Source: Planctomycetota bacterium
GTDB lineage: Bacteria; Planctomycetota; UBA8108; SXIK01
Assembly: GCA_965223845.1 (NCBI GenBank)
Contig: CBDCXR010000004.1
Location: 3,648,001-3,712,000 of the forward strand
Direction: 5' to 3'
Length of the DNA stretch: 64,000 nt
A program made the position numbers and the translations under genes. Positions 1 to 64,000 of this stretch are shown piece after piece. Positions within the stretch are counted from its first letter, which is position 1, and each line of letters starts with the position of its first letter. Below the pieces are notes generated by a model. It saw nothing but the letters and a program-made list of their open reading frames with translations, was not told the origin of the DNA and did no database searches.

Positions 1-708
1 GGTCTCGGTAAGGGGATGGCGTTCGCACTCGCTCGCGCCGGTGCGAAGGTCGCGGTGAATTACTTCAACAACTCAGCGCGCGCCGAGGCGATGTTCGCCG
101 AGTTTCAGGCGGAGGGACTCGACGGCATGCTCGTCCGCGGCGACGTCTCGACCGAAGCCGGCGTCGAATCGGTGTACGGCGAAGTCGAGAACGAGCTCGG
201 TCCGATCGACATCCTCGTCGTCAACGCGACTCCCGATCAGCCGCAGATGCCGATCGAAGAGTACACGTGGAAGCACTACGAGGCGATGCTCGACTTCTTC
301 ATCAAGAGCCCGTACCTGCTCACGCGCCGCTGCGTCGCGCACATGAAGAAGCAGCGCTGGGGTCGCGTCATCAATATCGGGAGCGAAGTCTTCCAGCGTG
401 GCATGGGGAACTTCAGCGCCTACGTGTCGGCGAAGGGCGGGCAGCTCGGCTTCACGCGCAGCATGGCGACCGAGCTCGCACCGTTCGGGATCACCGTCAA
501 CATGGTGTCGCCCGGGTGGATCCCCGTCGAGCGGCACGAGAAAGATCCACAGGAAATGAAGGACGGGTACCTCGCCACGGTACCGATGGGGCGCTGGGGC
601 ACGCCCGAGGACGTCGCGGAGTGTACGGTGTACTTCGCGAGCGAAGAAGCGAGCTTCGTCACCGGGCAGAACGTGTGCGTAAACGGCGGGCTCACCGTCT
701 GGCACTGA
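1..708 (+). CDS. SDR family oxidoreductase (FabG-like), 5'-truncated by window edge
   Basis: Frame is open from base 1 (GLGKGMA, the end of the Rossmann GxxxGxG motif); VVNA, YxxxK (YVSAK), VSPG and VTGQ..VNGG SDR motifs. Confidence 0.9.
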   Translation, partial: GLGKGMAFALARAGAKVAVNYFNNSARAEAMFAEFQAEGLDGMLVRGDVSTEAGVESVYGEVENELGPIDILVVNATPDQPQMPIEEYTWKHYEAMLDFFIKSPYLLTRRCVAHMKKQRWGRVINIGSEVFQRGMGNFSAYVSAKGGQLGFTRSMATELAPFGITVNMVSPGWIPVERHEKDPQEMKDGYLATVPMGRWGTPEDVAECTVYFASEEASFVTGQNVCVNGGLTVWH

Positions 709-779
709 TCGGTGCTTGTTGAAGAAGAAGAAAAAATGGATCGCGAGGCTGATCTGCCGATCGCATCTCGTTTCTCTCC

Positions 780-2300
780 TTAGCCCTTCGTCGCGCCTTT
801 CCCCTCTGCGGGTGCGGCCGAAGCGTAGAGCTCCGCAGCTCGACCCAGTCGCTCAAGAGTCGCGTCGCGACCGAGAAGCGCGATCACCTCGAAAAGCCCG
901 GGAGTCGCATTTCGTCCGCTGATGAGCGCGCGGACCGGCTGCGCGAGATCACCGAGCCGCGCGTCTTCGCGCTCGACGAATTCGCGCGCGTGGGCGTCGA
1001 GCGCGCTCGGGTCGTCGGGCACCCACGCGCTCTCTTCGAGCGCGGCGAGAGACTCGACGTAACGCTCGACGAGGGGCAGAGTGTCGCGCTTCTTCCGTAG
1101 GACCTTTCGCCCGCTGTCATCGAGCTCGACGGGCGCGAAGTAGAACTCGAGCTTGTCGACAATCGCCGCGAGACAATCGTTTCGCTCGCGCTCGAGGGCG
1201 ATCATCCCGGTGAGACGCGCGCAATCGGCGCTCGCCTCTTCCTCGCTCACGAAACCGCGCGCGACGAGTCGCGGGATGACGAGCTCGACGACGCTTTCGA
1301 GCGGACGTTCGCGCATGTAGTGACCGCCGAGGTGCTCGAGCTTCTTCAGATCGTAGACCGCGCCCGACTTCGAGACACCGCCGAACGAGAACTTCTCGAC
1401 GAGCTCCGCGAGCGAGAAGATCTCCTGCTGATCATCGAAGGACCAACCCATCCGAACGAGGAAATTCAGCATCGCTTCCGGCAGGTACCCCTTCTCCTCG
1501 TACTCGGTGACCGAAACGGCGCCGTGGCGCTTGGAGAGCTTGCCTCCGCCCGGCGCGAGGATGAGCGGAATGTGGGCGTAGCGGGGAACGGGAAGTCCGA
1601 GCGCTTCGTAGAGAAGGAGCTGCTTCGACGTGTTCGAAAGGTGATCCTCGCCGCGGATGACGTGCGTGATTCCCATTCCGTAATCGTCCCCGACGACCGC
1701 GAAGTTGTAGACGACGCTGCCGTCCGACCGGCGGACGATGAAGTCCTCGATCTCCTCGTTGCGAACGACCACTTCACCACGGATGAGATCCTCGCAGCGC
1801 GCCTCACCGGGCGGCACACGAAAGCGGAGGACGTACGGCTCGTGCTCCATTCGGCGCGCGACCTCGCTCGCATCGAGCTCGAGGCAGCGGCGATCGTAGA
1901 GAATCCGCGCCTTCGCCGCCCGCTGCGCGTCGCGCAGCGAGGCGAGGCGCTCCTTCGAGCAGAAGCAGGGATAGATCTTCCGTTCGTCGAGGAGACGCGC
2001 GATCCACTCGCCGTAGGTGTCCGACCGCTCCGACTGGAAGTACGGGCCGTGATCGCCTCCGACCTCGGGGCCTTCATCCCAATGGAGACCGAGGTAGCGG
2101 AGGCCGTCGAAGATGGCCTGAACCGCTTCGGGAGTCGACCTCTCGCGATCGGTATCCTCGACGCGGAGGACGAGCACGCCGCCGCGCTGCCGCGCGTAGA
2201 GGTAGTTGAAGAGAGCGGTGCGCGCTCCCCCGATGTGAAGATATCCAGTCGGAGACGGCGCAAACCGCACGCGGACGTCGCCGGAGGGGAGGTCGTTCAT
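780..2300 (-). CDS. gltX: Glutamate--tRNA ligase
   Basis: VRVRFAPSPTGYLHIGGART (HIGH), LRVEDTD, RGEDH, KLSKR; start re-picked at ATG 2300. Confidence 0.96.
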   Translation of the reverse strand: MNDLPSGDVRVRFAPSPTGYLHIGGARTALFNYLYARQRGGVLVLRVEDTDRERSTPEAVQAIFDGLRYLGLHWDEGPEVGGDHGPYFQSERSDTYGEWIARLLDERKIYPCFCSKERLASLRDAQRAAKARILYDRRCLELDASEVARRMEHEPYVLRFRVPPGEARCEDLIRGEVVVRNEEIEDFIVRRSDGSVVYNFAVVGDDYGMGITHVIRGEDHLSNTSKQLLLYEALGLPVPRYAHIPLILAPGGGKLSKRHGAVSVTEYEEKGYLPEAMLNFLVRMGWSFDDQQEIFSLAELVEKFSFGGVSKSGAVYDLKKLEHLGGHYMRERPLESVVELVIPRLVARGFVSEEEASADCARLTGMIALERERNDCLAAIVDKLEFYFAPVELDDSGRKVLRKKRDTLPLVERYVESLAALEESAWVPDDPSALDAHAREFVEREDARLGDLAQPVRALISGRNATPGLFEVIALLGRDATLERLGRAAELYASAAPAEGKGATKG

Positions 2301-2480
2301 CTCGCTTCGAGTTCGAGTGGGAAGGCGTACGGGCGCGACGATCCTCTGGCGACCGCCGGAAAACGATATCCCGAACGTCGGGAATGGATCCGGAACGCTA
2401 TCGTTCTGCGTCGGCACGCGCAAGGGGATTCGGCGTCCCGGCTCGAGGCGTCGATTCGCCCTACCGCGCCGGTGCCGTTC

Positions 2481-2509
2481 GAGACAGGTTCGGCGCCTTG
2501 CGCTACAAT
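2481..2509 (+). promoter_or_regulatory. Putative sigma70-type promoter upstream of the TIMP-like/matrixin pair
   Basis: GAGACA-17 nt-TACAAT in intergenic DNA. Confidence 0.3.
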
Positions 2510-2892
2510 CGCAGTCGCAGCTTCTCCCGCTCCCACGCTCGTTCTCCATCCGCCCTGAATTCGCGGCGGACCGGGGACGTCTGTCTCTCAGAAAGCAGAG
2601 CCGACCGCGCCGTCACCCCGTTCGCCGCGAACGCGCGCGACGGGCGGCTCTGATTCCCCCTCGAACGCCCACCGTAGCGGAAGAAGAAGGAGGTCCAGCC
2701 ATGCGGAGTCGAGCTTCGGCGACGCGGGGGCTAGGCGCCTACGCAAGAATGCGGATTCGGCCGGAACACGATCCTCTCGAGCGGGCTTGCAAAAAGTCCC
2801 CTCGCCGGCACGGCAGAGCCGCACCGACTTCACGCCCACGAGCGCGCCTCGCGCTCGTTTCACGCTCTGAACACAGGCACTTCCGGCGAAGC

Positions 2893-3525
2893 GTGCAGGT
2901 TCGGAGCCTTGGATCTTTGCGTCCCGCGACCGCTGCGATCGCGATCGCAGCGGCGATCGCGTGGACACCGCACGCCCCCGCGACGACAACGCGCGACATC
3001 GACTTCGTCGCGCTGGAAAAGCGTGCGGCGACGGTCTTCTACGGAAAGTGCATCGCTCGCCGCACCGTGGACGAAGGCGCACGGATTTCGTACGTCGAGT
3101 ACCAGTTCGAGATCCTCGACGGGGTAAAAGGCTGTCGAGACTCGAAGGGTCGACGCCTGCGCCGCGTCGTCTTTCGACACGCGCAGCTCCGTCCCCGTAC
3201 TCTCCCGGACGGAACGCGCTTCGTTCCGCCGAAGCTCGGCATCCCGACCTACGCGATCGGCGACGAGCTCGTTCTCTTTCTCACCCGCGAATCGCGGCTC
3301 GGACTGTGCGCTCCCGTCGGGCTCCGGCAGGGCTGCTTCCGCGTCACGCGTCGGGGGAACCGCCGCTACGCACAGAACGGCGTCGAGAATCGGCACCTCT
3401 TTCGCGATGTGCGCGAGAGTGCATTTCGAAAGTCCGCGGCGGGCGCGCTCGCGACGGCGAAGCTCGAAGGCGCACGCCTCGAGCTCGGACTGCTCCTCGA
3501 ACTCTGTCGAGGCGTCGCGCGATGA
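2893..3525 (+). CDS. Secreted TIMP/NTR-like (OB-fold-like) hypothetical protein
   Basis: Signal-peptide-like AAIAIAAAIAW..APA, then ATT..DFVALEKRAATVFYGKC...YVEYQFEILDGVKG; stop overlaps next ATG (ATGA). Start uncertain (GTG 2893; alternative ATG 2701 has a strong SD). Confidence 0.7.
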   Translation: MQVRSLGSLRPATAAIAIAAAIAWTPHAPATTTRDIDFVALEKRAATVFYGKCIARRTVDEGARISYVEYQFEILDGVKGCRDSKGRRLRRVVFRHAQLRPRTLPDGTRFVPPKLGIPTYAIGDELVLFLTRESRLGLCAPVGLRQGCFRVTRRGNRRYAQNGVENRHLFRDVRESAFRKSAAGALATAKLEGARLELGLLLELCRGVAR

Positions 3526-5744
3526 CCTCCGCTCGAGCGCTCATTTCGTCGGCGACGCTCGTCGCGGTCGGCCTCGGAGTGGTACTCGCCGCGCGCGAGG
3601 CGCAGGCGGGCGGTCCACTCCTCGCGGCTCCACGCGGGGAACCGTATCGCTGGGACAGCTCGCAGTCTCTCGTCCTCCATCCGACGACCTCGCGATTGGG
3701 AGCCATCGCGAGTCCGATCGATCTTCTCGAGGCGGCCGTGAGCGAGTGGGATGGCGTCGACACGTCACGGCTCCGCATCGAGATCGGAGATCCGGTTGCG
3801 ATCGACACGAGCGACCTCGATGTGGACTCCTTCGAGGATCTGATCGGTACGAACGATCGCACGAATCCGATCCTGTTCGACTCGGACGGCGACCTCTTCT
3901 CCGACCTCTACGGACCCGACAGCGGGGTCCTCGGCATCGCCGGTCCGAGCCTGATCCGTCCGTCGGAGCGCCGCATCATCAAGGGCTACGCGCTCTTCAA
4001 TGGTGAGGAGGTATCCATCGCCGACCGCACGACGATCGAGGCGGTGTTCACTCACGAGATCGGGCACCTTCTCAACCTCGACCACACTCAGATCAACGGT
4101 CGCCGTCTCTTTCGACCACTGCCTGAGTTTGGTGTGACGCCGACTTCGGCCAGCGTAGCAACGATGTATCCGGTGCTGATTCAGCACCGCGAGGTCGGCC
4201 CGCACCCGATGGCGTCGCTTCACAGCGACGATCGCGCGGCGCTCTCCGCCCTGTACCCGACGGGCGATTTCGCGTCCCGAACGGCGGCCATCACGGGAAA
4301 CGTGTACGACTTCGACGGAGTGACTCCTCTTCACGGCGTCAACGTGGTCGCGCGAAACGTCGACTCGCCACTGAACGACGCTTACTCTGCGGTGACCGGT
4401 CAGCTCATCCGGGAGGAGCACGACTTCGAGCCCGCGGAGAAGCGGGGCGAGTTCGCACTCCGCGGTCTCGTGCCGGGAGCGAGCTACAAGCTCTACGTCG
4501 AAGAGATCGTCGGCTCCTTCGCCGAAGGCTCGAGCCTCGGCCCGCTCGATCCGCCCCTCGACGTCGACCCTTCGAGCTCGAATGCACTCCTCGAGTTCTG
4601 GAATGACGCCGAAGCGGCCACCGCGCCGCCCGACGACGTCGGCGATGCCAGCGAAATCACTCTGGCTCAGGGGGAGAGTCGATCGGGCGTCGATGTCGTC
4701 TTCAACGGGATTGCCCCGCGAGTTCAGGGGATCGTCCCGTCGGCGCTCGGGTACGAGGACGGCGGGCGCGTGACGATCACCGGAGCCAATCTCGATCGGC
4801 TGATCGAGATTCGGCTGGTCGGCCCCGGGCCGGTCGCGCTCGCCAATCCCGTCGTGATCGACGGCGCGACTCTCGAAGCGGACGTGCCGCCGTTCGTGGT
4901 GCCCGGCTCGTACCACGTCACCGTCCGGACGACAAAGGGCCGCGGGACGAGTGAGCTCGCGCTCTACCGCTCCGTCGAGCCGCGCGCGATCGTTACGGTG
5001 ATCGCTCCATCGTCGGTGCCGAACGACGCGACCTCGGTCGTCGAAGTCTTCGGCTCCCACCTCCTCGGAGCAAGACGTGTCGACCTCGTGGCGACCGGGT
5101 CTCCCGTGGTCGAGCTCGACGACGTGATCGTCGCCTTCGACCAGAGTCCGACCGCACCGAGCGGCGTCGGACCGTACAAAATCATCGCGCACATTCCGGC
5201 CGGAGTGCTGCCGCGCGACTACGAGGTCGTCGTGCACAACACCGCCGGAACGAGCGAGACCGGCTTCGCGCGACTGAGTGTCACCGAGCAGCTCCCCGAG
5301 CTCTCGGGCGTCGTCGACCCGGGCGCGATCGGGAACGCACGTGAACGCGAGATCGAAATCTTTGGCCGCCACCTCGCCGGCACCCACTCGGTCGTGCTCG
5401 TCGGCAGCGACGGCGATGTTCCCCTCACCTTAAGGTCGACGACGCTCCGTTCCGTCGTCGCGAGCGTGCCGGCGAGAGTGCCCGAGGGCGACTACGCGAT
5501 CGAGCTCGAGAACACGCGCGGCACCACGGGAGGCGCTCGGCTCACGATCGTTCACGAATCGGGTGGCGGCGGGGGAGGAGGAGGCTGCGGTGCGGTGCTC
5601 CCCCCCGGAAGCGGGCGCCCGCCCGGCTTCGAGCTGCCGGCGATCGTCATCGCCGCTCTCGTTCTGCGGGGTCTCGTTCTCGCGCGGCGCAACGGCGGCG
5701 ACCTCTCCCGCTCGAACGAATCTCATGGACGAGTTCGAGGTTGA
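3522..5744 (+). CDS. Matrixin (metzincin M10)-like metalloprotease with IPT/TIG-like repeats and a C-terminal Gly-rich Cys/TM sorting signal
   Basis: Signal peptide; HEIGHLLNLDH zinc motif; Met-turn ATMYP; three repeated beta-rich units (ITGANL/VFGSHL/IFGRHL); GGGGGGGGCG-hydrophobic-RR tail. Confidence 0.85.
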   Translation: MTSARALISSATLVAVGLGVVLAAREAQAGGPLLAAPRGEPYRWDSSQSLVLHPTTSRLGAIASPIDLLEAAVSEWDGVDTSRLRIEIGDPVAIDTSDLDVDSFEDLIGTNDRTNPILFDSDGDLFSDLYGPDSGVLGIAGPSLIRPSERRIIKGYALFNGEEVSIADRTTIEAVFTHEIGHLLNLDHTQINGRRLFRPLPEFGVTPTSASVATMYPVLIQHREVGPHPMASLHSDDRAALSALYPTGDFASRTAAITGNVYDFDGVTPLHGVNVVARNVDSPLNDAYSAVTGQLIREEHDFEPAEKRGEFALRGLVPGASYKLYVEEIVGSFAEGSSLGPLDPPLDVDPSSSNALLEFWNDAEAATAPPDDVGDASEITLAQGESRSGVDVVFNGIAPRVQGIVPSALGYEDGGRVTITGANLDRLIEIRLVGPGPVALANPVVIDGATLEADVPPFVVPGSYHVTVRTTKGRGTSELALYRSVEPRAIVTVIAPSSVPNDATSVVEVFGSHLLGARRVDLVATGSPVVELDDVIVAFDQSPTAPSGVGPYKIIAHIPAGVLPRDYEVVVHNTAGTSETGFARLSVTEQLPELSGVVDPGAIGNAREREIEIFGRHLAGTHSVVLVGSDGDVPLTLRSTTLRSVVASVPARVPEGDYAIELENTRGTTGGARLTIVHESGGGGGGGGCGAVLPPGSGRPPGFELPAIVIAALVLRGLVLARRNGGDLSRSNESHGRVRG

Positions 5745-5846
5745 CGCGCGGGCGGCCTGCGTTTGTCGTAGCGCGGTGATCGACCGCATCGCAGGCGAAG
5801 TTCGCGGTGGGGATGGACCAGTCGTACGCACGAAAGGGACGCGAGA

Positions 5847-6623
5847 GTGAGCCAAACGCCGGTTGCCCTCGTCACGGGTTCGTCGCGAGGCATCGGCCGC
5901 GCCATCGCGGTCGAGCTCGCTCGAGCGGGTTATGACATCGCCGTACACTGTCGCGCGAATCGGGAAGGGGCGAAAACGACCGCCGACGAGATCCACGCCG
6001 CCGGCCGGAGGAGCGAGGTGTTCGCCGCCGATCTCGCGTCGCCGGCAGCGCGGAGTGAGCTCGTCGAGAAGGTGAAGGCCGCGTTCCCGACGCTCGACGT
6101 GCTCGTGAACAATGCTGGCGCCGCGCCGAAGGTGCGCGCCGACCTTCTCGATCTCGAAGAAGACGAGTTCGACGACACCTTCGACACCAATTTTCGCGGC
6201 GCGTTCTTTCTCACGCGGGACATCGCGAACTGGATGCTCGAGACGCGAGACGCGGAGCCGGAGCGCCGCCTCTCGATCGTCAACATTTCGAGCGTGTCGG
6301 AGTACGCACCGACCGTGAATCGCGCCGCGTACTGCGTAGCCAAGGCGGGTCTCGGCATGATGACCAAGCTGTTCGCCGTCCGCCTCGCGGCGGCGAACAT
6401 TCCGGTGAACGCCGTTCGTCCGGGGATCATCGACACCGATATGACTGGCCCTGTGAAAGCGAAGTACGACCAGCGCATCGCAGAGGGACTCACGCCACTC
6501 CGACGCTGGGGCCAGCCGGAAGACGTCGCCCGAGCCGTGCGCGCGCTCGTCCGGGGCGATTTCGACTTCGCGACCGGAAGCGTCGTCGATCTCGACGGCG
6601 GATTTCACATCCGCGAGCTCTGA
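5847..6623 (+). CDS. SDR family oxidoreductase (3-ketoacyl-ACP reductase-like)
   Basis: TGSSRGIG, NNAG, YCVAK, DGG motifs. Confidence 0.92.
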   Translation: MSQTPVALVTGSSRGIGRAIAVELARAGYDIAVHCRANREGAKTTADEIHAAGRRSEVFAADLASPAARSELVEKVKAAFPTLDVLVNNAGAAPKVRADLLDLEEDEFDDTFDTNFRGAFFLTRDIANWMLETRDAEPERRLSIVNISSVSEYAPTVNRAAYCVAKAGLGMMTKLFAVRLAAANIPVNAVRPGIIDTDMTGPVKAKYDQRIAEGLTPLRRWGQPEDVARAVRALVRGDFDFATGSVVDLDGGFHIREL

Positions 6624-6785
6624 GCCTCCCCCCGCCTTGCCTGCCTCCGGAGGCTCTGCTATCCTCGGCGCCCTTGTGCCCAGAGTCTCCGGAGCGTCGG
6701 TGAACGCACCGCGAGAGAGCGCCGCGCGGCGCGCAGCAGGCTCCGGGCCGCGCGCGAAGACATCGACCGGAAAGGAGAGCCCCGC

Positions 6786-7835
6786 GTGCTTAAGATCGCA
6801 GTCCTACCCGGCGACGGCACCGGACCCGAAGTCGTCGACGAGGGTCTCAAAGTGCTCGAGGCCGCGGCCAAGAAGCACGGTTTTCAGTATTCGACCGAGT
6901 CGTTCGACTTCGGTGGCGACCGTTACCTGAAGACGGGCGAAGTCCTGCCGGAGGGTGGCGCCGACGAGCTCCGGAAGTACGATGCGATCTTCCTCGGTGC
7001 GATCGGCCATCCCGATGTTGCGCCCGGGATTCTCGAAAAGGGACTCCTCCTCGAGCTTCGTTTCCAGCTCGACCAGTACATCAATCTGCGCCCCGTGAAG
7101 CTGTACGAGGGCGTCGACTGCCCGCTCAAGGACAAGGGCCCGGACGACATCGATTTCGTGATCGTTCGGGAAAACACCGAGGATCTCTACGTCGGATCCG
7201 GCGGCTTCACCCATAAGGGCACCGCGAATGAAGTCGCGACGCAGCTCATGGTCGCGACCCGCCAGGGCGTCGAGCGTTGCTGCCGCTACGCGTTCGAGCT
7301 CACGAAGAAGCGGAATCGCACGAAGCGTCTCACGCTCGTCGCCAAGACGAACGTGCTCACCTACGCCCACGATTTGTGGTGGCGGGTGTTCAACGAGGTC
7401 GCGAAGGACTACCCGGAAATCGAGACCGACTACAACCACGTAGATGCGTGCTGTATGTGGATGGTCAAGAATCCGGAGTACTACGACGTCATCGTCACGA
7501 CAAACATGTTCGGCGACATCATTACGGACCTCGGCGCGATGATCCAAGGTGGGATGGGCATCGCCGCGGGCGGGAACATCAACCCGGGCGGCGTGAGCAT
7601 GTACGAGCCGATCGGTGGCTCGGCGCCGAAGTACACCGGGCAGAACGTCATCAATCCGCTCGCCGCGATCGGCGCGCTCGCGATGCTCCTTCGCTACAGC
7701 GCCGGACAGGACGCAGCGGCCGACGATGTCGAGAACGCCGTCATGGCGGTCGTGAAGAAGCTCGACAGCCTGAGCGCGGGCCGGATGGGCTACTCGACGA
7801 CGGAAGTCGGCGACATGGTGGTGGATTCGCTGTAA
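6786..7835 (+). CDS. leuB: 3-isopropylmalate dehydrogenase
   Basis: [46 protein letters not shown]. Confidence 0.88.
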
Positions 7836-7846
7836 GAAAACCCCGA

Positions 7847-9562
7847 GTGAAAGACCGCCCCGTGAAGACGAGTGACTTTCGCGAGGAGGCCGTCCGCGTC
7901 GTTGCGAAGCACTCGGGCCTCTCGCCCGACGAAGTCGACGCCGCGCTCACCACGCCTCCGAAGCCCGAGATGGGCGACTTCGCGTTTCCCTGCTTCGTCC
8001 TCGCCAAGAAGCTGAAGAAGGCGCCGCCCGCGATCGCCGGCGAGCTCGCCGAGGCCGTCGCCGCCGATCTGGACGCCCTGAGCGAGGCGACCGCGCTCGG
8101 TCCCTACCTCAACTTTCGGGTCGACGCGACGCGCTACGCCGATGCCGTGCTCCGATCCGCCATCGCCGAGGGGGACTCGTACGGCCGCTCGGCGGTCGGT
8201 GAGGGAAAGACGATCGCGATCGACTACTGCTCGCCGAACATCGCGAAACCGTTCCACGTCGGCCATCTGCGCACGACGATCATCGGCGGCGCACTCTATC
8301 GTCTCTTCGAGGCGCTCGGCTACCGGGTCGTCGGGATCAATCATCTCGGCGACTGGGGAACTCAGTTCGGTAAGCAGATCGTCGGGATCAAGCGCTTTGG
8401 ATCCGCCGCGGACGTCGGCGACCTGATGGCGCTCAATCGTCTCTACGTCGAGTACCACCAGGCAGAGAAGACTCAACCCGAGCTCGCCGACGAAGCACGC
8501 GACTGGTTTCGACGGCAGGAAGCGGGCGACGCGGAGGCGCTCGAGCTCTGGCGCGCAATTCGAAAGACGAGTCTCGATTACCTCCAGCGCGTCTGCGACC
8601 GACTCGGCGCGCGCTTCGACTCCCACGACGGCGAATCGTTCTTCAACGACAAGATGGATCCCGTCATCGAAGAGGCAGAGGCGAAGGGCATCGCCGAAGA
8701 GTCGGACGGAGCGCTCATCGTCGACCTCTCGGATGATGGCATCGACACGCCGGCACTGCTGCGAAAAGCCGACGGAACGACGCTCTACCTCACTCGAGAC
8801 ATCGCCGCCGCGAAGTACCGAGTGGAGCAGTACTCTCCCGAGCGAATCGTCTACGTCGTCGGCACCGCGCAGACGCTCCACTTCCAGCAGTTGAAGCTCG
8901 TTCTCAAAAAGCTCGGCTACGAGTGGTTCGACTCCATCGAGCACGTCAACTTCGGGCTCGTCCGCGGGATGTCGAGCCGAACGGGAAACGTCGTCTACTT
9001 GGAGCAGCTTCTCGACGAGGCGCGCGACCGCGCTCTCGCCTACATGCGCGAGCACACCGAGAAGAGGAGCGGCCTCGAGAACGAAGAGGAGGTGGCCGAA
9101 GCCGTGGGGATCGCGGCGATCTTCTTCTCCGATCTTTCGAAACAGCGGATCAAGGACTACCAATTCGACTGGGATCAGGCGATTTCCTTCGAGGGTGACA
9201 CAGGTCCTTATCTCATGAGCGCGTACGCACGCATCGCGGGGATCATCCGCAAGTGCGGCGTCGAGTTCGATCCCGAGGCCGATCTGTCACCGCTCACCGA
9301 GCCCGAGGCGCACCAGCTCGTCCGGAACGTCGCGCGCTACCCCGACGTCCTCCTCGATGCCGCGCGACGCTACGAGCCGTCCGTGCTCGCGGGCTATCTC
9401 CTCGAGCTCGCGCGCTCGCTCCACTCGGGGTACGGCGTCCTTCGCGTGAAGGGAGAAGCGGAAACGACCGCGAAGGCGCGCCTCGCTCTCTTCACCGTCG
9501 TTCAGCGAGTGCTGAAGAGTGGCCTCGGTGTTCTTGGAATCCGGGCGCTCGAACGGATGTAG
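7847..9562 (+). CDS. argS: Arginine--tRNA ligase
   Basis: DYCSPNIAKPFHVGHLR, NHLGDWGTQFG, GMSSRTG, FEGDTGPY, C-terminal LERM; start GTG 7847 or 7862. Confidence 0.96.
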   Translation: MKDRPVKTSDFREEAVRVVAKHSGLSPDEVDAALTTPPKPEMGDFAFPCFVLAKKLKKAPPAIAGELAEAVAADLDALSEATALGPYLNFRVDATRYADAVLRSAIAEGDSYGRSAVGEGKTIAIDYCSPNIAKPFHVGHLRTTIIGGALYRLFEALGYRVVGINHLGDWGTQFGKQIVGIKRFGSAADVGDLMALNRLYVEYHQAEKTQPELADEARDWFRRQEAGDAEALELWRAIRKTSLDYLQRVCDRLGARFDSHDGESFFNDKMDPVIEEAEAKGIAEESDGALIVDLSDDGIDTPALLRKADGTTLYLTRDIAAAKYRVEQYSPERIVYVVGTAQTLHFQQLKLVLKKLGYEWFDSIEHVNFGLVRGMSSRTGNVVYLEQLLDEARDRALAYMREHTEKRSGLENEEEVAEAVGIAAIFFSDLSKQRIKDYQFDWDQAISFEGDTGPYLMSAYARIAGIIRKCGVEFDPEADLSPLTEPEAHQLVRNVARYPDVLLDAARRYEPSVLAGYLLELARSLHSGYGVLRVKGEAETTAKARLALFTVVQRVLKSGLGVLGIRALERM

Positions 9563-9633
9563 ACCTAGGCGCGCTCGGGATTTCGACGCGGCGGCTTGCG
9601 TGCTCGAATGAAGGATTATCGTCCCGGGGCCAG

Positions 9634-11067
9634 TTAACCCGAGCCCGTCACCGACTTCAGGTCCGCTCGCTGCTCCGAGTAGTTCTCGCTAAACGCGAGC
9701 ACCGCGGGATCGGGCTCCTCCCCCCACTGTTCGCACGCGTGCCGGTAGAACTCCGGCCACCAGTTCTCGTGCGCCGTAAGTCCCTTCTCCCGATACTCCT
9801 CCCAGCGGTTGAGGATGCGGCTCCAGGTTCGATCGCCGAACTCGACCGCTTCCTTCCGGTTCGCGAACTCGGGAACGAGAAACTGACGGCCGATCTGCGC
9901 GTGGAGCACCTCGTCCGCCCAGTCGAAGTCCTGAATCGTCGCCATGAGAGGAAGTCCGGACTCGGTGGCGAGCTCCCACTCGTAGCGCTTCCCGGTCTTC
10001 GTCATGAGCCCCTGCTCGATGTAGTAGAGCACCGAATGACTCTCGAGCGGATTGCACACGGTGTTCAGATTGAGTGACCAGGTGTGATTGACGCGCGCCC
10101 TCCGCCAGTCGACCCCGAGCGCGGCGAAACCGACTTCGCCGAGCATCGCGTGGCGCGCTTCGTCCCAGAGCTGGCGCGACATCGCGAGGTAGTAGTCCCA
10201 ATCCTTTCCGGTCGTCCGGTGGATGATGCTCGCCATCATCTCGGGGACGTCGATCTCGCGGAGGCGCTTGAAGAGGAGAAGGAGCATCTTCGCTTTCGCG
10301 GGATAGTCGTCGCTGTAGATGAACGCCTCCGCGTTCACTCCACCGTTGTACGGATCGGAGAACCGCTCGTCCCGGGCCGGCACGGGATCGAACTCGTAGG
10401 GCGTCGCGGAGTGCATTCTCTCGGGCGATGAATCCGCCGTATCGCTCGTCCCGTCGAGTCCGCCGGCCGCTTCGAGGCACGCGGACAGACGATCGAGCCA
10501 CGGCTTCGCGCGCGTCCGCGCCTCCGAGTCGACGATGCCGGCGACCGCCTCGCCTCCGAACGCGAGCATGTCGTCGATCTCGAGGAGGGCGAATCGGAGC
10601 ACGCGGACGGAGGGGCGGTCCGTCATCGGGTGCGTCGCACGAACGTACTCCGACATTCCCGCTCGAACCTCGGGTAGCCCGATCTCGTAGACGCCGAGAA
10701 GCAGTTCTTCCGTCGTCGGCGCGCCGAGGATCTCGTCGAAAAGCACCTCGAGTGCCGGGTGAGGGACCTTGTCGAGGTGAAGCGGTGGCTCGCGCATTTC
10801 ACCGACGCGCCCCCGAAGCGCGGCGACGTGCTCGGCGCACAGATACGAGTGGTGACTGAACGCCGTCTTCAGCTCGTAGATCGGCTCCGCCGTGAGGCGC
10901 GCGGTGAGGATCCCGTGGAGACGCTTGAGTGCGTAGTGGAATCGCTTCAGACGATCGACGCAGGCTTCGACGCTGAGGCCTGGTCCGGCCGCTTCCTCAA
11001 GCGAGCAGACGCCCGCGAGAACGGGAATGCCGCGATAAGCGTGCGGCGAATCCGCCGAATCATTCAT
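9634..11067 (-). CDS. Tandem ferritin-like (DUF455-like) putative diiron protein
   Basis: Helical protein with metal-ligand-type motifs HSYLCAEH, REIDVPE, WDEARH, YYIEQ, ADEVLH. Confidence 0.6.
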   Translation of the reverse strand: MNDSADSPHAYRGIPVLAGVCSLEEAAGPGLSVEACVDRLKRFHYALKRLHGILTARLTAEPIYELKTAFSHHSYLCAEHVAALRGRVGEMREPPLHLDKVPHPALEVLFDEILGAPTTEELLLGVYEIGLPEVRAGMSEYVRATHPMTDRPSVRVLRFALLEIDDMLAFGGEAVAGIVDSEARTRAKPWLDRLSACLEAAGGLDGTSDTADSSPERMHSATPYEFDPVPARDERFSDPYNGGVNAEAFIYSDDYPAKAKMLLLLFKRLREIDVPEMMASIIHRTTGKDWDYYLAMSRQLWDEARHAMLGEVGFAALGVDWRRARVNHTWSLNLNTVCNPLESHSVLYYIEQGLMTKTGKRYEWELATESGLPLMATIQDFDWADEVLHAQIGRQFLVPEFANRKEAVEFGDRTWSRILNRWEEYREKGLTAHENWWPEFYRHACEQWGEEPDPAVLAFSENYSEQRADLKSVTGSG

Positions 11068-11166
11068 ATCTCAATGCTCCGATGGGTCGGGCGCAAGAAT
11101 CGCGCGAAACACCTATCGTAACCGAGATTCGACGGAGGGGGACGCGTCGTTCGACAGTTCGGGGAG

Positions 11167-11385
11167 CTACTGCAGGCGGTAGGTGATGCGCCCCTTGTTG
11201 AGGTCGTACGGGGACATGTCGACCCGTACGCGGTCGCCCGGAAGAATGCGGATGTAGTGCTTGCGCAGCCGCCCCGCGACGTGCGCGAGAATCTGGTGCC
11301 CGTTCTCGAGCTTCACTTTGAACGTCGTGTTTGGAAGGGCCTGCACCACAGTCCCTTCGAGCGTGATCATGTCATCTTTCGGCAA
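11167..11385 (-). CDS. infA: Translation initiation factor IF-1
   Basis: 72 aa; [21 protein letters not shown]...[22 protein letters not shown]; TTG start. Confidence 0.97.
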
Positions 11386-11433
11386 AAGATCCTCCGGCTG
11401 AGCGCGTCCACCTGCCCCCGGTCGAATCCGGGT

Positions 11434-11461
11434 ATTCTACCCAGGGCGCCCCGACTGTCCA
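11434..11461 (-). promoter_or_regulatory. Putative sigma70 promoter of infA
   Basis: TGGACA-16 nt-TAGAAT on minus strand. Confidence 0.35.
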
Positions 11462-11745
11462 CGGCTCGCCCGGACGGCCGACGATGCCGCTGCGGAGTAG
11501 CCGGCGTCCTTCGCGCAGAGCGAGGCCCGCCGCTCGCGACGGACGACCGCCTCTCCCGCAGCTCTCACGGAATTCGGCGACCGCAGCGGCAGAGGCCTCG
11601 CACCGCGGGAGCGGACGCGGCGATGCCGCGGCACGGACGCGAAACGTGTCGGTGCCCCACCGAGCAACCGGCCCGCGAGGCTTCCGCTGCTCGAGACTCC
11701 CGCGATGGCGTCGACGAAGAACTTGGCGAGAACTCCGGGGGCGCC

Positions 11746-13506
11746 TCAGACGTCGATCTTCCCACCGAGAATGGGGAGCCCGCCGACGATTCCTCGCACC
11801 CCGGTGACCTCGCCGTGGACGATGATGTCCGAGCCGTCGACGATGCCGACCTCGACTTCGCGCGAGACGACGCCGCCGGAGCCGCCACCGCCACCGCCGC
11901 CGCACGCGACGGGGATGATCGCAATCGCGACGACCGCACCGGTCGCCATCAGGGTCGAGAATCGGCGCGAACGCCGGAGCCGCCAGGCCGCAACGAAGCT
12001 CACTCCGAAGAGAAGGAACCACGCGTCGCCCGATTCCGCCGGTGGTGCCGGATCGACGACGTCCGCCACAAGGACGAAGTGCGTCGCGGAGCCGCGCGTG
12101 AGCGTCCGCTCCTCGATCGCGATGTCGATCGCACCGTCGTTCCGGCTGAAGCGCTGCGGGAACGCCAGCTCTTCCTCTCCCGCGTCGAGCATTCCGTTCT
12201 CGTTCTCGTCGAGGTAGAGGGTCACGTCGCCGAGCAGCCTCGATTCGTTGCCGGCTCCACTTGCCGTGAAGCGCATCCCGCTCCACTCGCCGGGCTCGAG
12301 GTCGGTCCTCCACTCGATGCGACCGGCGAAGAGAAGCGCTCGATTCCCGCCGTTCATGAGCTTCGGCGCGAATCCCGGTCTCGCGGTGAGATCGCTCCGG
12401 CGACGATCGATATCGACCGCCGTGATCACGACGCGGTCGGAATCATCTCCACAGTCGTCGTCGACCGAAAACTCGAACTCGAAGTCGGTGTCGGAATTCA
12501 CGGGCGGGAGAATGACCGTCGCCTCGATCTCGTCCGTTCCGGTGAAGCTCTCGACCTCCGGACCGGCGATCTGCCGCCACGAGTAGGTTCGGATTCCGCT
12601 CGTCGCGACCCCCTTGAGCGCTACCGCATCGAGCTCGGCGGCGAAGGCGTCCCCGCCCGCATCGGCGAGTGGCGGCGGACACGTCGATGCGACGACGAGC
12701 ACTTCGTCGGTGTCGGAGCCGGAGTCGTTGGTCGCCGTGAGGGCGAAGACGAGATCGGAGTCGAAGAACACCGGCGGCAGCTCGACCGTCAGCAGGCTCG
12801 TCATCTCGCCGCTCAGAGTCGCGGGAGGGCCGGAGATCTGCTCCCAGGAGAACTCGAGGTTTTCGCCGAGGCTCCGGCTACCGTCGAGCATCACCGTCGC
12901 GCCGCCGCGGGCGATCTGATCGGGGCCCGCGTCGGCGAACGGGCTCACGATCACACCGCGAACGACTCGGCCGTCGAACAGCGCCGGGACGACGCTGAGG
13001 CCCGCCGAGTTCGTGAGCACGTTGTTGATCGGCGTCACGCCGGCGAGGCCGTCGACGAGCCCGACGCGCGTAGCTCGGCCGGCCGGCATCAGGATGTCGA
13101 AATCCATGCGCATGAGCGAGTGATCGCCCGCCGGAAGGACGTTCGACGTATCCCCTCCGAGATCGTGCACGCCACCGTAGGCGACCACGCCGGGACTCTG
13201 AACGCCGTTGAAGAAGTTCCACGCCGAAGCGTCGGTCCCGTCGATCGTCACGTCGACGAGCTGGAGATCCGCCGGATCGTACTGCACGCTCGACGAGAAG
13301 GCGTAGACGTCGAAATCGTGCTCGGCGCGAACGAAGACCGAAACGCTCGTCTGATCCGCGCTCGCGTTGACATCTTCGACGTACATCCGGTCGACGCCGA
13401 GCGCGCCCGTCGGGCTCGCGAGGGCCAATACGAGCACAGAAAACGATCCGAAAACGAGACATCGGTTCACGAAGGAGCGGTCGCCCTGTTCGCGGCGTGC
13501 GGACAT
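11746..13506 (-). CDS. Cohesin-like domain plus PKD/Ig-like repeat surface protein with an internal membrane-hairpin/lipobox anchor (putative anchoring scaffoldin)
   Basis: Signal peptide; cohesin-like VSVFV...AFSSSVQYDPADL; two ADAG..Q...LDGS..FSWEQISGP-type PKD repeats; C-terminal TM-RLRRSRR-hydrophobic-VAC-GGGGGGG. Start ATG 13506 or GTG 13470. Confidence 0.7.
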   Translation of the reverse strand: MSARREQGDRSFVNRCLVFGSFSVLVLALASPTGALGVDRMYVEDVNASADQTSVSVFVRAEHDFDVYAFSSSVQYDPADLQLVDVTIDGTDASAWNFFNGVQSPGVVAYGGVHDLGGDTSNVLPAGDHSLMRMDFDILMPAGRATRVGLVDGLAGVTPINNVLTNSAGLSVVPALFDGRVVRGVIVSPFADAGPDQIARGGATVMLDGSRSLGENLEFSWEQISGPPATLSGEMTSLLTVELPPVFFDSDLVFALTATNDSGSDTDEVLVVASTCPPPLADAGGDAFAAELDAVALKGVATSGIRTYSWRQIAGPEVESFTGTDEIEATVILPPVNSDTDFEFEFSVDDDCGDDSDRVVITAVDIDRRRSDLTARPGFAPKLMNGGNRALLFAGRIEWRTDLEPGEWSGMRFTASGAGNESRLLGDVTLYLDENENGMLDAGEEELAFPQRFSRNDGAIDIAIEERTLTRGSATHFVLVADVVDPAPPAESGDAWFLLFGVSFVAAWRLRRSRRFSTLMATGAVVAIAIIPVACGGGGGGGSGGVVSREVEVGIVDGSDIIVHGEVTGVRGIVGGLPILGGKIDV

Positions 13507-13745
13507 CGGGAATCTCCAGCGAAGGAAGGAGGTGCGTCGGGGCACGGAGAGAAGCAAGTAGAAGCCGGCGCACGCACTGGTTTCGGCCGGTGAACGGCCC
13601 TCTCGGACCAGTTCGTACGCAGACTTCTACGATACCACCTGCCCGTGCCAGTGAAGTGCCGGCCGGCAGTCCGGCGGGCAGTCAAAGAACTCCTACCCCG
13701 TCGATACGGAAACTCTCGTGCCAGTTTGCTCGCGCCGGGCGGCGA

Positions 13746-15089
13746 TCAATCGATCGCCCGATAGCGGCCGCCGCCGATCTTCGCGAGGTCCTTCATGAAC
13801 TTCGTGAACGCGCGGATCTGTTCGGGCTTCGGCGTCGGATAGCGACGATTTCGCAGTTTCTGCGGCCACTCACCCACTCCGCGGAACCCGAACGTATCGA
13901 TGCGAATCCGCCGGCCGGCATTCGCGTCCCGCACCCAAGCGAGGATCTCACGAATCAGCCCCGAGCTCAGATCGTCGCGCGTCCCCTTCCCGCGCTTCGT
14001 CGGAGCACCGTCCGAAAGGAGGACGATCGTGTCCACCCGGAGATCCCGAAAAGCGGTTTTCAGCGCGTCGTCGGTGTGGGTCGCCTCGATCGGCTTCAAG
14101 TTGCGCACGAATTTGAGCGCCGACTGAACGCTCCCTCGCGTCGTCGGCTGGAGCGTCTTCTGCCAGGTGAAGACCCGGTTCGAGTAGGCGACGATGTTGA
14201 AATTCGCGCTCTTCGGAAGAGAGCGAATCGCCCGGGAGAGTTGCTCCTTGGCGCGGAAGAGCCGCTGCCGGTCGGTTTCGACGTCATCGCCGTCGTAGTC
14301 TCCCTCGTCGTACATGTCCATACTGCCGCTCACGTCGACGACGAAGAGGAGATTCCGGCTGAAGATCTCCTCACCGAAAAAATCGACGGATTCCTTCCGC
14401 GGCCGGATCTTGATCTCCGTCGCCCCCTTCCCCTTGCTCTTCTTCCCGAGATTCTTCGGATCGAACTTCGCGCCGACGTTCGCCCAGAACTTCCGCCAGT
14501 CTTCGACCGTGTCGTAATCCTGACCGGTGAGGTATCCGAGTGCGACGCGAGCCTCGTACCAAGTTCGATCGCGGAACTCGGCGAACTCTTCGAAGAGATC
14601 GATCAGTACGGGGATCGCTTCCTTTCGCAGACGACGGCGCGCGGCGTCGATGGCGGCGAGCTGGACGTGGACGACAGGACTCTTCAGTCGCGCGAGCACC
14701 GCTTCGTAGCTCGCGTCGTCGTCGCGACGTCCGAACGCCTCGAGCGCGAGCACGCGCTGCCGATACGCGCGCTTCTCGTCGGCGAGGAGCTCCGCGACCT
14801 TGTCGATGAGAGCATCCGACTCGACCTTTGCGAGCGCCTTCCCCGCCGCACGGTAGAGTCGCTGCGAGGGGATCGCCGTCCCGGCCACGAGGAACACCTC
14901 CGCGATCTCCGGCGATCCCGTCGCCGCCAGCTCTTCGATGAGGGATTCGATCTCGCCGCGGCGGTCACCTTTGACGAGCAGCGTGAGGGTACGCTTGTAC
15001 TCGCGTGCCTTTTGCGGAGTGACCTCTTCGCCGCGGAGGCTAGAGAGCGGAACGAGCAGACCGACCAGCAGAATCCAAACGCGATTCAT
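13746..15089 (-). CDS. Secreted HEAT-repeat plus von Willebrand factor A domain protein
   Basis: Signal peptide; HEAT-like repeats; MIDAS DVSGS, T (ATHT), LLSDG. Confidence 0.85.
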   Translation of the reverse strand: MNRVWILLVGLLVPLSSLRGEEVTPQKAREYKRTLTLLVKGDRRGEIESLIEELAATGSPEIAEVFLVAGTAIPSQRLYRAAGKALAKVESDALIDKVAELLADEKRAYRQRVLALEAFGRRDDDASYEAVLARLKSPVVHVQLAAIDAARRRLRKEAIPVLIDLFEEFAEFRDRTWYEARVALGYLTGQDYDTVEDWRKFWANVGAKFDPKNLGKKSKGKGATEIKIRPRKESVDFFGEEIFSRNLLFVVDVSGSMDMYDEGDYDGDDVETDRQRLFRAKEQLSRAIRSLPKSANFNIVAYSNRVFTWQKTLQPTTRGSVQSALKFVRNLKPIEATHTDDALKTAFRDLRVDTIVLLSDGAPTKRGKGTRDDLSSGLIREILAWVRDANAGRRIRIDTFGFRGVGEWPQKLRNRRYPTPKPEQIRAFTKFMKDLAKIGGGRYRAID

Positions 15090-15277
15090 GGATCTTCCTC
15101 GAGATGCGCGGAATCGCTCGAGAACGAGCGACGACATCGATCCCGGGCAGGGAATCGACCCACCCGGTGGTTTGGACCCAACCTACCACTCCGCCCGCGC
15201 GGCGACCAGTTCGACTCGTCTCCCGAGCTCTTTCTCCGCGATTGACGCGGTTCCAGACGAAGACGGATGATAAGCGC

Positions 15278-16669
15278 ATGCGCACTCGTCCGACCGTTCG
15301 CTTCGCCGGTTCGACCCGTTCCGCCGTCGCCCTGCTCGCCTCCGTCGCCGCTCTCTCGGTCGGCTGCGACCCGGCTCCGCAGGGAGCCTCCGGCGGGAGC
15401 GCGGACGACCCGGCGGCGGTTTACACACGCGCGGAAGCGCTCGCGAGCCGCCACCGGGTGAGCGAGGCCATCGCGACGATCGAGGCGTACGCGCAGGACC
15501 GCTCGGGACCACTGAGTTCGGACGCGGAGCGCGCGCTCTACGAACGCTGGGCCGACCTCCTCCTTCGCGCCTCCCGTCCAGACGACGCCGCGCGCGCCCT
15601 CGCCCGGATCGCCGCGACGGCTCGCCTCGAGCGCCGTGACCTCCGCGCACGCGTCGCGTCCGCGTGCGGGCGCTACGACGAGGCGCTTCGATGGTTCGCA
15701 CGGCTGCCGGACTCGGATCGGCTCCGCAGCCCCGGCGCATTCGCCGACACGGCGCTTCAAGGCGGACGGCCTCGCCTCGCCGCGGCGCTCGCCGCGACCG
15801 AGCTCGCCCGCGATCCGTGGCTCGACGAGACGACCCTAGTGTTTGGACGCGCTCTCGCGCGCTGCGGTCAGAAGGAGGCCGCAGGGGCCTTTCTCGAACG
15901 GTATCGCCGCGGGGAATCGTTCCGGAACGCGCTCGATCTCGCGGTCGAGCTCGAGTTCCACGGCCGGGATGTGGCCGCGCGCCTTCAGCGGGCGAAAGCC
16001 GAACACGCGAGAGGACGCTGGTTCGAGAGCATGAAGCTCGCGAACGACGCCCTCGAGCTCGACCGGAACGCCGGCGCGGCGTACGTTCACCTCGCGGAAC
16101 TCTCGACTCAGCTCGCGCGACCCGCGGATGCGATCCGCGTACTCGAGCGACTTCCGCCCCACGCGCGCAAGTGGCTCGCTCTCGGAAAAGCCTACGAAGC
16201 GAACGACGATCGCGAGCGCGCGAAGCACGCATACGAGGAGGCGGCGGAGCTGGACGACCAACTCACCGAAGCGGCCGACGGGCTCTCTCGCCTCGAATCA
16301 CCGTCCACAGCATCTGCGCTGGATGGGACGCGCCGCGCCGTCCGCGACGCTACCGCCGGCAAGTCGCTCTCGACGACGACTCCGGAGCTCCGGCGGCTCG
16401 CGGACGCGTACGCGGTAGCCAGCCGAGACTTCGAGGCTCGGGGGATTGCGCTCCTCACCGTGCGACTCCAGCCGGGCGACACGGCGCTCCGGCGCTGGGC
16501 GACGCGGCACTTCTCCGCGCCGAGCGATGCCTTCGTCCGCGTCTGGCTTCTCTCCCCAGTCGATACTCGGTCGACAGCGACCGAGCTCGCAGCACTCGGC
16601 GTCGACGTAACGGAGCTCAAGGCTCTTCCCGCGCTCGCTGCCTCGCCGGTCGGTGAGCCCGGGCGGTGA
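15278..16669 (+). CDS. TPR-repeat lipoprotein
   Basis: Lipobox LSVGC; Ala-rich TPR-like helices (AYVHLAE, WLALGKAY); GTGA overlap with next gene. Confidence 0.75.
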   Translation: MRTRPTVRFAGSTRSAVALLASVAALSVGCDPAPQGASGGSADDPAAVYTRAEALASRHRVSEAIATIEAYAQDRSGPLSSDAERALYERWADLLLRASRPDDAARALARIAATARLERRDLRARVASACGRYDEALRWFARLPDSDRLRSPGAFADTALQGGRPRLAAALAATELARDPWLDETTLVFGRALARCGQKEAAGAFLERYRRGESFRNALDLAVELEFHGRDVAARLQRAKAEHARGRWFESMKLANDALELDRNAGAAYVHLAELSTQLARPADAIRVLERLPPHARKWLALGKAYEANDDRERAKHAYEEAAELDDQLTEAADGLSRLESPSTASALDGTRRAVRDATAGKSLSTTTPELRRLADAYAVASRDFEARGIALLTVRLQPGDTALRRWATRHFSAPSDAFVRVWLLSPVDTRSTATELAALGVDVTELKALPALAASPVGEPGR

Positions 16670-18438
16670 AGCCGGCGAAAGGGACTGCGATGGCGACGGC
16701 TTCCAATCGGTACCCACCGCGACGAGGGGGACCTGCGGCGTTCCGTATCCTCGCGCCCGTGACCGCCCTCGTCCTCGCGCTCACGTCCGGAGCCTGTGAG
16801 CGGGCCGCCGAGTCGCCCGCCGGAGACGGCATCCGCTTCACCGACGTGACGCTCTCCGCCGGAATCGACTTCGTCCACGTGAGTGGACGCGCTGGGGCGC
16901 GGGCCATGCCCGAGACGATCGGCGGCGGTGTCGCGTGGATCGACTTCGACGACGACGGGACGCTCGATCTCTATTTCGTGAGCGGCCACTCGCAGCCGAC
17001 TTCCGGCGCCCCGGGCGACGCCGGAAACCGCCTCTATCGCGGACGCGGCGACGGCAGGTTCGAGGACGTGACGGAGGCCGCCGGAGTCGGGGACCGCGGC
17101 TACGGGATGGGTGTCGCTGTCGGCGACTACAACGGCGACGGGAAGGACGACATCTACGTCACCAATTACGGACGGAACACGCTCTACCGAAACGAAGGCG
17201 GCAGGTTCACCGATGTGACCGAGGTCGCGGGAGTCGGCGCGCCGGAGTGGAGCACGAGCGCGGCGTTCCTCGATTACGACGACGATGGCTGGCTCGATCT
17301 CTACGTCTGCCAGTACGTCGACTACGATCCCAACCATCACTGCACTCGCGATGGGCACCCCGCCTACTGCAGCCCTAAGGAGTTCGACGGCGTCCCCGAT
17401 CGGCTGTTTCGAAACCGCGGGGACGGTACCTTCGAAGACGTGAGCGAGCTCGCCGGCGTCGCGATCGCGGGACGGATGGACGGAAAATCCCTCGGCGTCG
17501 TCGTCCTCGACTACGATCGCGACGGCGACGAGGACATCTACGTCGCGTGCGACCAAGTGCGGAATCTCCTCTTCGCGAATCGCGGCGACGGGCGCTTCGA
17601 CGAGGTGGGACTCGTCGCGAACGTCGCGTACTCGCGGGAGGGCCGGTCGCAGGCGGGCATGGGAGTCGATGCCGGCGATGTCGACTCCGATGGCGATCTC
17701 GACATCGTCGTCACCAACTTCGCCGACGAGCCGAACGCGCTCTACCTCGCAGACGAGGCGGGGTTCTTCACCGAAGCGAGCGCGGCGCTCGGGCTGGGAG
17801 GACCGTCGTTGGTTCCGCTCGGATTCGGCGTTCTCTTCGTCGATGTCGATCTCGATTCGGATCTCGATCTCTACGTCGCGAACGGACACGTGCAGGACGA
17901 TCCGGGCAGTGTTCGCCCCGGCCGGACCTTCGAGCAGAGCGACCAGATCCTGCTGAACGACGGACGCGGTCGGCTCCGCGACGTGTCGGCGGAAGCGGGC
18001 TCGCCGTTCGCGCGGCGCTACGTGAGTCGCGGAGCGGCGGCGGGCGACTACGACGGGGACGGCGATCTCGACATCGTCGTCGTTCACATCGATGCGCCGC
18101 CTGCACTCCTCAGGAACGACAGCGCTCGCGGCGCGTGGATCGCGTTCGATCTCACCGCGCGCGCTCGTTCGCGGAACGGGTACGGGGCGCGAGTGACCGT
18201 CCACGCGCGGAGGACGCGAGACGGGAGCCCGTTCGTCCGCGTCGCCGAATGCCGCGCGGCGCGAAGCTACGCCGCGTCCTCGGATCCGCGCGTGCGCTTC
18301 GGGCTGGGAGCGGAACCGGTCACGGTCGAGCGCGTCGAGATCCTTTGGCCGTCGGGAGCGGCTCACACTCTCGAACGACCGTCGCTCGGCGAGGTCCACG
18401 CGGTCGCGGAACCCCCGCGACCCACGCCGCCGCGCTAG
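16666..18438 (+). CDS. CRTAC1 family protein (FG-GAP/VCBS repeats plus ASPIC/UnbV domain)
   Basis: Repeated DxDxDGxxDLYV motifs, FxDVT..AG, C-terminal VRFGLG...VEILWPSG; lipobox-like TSGAC. Confidence 0.92.
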   Translation: MKPAKGTAMATASNRYPPRRGGPAAFRILAPVTALVLALTSGACERAAESPAGDGIRFTDVTLSAGIDFVHVSGRAGARAMPETIGGGVAWIDFDDDGTLDLYFVSGHSQPTSGAPGDAGNRLYRGRGDGRFEDVTEAAGVGDRGYGMGVAVGDYNGDGKDDIYVTNYGRNTLYRNEGGRFTDVTEVAGVGAPEWSTSAAFLDYDDDGWLDLYVCQYVDYDPNHHCTRDGHPAYCSPKEFDGVPDRLFRNRGDGTFEDVSELAGVAIAGRMDGKSLGVVVLDYDRDGDEDIYVACDQVRNLLFANRGDGRFDEVGLVANVAYSREGRSQAGMGVDAGDVDSDGDLDIVVTNFADEPNALYLADEAGFFTEASAALGLGGPSLVPLGFGVLFVDVDLDSDLDLYVANGHVQDDPGSVRPGRTFEQSDQILLNDGRGRLRDVSAEAGSPFARRYVSRGAAAGDYDGDGDLDIVVVHIDAPPALLRNDSARGAWIAFDLTARARSRNGYGARVTVHARRTRDGSPFVRVAECRAARSYAASSDPRVRFGLGAEPVTVERVEILWPSGAAHTLERPSLGEVHAVAEPPRPTPPR

Positions 18439-18546
18439 CTCGGCGGCGGGTGGCCACAGCTCCGTGCGGGTTCGCCCTCCGTTCGAATCGCGGATCCTCG
18501 GAGAAAACACCGGCGCCGATTTCGCCGTTCGTTAGCGTTTTCGTCG

Positions 18547-18576
18547 TTGAGCGTCGCCACGCTCAAGCGGTACACT
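18547..18576 (+). promoter_or_regulatory. Putative promoter with overlapping palindromic operator
   Basis: Perfect inverted repeat TTGAGCGT-cgcc-ACGCTCAA (18547-18566) over a -35-like TTGAGC; TACACT -10 at 18571-18576. Confidence 0.4.
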
Positions 18577-18787
18577 CGAAATCGGTGTAAAGGAATAGGG
18601 TTCGGAAGTCCTCGGCTGGAGACGACGGCGCGGATGGCCGTCGGCATCGCCGACGCTTGAATTCTTCATCGATGGGACGGCAGCCCATCGCTGCGGAAGG
18701 TCCATCTCTCGCAAAGCGCTCGGCTCGTTCCGGCGAGGATCCAACGGACTCCCTGCTGTACTCTTCTTCACGGATAGGAGGGTTGCC

Positions 18788-21727
18788 ATGTCCCGCCGTA
18801 CTGTCGGGCTAGCTGTAGCCGCCGCTACTCTCGTTTCACTCGCTGGGCCCGCTTCGGCTCAGACGACCGACGAAGGTTTCATCAATCAATGGCTCGCGTT
18901 CCCCCCGATCACGCGTGTCATCGGGGGCAACTCGCCCGGAATCGATCTCCTTCGCGTAGATTACATCGCCGATGGCGATGAAACCTTCGAGGCGACGATG
19001 CTGCCGACGGAGGACACCGAGGTCGAGCCGGACTTCTTCGATCCCGACTCACCCTCGGTCGGCCTCGCCGATCCGGCCGCGGAGAGCATCTTCACCGTAT
19101 GGGACAATGCCGAGATCGATCCACAGCTCGACACGATGGACATCGCCGCGCGCTTCGGCGAATCGCCCGACTCGGTCTTCTACGGAATCGTCTACATCAA
19201 CGTCGAAGGCGACCAGCCCATCGAGGGCTTCGTCGAGCTCGGAAGCGACGACTCCGTGCAGGTGAAGATCGACGACTGTGAGGCCTTCGTCCGCAATATC
19301 GCTCGCGGGTGCGGCGGCGCAGGCGTCGTCCAGGATCGCGCGGCCGTCACGCTCGCCCCGGGACCTCACCGCGTCATGATCAAGGTGTTCCAGGGCGGCG
19401 GCGGCTTCTGCTATCGCCTGCGGCTCACGGATGCGGAAGGCGTGTCGCTTACCGTCGACGAGCGCATCTCGGTCGGAATCGACCCGGATGATTTCGGCCT
19501 CGAGTCGCTCGACCCCGTGGGGCTTTCGCTCCAGCGAACGGTCACTCCCGACGTTCTCCCGCGCATTTCGCAGGACAACGTAGTCGACGTCAGTGTCGCG
19601 TTCGAAAAGACGCTCCCGACTCTGGCTGACGATGTCGAAGTCGTCGTCGAGGAAGTTCTCGCCGACGGCCTCACGATTACGTCGGCGACGCCGGATCCGA
19701 CGTCGAACGCCGATGGAATCGCGCGCTGGAATACGACGGTGGGCGCGCTCGTCGCGGACGGGATCTCCTACACGATCGAGATCACGGAGAAGGGTGAGTA
19801 CGACCTCGTCGGTCGCGTCACGGTCGGAACCGCACCGGCTTGCGGGACGGGCAGCGGAACGATTCTCGCCCTCGATCTCCAGGGAATCCTCCTCGGCGAC
19901 CTCGTCGGCGGTGGTGAGGGGCTCGGGGATTCCGATCCGCCTCCGTTCGCTGCGATCAACATCGACACTGGGCTCTTCATGACCCAAGACGAGGTGAACG
20001 GGAGCGACGGCAACACGTCCGACAACGACGGGATCAATCCCGCGCCGGTCGACGAGAGTGACGTCATCGACTCTGTGTTCTTCATCGACGACGAAAACAC
20101 CGACATTCAGATCATCAACTCGGGTGGCGTCGAGTACCAGTTCATCGAGGGCGACGCTCATCCGGTGAGCTGGAACGGAATCCTGAGCAACGTCACGCAC
20201 GACCGAGACAAGGGAGTCGGAAACATCTTCGTCGGTGGCGAAGGTGGCATCGCGACCGGTGTCGGCGTCCACGCGTCGGCGGGAGTGACGTTCGATCTCG
20301 CCGGAATGCGGGACGCGTATCCCGGTCAGATCGGTGTGGTGACCGGCATCGTCGGCATGGACACGTGCGGAGGGTCGGTCAACAACTACATCATCTTCAG
20401 CAATGACGACGAAGTGCTCGAGGAGCCGCTCTTCATCCAGTCGGCGACCTCGAACACCGGCGAGTTCGTCGCGCTCATCATTCCTGAAGAGGCGACGTAT
20501 ATGACCTTCGCTGCGGGCGACGCCGGAAACGGCATCGGCTGCGACCACGGTGTGTTCGGCGACATGCGCGTCCTATCGGTCGAAGACGCCGTGCTCCCGC
20601 CCGGAAACGCAGCCTGCGCACGCGATGACGACGGCAACCTCGCGCTCACTTGGGAGCACATCGGCTCGAAGCTCGGAGAGTTCCGGATCACCGCGAACGG
20701 TGAGCAAGTCGGAACGGCAGCGGGTGACGCTCTCAGCGCGACCGTCCCGTCCGCCTCGCTTCCCGATGGGGTCGTGGAGGTCTGCGTCGAGAACAGCGAA
20801 GGCGCCGCGTGCTGCGCGACCGTCGGTGGAACCTCGGTCAACATCAACTGCGGCGGTCCGGCGCTGAACGGATTCGTCGATGGCCGAAACTGGGGGAGCG
20901 ATACCAACACGAACCCGAGTCCGTTCCTCGTCGCCGGTGGAAACACGGCCGATTTCAGCAACGGCTTCAGCCCGCCGATCGGCGTCGCGGACACGCAGCT
21001 CACCGAGCCGGAGTTCGTCGACGATCCGGAACGCAGCCGCCTCTTCGCGACGGAGCGCTGGGCGGACGGCGACGTCGTCTACAACTTCCCGGTGGCGAAC
21101 GGCGACTACGAGGTGTTCCTCCTGTTCGCCGAAGGTTGCTGCAGCGATGGCTGTGAGGACCTCGACGACCCGGCGGAATCGCTCGGAAATTGCCGCGTCT
21201 TCGACATCTTGATCAACGGCGATGTCGTCGAAGATCAGTTCTCGCAGCACGTCGAGGCTCAGCGGGAGCTGGGCGAGGATCTTCCGAACGCGAACTGGGG
21301 TATCGCGCTCGTCAAGGGCCCCTACCTCGTCGAGGACTCGAGTGAGATCGAAGTCCGCATCCAGGATCTCGGCGGCGGCAACCCGCCGGAGAACGCGTCG
21401 ATCAAGGGAATCTCGATCCGCGCGGCGGGCGTCGGTGGCGCTCAGATCCGCTACGGCGACGTCAACAACGACGGCGCGGTCAACATCGCGGATGCGATCT
21501 ACAAGCTGAACAATCTCTTCGGCGACGGCCCCGTGCCGACGTGTGCGGAGACTGCCGACGTGAACTCCGACGAGGCGTACAACATCGCCGACGCGATCTT
21601 CCTCCTCAACAACCTCTTCGGTGACGGTCCGCCTCCGATCGACGGATTCGGTCCCCAGGGATTCGACTGCGGAGAGGATCCGGACCCCGCGAACGCACTC
21701 GGTTGCGCGCTCTACGACAAGTGCTAG
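18788..21727 (+). CDS. Large secreted multi-lectin protein (galactose-binding/PA14-like, Ig-like, NPCBM-like, malectin-like) with C-terminal dockerin
   Basis: SD GGAGG; signal peptide ASA-Q; GSDDSVQV...HRVMIKV; GVGVHA...DAGNGIGCDHGVFG; INCGG...FATERW...LLFAE...RVFDILING; duplicated GDVNNDG/ADVNSD dockerin. Confidence 0.8.
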   Translation: MSRRTVGLAVAAATLVSLAGPASAQTTDEGFINQWLAFPPITRVIGGNSPGIDLLRVDYIADGDETFEATMLPTEDTEVEPDFFDPDSPSVGLADPAAESIFTVWDNAEIDPQLDTMDIAARFGESPDSVFYGIVYINVEGDQPIEGFVELGSDDSVQVKIDDCEAFVRNIARGCGGAGVVQDRAAVTLAPGPHRVMIKVFQGGGGFCYRLRLTDAEGVSLTVDERISVGIDPDDFGLESLDPVGLSLQRTVTPDVLPRISQDNVVDVSVAFEKTLPTLADDVEVVVEEVLADGLTITSATPDPTSNADGIARWNTTVGALVADGISYTIEITEKGEYDLVGRVTVGTAPACGTGSGTILALDLQGILLGDLVGGGEGLGDSDPPPFAAINIDTGLFMTQDEVNGSDGNTSDNDGINPAPVDESDVIDSVFFIDDENTDIQIINSGGVEYQFIEGDAHPVSWNGILSNVTHDRDKGVGNIFVGGEGGIATGVGVHASAGVTFDLAGMRDAYPGQIGVVTGIVGMDTCGGSVNNYIIFSNDDEVLEEPLFIQSATSNTGEFVALIIPEEATYMTFAAGDAGNGIGCDHGVFGDMRVLSVEDAVLPPGNAACARDDDGNLALTWEHIGSKLGEFRITANGEQVGTAAGDALSATVPSASLPDGVVEVCVENSEGAACCATVGGTSVNINCGGPALNGFVDGRNWGSDTNTNPSPFLVAGGNTADFSNGFSPPIGVADTQLTEPEFVDDPERSRLFATERWADGDVVYNFPVANGDYEVFLLFAEGCCSDGCEDLDDPAESLGNCRVFDILINGDVVEDQFSQHVEAQRELGEDLPNANWGIALVKGPYLVEDSSEIEVRIQDLGGGNPPENASIKGISIRAAGVGGAQIRYGDVNNDGAVNIADAIYKLNNLFGDGPVPTCAETADVNSDEAYNIADAIFLLNNLFGDGPPPIDGFGPQGFDCGEDPDPANALGCALYDKC

Positions 21728-21776
21728 TGCGCGTCGGTTGAGAACCGGTCGACCGCTCGACCGGGGCTCGTAGTGG

Positions 21777-21823
21777 AACGACCCTTCGGCTTTCGGCTTC
21801 GGCCGGGTCGAAGGGTCGTTTTT
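21777..21823 (+). terminator. Rho-independent terminator
   Basis: AACGACCCTTCG...CGAAGGGTCGTT stem with inner CGGC-TTCG-GCCG hairpin, followed by a T run; lies between convergent genes. Confidence 0.75.
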
Positions 21824-21872
21824 CTAGAGAGATGGAGAGATCGTGATCTTCGCGGTGATTCTTTCGCGGACG

Positions 21873-23336
21873 CTACGGTGACGCGGGAGAGTCGGTCGAC
21901 GTCAAGAACTTGCCCCGCTCGAGTTTGACTTCGCGCCCCGGGTCGTCGTTCGAACGCGAGAGACGCAGTCTCACGCTCTTCCCTTCCGGTCCCTTCAGCA
22001 TCCGGAGGCAGTCTTCGAGACTCTTTCCCTCGGTCGAGACGCCGTCGATCTCGCGCAGGAGTAAGCCATCCGCGATCCCCGCGCGGCCCGCGGGCGACTC
22101 GGGAAAGACCCGGCGGATGCGAGCGAACCCGGACGCCGGGCCCGGTTCGAGCGCCACACCGAGGCCCACGATCTCTCGCACGAGAAGCCGGATGTTGTCG
22201 GAGCTGAGCGGCATCTCCTGAAGGAGAGCCCAGCCGATGCCCGTCGGAGAGAGCGCCATCTGGCTCGAGAGGACGACGACGCCCCGGCGCTTCTTCGTGT
22301 CGAACCCGACGAAGGCGAGGTAACCGTATCCGCCGCCTCCGTGACCGAGAAGATTCGAGCCCGGTGGCTGGTAGACGCGCTCGTCGAGCCAAGGGAGGGC
22401 CGTCCGACCGAAGCGCGGTGAGCCTTCGTGGCGGATCCGATGGGTCTTCTCCATGACGGAACGGAGAGGTGTCTCCTCGAACCCGAGGTTCGCCGCGAGA
22501 AACCGGAGGAGATCGTTCGCCGTCGATCGAAGAGCTCCGGCGCCGCGGAACACCTTCGGGTTGAAGCTCGGCGCGACCGCGCCGTCGGTCCAGTGACCGT
22601 GCGCAAGTCGGCGACGCTGCTCGCCGGACAACGCGATTCGCGTGCTCGTCATTCCGAGAGGTTCGCAGATGCGCGCGACGAGCGCGGCTTCGTATCCCTC
22701 ACCGGCTTTCCGCCCCAGAGCGTGGCCGAGGAGTCCCATCCCCACGTTCGAGTACTGAAATCGTTTTCCCGGTTCTTCGGTCAATCGGTGAGCCGAGAGA
22801 AACGTGTAGAGATCGTCGAAGGTATACGCCTCGCAGGCTAGCTTTTGCGCTTTCCGCCAAGCGGCACCGAGACCGAGGTGGTTCTCGACGGCCAGGTTGT
22901 CCGGAAACCACGGCAGCCCGGAATCCTGCGCGGCGAGATGGAGAAGCGTGATCTCGTTCTCGCCAAAGGCGGGCGCGCTGACGTCGCCGGGAAGATACCG
23001 GTCGACGGGGTCATCGACCGATACCTCTCCCCGGCGAGCCATTTCGAGAAGGAGAAGCGACGTGAACACCTTCGTTACGGAGCCGATCTCGAACACGGTG
23101 TCGCCATCCACTTCGCGATCCGTACCGTTGTCGAGCTTGCCCGCCGAGTAGATTCGCCGGCCGTTCGCGTCCACGAGTCCGATGACCATCGCGGCGTCGC
23201 TCTCGGTGAAATGATCGCGAAGGAGTCGCTCGATCTCGTCCGCGCGCGCGGTGCTGAAGCTGACTTCGGCGGCGGACTCGTTCGCCATCGCGAGAGCGAG
23301 AAACGCGAGCGCAAAGGATCGGGTGCGGAGGATCAT
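21873..23336 (-). CDS. Serine hydrolase (beta-lactamase/AmpC-like) with C-terminal PDZ domain
   Basis: FEIGSVTK (SxxK), YSN, HGG motifs; GLGVAL...SPAGRAGI..G PDZ; signal peptide. Confidence 0.9.
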   Translation of the reverse strand: MILRTRSFALAFLALAMANESAAEVSFSTARADEIERLLRDHFTESDAAMVIGLVDANGRRIYSAGKLDNGTDREVDGDTVFEIGSVTKVFTSLLLLEMARRGEVSVDDPVDRYLPGDVSAPAFGENEITLLHLAAQDSGLPWFPDNLAVENHLGLGAAWRKAQKLACEAYTFDDLYTFLSAHRLTEEPGKRFQYSNVGMGLLGHALGRKAGEGYEAALVARICEPLGMTSTRIALSGEQRRRLAHGHWTDGAVAPSFNPKVFRGAGALRSTANDLLRFLAANLGFEETPLRSVMEKTHRIRHEGSPRFGRTALPWLDERVYQPPGSNLLGHGGGGYGYLAFVGFDTKKRRGVVVLSSQMALSPTGIGWALLQEMPLSSDNIRLLVREIVGLGVALEPGPASGFARIRRVFPESPAGRAGIADGLLLREIDGVSTEGKSLEDCLRMLKGPEGKSVRLRLSRSNDDPGREVKLERGKFLTSTDSPASP

Positions 23337-23594
23337 GGGCGGACGGTCTCCGGAAAGGTTCCACTAGTTTCGAGGAGGTCTCGTTCTGAACGCTCTTCCA
23401 TCCCCTGGCCGTCGACGTCGCTAGCGCCTCAGAGAACGGGAACGGGAGCGACGAGAAAACACCCATCTCAGATTCCGCCGAGGCGAATGCGTCACGCGAA
23501 TTTCGTCCGCGCCCCGACTCTCACGCAAACGGGCGGACGCCGGAGTCCGGCGCCCGCCCGCGAGCGGTTCGATCTGGGAAGATGTAACGGGGCG

Positions 23595-24284
23595 TCAGCT
23601 CCCGTTCTTCTTCCCGATGTGGACGAGATCGTAGACCTGGGCCGCCACGATCGCCCCCACGATGGGACCGACCCAGTACACCCAGTGGATGTCCCAGTGC
23701 CCTCCGACGAGCGCCGGCCCAAAGGACCGCGCCGGATTCATGCTCGCGCCGGTGAGCGGCCCCGCGCAGAGGATGTCGAAGGCCACGGTGAGCCCGATCG
23801 CGAACCCATAGACGTTACTCGGCTTCCGGTCGTCCACCGCGACGCCGAAGATCGTCGTCACGAGGAGGAAAGTGAGGATCGCCTCGATGACGAGCACCGT
23901 GATGGCGTTGTCTCCGCTCGAGAGCGAGCCGAGCGTCGCGCCGAGTCGGGGGCCCGGTCCGTCCGCCGCAGCCTCGTTGGCACCCGGAAAAAGCGCGCTC
24001 AGCGCCGCCGCCGCGAGAAGCGCACCCAAGAGCTGCGCCACGATGTACGCCACCGCGGCCGGAGGCGCGATCCGCCCGCGCGTGAGCATCGCGATCGTCA
24101 CCGCGGGATTGATGTGCCCGCCCGATATGTGTCCCGTCGCGTAGACCGCCATCGCAAGCGCCAGCCCGTGCGCGAGCGCCACGCCGACGAGCCCCGCCTG
24201 ACCGTTGATGATGGCCCCGGCGCCGATGAAGGTGAGCGTAAACGTCCCCACCAGCTCGGCCGCAAAACATCGTCCCAAGTTCAT
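23595..24284 (-). CDS. Aquaporin (MIP family)
   Basis: AELVGTF, SGGHINPAVT, GASMNPARSFGPA, WVYWVGP. Confidence 0.95.
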   Translation of the reverse strand: MNLGRCFAAELVGTFTLTFIGAGAIINGQAGLVGVALAHGLALAMAVYATGHISGGHINPAVTIAMLTRGRIAPPAAVAYIVAQLLGALLAAAALSALFPGANEAAADGPGPRLGATLGSLSSGDNAITVLVIEAILTFLLVTTIFGVAVDDRKPSNVYGFAIGLTVAFDILCAGPLTGASMNPARSFGPALVGGHWDIHWVYWVGPIVGAIVAAQVYDLVHIGKKNGS

Positions 24285-24578
24285 TTGGCTTCGTCCCCCT
24301 CGACGAGTCCGTGGATTCGGTCGCACGCACGCCCGGACGGCGTGGTGTCGCGCGACACTCCTGCGAGCCGACTCCCCCCGATCCGCGCATCTCGCGCTGC
24401 GTGGATCGGTCACCCCGGCCCAACGACGAACGGCCCCGGCTGCTCACCCTCGACGCGGTACGGAGACCGCCCCCGGGGAAACAACGCGCGGCATTGTGCG
24501 CAGTGGCCCGAAGGGAGGTCAAGGATCCACTGCGAGGAGGAGGCGCGCTCGTGCGGATCACCGGATCCGCCCGCCGCT

Positions 24579-24965
24579 TCAATCGAGCGATTCGGGATAG
24601 AGGTCGATCGATCCGACCTCTTCGCCGGCGGCCTCCGCGGCCTTCTTCGCGTTCCACTTGGCGAGCCAAGTTTCCCAGGACTTGCCCGCCGCGGTGTCCT
24701 TTCCCGTGAACGCGATCCCGACGATCTCGTCGTACCCGACACGTCTAGACGGTCCGTCGAGCGGGAAGACATCGGCGTGCGCCGACGCTCCTTCGCCGCC
24801 GCGATTGTAGAGATAACCCTCGAGATCGTCGCCGCTGCGAAGTCTCAAGGTGACGTTTCCCCGATAGTCGAACGCGGCAGCGATGACGGGCGAGACGTCG
24901 CTGCCGTCCTCGCGCGTCCACACGTACCCTTGCGTGTACTCGGACGGAGGTTCGTTCTCGACCAC
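24579..24965 (-). CDS. Small hypothetical protein with Sm/SH3-like beta motif, immediately downstream of hpnH
   Basis: 128 aa with protein-like composition; AFDYRGNVTLRLRSGDDLEGYLYN; 2-nt gap to hpnH. Confidence 0.7.
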   Translation of the reverse strand: MVENEPPSEYTQGYVWTREDGSDVSPVIAAAFDYRGNVTLRLRSGDDLEGYLYNRGGEGASAHADVFPLDGPSRRVGYDEIVGIAFTGKDTAAGKSWETWLAKWNAKKAAEAAGEEVGSIDLYPESLD

Positions 24966-24967
24966 GG

Positions 24968-26143
24968 TTAGGAGACCTGTCGCTCGACGACCGGCTCGGT
25001 CTCGGATTCACAGCTCGAGCTCGAGCCGCACGCGGTGTCACTCGCGCCCGACCCCGCACAGGTCGCGGCCGCAGCACCGGCAGCGGGCTTCAGGGGTAGG
25101 CTCTCCCCCTCGAGATACTCTCGCGGCGGCCGCGCGATACCGAACAGAGTGGCCCGCACCGTCGCGAGGAATCCGCGCACCGAGCCGAAGGTGTCATCGA
25201 CGGCCGTCGCCTCGTACCCGCAATGGACCATGCAGTCCGCACAGCGCTCGTCTCGACCGGTGCCGTAGCGATCCCAGTCGGTCTCGTTCATGAGCTCGTC
25301 GAACGACTCCGCGTAGCCGTCTTGAAGCAGGTAGCACGGTTTCTGCCACCCGAACACGTTGTAAGTCGGATTCCCCCACGGAGTGCAAGCGTAGTCCCGC
25401 CTTCCGGTGAGAAACTCGAGGAAGAGCGGCGACTGGTTGAAATCCCACGATCGTTTGGGCCGCTCGAGGATTTTCGCGAACATCTCTCGCGTCCGCCGCC
25501 GCTGGAGGAAGCTTCCCTGGTCCGGAGCCTTCGAATAGCTGTAGCCCGGCGACATCATCATGCCCTCGACGCCGAGAGCCGTCATTTCATCGAAAAACTC
25601 GCGCACCCGCGCGGGCTCAGCCCCTTCGAAGAGCGTCGTATTCGTCGTCACGCGAAATCCGCGCGCGATCGCCTCGCGCATCGCATCGATCGCGACGTCG
25701 TAGGTTCCCTCGCGGCAAACCGCGAAGTCGTGCTCATCCCGCAGCCCGTCCATGTGCACGCTAAAAGTCAGGAATTTCGTCGGCGTGAACTCGCCCAGGC
25801 GCTCGCGGAGGAGGAGCGCGTTCGTACACAGGTAGATGTACTTCTTCCGTTCGACGAGGCCCTCGACGATCTCGACGATCCGCGGATGCATCAGTGGCTC
25901 GCCGCCGGGGATGCTGACGATCGGCGCGCCGCACTCTTCGACGGCCGCGAAGCACTCGTCGGGAGTGAGCTCCTTCTTGAGGACGTGTGCGGGGTACTGG
26001 ATCTTCCCGCAGCCGGCGCACGCGAGGTTACAGCGAAAGAGCGGCTCGAGCATGAGGACGAGCGGGTAGCGCTTTCGCCTGAGGAGCTTCTGCTTGAGGA
26101 CGTAGGAGGTCACGGCCCAAGCTTGGGATGCGGGTACAGCCAA
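24968..26143 (-). CDS. hpnH: Adenosyl-hopene transferase HpnH (radical SAM, hopanoid side chain)
   Basis: YPLVLMLEPLFRCNLACAGCGK, CTPWGNPTYNVFGWQKPCYL, CADCMVHCGYE; TTG start with SD. Confidence 0.93.
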   Translation of the reverse strand: MAVPASQAWAVTSYVLKQKLLRRKRYPLVLMLEPLFRCNLACAGCGKIQYPAHVLKKELTPDECFAAVEECGAPIVSIPGGEPLMHPRIVEIVEGLVERKKYIYLCTNALLLRERLGEFTPTKFLTFSVHMDGLRDEHDFAVCREGTYDVAIDAMREAIARGFRVTTNTTLFEGAEPARVREFFDEMTALGVEGMMMSPGYSYSKAPDQGSFLQRRRTREMFAKILERPKRSWDFNQSPLFLEFLTGRRDYACTPWGNPTYNVFGWQKPCYLLQDGYAESFDELMNETDWDRYGTGRDERCADCMVHCGYEATAVDDTFGSVRGFLATVRATLFGIARPPREYLEGESLPLKPAAGAAAATCAGSGASDTACGSSSSCESETEPVVERQVS

Positions 26144-26426
26144 GAGTCTCTCCGTTGGAGCCGGTCCCAGGGAACTGGCTCGGTTTCACCGGCCGACGCT
26201 TCCACCAGCCCCCGTCCATCGCCGCTCGTTTCCGCGAATGACTCACGCGGTGACGAATCCCCGCGATCGTCGAAGTGCGGCCCGCATCCGCTCCTCTCCG
26301 GTATTAGTTCGGCCAGCCGCTCGCGTTCACGTTGTGATACCCGCGGCTCGGACCAGATTCAACCAAGATCGACGCGAAGCGCGGGGCCGCGACGGAGGCG
26401 CTTCCCAGAGACTCAGTGCAGGCTCT

Positions 26427-27728
26427 TCACCGCGGCTCGTGACGAAACGCACGCTTTCCCGCGCCGTAGTCTCCCGCCACGTGCCCGCGGCCGCGCAAGT
26501 GGTACTTGTAAATCACGAGTCCCTCGAGTCCCACGGGGCCGCGCGCATGCGTCTTGTTGGTGCTCACGCCGACTTCCGCGCCGAAACCGTAGCGGAAGCC
26601 GTCGGCGAATCTCGTCGAAGCATTGTGGTAGACGCCAGCGGAATCGACCCGCGCGAGGAACGCATCGGCCGCGCTCTCGTCTTCGGTCACGATCGCGTCC
26701 GTGTGGTGAGATCCGTGCGAGTTAATGTGCTCGATCGCATCGTCGATGCTCTCGACCGTGCGAACGGCGAGGACGAGATCGAGAAACTCGGTGTCGAAGT
26801 CCTCCGGCGCAGCGGCGACGGATCCCGGAAAATACTCGCGGGAGTCCGCGTCCGCCCGAATCTGCACGCCTGCGTCCCTCAGCGCGGCCGCCACCGCGGG
26901 AAGCACCCGGGCGCGCGCGTCGCGGTGGACGAGAAGGGTTTCTGCGGCGTTGCACACGGCGGGATAGTTCGTCTTCGCATCGAGAACGACGCGGACGGCG
27001 GTGTCGGGATCGGCGGCGGCATCGAGATAGACGGAACAGATTCCGTCGGCGTGCCCGAGGACGGGGATGCGTGTCGAGTTTTGGATCGATCGCACGAGCT
27101 CGTTCGACCCGCGCGGGATCACGAGGTCGATCCACTCGTCGAGCGCGAGCATGTCGCGCACCTCCTCGCGCGTCGCGATGAGCTGCACCGCGTCTTCCGG
27201 CACTCCCGGCACGTCCGCGAGACCGGCGCGGATCGCCTCGACGATCGCGCGGTTCGTTCGATCGGCCTCGCTGCCGCCCTTCAGGATCACGGCGTTCGCA
27301 GACTTGAGGCTGAGGGCCGCGATCTGAAGTGCCGCGTCGGGGCGCGACTCGAAGATGACGCCGATCACCCCGATCGGACAGGTCACGCGCCGGAGCTCGA
27401 GACCATCGTCGAGCGAGATCGCGAACGTTTCGAGCCCGACCGGATCGGGGAGCGCCCGGAGGTCATCGAGACCGGCGAGACCGCCGTCGAACTTCGCGCC
27501 GGTGAAATCGAGGCGCTTCAGCAGCGGCGGAGTCATTTCGCCGCGCTCGACGAGCGCAGCGCCCTCGTCGCGATCGGCATCGTTCGCCGCCGAGATCGCA
27601 GCGCGCGCCGCCAGCAGGCGTTCACCGACCGCCTCGAGCGCGCGGTTTCGCGTCGCCGTGTCTGTCGCGGCGAGCTGGAGCGCGGCGGCGCGCGCGCGGC
27701 GGGCGATGTCCTCGATGGGAGTGGTCAT
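26427..27728 (-). CDS. proA: Gamma-glutamyl phosphate reductase
   Basis: PIGVIGVIFESRP, LKGGSEA, AVCNAAETLLVH, NASTRFADG, HARGPVGLEGL. Confidence 0.96.
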   Translation of the reverse strand: MTTPIEDIARRARAAALQLAATDTATRNRALEAVGERLLAARAAISAANDADRDEGAALVERGEMTPPLLKRLDFTGAKFDGGLAGLDDLRALPDPVGLETFAISLDDGLELRRVTCPIGVIGVIFESRPDAALQIAALSLKSANAVILKGGSEADRTNRAIVEAIRAGLADVPGVPEDAVQLIATREEVRDMLALDEWIDLVIPRGSNELVRSIQNSTRIPVLGHADGICSVYLDAAADPDTAVRVVLDAKTNYPAVCNAAETLLVHRDARARVLPAVAAALRDAGVQIRADADSREYFPGSVAAAPEDFDTEFLDLVLAVRTVESIDDAIEHINSHGSHHTDAIVTEDESAADAFLARVDSAGVYHNASTRFADGFRYGFGAEVGVSTNKTHARGPVGLEGLVIYKYHLRGRGHVAGDYGAGKRAFRHEPR

Positions 27729-28083
27729 GGTCGGAGGGACGCAAGGGAGAGATCGAAACGTGCGGTCCGGGGATCGCCGCCGGCTCCGCGTAGCGCGGGA
27801 AACCTCGAGTCTAACCCGGACGTCTCGCTCGATTCCACCGCACGCGTGCCCGGCGAGAGACGACGCCGGCGTCCCCGTCCCGCGCGCGGCCGAGCGGCAC
27901 CGTGCGCCGAGATCGCTGAGCCTGGATTCCCCCGCGAAAGTTAGGGTAGGATCACGCGCTTAGCTTAGTTTCCTACTCGCTTCGACCCCACCCGACGGTT
28001 CGTCCGCTCGCGGTGCCGGTCGAATCAGGAGCGGAGTCTGCGCGCCTCGGTCGAACCGAGGCCATTCACGAAAGGCGAAAACC

Positions 28084-28602
28084 ATGAGCCAAGAACGAAC
28101 CGGTGTGATCACCTTCAAGGGCGGCCCTCTCACTCTGATCGGCCCCGGCCTTTCCGCGGGCGACGACGCACCCGACTTCGAGGCGATCAACCAAGGTCTC
28201 GAGCCGGTGACGCTCGCATCGTCGAAGGGGCGAGTGAGACTCTTCTCCGTCGTTCCGTCTCTCGACACGCCGGTGTGCTCCATCCAGACGAAGCGCTTCG
28301 CCGAGGCGATCGGGAACCTTCCCGACATCGTCGACGTCGTCACCGTGAGCGCGGATCTACCGTTCGCGCAGGCGCGTTGGTGCGGGGCGGAAGACGTGAC
28401 CGCGACGACGCTCTCCGATCACCGCTCGCTCTCGTTCGGCGAGGCGTACGGCGTGCTGATCAAGGAGCTCCGCCTCCTCTCGCGCGCGATTTTCGTCGTC
28501 GATGCGAACGATAAGCTCGCCTACGTCGAAATCGTCCCCGAGGTCACGTCGGAACCCGATTACGAGAAAGCGCTCGAAGCCGCTCGAGCCGCCGCTGGAT
28601 AA
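28084..28602 (+). CDS. tpx: Thiol peroxidase Tpx
   Basis: VPSLDTPVCS, SADLPFAQARWCG, LLSRAIFVV. Confidence 0.95.
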   Translation: MSQERTGVITFKGGPLTLIGPGLSAGDDAPDFEAINQGLEPVTLASSKGRVRLFSVVPSLDTPVCSIQTKRFAEAIGNLPDIVDVVTVSADLPFAQARWCGAEDVTATTLSDHRSLSFGEAYGVLIKELRLLSRAIFVVDANDKLAYVEIVPEVTSEPDYEKALEAARAAAG

Positions 28603-28630
28603 CCTCGACGCCGCCGCGCCGCGCCGAACC

Positions 28631-29464
28631 TTGCCCGCTACGCCGCGTTTTATCTCCGGCACCTCGGTCGAAATCGTCGATCCTCCCCCGCGCGGGTCCG
28701 TCCGCCACGCGATCTTCGATTGGGACGGAACTCTGAGCTACATGCGCGACGGGTGGCAGGACTTCATGGTGCCGATGATGGTCGAAGTGCTCGAAGAGTG
28801 TCCGCGCGCCGAGGCGCGGGAGACTCTCGAGCGGCTCGTCATCGACTTCGTCGATCATCTCACCGGGAAGCAGACCATCTATCAGATGATCCGACTCGCC
28901 GAAGAGGTGGAGCGGCGCGGCGGAACGCCTCGACCCCCGATCGAGTACAAAGACGAATACTACCGTCGACTGAACGAGCACATCCTCGAGCGCTACGATC
29001 GGATTCGCGCGGGTGAGCGCGCGGCGGACGAGTTCCTGGTCGACGGCGCGCGACGGTTTCTCGAGCTGGCGCGCGCGCGCGATATCCGCTGCTACTTGGC
29101 GAGCGGAACCGACGTCGAATACATCGCGGAGGAGGCGCGTCTCGTCGGGCTCGAGCAGGAGTTCGACGGCGGGATCCACGGCGCCCTGCCGAACTACGAG
29201 GACTTCTCGAAAGCGAAGGTGATCCGCGACATCATCACGGCGAACGACCTCCACGGCCCCGAGTTGATGGTGGTCGGTGACGGTTACGTCGAGATCGAAA
29301 ACGGACGCGACGTCGGCGCCGTGCGCCTCGGGCTCGTCACGGAAGAGCGGAACCGCTACCACATGAACGAGAACAAGCGCGAGCGCCTCGTCCGCGCGGG
29401 CGCGCAGCTCATCGCTTCCGACCTCGGGGAAGGCGAGGCCGTCCTCGACTACCTCGAAGCCTAG
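28631..29464 (+). CDS. HAD superfamily hydrolase
   Basis: HAIFDWDGT motif I, LASGT motif II, K, VVGDG motif IV; start uncertain (TTG 28631). Confidence 0.85.
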   Translation: MPATPRFISGTSVEIVDPPPRGSVRHAIFDWDGTLSYMRDGWQDFMVPMMVEVLEECPRAEARETLERLVIDFVDHLTGKQTIYQMIRLAEEVERRGGTPRPPIEYKDEYYRRLNEHILERYDRIRAGERAADEFLVDGARRFLELARARDIRCYLASGTDVEYIAEEARLVGLEQEFDGGIHGALPNYEDFSKAKVIRDIITANDLHGPELMVVGDGYVEIENGRDVGAVRLGLVTEERNRYHMNENKRERLVRAGAQLIASDLGEGEAVLDYLEA

Positions 29465-29616
29465 CCGCCGCGCTCCACTCACACTCCGCCGAGGACTCCG
29501 CGCGTGCACGGCGGCCGGGCCGATTCTCGAGGACCGGGCGAGCGCCGGTGTTCGATGAGGCGCATCGGTAAGCAGGACGACCCGGCTTCGAGGCGCAGCG
29601 CTCGACGCATCGCCTC

Positions 29617-30696
29617 CTACCGCGCCGCGACACGCGTCGGCTCAGCCGGGCTGCGGACACTGTGTTCGTAGTCGAGCTCGACGACTCGCTCGAGGATGCC
29701 TTCGAGCTCCGTCTTCGTCTGAATCCGCTGGAACTCCGTCCGCAATGACGCGGCGCCCTGGATTCCTTTGATGTACCACGTCCCGAACTTGCGCATTTGA
29801 AGCGCCGCGATCTTCGGACAATCGTGGTTGTGCTCCGTGAGGAGATCGAAATGTTCGCGGATCACGCGAACGATCTCGGGAACCTTCGGCCGCTCGGGGA
29901 GAGAAGAACGAGTGAACACTCGCTCCAAATTGCGAAAGAGCCACGGATTGCCGAGGCAGCCTCGCCCGATCACGACGCCGTCGCATCCCGTCTCGGCCAT
30001 CATCTCGAGAGCGTCGGGAGCCTCGAATATATCGCCGTTTCCGAGCACCGGAATCGAAACCGCCGACTTGAGGCGAGCGATGTGTTCCCAGCGGGCCGCG
30101 CCGGAGTACATCTGCGCGGCCGTGCGCGCGTGGAGAGCGATCCACGCGCATCCTTCGCCCTCGGCGACTCGCCCCGCTTCGAGATAGGTGTGCCGCTCTT
30201 CGTCGAGTCCGATGCGAACTTTGATCGTCACCGGGACGTCGCCCGCACCTCGCACAACCTCGGCGACGACGCGACGAAAATTCTTCGCGTCGAGAACCGC
30301 GGCGGCGCCCATGCCCTTGCGGACGAGTTTCTGTACCGGGCAACCGAAGTTGATGTCGATGTGGTCGACGTCGAGTTCCTCGCGGAGCTTTCTCGCCGAA
30401 TCCCCCATCGCACCGGGATCGCAGCCGAAGATTTGAATCGATCGCGGTCGTTCCTCCTCACCGAAGTGCGCGAGATGCCAGGTCTTCCGGCTCCCCTCGA
30501 GAATACCGCGAGAGCTGACCATCTCCGCGACGCACAGACCCGCACCGTGCTCCGAGCAAATTCGGCGATAGGGATAGTTCGTCACTCCGGCCATCGGCGC
30601 GAGCACGACGGGCGGCCAGATCGAAATCTTGTCGCCGAGTCCGAGCGGGGCGGCATCGCGCTGTTCGGCCGGCGATCCGGCGGTGAGTGGAGTCAT
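29617..30696 (-). CDS. dusB: tRNA dihydrouridine synthase
   Basis: VLAPMAGVT, IDINFGCPV, VTIKVRIG, LHART, GNGDI, IGRGCLGNPWLF. Confidence 0.92.
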   Translation of the reverse strand: MTPLTAGSPAEQRDAAPLGLGDKISIWPPVVLAPMAGVTNYPYRRICSEHGAGLCVAEMVSSRGILEGSRKTWHLAHFGEEERPRSIQIFGCDPGAMGDSARKLREELDVDHIDINFGCPVQKLVRKGMGAAAVLDAKNFRRVVAEVVRGAGDVPVTIKVRIGLDEERHTYLEAGRVAEGEGCAWIALHARTAAQMYSGAARWEHIARLKSAVSIPVLGNGDIFEAPDALEMMAETGCDGVVIGRGCLGNPWLFRNLERVFTRSSLPERPKVPEIVRVIREHFDLLTEHNHDCPKIAALQMRKFGTWYIKGIQGAASLRTEFQRIQTKTELEGILERVVELDYEHSVRSPAEPTRVAAR

Positions 30697-31136
30697 CACT
30701 CGAGGGAGAGCTCGTCGCTGCGGAGGCGCAGGTACCGGCGCTGGAGACAGAGAACACGGAATACGGCGAGGCCCATGAGCGTCACCGTCGGGGCGAAATC
30801 GCCGTGCAGATCGCGCGGCCTGAGGTAGATCTGCCAGGCGATCGCGGCGGCGCCGACGCTGAGGACGGCGAAGTAGAATAGCATCAAGCGTCCGACGAAG
30901 TGGCGCCTTTCGGCAAAGAGCGCGGAAGCGTTTGCGCGGCGGCGGACGCGTTCCTCGAGATCGAGTCCCGTGTGCATTTGGGTGAGCGAAAACCAAATGA
31001 GGCACACAATAAGGACGCCGCTCAACGCGCTCGAGAAATGCGAGAACATCACCAAGATCACGCCGCAGACCGAGATGCAGACGGTCTCCGTCATCCACCA
31101 GAGGGCGATGCGCAAGGTGCTCTCTTGACTCGTCAT
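30696..31136 (-). CDS. Small integral membrane hypothetical protein (about 4 TM)
   Basis: Four hydrophobic segments; stop overlaps the dusB start. Confidence 0.6.
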   Translation of the reverse strand: MTSQESTLRIALWWMTETVCISVCGVILVMFSHFSSALSGVLIVCLIWFSLTQMHTGLDLEERVRRRANASALFAERRHFVGRLMLFYFAVLSVGAAAIAWQIYLRPRDLHGDFAPTVTLMGLAVFRVLCLQRRYLRLRSDELSLE

Positions 31137-31337
31137 GTCTCCACTCGCGACGCGTTTTCGAAACAGCCATCGTACCGCGCGCGGCGCGACGAGGTCCAGC
31201 CGGTGGGTACGCCGAGGGCACCGGACAACGAACGAAACGGTGCGCCCCCGCGGCGCACTCACGCGCCGTCGATCGCCGCCGCCGACGCGGAGAACCGGAT
31301 GCGAAATCCGCGCGCGAGCCTGGTATTCTCGGGCGGC

Positions 31338-32495
31338 ATGAAACTGCATCCGCGAAGCCAACGACTGGAGACCGAATCGGCGTTCGAGGTCCTCGCGCGC
31401 GCGAAGGAGCTCGAACGGAGCGGACGCAGCATCGTGCACCTCGAAATCGGGCAGCCCGACTTTCCGACGCCGCGCCACATCGCGGACGCGGCGATCGCGG
31501 CGATCCGCGACGGCAAGACGGGGTACGGTCCGACGCCGGGGATCCCGGAGCTGCGCGAGGCGATCGCCGAGGACTCCCGTGCGCGGCGAGGGGTCAGCGT
31601 GAGTCCCGAGCAGGTGATCGTGACTCCCGGTGCAAAGCCCGTCATGTACTACGCGATCGAATCGCTGTGTGGCGAGGGCGACGAGGTCATCTATCCCGAT
31701 CCCGGCTTTCCGATGTACCGCTCGATCGTCGCCCACTCCGGCGCGACCGGCGTTCCGCTTCCGCTTCGTGAAGAGCACGAGTTTCGCTTCGACGCGGACG
31801 AGTTTCGCGCGCTCGTCAGTGATCGCACCCGACTCATCATCCTCAATTCGCCGCACAATCCGACCGGCGGCTCACTGACACGCGACGACTTGAACGTCGT
31901 CGCGGAAGCGAGCGCCGCGACCGGGGCCGTCGTTCTCTCCGACGAAATCTACATCCGCTTCGTTTACGACGGCGCATTTGCGACGATCGCCGCGCTTCCG
32001 GGGATGGACGATCGAACGATCATCCTCGACGGCTTTTCGAAGAGTTATTCCATGACCGGGTGGAGGGTCGGGTACGCGATCGTGCCGCCGGCGTTGGTGC
32101 AGGCGTTCGAACGCTACAACGTCAACGTCGTCTCTTGCGCAGCGACGTTCAATCAGTGGGGTGCGCTAGCGGCGCTGGAGGGACCGCAGGATCCGGTGGA
32201 GGCGATGGTGGACGAGTTTCGCGCCCGCCGCGACCTCCTCGTCGCCGGACTCAATCGAATCCGTGGCGTGAGCTGCCGCGTCCCTCGCGGGGCGTTCTAC
32301 GCTTTCCCTTCGATCAAGGAGACCGGCAGGAGCGCGGCGGACATCGCCCACGATCTTCTCGAAGACGCAGGCGTCGCGGTTCTCCCGGGGACAGCGTTCG
32401 GCGACCACGGCGAGGGACATCTTCGCCTCTCGTACGCGGCTTCGCGCGCGCAGCTCGCGGAAGCGATCGAGCGGATGGAACGCCATTTCGGCTGA
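31338..32495 (+). CDS. PLP-dependent aminotransferase class I/II (aspartate aminotransferase-like)
   Basis: IGQPDF, NSPHNPTG, SDEIY, GFSKSYSMTGWRVG. Confidence 0.93.
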   Translation: MKLHPRSQRLETESAFEVLARAKELERSGRSIVHLEIGQPDFPTPRHIADAAIAAIRDGKTGYGPTPGIPELREAIAEDSRARRGVSVSPEQVIVTPGAKPVMYYAIESLCGEGDEVIYPDPGFPMYRSIVAHSGATGVPLPLREEHEFRFDADEFRALVSDRTRLIILNSPHNPTGGSLTRDDLNVVAEASAATGAVVLSDEIYIRFVYDGAFATIAALPGMDDRTIILDGFSKSYSMTGWRVGYAIVPPALVQAFERYNVNVVSCAATFNQWGALAALEGPQDPVEAMVDEFRARRDLLVAGLNRIRGVSCRVPRGAFYAFPSIKETGRSAADIAHDLLEDAGVAVLPGTAFGDHGEGHLRLSYAASRAQLAEAIERMERHFG

Positions 32496-32548
32496 AGCGA
32501 AGGCGACGATCGCGTCTGCGATCGCGGCTGAGATACGGGAGCGTAGTC

Positions 32549-33625
32549 ATGAAGCGCTGGAAAATCGCCGGGATCAACTTCGACCACATGCACATGGGAG
32601 ACAACCTCCGCATGGCGTTCGAACATCCTCGCGTCGACATCGTCGCCCTGAGCGACGAGGACCCGGAGCGCATGGTCGACGCCGCGCGCGAGTTCAAGAT
32701 CTCCGAGGAGAACTGCTACACGGACTACCGGCGCTGTCTCGAAGCGACCGAGCCGGATCTCGTGCTCCTCTGCCCCGCGACCGCGATGCACGGTGAGTGG
32801 ACGGAAAGGATCGCGCCGTTTGGTGTCCACGTCATCATGGAGAAGCCCTTCGCGGCGACGGTCGCCGAGGCCGACGCGATGGTCGCAGCGATGGCGAAGG
32901 GCGGCGGGCGTCTCGCGATCAACTGGCCGCTGGCTTGGTACCCACCGCATCTCACCGCGAAGCGGCTGATCGACGAAGGTAGAATCGGCGACGTGCGCGA
33001 AGTCCACTACTACGATGGCAACCGCGGTCCCCTCTACCACGTGGCCGACAAAGTGGAGACGACCGACGCGTACGTCGCCGCGCAGAAGCCACAGAGTTGG
33101 TTTTATAAGCGCGCGCACGGCGGCGGATCGCTCCTCGACTATCTCGGCTACGGAACGACGCTCGGGACCTGGTACCACGGCGGCGCGGCGCCGATCGAAG
33201 TGGCGTGCGTCGTCGATCAGCCCGCGGGACTCGAAGTGGACGAGCACAGCATCACCGTCGCTCGCTACGAGTACGGCTTGTCCCGCTTCGAGACGCGTTG
33301 GGGAACGTTCAGCGACCCCTGGACGCACCAACCGCAGCCGAAGTGCGGCTTCGTGATCTGCGGTACCGACGGAACGATCAGCAGCTACGACTACGAATCG
33401 ACGATCCGAGTCCAGACGCGCGACTGCCCAGAAGGACAAGACCTGCCGGTGGACGCGATCGCGAACCCGCGGCAAAATCCCATCCAGTACGTGGTCGATT
33501 GTCTCGAGCGCGACGTTCCCATCGAAGGTCCGCTCTCGCCGGAAACCTGTCGCGTCGGCCAACAGATCGTCGATGCCGCCGCGTTGAGCGCCGAGCGAAA
33601 GGAAGTCGTTCGACTCGGTGCGTAA
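32549..33625 (+). CDS. Gfo/Idh/MocA family oxidoreductase
   Basis: N-terminal Rossmann fold, MEKP, GGGSLLDY. Confidence 0.9.
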   Translation: MKRWKIAGINFDHMHMGDNLRMAFEHPRVDIVALSDEDPERMVDAAREFKISEENCYTDYRRCLEATEPDLVLLCPATAMHGEWTERIAPFGVHVIMEKPFAATVAEADAMVAAMAKGGGRLAINWPLAWYPPHLTAKRLIDEGRIGDVREVHYYDGNRGPLYHVADKVETTDAYVAAQKPQSWFYKRAHGGGSLLDYLGYGTTLGTWYHGGAAPIEVACVVDQPAGLEVDEHSITVARYEYGLSRFETRWGTFSDPWTHQPQPKCGFVICGTDGTISSYDYESTIRVQTRDCPEGQDLPVDAIANPRQNPIQYVVDCLERDVPIEGPLSPETCRVGQQIVDAAALSAERKEVVRLGA

Positions 33626-33676
33626 TCGAAGACCGACCGGTCGACGGCACCGACCCAAAGCAGTGAGGCCAGACGA

Positions 33677-34249
33677 TTGAGTTTTCTCCGCCGCTCCGTT
33701 CCCGCTGCGCAGCTCTACGGCGAGATCTGCCAGCAGCTCGAAACGCTTCCACTCCGCCACGACCCGGCGAGCGAAGTGAGTGAGACTTACTCGCGGCTCG
33801 AAGGCATCTCGGACGAGGAGCTACTCGGCGCGAACATCGCCCGCCGCGACATGGTTCAGGCGGTGCGCTCGGGCCTACTCCTTCGCGCCGATCTCACCGA
33901 CGAATCGCACACGATTTCGCAGAGCATCTCCGCCAGCGAGGGAAGCTACTGGCACGGGATCATGCACCGCCGCGAGCCCGATTATTCGAACGCGAAGTAC
34001 TGGTTCCGTCGCGTAGGCGAGCATCCGCTCTTTACCGAGCTCGCGTCCTCGGAGCGCGTCCGCGAGCTCGACGAGAGCTCTGGCGGTCGCCTTCTTTCCG
34101 GGTCGCGCTGGGATCCGTACCACTTTGTCGACCTCTGCGAGGAGTGCGAGAGAAGTGAGGGGTCCGAGCTCAGATCTTCGCTCGAGGAGGCGCAGGCGAT
34201 CGAGATCGATCTGCTCCTCGAATTCTGCTTCGCGCGGGCGATCGCGTGA
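33677..34249 (+). CDS. Conserved hypothetical protein (HxxSQ...YWHGIMHRREPDYxNAxYW motif)
   Basis: Motif-rich His/Trp segment; GTGA overlap with next gene; TTG start uncertain. Confidence 0.7.
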   Translation: MSFLRRSVPAAQLYGEICQQLETLPLRHDPASEVSETYSRLEGISDEELLGANIARRDMVQAVRSGLLLRADLTDESHTISQSISASEGSYWHGIMHRREPDYSNAKYWFRRVGEHPLFTELASSERVRELDESSGGRLLSGSRWDPYHFVDLCEECERSEGSELRSSLEEAQAIEIDLLLEFCFARAIA

Positions 34250-34683
34250 CTCTCCCGCGCGACCGAAACCCGCCCGAGCGGCGCCGAGCCGGTCCCGCGG
34301 CCTTGCTCGCGGCGGCGACGATCGTCCTAGCCGCTCTGACCTCGTCCTGCCGGAAGATGGAGCTCCGGCGTGCGATGACGATCGTCCAGACGCGGTTTAC
34401 CGCGCTTTCGGAAGCGCAGGAGCGCGGGCTGCGCGAGCCGGCGAACTTCGAGATTCGAGAGCTGGGGCGCAGTCTCGAGCGAGCCCTCCTCGACGAGCGG
34501 ATTATCCGCGCGAACGCCTTCGCCGACGAGACCGAGTTCCAATCACTCCTCGCCGAGACGGTCGACGCGGTCCGGTCCATACAGCACCGCGCGAAGGCGT
34601 TCGACGCGGCGGAACTCTGGGACGCGCGGAGTGAGATCTCCTACTCGTGCCAGAACTGCCACGATCGATACCGCGGGCACTGA
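34246..34683 (+). CDS. Cytochrome c'-like four-helix lipoprotein
   Basis: Lipobox-like LTSSC; helical body; C-terminal CQNCH heme motif. Confidence 0.75.
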   Translation: MTLPRDRNPPERRRAGPAALLAAATIVLAALTSSCRKMELRRAMTIVQTRFTALSEAQERGLREPANFEIRELGRSLERALLDERIIRANAFADETEFQSLLAETVDAVRSIQHRAKAFDAAELWDARSEISYSCQNCHDRYRGH

Positions 34684-35055
34684 TCCGCGGAGCGTATCGG
34701 GACTTCCCCGCGCGGAAAACTCCGGTGGAGAAGCCCGTTCCGTACGCTAGCGCCGCGCGATCGCGAGCTCAACCGTAGCTCGATCGAACGACGCACCCGA
34801 GCCGAGCGCCTCCCGTACTCGACTCCTGCGCCGCGTCCACGAGGAGCGAAACCCCTCAGCGGTCGCGCCGTCGAGAGACGCGGAGGGGGCCGAGTTTCGC
34901 ACTCACGATCCGCGCCTTCGACGCCGAGGCACGGCCGAACGTGAGCTTATCGGCCGGCGGCTTTGCCGCCGCGGAGAACGAGTTCTACTCTTCTCCAGTA
35001 ACTACGGCATTCTCGCTTCGCCGTGTCCCCGCTTGCCCACGGAGCAGTGTGAAAC

Positions 35056-36903
35056 GTGTCATCGCAATCCAGCGGAAAGATCCTCAACGTGCCGGGAGTC
35101 GACGCGGGCTCCGCGTCCGGCTCATCGCCTGGCGGTGCGACATCGACCGGAGGGGCCGCGACTGGCGGTACGGCCGGTGGCGGCGCACAAGAGAAGAAGC
35201 CAGTGCCCTGCCTCGAAGAGGTGAAGACGTTCGTCCAGAACGTCGTCGTCGCGGAGAAAAATCTCCAGCTGTACCCGCCCTTCTCGAAGATCGTCAGGCT
35301 CTCCGCGGAGAAGCTTCACGACTCGCTCGAGGCGTTCAACGAAGCGTCTTCGACACCGCTTCAGCTTTGGGTGAGCCAGAAAGACTTCCTCTACGAGGAC
35401 GCCGTCGTCTACCACGAGGAACACACCGGGAAGAGTCTCGCGTACCGCCTCTACACCGACGGCATTCGCTCGATCACGTTCAATGAGGAGACGACGGCCG
35501 AAGAGCTGAACGACTTCGTTCTCTGCTTCCGGGAGCTCCGGAACTGCGGCGACGACGAGAACGACTTCGGTACCGTCTTCTGGGAAAAAGACTCCACCCA
35601 CATTCAGCTCCAGATCGTCGACGACACGGATATCACGGCGGACGACGAGATTCCGGACGTCCCGAAATCCGGCCTCTTGTCGATGGGCTTCCAGCTCGAG
35701 CGCCTCGACATCAGCCACGAGGAAGAGGAGCGACTCAAGGCCGAGCTCAGCGAACGGCTGCAGACCGACGAGGGCGACGCGACCTTCGAGCTCTCGGCTG
35801 AGGAAGCCGAGCGCATCGACGAGCTCGCGAAAAAGGAGGAGGAGTACTTCCCCGTCTACGACTTCGTCGACGTTCTCATCGAGCTGATGGTAAAGAACGG
35901 GGATCCGGAGGCGTTTAACGAGTCCGCGAAGATGATCCGGGCGATCGCCTTCGCCCTCGTCGAGAACCTCGACTTTCATCACGCCGCGGGCCTCCTTCGC
36001 AAGCTGTCGACTGAAGCGCACCCCGGCCTCACCGCCGATCACAAGCGACAGATCCGCGAAATGATCGGCAGCTTCTGCGATCGCCAGACGCTCGAGATCC
36101 TCAGCTCCTACCTGAAAGAACACGCCCACCTGAGCCCGGACCACGGGATCTTTCTCTTCCTCCGGGTCTTCGATCGGAACGCGGTGAAGTCGTTCTGCCA
36201 GTTCCTCGAACATCGAGCGCACCACGAGGCGATGACGAACGTGCTCCTCGAAATCGGCCGCGACTCCGGCCGCGTGTTCGCGCAGCTCCTCGACAGCCCG
36301 AGCCCGGAGATCGCCCAAGGTGTCTTGAGAATCGTCGCACAGATCGAGGACGAAAAGCGGCCACAGCGCATCGCGTCGGCGCTCAAGCATCCCGACGAGA
36401 AGGTTCGCCACTACGCGGCGAAGCTGATCCTCGAGCTCGACGATGAGGACGCTGCGTCCCATCTGCTCGCGCTTCTCGACGAGGATCAAAAGCAGCTCCT
36501 TCACTTCGGCCTTCAATTCTTCGCCCAGGCCGAGTGTCCGGAGGCGTACTCGCGACTTCTCGCGTTGAGTGAATCTAAGCGGTTCTTCACGCTCGACAAG
36601 TCCCGCCAGACGCTGTGCTTCAAAGCGCTCCTCAAGTCGGATTCGAATCGCGCGCTCGAGTACCTCACGACGAAGCTGCTGAAGGGCGTCCTTACATTCG
36701 GCGCTAAGGCCCGAAGGCGTAAGGCTGCCGCGCTGCTCGCTCTCTCGGCGAGCAGCGACGACCGATCGATCAAGACGCTTCAGCGCTTCGCCGCGAAGGA
36801 GCGAAGCGCACTCTCCTCGACAGCCAAGCACGCGCTCCGCCTGATGGTCACCGAAGCCGACACCGACTGCGCCACGACCGAGAAGGAGGCCGCGCATGTC
36901 TGA
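35056..36903 (+). CDS. HEAT-repeat protein with N-terminal 'LYP' domain
   Basis: Gly-rich N-terminal tail, KNLQLYPP domain, acidic linker, HEAT repeats (LKHPDEKVRHYA). Confidence 0.85.
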   Translation: MSSQSSGKILNVPGVDAGSASGSSPGGATSTGGAATGGTAGGGAQEKKPVPCLEEVKTFVQNVVVAEKNLQLYPPFSKIVRLSAEKLHDSLEAFNEASSTPLQLWVSQKDFLYEDAVVYHEEHTGKSLAYRLYTDGIRSITFNEETTAEELNDFVLCFRELRNCGDDENDFGTVFWEKDSTHIQLQIVDDTDITADDEIPDVPKSGLLSMGFQLERLDISHEEEERLKAELSERLQTDEGDATFELSAEEAERIDELAKKEEEYFPVYDFVDVLIELMVKNGDPEAFNESAKMIRAIAFALVENLDFHHAAGLLRKLSTEAHPGLTADHKRQIREMIGSFCDRQTLEILSSYLKEHAHLSPDHGIFLFLRVFDRNAVKSFCQFLEHRAHHEAMTNVLLEIGRDSGRVFAQLLDSPSPEIAQGVLRIVAQIEDEKRPQRIASALKHPDEKVRHYAAKLILELDDEDAASHLLALLDEDQKQLLHFGLQFFAQAECPEAYSRLLALSESKRFFTLDKSRQTLCFKALLKSDSNRALEYLTTKLLKGVLTFGAKARRRKAAALLALSASSDDRSIKTLQRFAAKERSALSSTAKHALRLMVTEADTDCATTEKEAAHV

Positions 36904-38350
36904 CGAAGCCAGCATCTCACTCGCGAAAGTCCTCAATACGGGAGTGCGAAAGCACGGAAAGACGATCCTCACGAATCTCTCCGTCGCGCTCAAGGTGACG
37001 AAGCTCTACGACCCTTCGCACCAGAACGTCCGCAATGCGCTGAATGAGCTCCTCGAGCTCCTCCAGGGCTTCCTCCGCGTCCAGGGGCACGTCAACCTCA
37101 CACGCATCGACGATTTTCTCTTCCTCAATGACGTTCGCATCCAGGTCGACGCCGGCGGATACGAAATCTACTGTCACATCGTCGAGCTCTTCAAGGAACG
37201 CGAGATCGGCGAGATCAGCTTCGCGACCGGTCTCACGGCGACGGAGCTCGAAAAACTCGTCCTCATGCTGAACGAGTCCCCGCCGGAGTGCGATCAGCCC
37301 TGGGACGAGTTTTGCGAGATCCTCTCCCGTCACACTCTGCCGAACGTTTGCTTCTCGAAGCACGAAAAGCGCTTCGATCACTACGACGAGGACGTCCAAG
37401 ACGACCGCGTGACGATCATCCAGACGTTCTTCAAGGCGATCGCGACGACCGGGAAGGCATTCAAATCCGTCGAGTCGGGACGTCGGATCAACCTGAAGTC
37501 GATCAAGACGGCCGTCCACGCCATGGTCGATCTGACGCTGAACGCCGAGCACCTTCTCCTGGGGCTGACGAACGTTCGCGATCACGGCACGCCCGGTGCG
37601 AACCACGCCGTCAACGTCGCCGTGCTCTCGATCGCCACCGGGGCTCGCCTCGGTCTCTCGAAGCGCATCCTCGGTGACCTCGGAATCGCAGCGCTGCTCC
37701 ACGATCTCGGCAAGGTCGGCTTCGAAGACGATCTGCGCGCAAGCCGCCTCGACACTCTCGAGGGGGACCGATTCGAGGAGTACTTCAGCCACGTCTACAC
37801 CGGGACCGAGCATCTGCTCCGGCAGAGCATGGTCCACCAGATCGTGAAATCGATGAACGTGGCCTTTCTCCATCACTACCGCTACGACCGGACCGGCTAT
37901 CCCCAGCTCATGAGCGCGAAGGAGCAGAATCTCTTCACGCGTATCGTGAGCATCGCGGACCACTACGACAACCGACTCACCGCGGGTCGCTTCGGCGGCG
38001 ATCCGGACACGCCGGAGGTCGTGCTCCGCGACCTCCTCGGCCGCGGCGGCACGGAGTTCGACCCGCTCGTCGTGAAGGCGTTCGTCAACCTGATGGGCCT
38101 CTATCCCGTCGGCTGCATGGTGCGCCTCGACACGAACGAGGTCGCCACCGTCGTCGCTCCGCCGTCCCATCCTCGCTACCTCGACCGCCCCACCGTTCGC
38201 CTCGTTTGTGACGAGCTCGGCCAGTCGGGAGACTCCGTCTACAACCTGATGGACCGCGACGCGGCCGGGAACTTCCGGCGCTCGATCCTGAAGCTCTACC
38301 AGCAGGAAGAGGTTCAGCTCGAGCTCGACGAGTACCTCGCCGTGATTTGA
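36896..38350 (+). CDS. HD-GYP domain protein (putative cyclic-dinucleotide phosphodiesterase)
   Basis: HAVNV, LLHDLGK, HHYRYDRTGYP, ADHYD, FDP, GLYPVG; 8-nt overlap with upstream gene. Confidence 0.9.
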   Translation: MSDEASISLAKVLNTGVRKHGKTILTNLSVALKVTKLYDPSHQNVRNALNELLELLQGFLRVQGHVNLTRIDDFLFLNDVRIQVDAGGYEIYCHIVELFKEREIGEISFATGLTATELEKLVLMLNESPPECDQPWDEFCEILSRHTLPNVCFSKHEKRFDHYDEDVQDDRVTIIQTFFKAIATTGKAFKSVESGRRINLKSIKTAVHAMVDLTLNAEHLLLGLTNVRDHGTPGANHAVNVAVLSIATGARLGLSKRILGDLGIAALLHDLGKVGFEDDLRASRLDTLEGDRFEEYFSHVYTGTEHLLRQSMVHQIVKSMNVAFLHHYRYDRTGYPQLMSAKEQNLFTRIVSIADHYDNRLTAGRFGGDPDTPEVVLRDLLGRGGTEFDPLVVKAFVNLMGLYPVGCMVRLDTNEVATVVAPPSHPRYLDRPTVRLVCDELGQSGDSVYNLMDRDAAGNFRRSILKLYQQEEVQLELDEYLAVI

Positions 38351-38391
38351 TCGACGAGGTTCCCGGCCGCCGCCGGGCAGAAAGCGCGACC

Positions 38392-41300
38392 ATGACCGAA
38401 GGGATTCTGAACGAGCGATTCCGCATCACGCGGGAGTTGGGTCAAGGCGGAATGGGCAAGGTCTACCTGGTCGAGGACCAGGGGCGCGACGGCCAGCTCA
38501 TGGCGCTGAAGACGATGCTCTCGAAGGACGTCGACGAGACCTTCCTCGAGGCGTTTCGGCTAGAGTTCGCCGAGCTCGCGAAGCTGCGGCACCGAAACGT
38601 CGCGGCCGCGTACGACTTCGGAAAGATCGCCAGCACGGGCGAGCACTTCTTCACGACGGAGTTCATCGACGGCGTCGATCTGATGCGCGGCACGCGCGGC
38701 GTCAGCTTCGATCTCCTTCTCGACGTCACCGCGCAGCTTCTCAAGGGGCTCGATTTTCTTCACCGCAGCGGCCTACTTCACAACGACCTCAAGCCCGCGA
38801 ACGTGCTCCTCGGAAACGGCGAAGAGCGACGAGGCCGCGGCCGCGGAAATCTCAGCCGCCTCGAATCGACGGTCTACGGACGGGCGGGCGAGGTGAAGAT
38901 CATCGACTTCGGCCTCGTCAGCGGAATGAATCTCGCGTGGGAGCGACCGCGTGGTACGCCCCGGTACATGTCACCGGAGCGCATCCTCTGCCATCCCGCG
39001 GACGGGCGCGCCGATCTCTATTCTCTCGGCTGCATGCTTTTTCTCCTCGCCGCTCGCCAGCCGCCGTTCCAAGAGAAGGACACGCGCGAGCTCCTCAAGC
39101 AGCATCTGCACTGCCCGCCGCCGCTTCTAAGCGCCGCGCAGCCGTCAATTCCTCAGGGGTATGCTCACTTCGTCGCGCGTCTTCTCGAGAAGAAGCCGGA
39201 AGACCGGTTTCCCGACTCCGCCGCCGCGCTCAAGAGCCTCGAAGCAGCATTCGGCCAGAGTGCGCCGGTCGAAGTTCGCGCCGCCCGACCGGAAATCGAG
39301 GTCGGAGCGCTCTTCGCCCGCGGCGAGGAGCTCGAGAAGCTCGAAGCGCGCCTGGCTGAAGTCTTCTCGTTGCGCGGCGCATGTCGATGCGTTCGCGTAA
39401 CCGGTCGCGCCGGAGTGGGGAAGTCTCGTCTCGTCGAAGAGATCAAGGGCAAGATCCAGGTTCGGAGCGGCGCGTTCGTCGAGGTGGCGGGAAGCGCGGT
39501 CGAGCGCCATCTGGGCCCACTTCTCGACGCCGTAGTCGCAGGGCTCCGGATGTGCGGCGCAGAAGATGTCGACGCGAGCGTCGAGCAGGCGATCGGGACG
39601 CTCGACACTCGCCGTCCCGGCGCCGAGATCGCCGACGGCCTCGAGCGGTTGCTTCTCCACCACGCGCGCCAGCGGCCGTTGATTCTTCATCTCGACGACT
39701 TTCAGAACGCCTCGAAGACGGTCCGTCTCTTCGCGGTGGGTCTAGCGAACGCGGTCCTCGACCTCGATCGCGACACCGCGGCAGACCAGTCGCTCCCGCG
39801 ACTTCTCCTCGTCGTGTCGCGCCGCTCGGAGTGCGACGGCGCCGACCTCGAGCTCGAGGGAGTCGACACGATCTCCCTCTCTCCGTTCGAGTCGGACGAT
39901 GCCCGTCAATTCGTTTGCCGCGCGTTCGGTCAAGACGATATCCCCACCCGCGTTCTCGACGCTCTCGTCTCCGCGTCGAGCGGGAACGCTCGATTCCTTC
40001 TCGAGCTCTCGCGCACGCTCGTCGAAAACGGCCACGTCTCGACTACCGGTACCAGCTGGGCGTTTCCCGACTCGCTCGAAACCGTGCCGCTCCCGCGGTC
40101 GATCCGCGACTCGATGGACCACCGCATCGGCCTCCTCGGAAACGACGCGCGGTCCGTTCTCGAATGGCTCGGCGCCGCGAGCGCGCCGCTCGGGCTCGTC
40201 GGCCTCCGACACTGCACCCAATTCGAGGAGCGGAAGATCGAACTCGTCGTCGACAAGCTCGTCCAGGCGGGATTCGTCTCGGCGGTCGACGAGGACGACA
40301 CGACGTTCTACGAGATCGCCTATCCGGATCTCCGGGCGGGCCTCGTCGATGGCGTCGATGAGAAGCGCCGCGCGTTTCTTCACCAGAGACTCGGGCAGGC
40401 CGCGGAGTCGATTGGAGCGGTCCTCGTGCGATCACCCGGCGAGCGCGCCGAGTTCCTCGCGCACCACTGGCTCGCCTCGGGAAACCATCCCGCGTTTCTC
40501 CGCTTCGCGCCGGAAGCCGCGGCTCACCTCCACCGGGGGGGGAACTTCGCGAAGGCGGTCGCGTACCACCAGCGGATCGCGGAATCACTCCCCGATGAAG
40601 CCGCCGCGAAGAAGATTCAGAGCTTCGTCAAGCTCTCGGAGATGCACGAGTTCCTGTGGAAGCTCGAAGCGAGCGAAGCCGATCTCGGCGTCGTCCTCAC
40701 GCTCGGAAAGGAGCTCCTTCGCCCGAGCGACAAACACGCGCTCCGGCGACGACTCCTCCAGCTCGCTCTCGGCCGCAACGATCTCGCGGTCGCGCGGAAG
40801 TATCTTCGCGCCGTGAAGAAGGGCTTGACGGACGATCAACCGCCGCTCGAACGACTCGCGATTCGCGCACCCGAAGCCTGGGTGCGTTGGCTTCAGGGTG
40901 ATTCGGCACGCGCGCGCGAAGGCCTCGAGATCGCGCGCGATCTCCTCGCTGCGTGCGCACCGACGAACCCGAAGGAGAAAGGGCTCGCGATCTCGGGCAG
41001 GAACTGGATCGCCAGCCTCCACCACCAGTGGTGGGATCTCGAAGAGGCGGAGTCTCTTCACCGCGAGAATTTGGCCGCGCTCGAAGGTCTCGACATGGCC
41101 CAGGCGGAGGCCTCGTGCCTCTGCTCGCTCGGCGGTGTGCTCCTCGACCAAAGTCGCCCCGGAGACGCCGTGGAGGCACTCGAGAGCGCCCTCGCCACCG
41201 CGAAGTCGATCGGCGACCGGCGCACGCTCTGTCGCACTCGCGAACGGCTCGGGGAGTATCACTTTCTCTACGGGAAGCTGAAGACCGCGCTGCAGGTGAC

Positions 41301-42129
41301 GCAGGTCGGTCTCGAGGACGCCGAGTCGATCGGCCATGCGGTCGCTTCAGCGAGTCTGCTGCGCTTGCTCGGCCGGATCCACGGTCGCGCCGGGCAGATC
41401 GACGAAGCAGTGAGCGTGCTCAAGCGAGCGGCCGCGCTCCATCGCGGGCACAATGATTGCCACGGAGCTCCGTTCACGCGTCTCGAGCTCGCGCGCGCTC
41501 ACCTCTTCGCGGAGGCGTTCGATCTCGCGAAGTCGCACGCCGACCAAGCTCTCGAGGTCGCGCAGAAGCACGGGCTCCGCTGGATCCTCGTTCGCCACGC
41601 GTCACTTTCGCTCGAAATCGAGCTCCGGCAGACCGGCCGCATCGCGCCCGACGGTTTCCACGACCTGAACTCACTTCTCGGAGATGCTCCGCCGGCGCGC
41701 GAGCGGATCGCCGCCGTTCTTCTTCGCGCACGCAGCGCACTCGGCGCCGGTGAAGGGATCGTCGCGCACGAGGCGATCGAATCGATCGAAACGGATCTCG
41801 AGAAGCACGGAACGTCGGAGCAAAAGATGCGCGCCGAATTCATCCGTGCCGCGGCCGACCTCCTCGGCGGCGACTACAACCGAACCGTGCCCCAGATCCG
41901 TCGTGTGAAGAAGCACGCGACGGACGCGGTTTTCCCGAGCATCGCGGACGATTGCGCGCAGCTGATTCTCGCCCTGCGGGAAGATCCTCAAGTGTCGCCG
42001 ACCGTTCTCGCGGCGAAGACGCGATCGAGCTCGATGAGCGGGGCGGCGTCGGGGAGTGCCGGGAGCGCCTCGAAGAAAACGAGCCGAATGTCGACGCGTC
42101 CCCCACTCGACGCGACGCGGCGAACCTAG
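38392..42129 (+). CDS. Ser/Thr protein kinase fused to an AAA/STAND-type ATPase and TPR repeats
   Basis: LGQGGMGKVY, ALK, HNDLKPAN, DFG, GTPRYMSPE; Walker A GRAGVGKS, Walker B LHLDD, GNARFLLE; C-terminal TPRs. Confidence 0.92.
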   Translation: MTEGILNERFRITRELGQGGMGKVYLVEDQGRDGQLMALKTMLSKDVDETFLEAFRLEFAELAKLRHRNVAAAYDFGKIASTGEHFFTTEFIDGVDLMRGTRGVSFDLLLDVTAQLLKGLDFLHRSGLLHNDLKPANVLLGNGEERRGRGRGNLSRLESTVYGRAGEVKIIDFGLVSGMNLAWERPRGTPRYMSPERILCHPADGRADLYSLGCMLFLLAARQPPFQEKDTRELLKQHLHCPPPLLSAAQPSIPQGYAHFVARLLEKKPEDRFPDSAAALKSLEAAFGQSAPVEVRAARPEIEVGALFARGEELEKLEARLAEVFSLRGACRCVRVTGRAGVGKSRLVEEIKGKIQVRSGAFVEVAGSAVERHLGPLLDAVVAGLRMCGAEDVDASVEQAIGTLDTRRPGAEIADGLERLLLHHARQRPLILHLDDFQNASKTVRLFAVGLANAVLDLDRDTAADQSLPRLLLVVSRRSECDGADLELEGVDTISLSPFESDDARQFVCRAFGQDDIPTRVLDALVSASSGNARFLLELSRTLVENGHVSTTGTSWAFPDSLETVPLPRSIRDSMDHRIGLLGNDARSVLEWLGAASAPLGLVGLRHCTQFEERKIELVVDKLVQAGFVSAVDEDDTTFYEIAYPDLRAGLVDGVDEKRRAFLHQRLGQAAESIGAVLVRSPGERAEFLAHHWLASGNHPAFLRFAPEAAAHLHRGGNFAKAVAYHQRIAESLPDEAAAKKIQSFVKLSEMHEFLWKLEASEADLGVVLTLGKELLRPSDKHALRRRLLQLALGRNDLAVARKYLRAVKKGLTDDQPPLERLAIRAPEAWVRWLQGDSARAREGLEIARDLLAACAPTNPKEKGLAISGRNWIASLHHQWWDLEEAESLHRENLAALEGLDMAQAEASCLCSLGGVLLDQSRPGDAVEALESALATAKSIGDRRTLCRTRERLGEYHFLYGKLKTALQVTQVGLEDAESIGHAVASASLLRLLGRIHGRAGQIDEAVSVLKRAAALHRGHNDCHGAPFTRLELARAHLFAEAFDLAKSHADQALEVAQKHGLRWILVRHASLSLEIELRQTGRIAPDGFHDLNSLLGDAPPARERIAAVLLRARSALGAGEGIVAHEAIESIETDLEKHGTSEQKMRAEFIRAAADLLGGDYNRTVPQIRRVKKHATDAVFPSIADDCAQLILALREDPQVSPTVLAAKTRSSSMSGAASGSAGSASKKTSRMSTRPPLDATRRT

Positions 42130-42222
42130 AGCCCGAGGTTTGCCCGGGAGAGCGATGCGGCGGTGTACGAGCCCGCGCGGGGCCTGCACGCATCTAGAGA
42201 ATCGAACCCGTCCCCGGGATCG

Positions 42223-42855
42223 TCACTCCCCGATGAGGAAGGGGTTCGATCGTCGCTCGGCTCCGATCGTCGTCGGCGGTCCGTGCCCCGCGTAAACGCG
42301 GGTTTCGTCCGGGTAGACGAGGAGGCGCTCGCGAATCGATCGCATCAGCGTCGGTCCGTCTCCACCCGGGAGATCCGTCCGTCCGATGGAACCGGCGAAG
42401 AGAGTATCGCCGACGATCAACACGCCGCCGATATCGAAGCTGACTCCTCCCGGCGAGTGGCCCGGCGTTTCGAACACGCGAATCTCGATCGGTTCTTTGC
42501 CGAACGAGAACACATCGCCCTCGGTGAGAGGCGCGTCGACCGCCGGAACCGGCGGCGGGGAGACGCCGAACATCGCCGCCTGCAGGGGAAGCTGCTCGAG
42601 GAGCTCATTTTCGCGCTCGTGGAGGTGGAACGGGGCGCCGGTGGCGTCTTTGATCGCCGCGACCGCTCCGACGTGATCGAGATGCGCGTGGGTGTTGAGG
42701 ATCCAACGAACGTTCCAGCCGCGATTCGAAATCATCTCGAGGAGACGCGGTGCCTCGTCACCAGGGTCGATGGCGACCGCCTCGTTCGACGCTTCGTCGA
42801 CGACGAAGTAGCTGTTTTCGGCGAAGAGTCCGACGGTCTCGCTGATGATTTCCAT
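42223..42855 (-). CDS. MBL-fold metallo-hydrolase (glyoxalase II-like)
   Basis: THAHLDH, TPGHSPG, GDTLF..SIGRTD, GHG. Confidence 0.93.
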   Translation of the reverse strand: MEIISETVGLFAENSYFVVDEASNEAVAIDPGDEAPRLLEMISNRGWNVRWILNTHAHLDHVGAVAAIKDATGAPFHLHERENELLEQLPLQAAMFGVSPPPVPAVDAPLTEGDVFSFGKEPIEIRVFETPGHSPGGVSFDIGGVLIVGDTLFAGSIGRTDLPGGDGPTLMRSIRERLLVYPDETRVYAGHGPPTTIGAERRSNPFLIGE

Positions 42856-42944
42856 CGCAGTTCACTCACAAGTTGACTCGATCCCCGCCGGACCACACGG
42901 CGACGCGGGCGCGTGGGGGTCGAGCGCCGCGCTGGGTCTGCATT

Positions 42945-42987
42945 CAGAATGATCGTCATTGTCAGGATGCGACGCGCGCGGTACAAC
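42945..42987 (+). promoter_or_regulatory. Putative sigma70 promoter overlapped by a Fur-family-like box
   Basis: TTGTCA-17 nt-TACAAC; CAGAATGATCGTCATTGTC at 42945-42963. Confidence 0.45.
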
Positions 42988-43066
42988 GGCCGACTCGATG
43001 TTCCTCGCGTGGAGTTCGATCGTCTCCGCGTGGGAGCGAACGAAAGGAACGCGAGGAGAGAGCGCC

Positions 43067-44671
43067 GTGGACGAGCCCGCACGCAAGAAGAGTCGACTCC
43101 ACTGGTGGATTCTCCTCGGGATGGTATCGGGCGCGGCTCTCGGCTCGGCGGTGTACTTCGTCGAGCGACCTAGCGCGGAGCGCGCCGTTCTCCGCGATGC
43201 TCTCCTCGAGCGGCAGGCCGTCGACGATCTGCGCGCCGCGCGAGGCCTGCCGCAGAACGCAGAGTTCGTCCCCGACGCCGACGAGCTCGCCGCCAAGATC
43301 GCGGAGATCGACGCGGCGGAGCGCGCCGCGGTTCTCGAACGAGCACGCGGCCTCCTCGGTCCGAATGCGACCGAGGACGAACTCGCCGCGCAGGCCGACG
43401 ATCTCCGCGCCGACGCTCTCGACGCCGTCGCACCCGCTCTCCGCGACGAAATCCTCGGCGCGGAATCCGGTGCATTCGATGCGCAGCTGCGGGCGTCGGT
43501 CGAGACGACCGCCCCCTACCGAGCGTTTCACGGGCTCGCGCGAATTTTCCTCAATCTCCTCAAAATGATCGTGATCCCGCTCGTTTTCTTCTCCCTCACG
43601 AGCGGCATCCTCGGCATGGGCGATACCGGACGACTCGGACGCATCGGGATCAAGACCTTCCTTCTCTACACGTTCACGAGTTTCGTTGCCATTCTGACGG
43701 GCCTCGCCGTCGTCAACGTGATTCAGCCGGGCGCCGGGCTCGCCGTCCCCCTTCCGCCCGAAGCGACGAAAGGTGCGCACGAGGTCCCCGATTCGTTTTG
43801 GGATGTCCTCGTGAACATGGTGCCCCCGAACGTGTTCGCCTCGGCATCGAATTTCGACCTGCTCGGCGTCATCGTCTTCACGATCTTCTTCGGCGCGGTG
43901 CTCCTCTCCATCGGCCCCGAGCAGCGCGCTCCGCTGACGAGCGTGGTCGAGGTCGGCGCCGAGGTGATGACTCGAATGACGAAGGCGATCCTCGCGCTCG
44001 CGCCCGTCGGCATCGGAGCGCTGATCGCCCGCCTCATCTCGACGACCGGCCCCGGGGTGTTCCTCGAGATGATCTGGTACATCGTGACGGTCCTCACCGC
44101 GCTCGGAATTCACGTCTTCGTCACGCTTCCGCTTCTCATCCTCCTCGTCACGAGGAGGAACCCCTACCGCTATCTCCGAACGATGAGTCCCGCGATTCTC
44201 ACCGCATTCTCGACGGCGAGCTCGAGCGGGACACTCGGCGTGACGATGGAGCGTGCCGAAAAAGGCGCGGGGATTTCGAACCGCGTCGCGAGCTTCGTCC
44301 TTCCGCTCGGGGCGACCATCAACATGGACGGCACTGCACTCTACGAAATCGTGAGTGTTCTCTTCATCGCGCAGATTCACGAGGGGGTCGATCCAGGCTT
44401 CGTGCTCACGTTTCAGCAGCAGCTCCTGATCGTTTTCCTCGGACTCACCGTGAGCGTCGGCGCCGCCGGGATCCCACACGCGGGCCTAGTGATGATGGTG
44501 ATCATCCTGAATGCGGTCGGACTTCCGGTCGAGTACACGGCGGTGATCTGGAGCGTCGACCGCGTCCTCGACATGTGCCGGACCGCGACTAACGTCGCGA
44601 GCGACTCGTCGATCGCTCTCGTCATCGCACACACGGAAGACGAAGTCGCCGACCCGCCGTCGGCCGCATAG
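43067..44671 (+). CDS. Dicarboxylate/amino acid:cation symporter (DAACS, GltP-like)
   Basis: FLNLLKMIVIPLV, AFSTASSSGTL, PLGATINMDGTALY, DRVLDMCRTATNV; SD GAGGAG before GTG. Confidence 0.93.
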   Translation: MDEPARKKSRLHWWILLGMVSGAALGSAVYFVERPSAERAVLRDALLERQAVDDLRAARGLPQNAEFVPDADELAAKIAEIDAAERAAVLERARGLLGPNATEDELAAQADDLRADALDAVAPALRDEILGAESGAFDAQLRASVETTAPYRAFHGLARIFLNLLKMIVIPLVFFSLTSGILGMGDTGRLGRIGIKTFLLYTFTSFVAILTGLAVVNVIQPGAGLAVPLPPEATKGAHEVPDSFWDVLVNMVPPNVFASASNFDLLGVIVFTIFFGAVLLSIGPEQRAPLTSVVEVGAEVMTRMTKAILALAPVGIGALIARLISTTGPGVFLEMIWYIVTVLTALGIHVFVTLPLLILLVTRRNPYRYLRTMSPAILTAFSTASSSGTLGVTMERAEKGAGISNRVASFVLPLGATINMDGTALYEIVSVLFIAQIHEGVDPGFVLTFQQQLLIVFLGLTVSVGAAGIPHAGLVMMVIILNAVGLPVEYTAVIWSVDRVLDMCRTATNVASDSSIALVIAHTEDEVADPPSAA

Positions 44672-44700
44672 TCCGGCGCGGATGAGCTTCCGAGAGCCGC

Positions 44701-45711
44701 TCAGTCTCCGAGGTGCGCCTTCACGTGACTCGCGATGCGTTCGCCGTGCTCGCGGCTGTTCTCGATGAAGATGCTCCCCGTATCGCGACCGCCGATGACC
44801 ACTCCCGCGCAGTAGAGCCCGGGAACGTTCGTCTCCATCGTCTCGGGGTCGAGCCGCGGCCGACTCTCCGCCCCCACGAGCTCGACCCCCGCCCGCTCGA
44901 GGAGCCCGAAGTCCGCGTGGTAGCCGGTGAGGGCGAGGACGAAATCATTCTCGATCGCGAATGCGCGTCCGCTCGACTCGAGATGGACTCGCTCCTCCTC
45001 GATGCGGACGACGCGCGTCTCGAAGTGAGCGCGGATGCTCCCCTCGCGGATGCGGTTGTCGATATCCGGTCGAACCCAGTACTTGATCCCGCGCTTCAGC
45101 TCGGTGCCTCGATGAACGAGCGTCACGTCCGCCGCCCCGTTCCGGTAGAGCTCGAGGGCGGCTTCGACCGCCGAGTTGCCGCCGCCGATGACGAGGACTC
45201 GCTGACCGTAGTACGGTAGCGGCCCGCGGTAGTAGTGAGTGACCTTCGGAAGCTCTTCCCCTTCTACGTGCAAACGATTGGGGAAGTCGAAGAATCCGGT
45301 CGCGAGAACGACGCTCCGCACGCGGTAGCGCGACTTCGTCGTCACGACGACGAACCTTGCGGCATCGGGATCGTCTCCGGCCGAAGGAGGGGCGCGCTCG
45401 ATCGCGTTGACCTTTTCGTAGAGGCGCATGGGGAGCGCGTGGTGCTCCGCGACTCGCCGGTAGTAGCGGATGAGCTCGGGACCGGTCGGCTTCGCCCCCG
45501 AGCAGACGAGCGGCACGTCCGCGATTTCGAGGAGTTCGGGAGTCGAGAACCAAACGAGATTCGGCGGGTAGTGACAGAGGGCGTCCGCGACCGTGCCCTT
45601 GTCGATCAGCAGCGTGGACAGTCCGGCGCGTTGGGCCGCGACTCCGCACGAGATTCCGATCGGGCCGGCGCCGACGACGAGGAGATCGATGGGTTCGCGA
45701 ATGGTGTTCAT
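44701..45711 (-). CDS. ypdA: YpdA family FAD-dependent (putative bacillithiol) disulfide reductase
   Basis: GAGPIG, FSTPELLEI, ATGFFD, GGGNSA, IKYWVRPDIDNRI, LALTGY, FIENSREH. Confidence 0.82.
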   Translation of the reverse strand: MNTIREPIDLLVVGAGPIGISCGVAAQRAGLSTLLIDKGTVADALCHYPPNLVWFSTPELLEIADVPLVCSGAKPTGPELIRYYRRVAEHHALPMRLYEKVNAIERAPPSAGDDPDAARFVVVTTKSRYRVRSVVLATGFFDFPNRLHVEGEELPKVTHYYRGPLPYYGQRVLVIGGGNSAVEAALELYRNGAADVTLVHRGTELKRGIKYWVRPDIDNRIREGSIRAHFETRVVRIEEERVHLESSGRAFAIENDFVLALTGYHADFGLLERAGVELVGAESRPRLDPETMETNVPGLYCAGVVIGGRDTGSIFIENSREHGERIASHVKAHLGD

Positions 45712-45926
45712 CTCGCTACAGACGGTCGCAGGCCGCTCGAGAGGTGGGGAGTTTCGTGCGAACGCTCGCGCGAATCCGGGGCACAAGGATAGCAAGTTCC
45801 CGCCGCGAATCGACGCGAAAGCACGCTCGCGCGCAGACGGCGTCGCACCCGGACGCAGTAGAATTTGGGGCCAAGTTCGCTAAACTATCCGCCCTTTCCG
45901 AGGGCCCGGTTGAGATTTGAGCGAGT

Positions 45927-46712
45927 ATGGACAAAGGAACGGTTTCGAACTGCATCTCCGCCGCGATACTCGGCCTGTCGTTCTTCCTCCCGGAAGGGGC
46001 GGCCCGCGCCGTCATTCTCTCCGCCGGTCTCTTCGCCCTCAGCGGCGGAGTGACCAACTGGCTCGCGGTGAAGATGCTCTTCGATCGCATCCCGGGCCTC
46101 GTCGGAAGCGGGATCATCCCCGCCCGTTTTCGCGAAATCCGCGCGGAGATCAAGGATCTCATCGTCACTCACTTCTTCAGTGAAAAGGATCTCCGAGAGT
46201 TCTTCGAGACGAACGCGAAGGACGTCGAGTGGAGCCGCTACCTCAAGAAGCGAGAAGGCGCGAACCCAGCCGCCGATCTCGTCATGGAACAGTGGCAGAA
46301 GCTGACCTCCGCCGACGTGATGCAGCCACTCATCGATGCCCAGATCGACAAGCTGACGCAGTCTTCGATCGGCGGGATGCTTCTCATGGTAGGACTCGAC
46401 AACGTTCGCCCCGCGGTGAATCAGTTCGTGACGTCCTTCGTCGGATCGATGCAGGAAAAGGTCGTCGCGGCGGCGAAGGACGTCGGCGGAAAGACCCTGC
46501 CGCTCGAACTCGATCACGACCGCATAATCGCGGACCTGCAAGTGCAGGTCGAGCCGCTGCTCGAGCAGAAGCTCCAGCAACTTCACGCCGAAGACGTGAA
46601 GAAGATGATGGAGGATGTGATGCGGAAGCACCTCGGCTGGCTCATCGTGTGGGGAAACGTCTTCGGCGGATTGATCGGCGTCGCGGCGCACTTCCTTCAG
46701 CGAGCGGCGTGA
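45927..46712 (+). CDS. DUF445 family membrane protein
   Basis: GGVTNWLAVKMLF..SGIIP; C-terminal HLGWLIVWGNVFGGLIG. Confidence 0.85.
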   Translation: MDKGTVSNCISAAILGLSFFLPEGAARAVILSAGLFALSGGVTNWLAVKMLFDRIPGLVGSGIIPARFREIRAEIKDLIVTHFFSEKDLREFFETNAKDVEWSRYLKKREGANPAADLVMEQWQKLTSADVMQPLIDAQIDKLTQSSIGGMLLMVGLDNVRPAVNQFVTSFVGSMQEKVVAAAKDVGGKTLPLELDHDRIIADLQVQVEPLLEQKLQQLHAEDVKKMMEDVMRKHLGWLIVWGNVFGGLIGVAAHFLQRAA

Positions 46713-46748
46713 AGAGCCTGAGGTGGCGAGCAGGACGCGGAGGCCAGG

Positions 46749-47582
46749 GTGGAACAGTTCTCGATTGCCGTGGGCCAGTGGGCCGTCGATGACGATGTAT
46801 CGGTGAATCTCCGCCGCGCGGCTGCCTTTCTCCGAACCGCAGCGGATCGCGGTGCGCAGCTTTGCGTCCTGCCGGAGATGTTTCAAACGCCGTACGAAAT
46901 GGCGCGTATCGCACGTTCCGCCGAGCCGGCGAGCGGGCGGAGCATCACCCACGTTCGTGAGCTCGCGCGTGAGCTCGGTCTCTTCGTCGTCGCCGGATCG
47001 ATCGCCGAAGAGAGCGTCGATGCGGGAGAGCGCAAGCTCTACAACACCGCGTTCGTCATCGACGACCGTGGCGAGATCTTGGGGCACCATCGGAAGATCC
47101 ATCTCTTCGACGTCGATCTCGCGAGCGTGAAGGTGAAGGAATCCTCCGTCCTCTCTCCCGGTCGATCGCCGCTCGTCGTCGAGCTACCGTTCGCGCGACT
47201 CGGCGTCGCCGTCTGTTACGACGCGCGCTTCCCCGAGGTGTTCGCGCACTTCGAGCGCCGCGGTGTCGAGGTCGCAGCGATCCCCGCGGCGTTCTCGGAG
47301 ACGACCGGCGCCGCGCATTGGCATGTTCTCCTGCGCTCACGGGCGATCGACTACCAGATTTTCCTCGCCGCCGCCTGCCCCGCGCCGCAGGCCGGCGCCG
47401 CGTACGTCGCATACGGTCATTCGCTCGTCGCCGGTCCGTGGGGAAACGTCTTGGCGGAGGCCGGCGTCGGCGAGGAGACGATCACCGCGGTACTCGACCC
47501 CGAAGAGCTCGCCCGAGTCCGACGCGAGCTCCCGCTCCGGCGCCATCGACGCCGGGACCTCTACGCGAAGTGGAGCGACTAG
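46749..47582 (+). CDS. Carbon-nitrogen hydrolase (Nit1/omega-amidase-like)
   Basis: Catalytic triad LPE, RKIHLFD, VCYDARFPE; HW..LLRSRAID; YGHS. Confidence 0.93.
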   Translation: MEQFSIAVGQWAVDDDVSVNLRRAAAFLRTAADRGAQLCVLPEMFQTPYEMARIARSAEPASGRSITHVRELARELGLFVVAGSIAEESVDAGERKLYNTAFVIDDRGEILGHHRKIHLFDVDLASVKVKESSVLSPGRSPLVVELPFARLGVAVCYDARFPEVFAHFERRGVEVAAIPAAFSETTGAAHWHVLLRSRAIDYQIFLAAACPAPQAGAAYVAYGHSLVAGPWGNVLAEAGVGEETITAVLDPEELARVRRELPLRRHRRRDLYAKWSD

Positions 47583-47840
47583 GGCGCGCGAGAGAGATTC
47601 GCGCATCGGCTCATCACCCGAACTTCACGCAAGGAGCTGGAGTCCACGGCCCGCCGAGAGAGATCGTCGCGGAGATCGGGTTGACTCGCCGCGCGCTTTT
47701 CGCGATGAAGGCACTCTTTCGTGCTCCGTGCGAACGCGTCGCTCGCGAACCTCGCGCGACCCCGTGGCGGACGGGTGGTGTCCGCAGCATCTTCCTCACC
47801 GTCGCCGATATCGCGGAAGAAACTCCGAGGAGCTGCCGCC

Positions 47841-49232
47841 GTGGCGCCCGAACGATTCGAACGAGCCGACGCCCTCCGCGAGAACCTTCAGGCTCTCTTC
47901 GGCCTCGGTACGCCCTCGCCCGAGGATCTAAGCGCGATCCTCGCCAAAGTCGTACCCGAGGACGTCGCGGCGATCCTCGAGGACTTTCCGACCGACGACA
48001 AGATCCGAATCTTTCGCGCGCTTCCGACTGACGAATCCCGCGGCGTCGTCATCGAGGAGACCGATCAGGAGAGTCACGACCAGCTCCTGGAAGAAATATC
48101 GAGCCGCGAGCGCATCGCAGTGCTCGGCGAAATGCCCGTCGACGATCTCGTCGACCATCTCGAGGAAATCCCGGCGGAGGAGCGGGCGCAGGTGCTCGCG
48201 AACCTCGAGCCCGAGGAAGCCCGTGACGTCGAAGAGTTGGCGCAGTTCGCTCCCGATTCGGCCGGCGGATTGATGACGACGGAGTTTCTCGCCGTGGCGT
48301 CGACGTCGACCAGCCAGGAAGCACTCCAGCAGGTCCAGGGCAACCTCGACGCCGAGACGATTTCTTATGTGTACGCGATCGAGGGCGACCAGGCTCTCCA
48401 AGGCGTGGTGTCCATCCGCGACCTCCTCCGTGCGAAGCCACGCACTCCGATCGCGGACTACATGGTGACGGATCTGATCACCGTCGATCTCGACACCGAC
48501 CAGGAAGAGGTCGCACGCGTCGCGAACACGTACAACCTGCACGTCGTTCCGGTGGTCGACGGCAACCGGCGCCTCCGCGGGATCGTCACCGCCGACGATA
48601 TCCTCGATGCCGTCGAGGAGGAGCACTCCGAAGACATGCTCCGAATGGCCGGTACGGTCGCGGTTCACCCGTATCACGAGTCGATCGTCGCCGGCGCGCT
48701 CAAGCGCCTGCCGTTTCTGTTCGTGACGATGACGGGTGGCGTGACGGTCATGGGCCTCGTCCATTTCTTCGAGGGACGACTTCCGGAGCGCGTCGCGCTC
48801 TGGGCGGTCGCGGCGCTCCCCCTCGTGTGCGCGCTCGCAGGGAACGTAGCGATCGTCGCGTCGACGGTGATGGTTCGCGGCCTCGCGACCGGAGAGATCA
48901 ATCAACTGCGAGCGTGGAAAGCGCTCAGCCAGGAAACTTCGATCGGACTCGTGGTCGGAATCGTGCTCGCCGGAGCGGCCGCTACGGCGGTGCTGCTTCT
49001 TCCGATGAGCTCGCTCGCCGTCGGCGCGAATAGCTCTCGGATGTTTCTGTCCGTCGCGCTCGGTCTACTTTGCTCGATTCTTTGGGCCTCGTTCGTCGGG
49101 GCCATGGTTCCCGTCTTGTGCCGAATGAGCGGGCGCATCGACCCCGCGATCGCCTCGGGCCCGTTCGTCACTATGCTGTGCGATCTCTCCGCGTCGTTTA
49201 TCTTCCTGTGGCTCGTGATTCAGATGAACTGA
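47841..49232 (+). CDS. mgtE: Magnesium transporter MgtE
   Basis: Acidic N domain, SAGGLMTTE plus CBS pair, GNV, DPAIASGPFVTMLCD. Confidence 0.93.
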   Translation: MAPERFERADALRENLQALFGLGTPSPEDLSAILAKVVPEDVAAILEDFPTDDKIRIFRALPTDESRGVVIEETDQESHDQLLEEISSRERIAVLGEMPVDDLVDHLEEIPAEERAQVLANLEPEEARDVEELAQFAPDSAGGLMTTEFLAVASTSTSQEALQQVQGNLDAETISYVYAIEGDQALQGVVSIRDLLRAKPRTPIADYMVTDLITVDLDTDQEEVARVANTYNLHVVPVVDGNRRLRGIVTADDILDAVEEEHSEDMLRMAGTVAVHPYHESIVAGALKRLPFLFVTMTGGVTVMGLVHFFEGRLPERVALWAVAALPLVCALAGNVAIVASTVMVRGLATGEINQLRAWKALSQETSIGLVVGIVLAGAAATAVLLLPMSSLAVGANSSRMFLSVALGLLCSILWASFVGAMVPVLCRMSGRIDPAIASGPFVTMLCDLSASFIFLWLVIQMN

Positions 49233-49239
49233 AGGTCCG

Positions 49240-50181
49240 ATGACGAACGATCGGAGCGACGTCGAGCGTCCGCCGATCGTCGGCGTCGACATCGGCGGTA
49301 CGAACGTGCGGGCGGGAGTCTTCCACTCGGACGGGCGCCTTCTCGGCTCGCTCGAGAGCCGCCCGACGCAGGCCGACCGCGCGGCGGAGACGACGTTTAC
49401 GGCCATCGCGCTCGCGATCGAGCGCGCCATGAAAGGCGCGCGCGATCTCACGGACGTCCCGATCGGCGGCATCGGAATCGGCAGCACCGGCCCGCTCGAC
49501 CCCGTTCGCGGCATCTACCACGAGCCGGAGACGCTGCCGTCGATGTTCGGATTCCCGCTCGTGCCTCGTCTCAGCGAGCGATTCGCTCTCCCGGTACGGA
49601 TCACGAACGACGGCAACGCCTTCGCCCTCGCAGAGGCGACGTTCGGCGCGGCGCGCGGAGCGTCTACGGTCGTCGGCATCACGCTCGGAACCGGCTGCGG
49701 GTGCGGGATCGTCGTCGACGGTCGCATCCACGAAGGCGCGACGGCGAACGCCGGAGAGCTCTTTCGCGCCCCCCTCCGCGGTCGCAATTTCGACGAATGG
49801 CTCTCGGGGCGCGGGCTCGAGCTCACGTTTGATCGGGAGCGCGGACTCGCCGCACCGGAAATCAGCCGTCGAGCGCGCGACGGCGACCGCGCCGCGCTCG
49901 CGGCGTTCGAGCGCTTCGGAGAAGTCGTGGGCGAAGGGCTCGGGATCGTCGCCGCCGTCGTCGACCCGAACGTCTTCGTCCTCGGCGGCTCGGTGAGTAC
50001 CGCAATCGACCACTTCCGCCCGAGCATGGAGCGCCGCTTTCGCGACTGCGTCGCCACCGCCGTCGCCGAGTCGGTCCGCTTCGCCGCTTCCCAGCTCGGC
50101 GAGGAGTCGGGCGCTCTCGGAGGCGCCGCGCTCTTCGCCCTCGACGGCAGCGCCCGAACAGAGCACGAAGCAGACGAATGA
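49240..50181 (+). CDS. ROK family sugar kinase
   Basis: GVDIGGTN, NDGNAFALAE, TLGTGCGCG, AGE. Confidence 0.9.
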   Translation: MTNDRSDVERPPIVGVDIGGTNVRAGVFHSDGRLLGSLESRPTQADRAAETTFTAIALAIERAMKGARDLTDVPIGGIGIGSTGPLDPVRGIYHEPETLPSMFGFPLVPRLSERFALPVRITNDGNAFALAEATFGAARGASTVVGITLGTGCGCGIVVDGRIHEGATANAGELFRAPLRGRNFDEWLSGRGLELTFDRERGLAAPEISRRARDGDRAALAAFERFGEVVGEGLGIVAAVVDPNVFVLGGSVSTAIDHFRPSMERRFRDCVATAVAESVRFAASQLGEESGALGGAALFALDGSARTEHEADE

Positions 50182-50353
50182 GCACTCGAGACCGTTCGGA
50201 TGTACGCGCAGCATCGCCGGCGCGGTTTGAGTATCTTGATGGCGACCGGCGTTGGTCTCTCGCCCGCCATCCGGACGCGAGTGGACGAGCACTGATCGGA
50301 GCCGACGTCGAGGCAAGGTGAGATCCGACCCGAAACCGGGAGCCCGGCCGTCC

Positions 50354-51355
50354 ATGTGGGAGCGCACCATCGCCGTCGCAGGGGTCGTTGCCCTCGCGGC
50401 CGGCGCGATTCTTCTTTTTCTTCAGCGGCAAGAGCTCACGCAGCTCGACTCACGGGTCGAAGGCATCGAAAGGGCGTCGCGCGAAGAATGGCCGAAGCTC
50501 GAACCGCGCCTCGCGTCGCTTGCGGAAGAAACGCGCGCGATCCGACTCGCGATCGATGGAATCGCTACGGCAGCGGCGGCCGCGCGTACCGCCGAGACTG
50601 CGCAGCACGCCGCGAACGCAGAGCGGTGGGCAGCGATCGAGCGCGCCCTCGACGCCTCGAGTGACGACGACGCACTCGCGAGCGTGAACGAGCGACTGGC
50701 TGCTCTCGGCGGGAAGGTCGGCGCGGCAGTCGAGTTCGAGCGGAAGATCGCGAGCGAGCTCGAATCGCTCCGGACCGATGCGGCGAACGTTCGAGACGCG
50801 ATCCTCAAGCTCGACGAGCGCCTCGCGGGAGCGCTCACGAAGGCCGAGCTGACTTCGGGGCTCGAGGGAGAGCGGGCAGCCTTATCGGAAGTCTTGGCGA
50901 AGAAGGTGGGAGAGACCCTCGCCGAGAGCGTGCCAAACGAGACGAACTCCGACCTCGCCGCCCTCACGGAGCGAATCGCCCGCGGGGAGAGCGAGCTCGC
51001 GACCCTCAGCGAGCGCATTCGGATCCTCGGCGAGATGCTCTTAGTTTCGCGCGAAGCGCCACAACGGGACCCGGCTCCCGCCCCGCTCCTCCCCGGGTCC
51101 GTGACGGGGACGGTCGCCGCGGTCAGCGCGGACGACGGGACGATCGTCGTCTCCTTGACCAAGGGGGGCGATACCCTTCGCGCGGGGCACCGACTCACGA
51201 TCGAGACGGACGACGGCGGCGCCGCGATCGCGACCGTAGTCCGCGTTTCTCCCGATGGCCGACTGGCGGCGCTCGAGATCGAGGGCGCGACCTTGGAATC
51301 GGCGGACATCTCGCGCGGAAACCGCGCCTCAACGCTGCAAAAAGAGCCGCAGTAG
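50354..51355 (+). CDS. Membrane-anchored coiled-coil protein with small C-terminal beta domain
   Basis: N-terminal TM, long heptad-rich helix, Pro linker, GTVAAVS...VVSL..G..L.I..VVRV. Confidence 0.7.
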   Translation: MWERTIAVAGVVALAAGAILLFLQRQELTQLDSRVEGIERASREEWPKLEPRLASLAEETRAIRLAIDGIATAAAAARTAETAQHAANAERWAAIERALDASSDDDALASVNERLAALGGKVGAAVEFERKIASELESLRTDAANVRDAILKLDERLAGALTKAELTSGLEGERAALSEVLAKKVGETLAESVPNETNSDLAALTERIARGESELATLSERIRILGEMLLVSREAPQRDPAPAPLLPGSVTGTVAAVSADDGTIVVSLTKGGDTLRAGHRLTIETDDGGAAIATVVRVSPDGRLAALEIEGATLESADISRGNRASTLQKEPQ

Positions 51356-51401
51356 GCACTTACGCACACCGCCGCGTGCACACAAGTTCAGCAGATTGTA
51401 G

Positions 51402-51431
51402 TTGACGCGCCCGCGAAGTGCGTGTTAAAAA
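51402..51431 (+). promoter_or_regulatory. Putative sigma70 promoter (extended -10)
   Basis: TTGACG (51402-51407) and TGt-TAAAAA (51423-51431) in an AT-richer intergenic gap. Confidence 0.45.
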
Positions 51432-51436
51432 AGCTC

Positions 51437-51520
51437 CAGATCCTAAGGGATCGCATCAACAAGCCCACAACTGCCCCGGAGGTCGGCGATGCGCTTGCGC
51501 AAACGCCGGCCTCTTTTTTT
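51437..51520 (+). ncRNA. Candidate small RNA of about 85 nt
   Basis: Between promoter-like element and terminator, between convergent genes; 5' hairpin GATCC-TAAG-GGATC and C/A-rich single-stranded middle. Confidence 0.4.
51479..51520 (+). terminator. Rho-independent terminator
   Basis: GAGGTCGGCG/CGCCGGCCTC stem, inner TGCG-CTTG-CGCA, then T7. Confidence 0.85.
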
Positions 51521-51588
51521 GTTTGTCGGATTCTCGTTCCGCTGCGGGCCGCGCCGGCCGTCTCCCCGAGCCGCCGGCACCGTTCCGA

Positions 51589-52254
51589 TCAAGCCTCCAC
51601 GCCACAGCAGCGCTTGAACTTTCGCCCGCTGCCGCAGGGGCACGGCTCGTTCCGTCCGACCTTTGGCACTCGCCCGGGCCGCGTTGCTCGCGGCGGCCGC
51701 GCCGGCTTTCGTCCGATAACGAACGCCGGCACGAGCACGAGAAACGGAACGATCTTGTCGAACGCGACGCTGTAGATCTGCACGGCGTACCCGATCGCGC
51801 GGACCGTGCCCTCGGACGTGAACCCCATCCCCGCCTCGTTATAGAGAGCGGCGACCTGCCCGTAGACCGCGATCGCGAAGAAACCGATGTGAGTGAGCGC
51901 GAGCGCACCGGCTCCCACGAGAACGGCCCACCACGCGCGGCGCCACCCTCGCTTCGGAAGGAGGCTGAGCGCCCAGAAGAAAAGGATCGCGTTCCAGTGA
52001 ACCTCGTGAACCGGGATCCGCTGATAGGGAAAGGGTTCGCCGTTCTGCTGAACGAGACCGGTATCGACGAAGAACGCGCCGTCGCGCTCGCGGACGATCT
52101 CCTCCGGCGGGACAGCCGCCACCCAAGAAAGTACGACCGCCCCGCGGCCGGCGACAAAGGCGCTGTACCCGCCGCGCACTCCGTACCAGAGCGCGATCGC
52201 GAGGAAGAGCGCGATCACGACCCGAACGAGAAACCGAACGTCAGGCGTCGGCAG
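51589..52254 (-). CDS. Exosortase-associated membrane protein with C-terminal SEC-C motif
   Basis: Several TMs; ends [21 protein letters not shown]; adjoins or overlaps the exosortase stop; start uncertain (52218-52341). Confidence 0.75.
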
Positions 52255-52798
52255 CCACGCCTTCGGTCGAGACGGCCCCTTCGGGCGGGACGGGGGCGGA
52301 TCGGGCCGCCCAGAGGTACCAGAAGACTGCGGTGACGACAATGGTCACTCCCTGCCACACGTAGTGGTGCGCTTCGTCGAAGAGCGATGGATAGGCGTCT
52401 CCGACCAGCATCAGCGTCACCATCCGCACTTGATTGAGAACGAAGAGGAGAGCGGCTCCGCACCCGAGGCCGACGACCTTAGCGCGCACCGAGGCCGGAA
52501 AAGCGAGGACGGCCGCGAGCAGGATCAAGAAGACGTAGAGGCCCGTGCAGCCGATGACGACCTCCGCGGTAAACATACCGACGGTGAGGAACGCACCGTT
52601 TCGAGTGACGGCGATGCCGATGAGGTCGAGAATTCCGTGCGTCGTCGCCGCGGCCAGATCGATCATCGGCTGCTCGCAAACGGCGCGGAATCCCGGGAGG
52701 ACGGAGATCCCCATGATCAGCCCGAGCAAGACCAGGACCCGAATCGAGAATCCGGTGCTGGTATCGGCCCAGGCTAGACCCCAGAGTTTCTTGAGCAT
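52241..52798 (-). CDS. Exosortase/archaeosortase family protein (XrtH-like)
   Basis: Multi-TM; catalytic Cys (IGCTG), Arg (LNQVR), His (AHHYVWQ); AAVLAFPA. Confidence 0.85.
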
Positions 52799-53058
52799 GG
52801 GATGCCCGGTCTCGCGGAGAACACGCTGGTGACGAGGTATCGGTCGCGCGCCGTCTACGCCCCGCGCGCGACGGCCGAACAAGACCGATGAGACCGGTTG
52901 ACTCCCCGGAGTGTCAAGGTAGGCGGCCAAAGGGGAGTTTTTTTCGCAAGATTGCGGGCCAACCCTCGACGTATGTTCGAGGGGCCGGAACTCGTACTGC
53001 GCGAACCGAAACCGAACGGCGGCCCTAGAATCTAGTCCGGGAGCGGAGGAACTCTATC

Positions 53059-53949
53059 ATGTCCCAGCGTACGGTCGCGGCGACGGTCGCCGGAGTCTTC
53101 GTAGTGACGGCCGTCGTGTTTCTCGTCGTCGGCGATCGTCTCGGCAGTCAACGTTCCGGCGAAACCTACCGGGGTGAGGTCGGTCGCATCGAAGAACGGC
53201 TCGCGGAATCCGAGAAGAGCGTGATGCAGCTGAGCCGCGCGATCGAGGATCGCGACGCGCGCTTCGTGGCGGAGCTCGAGCGCATCAGCGCGCAAATGAA
53301 AGAACTCGCCAACGCGAGGCCGACGCCGCGTGACGAAGAGATCGCCGCTTCCGCCGCGAGTTCGAGTGCCGAAACCGAACTGTCAGGCGACGAGTTCGAC
53401 CTCGCGTCCGCGCTCGACGAAATCCTCGCCGCCGAGAACGACCAGGCGGCGCAGGCGCAGTGGGAACGGATCAAGAAGGCCGGCTTGCTCGATCGAGCGA
53501 TCGCGGAGCTCGAAGCGCTCGCGGACGAGAATCCGGACGACCCGGAGAACCATCTCGACGTCGGAAAAGCCTGCCTCCAAAAACTCTTTACCGTGAGCGA
53601 CCTCGAGAAGGGAAAGTGGGCGATGAAGGCCGACGGGGCGTTCAACCGCGCGCTCGAGCTCGACGAAAACCACTGGGAGTCGCGCTTTCAGAAGGCGGTC
53701 GCACTGTCCTTCTGGCCCCCGGTCTTCGGCAAGCAGGCCGAGGCGATCGAGAACTTCGAGACGCTCGCTACGCAGCAAGAGGCGGACGAGCCTCGCCCCG
53801 AGTACGAGCAGACCTACGTCTTCCTCGGCAATCTTTATCAGCAGCAGGGGAACGAGGAGAAAGCGAAGGCGACGTGGTCCCGCGGCCTCGAGAGATTCCC
53901 CGAGAGTCGAGAGCTCGCGCAGCGGACTCAGGCTACGTCCGAACCGTGA
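53059..53949 (+). CDS. Membrane-anchored coiled-coil/TPR protein
   Basis: SD GGAGG; N-terminal TM, coiled coil, TPRs (FNRALELD, YVFLGNLY). Confidence 0.8.
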   Translation: MSQRTVAATVAGVFVVTAVVFLVVGDRLGSQRSGETYRGEVGRIEERLAESEKSVMQLSRAIEDRDARFVAELERISAQMKELANARPTPRDEEIAASAASSSAETELSGDEFDLASALDEILAAENDQAAQAQWERIKKAGLLDRAIAELEALADENPDDPENHLDVGKACLQKLFTVSDLEKGKWAMKADGAFNRALELDENHWESRFQKAVALSFWPPVFGKQAEAIENFETLATQQEADEPRPEYEQTYVFLGNLYQQQGNEEKAKATWSRGLERFPESRELAQRTQATSEP

Positions 53950-53974
53950 TTGCGCGCGAAGTCGATCGCCTCGC

Positions 53975-55615
53975 TCACGGCGTCGTTTTGGGGAGCAAGT
54001 TGATCATGCGCATCTCGCCGCCGTTTTGCTGTGCGAGCGAGAAGATGAATCGCCGGTCCATCCCCCAAAACCCAAGGGTGTGGATCCGCACGCGGTGACG
54101 CGCGTTCAGCCCGCGGATGAAGCTGAGGAGATCGAGCTGACGGGCCCCCGAAAGAACATCGCCCTTGTGGTTCGTGGGCGAGCCGTCCGTGATGAAATAG
54201 ATCTCGGTGAACGCAGGCGGCTTCGGCTTTCGCACCCGCCGGACTTTCTTCGGGTCGGGCGATTCTTCCGCCTGGAATGCCGTTCGAAACGCCAGGTCTA
54301 CTCGTGTTTGCCCGTGCGCTTCGAGGGACTCGATCCACCTCTTCGTCTCGGGAGAGATTTCCCCGCGCGGCCGAGTCTTCGCCTTGAGCTTGTGACTCTT
54401 CGTGAGACTCGCCTCGATCGCCGCGCCGCGGCTGAACGGCAGGATGTTGTAGTGAACGCCCGGTTTCAGCATCGAGATGAAGCGAACGGCTTCCTTCTTG
54501 AGTGCGGCCATCCGATCGATCTGATGCGTGTTCTGCTTCATGCTCCCCGAGATGTCGACGATGATCAGAAAGCGAGATGACTTCATCTCGATGCCGAACA
54601 GGTCCGCCTGCTTGCGCACGACCCGTGTACCACGCTCCGCGAGTCCCGGGCCTCCCTTCACCTTGCGGAAGTCGAACTGCTGCTGCGTTCGATCCTCGCT
54701 GAAATAGAGCGCCCAGAACTTCAGCCAGTCTTCGAACCAGACGTGCTGTACCTCGCCCGTCCACTTCTGCAGGATCGATGTGATGTGAAACCACAGACGA
54801 AGCTGTGACGGACTGGCGTCGTGGTCGGCCGGGACGACCGACCCCTTCGCCTCGCCTTTCACGCGCACCTCGAGTCGCGCGAGGAAATGGACGAGCTCGG
54901 TGACAAACGGTGCGAGCACGACGTAGGGATCGGCTTCGAACGCGATGTCGTAGACCGCATCGACGGCATCGAGAACACCGTAGATCGTCGCTTCTTCCGC
55001 CGGGCGACCGAAGAGTCGAACGGCTTTCTTGATGTCGACGGGATCGGCAGCCATCGGCTTCACCCACGACACCTCGCGCTGGAGGATCGCGAGGACGAGT
55101 TCGACCACGTCGGCCTTGTTGTCGGTCGAGCGGACGAGCTTGGCGAGATAGGTGCCGACGACCATCCGCTGAATCGTCGCCGGGTTCCGCGAGGACAAGC
55201 GCCGCGGCCAGAGGCTCTTCACGTAGCGAAAGAAGTCTTTGTGCTCAGCGGGCGGAAGCTGTCCGATCGCCTCCCCGAATCTCCGTTCGAGTACGCCGTA
55301 GAGTACGTGATGGATCTCCGGCTCGTACTGATCGAGGAGCGGAAGGAGAGTAGCGAGTCTCCGAGAGAGGCGCGGTCGACGCGGAGCGGGATCGAGAGCT
55401 CGGTCGATCATCTTGCCCAGACGATCGATCGCCGCCTGGCGCTCGGGCGCCTCTGGGGGAAGGGTCGCGACGATCGTACGGATCCCGTCGATCGCGCTCA
55501 GGATCTCTTTGTGGAGAGCGCTCCAACTGCTCGCGGCGGCGGGGGTGCTGAACGAACTCGCGACAACGAGCGCGACGAGGGGCATCGCGCGTGAGGCGGG
55601 GCGGGGGAAGAGCAT
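53975..55615 (-). CDS. Secreted helical protein with C-terminal vWA domain
   Basis: Signal peptide; MIDAS DISGS, GQT, FITDG; IHTLGF. Confidence 0.82.
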   Translation of the reverse strand: MLFPRPASRAMPLVALVVASSFSTPAAASSWSALHKEILSAIDGIRTIVATLPPEAPERQAAIDRLGKMIDRALDPAPRRPRLSRRLATLLPLLDQYEPEIHHVLYGVLERRFGEAIGQLPPAEHKDFFRYVKSLWPRRLSSRNPATIQRMVVGTYLAKLVRSTDNKADVVELVLAILQREVSWVKPMAADPVDIKKAVRLFGRPAEEATIYGVLDAVDAVYDIAFEADPYVVLAPFVTELVHFLARLEVRVKGEAKGSVVPADHDASPSQLRLWFHITSILQKWTGEVQHVWFEDWLKFWALYFSEDRTQQQFDFRKVKGGPGLAERGTRVVRKQADLFGIEMKSSRFLIIVDISGSMKQNTHQIDRMAALKKEAVRFISMLKPGVHYNILPFSRGAAIEASLTKSHKLKAKTRPRGEISPETKRWIESLEAHGQTRVDLAFRTAFQAEESPDPKKVRRVRKPKPPAFTEIYFITDGSPTNHKGDVLSGARQLDLLSFIRGLNARHRVRIHTLGFWGMDRRFIFSLAQQNGGEMRMINLLPKTTP

Positions 55616-55740
55616 GCGAAAGAGCTCCGGGGAGGAGGGTACTACGAAATCCCCAGTAGCCTAACGCGGCGGCCGAGCCGGCGCATGCTCCGAGTCGAGA
55701 GTACGTTCGGCGCGAATCGAGAACGGGCGAACGAGAATCT

Positions 55741-56028
55741 CTACCGATCGCCGTCGACGATCGCGCCGGGACCCTTCCCCGCCGTCTTCTCGTAGTATCC
55801 GTCGCCGCGCTTCACGTACTGCGTGAACCCCTTCCGATCGAGGTTCTGTGGACTGAGCGTCGTCTTCGGTGAGCCGCCGTACTGAAAGGACGACAGAATC
55901 TGACGACACGGATTCCCGCATTCGGGGCAGCTCTCGAGTGGCGCGTCGCCGACCTTCTGCAGCATCTCGAATCCCCCGAGGCAAAAGGGGCAAGTGTCGG
56001 CTTCGGGTTCGTATTCGTAGATGGGCAT
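55741..56028 (-). CDS. FmdB family zinc-ribbon protein
   Basis: MPIYEY..CPFC...FEMLQ...CPECG. Confidence 0.88.
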   Translation of the reverse strand: MPIYEYEPEADTCPFCLGGFEMLQKVGDAPLESCPECGNPCRQILSSFQYGGSPKTTLSPQNLDRKGFTQYVKRGDGYYEKTAGKGPGAIVDGDR

Positions 56029-56263
56029 GTTCTCGTGCGTCGGTTTCCGCCGGTGCCGTTTCCTACGCGCACGTCGCGCGCTCCCGCGCCCCGTACGGCT
56101 CCCGCGCTTCGCGGGCCCGAAGCGGCGCCGGATACTCGCAAGCTCGCCTGGGCAGGATGAAGAGGAGCGATGAGACTCTGTCGGGAGCGGGAAACGAGTG
56201 TTCTCGACGACTCCTTACTCGGACGGCCGCCGGTCTCCCCTGAACCCGGGCGGGACTGATGGG

Positions 56264-56292
56264 AGTATGGGAACCAAATCGGCCTCGGTCAA
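56264..56292 (-). promoter_or_regulatory. Putative sigma70 promoter for the FmdB-like gene (long leader)
   Basis: TTGACC-17 nt-CATACT on minus strand. Confidence 0.45.
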
Positions 56293-56398
56293 CTCGCGCA
56301 CACCTTCGCACCCCGATCTCCCGTCGCGCGCGGACACCCGCGACGGCCCGTCGAGCGCTCCACGCGGTCGATTCCGACCGCAGCCGAGGCAGGCCCGG

Positions 56399-56407
56399 TG
56401 CTACAAT
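56399..56407 (+). promoter_or_regulatory. Putative extended -10 promoter for the CotH/dockerin gene
   Basis: TGcTACAAT. Confidence 0.35.
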
Positions 56408-56543
56408 GGACGTTTACTTTTTGGGTACCGGATAGGGTTGTCGGCGAGCGGGGATGGTCGCCCTCGGACGCGGCGAATCGCCGCCGTTCCAAATCCTTTC
56501 GCACGAGGGCTCGCGAACACGCGACACCGGGAGACACAGACGG

Positions 56544-59500
56544 ATGAAGAGTGCTTGGACGAGCGCCGCGATTCTCCTTGGATTCGCAGCCCCTTCGATC
56601 GCGATGGCGCAGGTACGAATCGCGGAGATCATGTACAACCCCGCGCAAGGCGAGGTGCTCGAGTACATCGAGATCGAGAACGCCGGTGAGACGCCGGCGG
56701 CGATCGGTGGCTGGGCGTTCACGAACGGCGTCGCGTTTACGTTTCCCGAAGGACTCACTCTCGACGCAGGTGCGATCGTCGTCGTGCCCGCGTCGCGGGA
56801 CGATTTCATTGCGGCGTATCCGGACGTTCCGGGCGAGATCGTTCTCGAAGGCTACGAGGGACGCCTCGCAAACGGCGGCGAACGAGTCACCCTCTCGAAC
56901 GCCGAGGGAACGATCGAAGACACGCTTCGCTACGACGACAACCCACCCTGGGACTTCCTCGCGGACGGATTCGGTGCGTCGCTCGAGCGACTGTGCTTCG
57001 ACAGCGCCGCGGACGCGCCCGAAAACTGGCGCGCAACCGAGGTCCCCGCCGACCCCGAGGTCACTTTCGGCGGAACCCCTGGTCGATCTCGCGCCGAGGA
57101 AATCTGCCCTCCCGTGTTCGCAGCGAAGCCGCGCGTGTTCTTCTCGGAAATCCACTATCACGCAGTGCTCGAGGAATCGCTCGAAGACGCCCACGAGTTC
57201 CTCGAGGTCCACAACGCCGGCGACGTGCCGGTCGACCTTGCCGGCTGGCGCATCGCGGCCGGAGTCGAGTTTTCGTTTCCGGACGGCGCGACACTCGCCG
57301 CCGGCGCGTACGCTGTGATTGCGAAAGACCCCGAAAAGCTCGCGGCCGTCGAAGGCTTCGAGCACCTCGCCGACGCGCCGCTCTTCGGCCCGTACGAGCG
57401 CACGCTCGACAACGGCGGCGAAAAGATCGCGCTCGTCAGCGCAGCGGGTCAGGGCATCGATTCCGTCAACTACGACGACGAAGCGCCGTGGCCCGTCGGG
57501 GCCGACGCACTCGGTGCGGGGGCGTCGTGGCTCCGCGAAGAGCTTCTCCCGCTCGAGTCGCATCGTCACAAAGGTCACTCTCTCGAGCGTGTGAGCTTCG
57601 ACGTCCCGTCGGGAGTCGTCGCGAACTGGGCGCCGTCGCCGCTCGATGGCATGACGCCCGGCCGCGCGAACGCGTCCGCGCGCACCGAGCTTCTGCCGAT
57701 CGTCGACGATATCGATCTCGTCGTCGTCGGCTCGGAGGATCGTTTTATCCGCGCAAACGAAGTGGTACGCGTCGAGGTCGAATTCGCCCCGAGAGCCCCG
57801 AGCGCAGCGGTGCTCGACTACTTCGTCGAAGACGTCGCGGCGGACGACGAGAGGGTGAACGAAGTTCCGCTCGTCGTCGACGGCGAGCGGTGGGTCGCGG
57901 AGATTCCGGGCCATCTCGACAACACGATCATCCGCTACCGCGTGCGCGCCGATACCGGCGGCGGCCTCGAGCTCGTCTCGCCGCGTCCGACGGATCCGAA
58001 CGGGTGGTACGCATACTTCGTCATGCCGGTGATCGAGACCGAAACGCGTACGTATCACGTGTTCATCTCGCCCGCGAACTGGACGCAGCTCAATCGCAAC
58101 ATCTCACCGCACTCGCGCGTCTCGGGGTGCGCGCTCAATCCTCGGTGGAACGCGCGCGAGCGTGCGATCGTCGTTCAGGGGCGACAGGTGTCCGACGCGC
58201 TCGTTCGCTACCAGGGGAGCCGCTGGAACCGAGGGAACGGACCGCAAATCTCCTGGCGACACCCCGGTCCGTCCGGCGGAGTGCGAGCTCTCAGTTGGCG
58301 CGTCCAGGTCCCGCGGTACGCGGAGATCGACGGTCGCGGGGTGATGGTCTTCAACAAACTCACGCAAGGATGCCCCGGGCACAACGCGGGCGTCGGATAC
58401 CGCCTCTTTGCGGCCGCCGATATTCCTTCGCCGCGAACGCGCTACGCGAGGCTCCACATCAACGGCGGGTACTACCATTACGCGATGGAGTACGAGCGCC
58501 CCGGCGAAGAAATGATACGCCGGCACAACCGCGAGATGGCCGAGAAGTATCCCGACCGCCCCGACGAGGACGTCGGGCACCTCTTCAAGTCGGTCGGCTG
58601 CACCTGTGACGAAGGACCGTACGGCTGGGGCGACTGGCGCAGACTGGGCGTGTTCTGCCAGCATCCGCGCGAGGTCCGCTACGCTGCGACCTACGATCGA
58701 AAGACGCACGGCTGGGCGGACAACGCCGAGCTCATCGAGCTCATCGAAGGCATGCACCGAGCTCGCGCCGAGGGAATCGATGCGATGCGCGACTTCATCC
58801 TCGCGAACTTCGACTTCGAGCTCCTCATGGACTACATCGCGATCATCAACTACTCGGTGCCCTTCGACGACATGTTTCAGAATCACTTCATCTACCAGCG
58901 CACGAGCGACGGAAAGTGGCTGTTGATGCCCTGGGACCTCGATCGCAACTTCGGTGAGTGGCAGGGCGCGAACTCGTCGTTTCTCATGGGAAGGCAGGGC
59001 GATCCATCCAACCGCTCAGGCTGGTGGCACCGTCTGAAGGACACCTTCCTCCGCGCGTTCGAGGACGAGTACCACGAGCGGCTTCTCTTCCTGAACAATA
59101 CGATCCTCCACCCCGACCGCATCGCCGAGCTCGTCGCACAGGTCACCGCGGAGGCGAGTCAGGAAGAGGCCAATCAATCACCGGCTCGCCTTCAGTGCGG
59201 GACCTTCGCGAGTCGAGCGGCGACATTCAACTCGTTTGCGATCACGCGCCACAACTTGATCAATTCGCGCCTCGCCGGAGTCGACGTCGAGGCGGGACGC
59301 GACCAAACCGTGTTCGTCGGCGAGACGGTGCAGTTCGATGCGTCGGAGTCGGAGCCGGCGCCGGGACCCGAAATCGATTACACCTGGTCGAATGGCATGG
59401 TCGGCGCGACGCCGACTTTCGTCTTCGAGGAGGCGGGAACGTACGAGATCGAGCTCACGATCACGAAGGGGAACATTCCGTTCACAGACTCCGTGACGAT

Positions 59501-60335
59501 CGAGGTCCTCGCCGTTCCGCCGACGGCGTTCGCGGAACGCGACGCATCGGTCGTCATCGAAGGCGAGAGCTACTTCCAGATTCTCCGTCGCGATCGCGAG
59601 GACACGTGGTGGGTCGACTCGACGGAGGTCGAAGGGTTCTCCGGGAACGGCTACGTTCACGCGTTCGAGGAGCGCCGGAGAACATTTTCCTCCGGGTACT
59701 CGACGACCGCACCCGAGCTTCGCTACGCGATCGAGTTCACGACTGCGGGAACGTATTTCGTCTGGGTCCGCGGATTCGTGCCGAGCACGCGCACCGATAC
59801 GGTCAACCTGAACCTCGGCGGAGTCGAGCGCAGCTCGCGCGCGGCCACCGACTTCGAGGTCGACGAGGAAAACTACATCTGGTCGGGGATCGATCGTGAC
59901 GAGAATCCGCAGACCGTAGTCGTCGCGGAACCCGGTCTCGAGATGCTGTCCATATGGATACGAGAGAGCGGGTTCAGTCTCGACAAGGTCGTCCTCACGC
60001 AGGACGAGACCTTCGTGCCGGAAGGATTAGGCCCCGACGAATCGCAGCAGGTGCCGACGGGAGGAGAAGCAGCTACGTTCGTTCGCGGTGACGTGAATGC
60101 GGACGAGAGGATCAACGTCACCGACGCGATCGCGATTCTGCTCCACCTCTTCGCCGGCAAAGGGAGCGTCGCCTGCGCCGATCACGGCGACATCGACGAC
60201 GATGGCTCGCTCGCGATCAACGACGCGATTCGGCTGCTCACCTACCTCTTTCAGCGCGGAGCGCCACCCGCCGCGCCGTTCCCGAACCCGGGTCTCGATC
60301 CGACGGCCGACGCGAACGATTGCGGCGATCGTTAG
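56544..60335 (+). CDS. Secreted protein: two lamin-tail domains, CotH-like kinase, PKD, carbohydrate-binding-like domain, C-terminal dockerin
   Basis: IAEIMYNP..EYIEIEN and FSEIHYH..EFLEVHN; NHFIY...WLLMPWDLD; VEAGRDQ..FDAS PKD; FVRGDVNAD/GDIDDDG dockerin. Confidence 0.88.
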   Translation: MKSAWTSAAILLGFAAPSIAMAQVRIAEIMYNPAQGEVLEYIEIENAGETPAAIGGWAFTNGVAFTFPEGLTLDAGAIVVVPASRDDFIAAYPDVPGEIVLEGYEGRLANGGERVTLSNAEGTIEDTLRYDDNPPWDFLADGFGASLERLCFDSAADAPENWRATEVPADPEVTFGGTPGRSRAEEICPPVFAAKPRVFFSEIHYHAVLEESLEDAHEFLEVHNAGDVPVDLAGWRIAAGVEFSFPDGATLAAGAYAVIAKDPEKLAAVEGFEHLADAPLFGPYERTLDNGGEKIALVSAAGQGIDSVNYDDEAPWPVGADALGAGASWLREELLPLESHRHKGHSLERVSFDVPSGVVANWAPSPLDGMTPGRANASARTELLPIVDDIDLVVVGSEDRFIRANEVVRVEVEFAPRAPSAAVLDYFVEDVAADDERVNEVPLVVDGERWVAEIPGHLDNTIIRYRVRADTGGGLELVSPRPTDPNGWYAYFVMPVIETETRTYHVFISPANWTQLNRNISPHSRVSGCALNPRWNARERAIVVQGRQVSDALVRYQGSRWNRGNGPQISWRHPGPSGGVRALSWRVQVPRYAEIDGRGVMVFNKLTQGCPGHNAGVGYRLFAAADIPSPRTRYARLHINGGYYHYAMEYERPGEEMIRRHNREMAEKYPDRPDEDVGHLFKSVGCTCDEGPYGWGDWRRLGVFCQHPREVRYAATYDRKTHGWADNAELIELIEGMHRARAEGIDAMRDFILANFDFELLMDYIAIINYSVPFDDMFQNHFIYQRTSDGKWLLMPWDLDRNFGEWQGANSSFLMGRQGDPSNRSGWWHRLKDTFLRAFEDEYHERLLFLNNTILHPDRIAELVAQVTAEASQEEANQSPARLQCGTFASRAATFNSFAITRHNLINSRLAGVDVEAGRDQTVFVGETVQFDASESEPAPGPEIDYTWSNGMVGATPTFVFEEAGTYEIELTITKGNIPFTDSVTIEVLAVPPTAFAERDASVVIEGESYFQILRRDREDTWWVDSTEVEGFSGNGYVHAFEERRRTFSSGYSTTAPELRYAIEFTTAGTYFVWVRGFVPSTRTDTVNLNLGGVERSSRAATDFEVDEENYIWSGIDRDENPQTVVVAEPGLEMLSIWIRESGFSLDKVVLTQDETFVPEGLGPDESQQVPTGGEAATFVRGDVNADERINVTDAIAILLHLFAGKGSVACADHGDIDDDGSLAINDAIRLLTYLFQRGAPPAAPFPNPGLDPTADANDCGDR

Positions 60336-60402
60336 GCAGGCGCGGGGCCGCGACATGGATCGATGGCGCTGAATTCGGTACTTTGAGTGCGGAGGAAGCG
60401 AC

Positions 60403-60885
60403 ATGAACCCATCCGCCAAAACGAAGGTGAGCGCGACGGAGAGCCGCCCCACCGAAACGCCCGTGACCCGTTCGATCCGCGTCAAGGCGATCGACCACGT
60501 GACGATCGTGGTGAGCGATCTCGAACGAAGTCGCAGTTTTTACTGCGATCTCCTCGGGATGCGCGAGATCGAACGGCCGGGGTTTCAGTTCCCGGGCCTC
60601 TGGTTCGAGGCCGATGGCACTCAGGTCCACCTGATCCTAGAATTCGACGGCTCGGCGACTCCCGGGTACGCGAACGAGACGGAGAAGACGATGAAGGGCG
60701 TCCTCCACCACTTCGCGTTTGAGGTCGACGACGCGGCGAAGGCCGCTGAGACGCTTCGAAATCACGGCGTCCGCATCAATGGCGGGCCGGTGCCGCGACC
60801 GGACGGCCCGACGCAAGTCTGGTTTTACGATCCGGACGGGCACGTGATCGAGGTGTTCGATCGGCGGTGCTCGGCTCGGGGGTGA
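60403..60885 (+). CDS. VOC (glyoxalase/bleomycin resistance) family protein
   Basis: IDHVTIVVSDLERSRSFY, HHFAFEV, DPDGHVIE. Confidence 0.92.
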   Translation: MNPSAKTKVSATESRPTETPVTRSIRVKAIDHVTIVVSDLERSRSFYCDLLGMREIERPGFQFPGLWFEADGTQVHLILEFDGSATPGYANETEKTMKGVLHHFAFEVDDAAKAAETLRNHGVRINGGPVPRPDGPTQVWFYDPDGHVIEVFDRRCSARG

Positions 60886-60940
60886 GGGTTGATGCGGTCG
60901 GTGATTCTTGAAGAAGTGTTCACCACGAAGGGCACGTGCC

Positions 60941-61864
60941 TCAGGGTCGCTGATTGAGCGACCAGTCGTAGGCCAGATACCGCACGCGGACGCGATTCGA
61001 CTCGAGGAACTTCCGGTCTTCGTCGCTCGCGTACCGCCGCACGAACGCGAGGACGCCCCGGTCGTTCCCGCCGAAGTCTTCCTCGAACCAGTCGAAGATC
61101 TTTGAGACGTACATCGTCTTCCTGCTGCGATCGAGGTAGTTCTTTCGCTTCCCCTTGAGGTCCTTCCCGCTCTGCACCCAGCGCCGCGTCTCTTCGTCGA
61201 GTTGCTTCGAGAGGATCGGGGCTTCGTACGCCTCGGGGCGAAGCCGGGGGCAACTGCTCGCGCCGCAGACGAGCGCGGCGTGGACTCGCGGGTCCTTGTA
61301 TTTCTTCCGGAGGATTTGGTGCTCGATTTCGTCGAGCGATCGGACCTTACCCGCGACCCGGTAGGTTTCTTCCGTGAAGATGTTCTTCCCGAACAGCACC
61401 GCGTGCGGCACTTCCTTCGGTAGATCGTGCGCGATGAGAGTCCGCACGCAAATTGCGTTGTAGGCGTTGATCCAAAACGCCACCCGCTCGTCGCGCGAGC
61501 TCAAGCTGCGGAGGTCCGTGCCCGCGATCTGACGCAGGTACGCGTCGAGCTGCGAGCGAGTCTCTCGTCTGAGCTTTCGGTAGTCGATCCAGCCTTCGGG
61601 GGTCACGTGCTCACGCAAGACGCGCGTCCAGAGCTCGTGCTGGGCTTTGAAGGTCTCCTTCTTCGCCGGCCCGTCTTTGTCCTTTGTTTTCGAATCCGAT
61701 TCTTCCGTGCCCCTCTTCTCGTCGGAGGCAGCTGGTGGAGAGCGCCGCGCGTCCGACGGATCGCCGGCCTGCTCAGCAGGAATCGGTCCGCGCTCCGCGA
61801 CGACGGCGAGCGCGAGGAAGAGCGCGGCGACGGGCGAGCAGAAACTGTTCAGGTGGTTCAGCAT
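60941..61864 (-). CDS. DUF547 domain protein
   Basis: AFWINAYNA, SLDEIEH.ILR, DPRVHAALVCGASSCP, SKIFDWF, YDWSLN. Confidence 0.9.
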   Translation of the reverse strand: MLNHLNSFCSPVAALFLALAVVAERGPIPAEQAGDPSDARRSPPAASDEKRGTEESDSKTKDKDGPAKKETFKAQHELWTRVLREHVTPEGWIDYRKLRRETRSQLDAYLRQIAGTDLRSLSSRDERVAFWINAYNAICVRTLIAHDLPKEVPHAVLFGKNIFTEETYRVAGKVRSLDEIEHQILRKKYKDPRVHAALVCGASSCPRLRPEAYEAPILSKQLDEETRRWVQSGKDLKGKRKNYLDRSRKTMYVSKIFDWFEEDFGGNDRGVLAFVRRYASDEDRKFLESNRVRVRYLAYDWSLNQRP

Positions 61865-62004
61865 GGCGTCGGCTCAAGGCGTTGCGGGGTTCGAGATTCA
61901 GCGACCCTCGACTCTCCAACGATCGACGCAACCGCGCCAGTTCCTTGAAACGAGGCTGCGGTGAACCGGCGCTTCCGAGCGCTCGGCCCCGCCTTGGGCA
62001 AGCA

Positions 62005-62043
62005 AACGGGCCGAGGGACGCGCGACGCCTCCCTCGGCCCGTT
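62005..62043 (-). terminator. Hairpin, probable terminator downstream of ferredoxin
   Basis: Perfect 14-bp stem AACGGGCCGAGGGA/TCCCTCGGCCCGTT; weak U tail. Confidence 0.6.
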
Positions 62044-62113
62044 CTCTATCTAACCCGGCTCTCTATCTAGCGACGCGCCGGGCGCCGTCCGCAGCTACCC
62101 GAAGTGGAGCGGC

Positions 62114-62470
62114 TCAACCCGCCTTCGATGGCTCGTCGACGTCGAATCCGGCTTCCTTCTCTTTCGCCTGGATCTGGTCGAGCGGGAGAGCTCCGTCGAG
62201 CGCATCCTTCTTCTCGGTGACGTTCTCGCCGTCCTCGAAGAGCTCCGCGTTCTTCGCGGTCCATTCCTGATAACACTCGGGGAGCTCGGACTCCGGCCAG
62301 ATCGCGTTGATCGGACACTCGGGCACGCACAGCTCGCAGTCGATGCAGGTATCCGGATCGATCACCAGCATCGCCGGCTCCTCGATCTCGTAGAAGCAAT
62401 CGACAGGACAAACCGTACAGCAGTCCGTGTAACGGCAATCGACGCAGCGACCGGTGACTACGTGAGGCAT
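62114..62470 (-). CDS. fdxA: FdxA-type dicluster ferredoxin
   Basis: CVDCRYTDCCTVCPVDCF...CIDCELCVPECP; acidic tail. Confidence 0.9.
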   Translation of the reverse strand: MPHVVTGRCVDCRYTDCCTVCPVDCFYEIEEPAMLVIDPDTCIDCELCVPECPINAIWPESELPECYQEWTAKNAELFEDGENVTEKKDALDGALPLDQIQAKEKEAGFDVDEPSKAG

Positions 62471-62550
62471 GTTGGCTCCCCTCCGCGGGGCGTGCTGGTG
62501 TGTTTAAGTCCGGGCTAAGAATCGGGTTGGCTCCCGCGCAACCCACGTTT

Positions 62551-62579
62551 CCTATACCACTTCGGCCAGAGGGCGACAA
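62551..62579 (-). promoter_or_regulatory. Putative promoter of ferredoxin
   Basis: TTGTCG-17 nt-TATAGG with TG extension. Confidence 0.35.
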
Positions 62580-62673
62580 GGGGCTTCCACCTGCCGAGAG
62601 CGACCGCGTTATCGGTCGAGTTGAGCCGTACATTCGCGCTCGAAAGAATCGTCGCGATCTCGTCTCGACGGGC

Positions 62674-63669
62674 TCAGAGTTCGGGTGCGTCCACGTCGAC
62701 GAACGCCTCCTCGATCATTCCGAGCTCGGCCGGACCCAGGCGGATCTCCGCCGCGCGAGCGTTCTCGCGCGCCTGCGCTTCACTCCGCGCGCCGACTAGC
62801 GCCGCGGTGATTCCGGGCTGCGCGAGCACCCAGGCGACCGCGAGGTTCGCGAGCGAGGTGCCGAAGTCCGACGCGATCGGAGCGATGCGCTCGAGCGCGC
62901 GCGCGACGCGCGCCCGGACGTCCGCCTGAAACCAAGGGTGCTTCGCGCGGTGGTCGGTGTCCGGAAACTCACGCGCGGCCTCGATCTTTCCCGTCAGGAG
63001 CCCCCGCGCCATCGGGCTGTAGCAGATCACCCCCACCGCGTTCTCGCGGCACCAGGGGAGGACGTTTTCCTCGATCCCCCGGTCGAGAAGATTGAACTGC
63101 GGCTGCGAGCTCGCGATTCCCGTTCGCTCGTGAGCGCGATCGAGGAGGTCGACCGAGAAATTGCTGACCCCGATCGCCCGGATCTTGCCTTCGTCTCGCA
63201 GGCGAACGAGCTCGTCGAGGGCGTCGTCGATTCCGTGCCGCGGATCGGGCCAGTGGATCTGGTAGAGATCGATCGAGTCGACTCCGAGCCGGCGGAGGCT
63301 GTTCTCGCACTCCTCGCGCACGCTAGCTGGCATTAGGTTGTAGTGGATGCGCGCTTCCTTCCCGCCGGGAATCGGATACTGCATCTTGAGCTCGCCGTCT
63401 TCGCGATCCCAGCGAAGCCCGCACTTCGTCGCGATGACGAGATCGTCGCGGCGTCCGGCGATCGCCCGGCCGACGATCTCCTCGCTGCGACCGAGACCGT
63501 ACGCCGGCGCCGTGTCGATCGTCGTCACTCCGGCGTCGATGCTCGCCTGAATGGCTCGGATCGACTCGCTCTCGTCCTGGCCGCCCCACATGGTGCCGCC
63601 GATCGCCCACGCGCCGAGAACGACGCGCGATACTGCGATGTCACTCGTTCCGAGCTGAACGTTCTCCAT
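62674..63669 (-). CDS. Aldo/keto reductase
   Basis: LGAWAIGG, IDTAPAYG, IATKCG, IDLYQIHWP, IGVSNF, YSPMARGLL. Confidence 0.95.
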   Translation of the reverse strand: MENVQLGTSDIAVSRVVLGAWAIGGTMWGGQDESESIRAIQASIDAGVTTIDTAPAYGLGRSEEIVGRAIAGRRDDLVIATKCGLRWDREDGELKMQYPIPGGKEARIHYNLMPASVREECENSLRRLGVDSIDLYQIHWPDPRHGIDDALDELVRLRDEGKIRAIGVSNFSVDLLDRAHERTGIASSQPQFNLLDRGIEENVLPWCRENAVGVICYSPMARGLLTGKIEAAREFPDTDHRAKHPWFQADVRARVARALERIAPIASDFGTSLANLAVAWVLAQPGITAALVGARSEAQARENARAAEIRLGPAELGMIEEAFVDVDAPEL

Positions 63670-63975
63670 CGGTATGTCGGATTCTTTCCGGGTGGGAAAC
63701 TCGATCGACTCTTTCGCAGCGGAGAGCGTACCACGCGGTCACTGCGGCTGTCAGCGCGGGCCGATTCCGCGCGCTGAGCTGTGCGGCATTTCGACGCAGG
63801 GAGCGCCGCCGGCAGCGCTATTGACCCCCTCGCACGAAAATCGCAAACTACGGCCTCTCGTGGAGCGAGGCGGAGTCCGATCGGGCCCGGCTTGACCTCC
63901 TCGCGAGCGTGCCGAGCGTTCCGCTCGTCGCTTGCGTACTCAACCGACGCGACCTCAGAAGGAGACGCGAGTCTC

Positions 63976-64000
63976 ATGAGTCAAGCCGCCGTCGTCCCCG
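63976..64000 (+). CDS. Probable start of a CDS running off the window
   Basis: SD GAAGGAG then ATG AGT CAA GCC...; upstream TTGACC-17 nt-CAAACT at 63821-63849. Confidence 0.4.

Follow-up and report, generated by a model that had tools for sequence, protein, structure and literature searches.

A divergent planctomycete member of the lipo-invert type of putative C-terminal anchor: a membrane hairpin with a lipoprotein-like signal inside the terminal beta-sandwich of a cohesin-fold protein

Introduction

Tripartite C-terminal sorting signals are known from the LPXTG/sortase, PEP-CTERM/exosortase, GlyGly-CTERM/rhombosortase and PGF-CTERM/archaeosortase systems, and a helix combined with a basic cluster is the geometry of the sorting signals of the sortase, exosortase and rhombosortase types. 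Lipoprotein signals carry the canonical lipobox [LVI][ASTVI][GAS]C, with L, V or I at position -3. In the GAIN/GPS of adhesion GPCRs and in SEA domains the chain is cut inside the fold, and the fragments are held together by a shared beta-sheet.

The closest described system is a curated HMM of NCBIfam release 20.0, NF058595.1 (invert_tail), which stands for a lipo-invert putative C-terminal anchoring domain and has a cut-off of 37 bits. No paper on lipo-invert, on NF058595 or on the architecture described below was found among the titles and abstract openings searched, which come from non-subscription sources. The phrase “C-terminal lipobox” occurs in the literature; judged by the same parts of the papers, none of those listed as using it appears to describe this architecture. 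Here we describe a gene of such an architecture in a 64,000-nucleotide stretch of the genome of a Planctomycetota bacterium (the window, i.e. the whole stretch of DNA that was analysed).

Results and discussion

The gene lies on the minus strand of the window, as do all of the features located below, at 11746-13557, and encodes 603 residues from a TTG start (coding sequence 11749-13557, stop codon 11746-11748, by the ORF list and translation). Judging from the sequence, the ATG at 13506 (M18) is more likely to be the start than the TTG. From M18, MSARREQGDRSFVNR together with a hydrophobic core and GALG makes up a Sec-type signal peptide, the start and the cleavage site being judged by eye; two relatives (L023 and L025) have comparable signal peptides at their N-termini. 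A cohesin-fold domain follows (residues 52-203; 12949..13404). Pfam Cohesin (PF00963) scores 15.7 bits (E 0.018; 18.8 bits in the genome scan), below its gathering score of 24.1, while the AF2 model has a pLDDT of 94.5 and its top listed Foldseek matches are cohesins (best E 2.3e-8 with TM 0.71/0.77, down to about 2e-6; TM up to 0.74/0.80). Two PKD-like domains (residues ~205-385; 12403..12945) are matched in two stretches by Pfam K319L-like_PKD (E 2.1e-15), and the matches of the NCBIfam M36-peptidase models are restricted to this region, residues 205-385. Residues 386-500 (12058..12402; strands within model residues 2-115) make up the first part of the C-terminal beta-sandwich, contain an EF-hand-like DENENGMLDAGE loop and close with the strand HFVLVADV. 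This beta-domain matches no Pfam family and is found as tandem copies in giant proteins. The best explanation as a whole, which we hold to be probable, is that of an exported protein with a signal peptide, a cohesin-fold domain, two PKD domains and a terminal beta-sandwich that has a membrane hairpin as its last loop.

From residue 493 the translation reads THFVLVADVVD, PAPPAESGD, AWFLLFGVSFVAAW, RLRRSRR, FSTLMATGAVVAIAIIPVA, C, GGGGGGGSGG, VVSREVEVGIVDGSDIIVHGEVTGVRGIVGGLPILGGKIDV and stop. The original prediction, made from the DNA letters, had named these sequence elements, and the translation of 11749-13557 contains all of them where they had been placed. The linker VDPAPPAESGD (residues 501-511; 12025..12057) is without a conserved motif in 52 sequences. 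Helix 1, AWFLLFGVSFVAAW (residues 512-525; 11983..12024; AF2 helix at model residues 125-142), is hydrophobic and is where the NF058595 match begins; its 14 uncharged residues are short for a membrane span, and it would be a stop-transfer segment that crosses the membrane from the outer to the inner side. The basic loop RLRRSRR (residues 526-532; 11962..11982) would then be cytoplasmic and serve as the n-region of an internal signal. Helix 2, FSTLMATGAVVAIAIIPVA (residues 533-551; 11905..11961; AF2 helix at model residues 149-161), holds the h-region and a lipobox-like IPVA, and is followed by the conserved Cys552 (11902..11904, gca on the plus strand), for which we infer lipidation as the putative diacylglyceryl site, with LspA cutting just N-terminal to it. 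A Gly-rich tether, GGGGGGGSGG (residues 553-562; 11872..11901), leads into the 41-residue tail VVSREVEVGIVDGSDIIVHGEVTGVRGIVGGLPILGGKIDV (residues 563-603; 11749..11871), which supplies the three final strands of the sandwich (AF2 model residues 182-187, 193-197 and 205-207). In the AF2 model of the module the pLDDT is 56-78 in the hairpin, against 92-98 in the domain and 94-97 in the tail.

The tail is the end of the upstream sandwich. P0111, a homolog that has no hairpin, shares the upstream layout of our protein (N-terminal region, PKD, beta-domain) with 37% identity across PKD and domain, and the tail HMM matches its residues 399-435 with an E of 5.5e-17, 9 residues past the end of the domain match. 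An LP..G motif of the tail is conserved in the family. Of 543 domain copies in the tandem-repeat proteins, 118 have a weak tail-like match after them, most often at an offset of 6 aa (79/118), and the other 425 have no such match at the threshold applied. Single-domain sandwiches align with the module model over residues 1..218 in VIA-align, with 44 of the 50 rows listed reaching residue 215 or further, these ranges being given by the first and last aligned residues only. These sandwiches include the N-terminal one of a sialidase (Z 9.9, rmsd 3.0, 133 aligned) and cohesins of 140-154 residues (Z 7.2-7.8, 123-130 aligned); Foldseek of the module against the PDB gave nothing at E<=0.001. From the pLDDT and the alignment ranges, the tail probably packs on the domain. 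Folded as two chains, the domain (model residues 1-124) and the tail (167-218) scored 0.47 against 0.01 for the best control, with a partner pLDDT of at least 66 and at least 95% of contacts shared between runs. Of 80 solved complexes 58 pass the mark, as do 2 of 110 mismatched pairs; scores of 0.60 or less were given by just 7 of the 80 solved complexes and by both passing mismatches. Support from this fold is weak; as domain and tail are halves of one domain, the pass speaks for compatibility and not for binding in the cell. The proposal that about 40 residues beyond the hairpin complete an interrupted beta-sandwich is borne out by the P0111 match, the tail pLDDT and the sandwich alignments, and weakly by the two-chain fold.

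The order domain, helix 1, basic loop, helix 2 ending in [AGS]-Cys, Gly tether and tail is a conserved C-terminal unit. A profile built from 4 modules found 1029 proteins at E<=1e-3; the complete module is present in 51 of the best 150, which were inspected, and each time its tail ends 8 aa or less from the C-terminus. Cys552, on whose conservation the original prediction had staked its lipid anchor, is invariant (40/40 in the alignment, 52/52 among module-bearing proteins). It is preceded by A, G or S (32, 13 and 7 of 52), and position +2 is G or S in 45/52 (G30, S15, D4, K2, H1). An uncharged stretch of at least 12 residues stands at the helix 1 position in 52/52; the loop between the helices has medians of 10 aa in length and +4 in net charge, the latter never falling below +2, and 18 aa is the median length of the second hydrophobic stretch (n=52 for both).

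A regex for the hairpin layout at ORF ends retrieved 10 frames from the 7.9-Mb genome, among which this gene alone looks protein-like by eye, the other 9 being S/T/P/R-rich off-frame ORFs; the genome-wide search for such tails that the original prediction had called for thus yields a single gene that looks real. On sequence grounds the hairpin module is more than a chance arrangement. A word-indexed homolog search with residues 386-603 gave only 1 match, a hypothetical JGI protein, and a locus search with a 4-row alignment gave 3 loci in Planctomycetota MAGs, matched in the domain only. The best ESM Atlas score, 0.77, is under the level at which matches carry meaning.

NF058595 covers residues 512-560 with positions 28/29-81 of its 113. 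Its scores are below the cut-off of 37: 26.7 bits with the whole protein, 30.2 with the last 116 aa, 28.5 with the last 218 aa and 29.5 in the genome scan. None of 40 family members scanned scores above this protein, no match in 41 related genomes exceeds the cut-off, and neither does any of the 28 matches at E<=10 in the protein's own genome. The 12 matches in the 41 related genomes comprise 4 such tails and 8 ordinary N-terminal lipoprotein signals with C-GGGG. The two matches ranking next in the protein's own genome were rejected by eye as further copies, one (L002) being an internal helix of a Ser/Thr-kinase-like protein and the other (L004) a polytopic protein.

By its sequence features, the second helix most likely serves as a lipoprotein signal inside the chain, cut by Lgt/LspA. 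The basic RLRRSRR and the 19 uncharged residues after it supply an n-region and an h-region, and in the lipobox-like P-V-A-C positions -1 and -2 fit the consensus, with Pro at -3. The location is not N-terminal, the Cys being residue 552 of 603 with a separate N-terminal signal peptide upstream. The genome encodes LspA, three Lgt-family genes and Lnt. Among its own N-terminal lipoprotein candidates, 13 of 16 regex matches look similar and have C-GGGG. A resemblance of the stretch between Arg cluster and Cys to a lipoprotein signal peptide had been predicted, and both the invariant Cys and the matches of NF058595 to N-terminal lipoprotein signals in relatives agree with it. No report of Lgt or LspA acting on an internal signal so far from the N-terminus was found at the level of titles and abstract openings.

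We propose that Sec exports the body of the protein until helix 1 halts the transfer, leaving the basic loop in the cytoplasm, and that helix 2, as a lipoprotein signal peptide within the chain, re-exports the tail. Lgt would add diacylglycerol to Cys552, LspA would cut between Ala551 and Cys552, and Lnt may attach a third acyl chain. The lipopeptide of ~52 residues would remain locked in the sandwich as its last strands, and a lipid near the C-terminal end would keep the protein on the outer face of the cytoplasmic membrane; barring a further cut, the large fragment would also be held by its attached hairpin. We put the probability of this model, with one cut at an internal signal, at about 0.6. 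If both fragments are membrane-bound, it leaves the advantage over a plain C-terminal helix unaccounted for.

The segment might instead be a plain two-helix membrane hairpin, uncut and unlipidated, that anchors a loop of the last domain and in which the Cys has another role. We regard this as unlikely. Such a hairpin would suffice for anchoring and for a positive-inside loop; Pro at -3, seen in this protein and in 20/52 members (L in 10/52), departs from the canonical lipobox, and no experimental report of processing came up among the titles and abstract openings searched. However, a plain hairpin fails to explain a Cys kept in every member after A, G or S and mostly before G or S, a Gly tether typical of the genome's own lipoprotein candidates, and the cross-matches of NF058595 to N-terminal lipoprotein signals.

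The original prediction had gone beyond a single cut, to an excised hairpin: LspA would free a lipidated mini-protein woven into the last domain, a second membrane protease would cut before helix 1, the hairpin would be discarded, and the body would be held by non-covalent strand complementation, a two-step lipid anchoring in trans that we consider improbable. On this improbable reading a lipid carried by another peptide would be the sole tether of the cohesin protein, which could then travel, as ordinary lipoproteins do, to the cell surface or outer membrane. By analogy, helix 1 and its basic cluster are arranged as in C-terminal sorting signals, 9 rhomboid-family and 2 exosortase-family matches exist in the genome, the tail is integral to the fold, and a second cut would account for the need of any lipid. 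The excision did not fare well, however: for the second cut that it requires, 52 sequences offer neither a conserved motif ahead of helix 1 or at its beginning (only an A/P/G-rich composition in the 40 residues preceding the basic loop) nor a PEP-like signature, and no candidate protease gene adjoins, with no conserved neighbouring protease or sortase within ~10 kb of the gene. The Pfam LolA model has no match in the genome, which is 91.7% complete, so a lipid-held complex would be without an obvious onward carrier.

An artefact, i.e. two genes fused by a lost stop codon or a tail made from an internal start, is barely credible: an ATG (Met537) lies within helix 2, but no Met is conserved at that position, 51 independent cluster representatives have the in-frame fusion, as do the related genomes G001, G002, G005, G096 and G223, and a search for stand-alone proteins of 39-151 aa with signal and tail (6-segment profile, E<=0.01) found none, at a limited sensitivity, the candidates being capped at 8000 and probably swamped by Gly runs, which makes the result no evidence of absence.

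The genome has 125 dockerin matches, and the anchored protein is likely to present its cohesin to the many dockerin-bearing proteins. If the internal-signal model is true, one cohesin protein with a built-in membrane anchor would face these 125 matches and would be a candidate for organising a cohesin-dockerin system on the planctomycete cell surface. When 8 proteins of the window were compared with 8 related loci by tblastn, only an FG-GAP/ASPIC gene and dockerin segments were common to both. If the internal signal is processed, Lgt and LspA would act deep within an exported polypeptide, and prediction would change, since present lipoprotein predictors read N-termini. Lipid anchoring near the C-terminus by domain splitting, if true, is absent from the papers searchable by title and abstract opening. 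Were anchoring in trans true, it would be a new surface-display route in diderm bacteria, in several phyla.

Comparison with known systems

Like the tripartite sorting signals, the module places a linker, a hydrophobic helix and an Arg-rich cluster past the last folded domain and would attach an exported protein near its C-terminus. Unlike them, it is without a signature motif, continues for 71 residues downstream of the basic cluster and has no sorting enzyme adjoining the gene. The segment before helix 1 is PAPPAESGD and the signal is not at the extreme C-terminus, which sets it apart from PEP-CTERM/exosortase. Other C-terminal helix-plus-basic tails in the genome (46 regex matches) include a few that are PEP-CTERM-like by eye, and none that resembles helix 1.

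If LspA cuts, a small fragment would, by analogy with GAIN/GPS and SEA, give strands to the domain of the large fragment; there is no relation of sequence or fold, and here a membrane signal peptidase would cleave an inserted hairpin, in contrast to autoproteolysis inside the domain.

With the classical Lgt/LspA/Lnt lipoprotein signal the module shares a positive n-region, an h-region of 19 residues, an invariant Cys that small residues precede, and a G/S-rich tether. The differences are a position ~530 residues into an exported protein, after a putative stop-transfer helix, and the frequent Pro at -3.

With NF058595, whose layout is read here from the model name and its aligned region, the protein shares a C-terminal helix, a basic cluster, a lipoprotein-like signal with Cys, a Gly run and a short tail; the tail of the model (positions 82-113), however, does not align to the tail of this protein. 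The anchor type is already known to curators, being catalogued as NF058595. The present analysis adds a divergent planctomycete branch and a natural hairpin-free homolog, P0111, which at the sequence level ties the tail to the domain. This gene is a divergent planctomycete member of the catalogued anchor type, putative in function.

Results

The anchor gene (11746-13557 (-)) is a 603-codon ORF carrying the module at its 3' end. The encoded protein has a Sec-type signal peptide, recognized by eye, with the likely start ATG at 13506 (-), and an N-terminal domain (12949-13404 (-)) that is a weak Pfam cohesin match (E 0.018), is modeled by AlphaFold2 with a pLDDT of 94.5 and has cohesins as its top Foldseek matches among those listed (best E 2.3e-8). 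Two PKD-like domains (Pfam) also lie upstream of the module. The translated C-terminus reads ...THFVLVADVVD PAPPAESGD AWFLLFGVSFVAAW RLRRSRR FSTLMATGAVVAIAIIPVA C GGGGGGGSGG VVSREVEVGIVDGSDIIVHGEVTGVRGIVGGLPILGGKIDV, where every C-terminal element named in the original prediction was found in its place, the Cys552 codon, read from the sequence, at 11902-11904 (-). The split beta-sandwich contains an EF-hand-like loop, DENENGMLDAGE (12166-12201 (-), residues 453-464). All four rows of the module alignment share its D, N, N and G, and the loop therefore suggests that the domain is a putative calcium binder.

A profile of four modules (A1), searched against 1.84 billion cluster representatives, matched 1029 proteins at E<=1e-3. 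The best 150 of these are of two kinds, giant proteins in which the beta-domain is repeated many times in tandem without the rest of the module, and 51 proteins with the full module, all of which (51/51) have the tail end at most 8 residues from the C-terminus. Conservation of the internal Cys in homologs had been set as a test by the original prediction, and the residue proved invariant in all 52 modules (these 51 and the anchor protein). It is preceded at -1 by A (32), G (13) or S (7) and followed at +2 by G (30), S (15), D (4), K (2) or H (1). Median values are 10 residues and a net charge of +4 (minimum +2) for the inter-helix loop, and 18 residues for the second hydrophobic stretch.

P0017 (locus L031), a homolog from the profile search, carries FG-GAP repeats and a Golvesin C-terminal domain in place of cohesin and PKD domains. 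Because the cargo thus differs, the module, judged by its sequence, is a unit that moves as one between proteins. The named relatives are Planctomycetota MAGs. In a survey of 301 genomes of the phylum, with nine candidates scored per genome, the beta-domain was matched in 42, and matches extending to model position 214 or beyond (of 222) occurred at at least six places in at least five genomes, including the anchor protein's own. Hairpin, Cys and tail were seen by eye at four of five fetched places, the fifth, G005:C30 in a related genome, being at odds with this pattern.

As originally predicted, the 41-residue tail forms the end of the beta-sandwich domain that the hairpin interrupts. An HMM built from the C-terminal 40 residues of all 52 modules matches the hairpin-free homolog P0111 (522 residues; 37% identical to the anchor protein over PKD and domain, 34% over the N-terminal region) at residues 399-435 (E 5.5e-17), where it reads ...RFFLVVDLAAGAPAGPSGEVRFDLLSAGDLSLLGAETGVSIPVQGLPLHGPPL..., with just 9 residues and no hairpin separating the domain match from the tail match. 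Among 543 tandem domain copies that match to the domain end, 118 have a weak tail-like match within 60 residues downstream, at an offset of 6 residues in 79 cases; the tail HMM has no match at i-E<1 for the other 425. The AlphaFold2 model of residues 386-603 (40-row alignment, mean pLDDT 86.7) has pLDDT values of 92-98 in the beta-domain and 94-97 in the tail, which folds as three strands; between them, in the Gly run and two helices (model residues 125-142 and 149-161), the values are 56-78. With the low-confidence hairpin trimmed, VIA-align matched single-domain beta-sandwiches spanning model residues 1 to 217/218, and 44 of the 50 matches listed reach residue 215 or beyond. Among them are N-terminal modules of sialidases (133 aligned residues, Z 9.9 and 9.3) and cohesins 140-154 residues long (123-130 aligned, Z 7.2-7.8), Z values which, for this model, indicate the common sandwich arrangement and nothing further. 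With the module model, Foldseek gave no match in the PDB at E<=0.001. Folded as separate chains, domain (model residues 1-124) and tail (167-218) scored 0.47 against 0.01 for the best control, with a partner pLDDT of at least 66 and at least 95% of contacts agreeing between runs. Of 80 solved complexes, 58 reach the mark for this score, as do 2 of 110 mismatches, and scores of 0.60 or less belong to only 7 of those 80 complexes, plus both passing mismatches. The two-chain fold lends weak support to domain-tail compatibility only, since the two chains are halves of one domain.

The stretch from the Arg cluster to the Cys was proposed to act as a lipoprotein signal, and the likeness holds. A basic n-region, a 19-residue h-region, small residues, the invariant Cys and a Gly tether follow one another in the helix 2 region. 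A lipoprotein-signal regex found 16 matches in the genome. Thirteen fall within the N-terminal 100 residues of the frame, two sit close to the end of a short frame and look like chance, and the remaining one is in the anchor gene, where it starts at position 548 and the frame has 626 residues. N-terminal lipoprotein candidates of the genome resemble the helix 2 signal (e.g. ...ALAVGCGGGGGGGG) and by eye have mostly L, A or V at -3. In the 52 internal lipoboxes this position is P in 20 (e.g. IPVAC, LPLAC, IPISC), L in 10 and another residue in 22, and Pro at -3 may be a family-specific feature. The genome has one LspA gene and, over cut-off, three Lgt-family genes and one Lnt gene; the Lgt-family matches, against the single LspA, lie at 6826018, 6128053 and 2877489 of its contig C4 (G000:C4), and one of these paralogs may serve unusual substrates such as the internal lipobox.

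Residues 512-560 of the anchor protein align to the NCBIfam model NF058595.1 ('invert_tail', the lipo-invert putative C-terminal anchoring domain) with 26.7-30.2 bits, below its 37-bit cut-off. Of 40 family members scanned, none exceeded the 28.5 bits of the anchor protein. A search of 41 related genomes with the model yielded 12 matches at E<=0.001, all below the cut-off. Four are tails of the same layout (the anchor gene, L023 and L031 in G002, L025 in G005); in the other eight, an ordinary N-terminal lipoprotein signal peptide precedes C-GGGG.

Excision of the hairpin, also originally proposed, found no support: it would need a cut before helix 1, yet no motif is common to the 52 sequences in the 40 residues that precede the basic loop, which are A/P/G-rich and often have a Pro shortly after the start of the helix. 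No sortase-like gene was found within about 10 kb of the anchor gene, and none of the nine rhomboid-family and two exosortase-family matches of the genome could be tied to the anchor protein. One exosortase-family match (PF09721, 41.6 bits) lies at 52310-52735 (-) within an open frame of 270 aa. The other match in the genome is stronger, and by eye a few C-termini there are PEP-CTERM-like. The LolA Pfam model has no match in this genome (91.7% complete).

Close to the anchor gene are an FG-GAP/ASPIC (UnbV) protein (16666-18435 (+)) and, 5 kb away, a malectin and dockerin protein (18788-21724 (+)). Near the G005 relative (L038) there are a 37%-identical FG-GAP/ASPIC gene and a dockerin segment. 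Genome-wide, 125 dockerin matches and four of 12 cohesin matches exceed the cut-off. From the cohesin fold, the dockerins of the genome and those near both loci, the anchor protein looks like a predicted membrane-anchored cohesin. The fold and the genome-wide counts suggest that this planctomycete has a large cohesin-dockerin system, of which the anchor protein would be a membrane-anchored cohesin. P0111, of the same upstream architecture and without membrane anchor, has after its contiguous domain and tail a C-terminal extension (residues 436-522) that contains two DxNxD-type loops and by eye resembles a dockerin, with no Pfam match at E<=0.1.

Three long ORFs match no Pfam family at E<=1e-5: 9634-11067 (-) (477 aa, directly downstream of infA and the anchor gene), 3765-5387 (-) (540 aa) and 5430-6608 (-) (392 aa). 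Contig C1 of the genome (15,005 bases) has a GC of 0.48, against 0.63-0.68 for the other three contigs, and may be a foreign element or contamination.

Discussion

Helix 2 looks like a lipoprotein signal by its own features, by the lipoproteins of the genome, by the cross-matches of NF058595 to N-terminal signals, by the presence of LspA, Lgt and Lnt, and by topology. The N-terminal signal would export the protein body, helix 1 would halt the transfer with the positive loop remaining inside, and helix 2 would then be oriented as a signal peptide. On the established pathway, Lgt and LspA would then act on Cys552, a putative step. From a textbook Lgt/LspA substrate the anchor protein differs by the Pro at -3 and by the internal position of the signal.

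In sequence terms, the module is a real, conserved and divergent member of a catalogued anchor type, its anchoring function being putative. No publication on a lipo-invert-type anchor was found in literature searched mostly outside subscription journals. The anchor protein has the architecture that NCBI curators name 'lipo-invert', whereas the tail part of NF058595 has no alignment to its tail; because of this and the sub-cut-off scores, we file it as working like NF058595 and not as a scored member.
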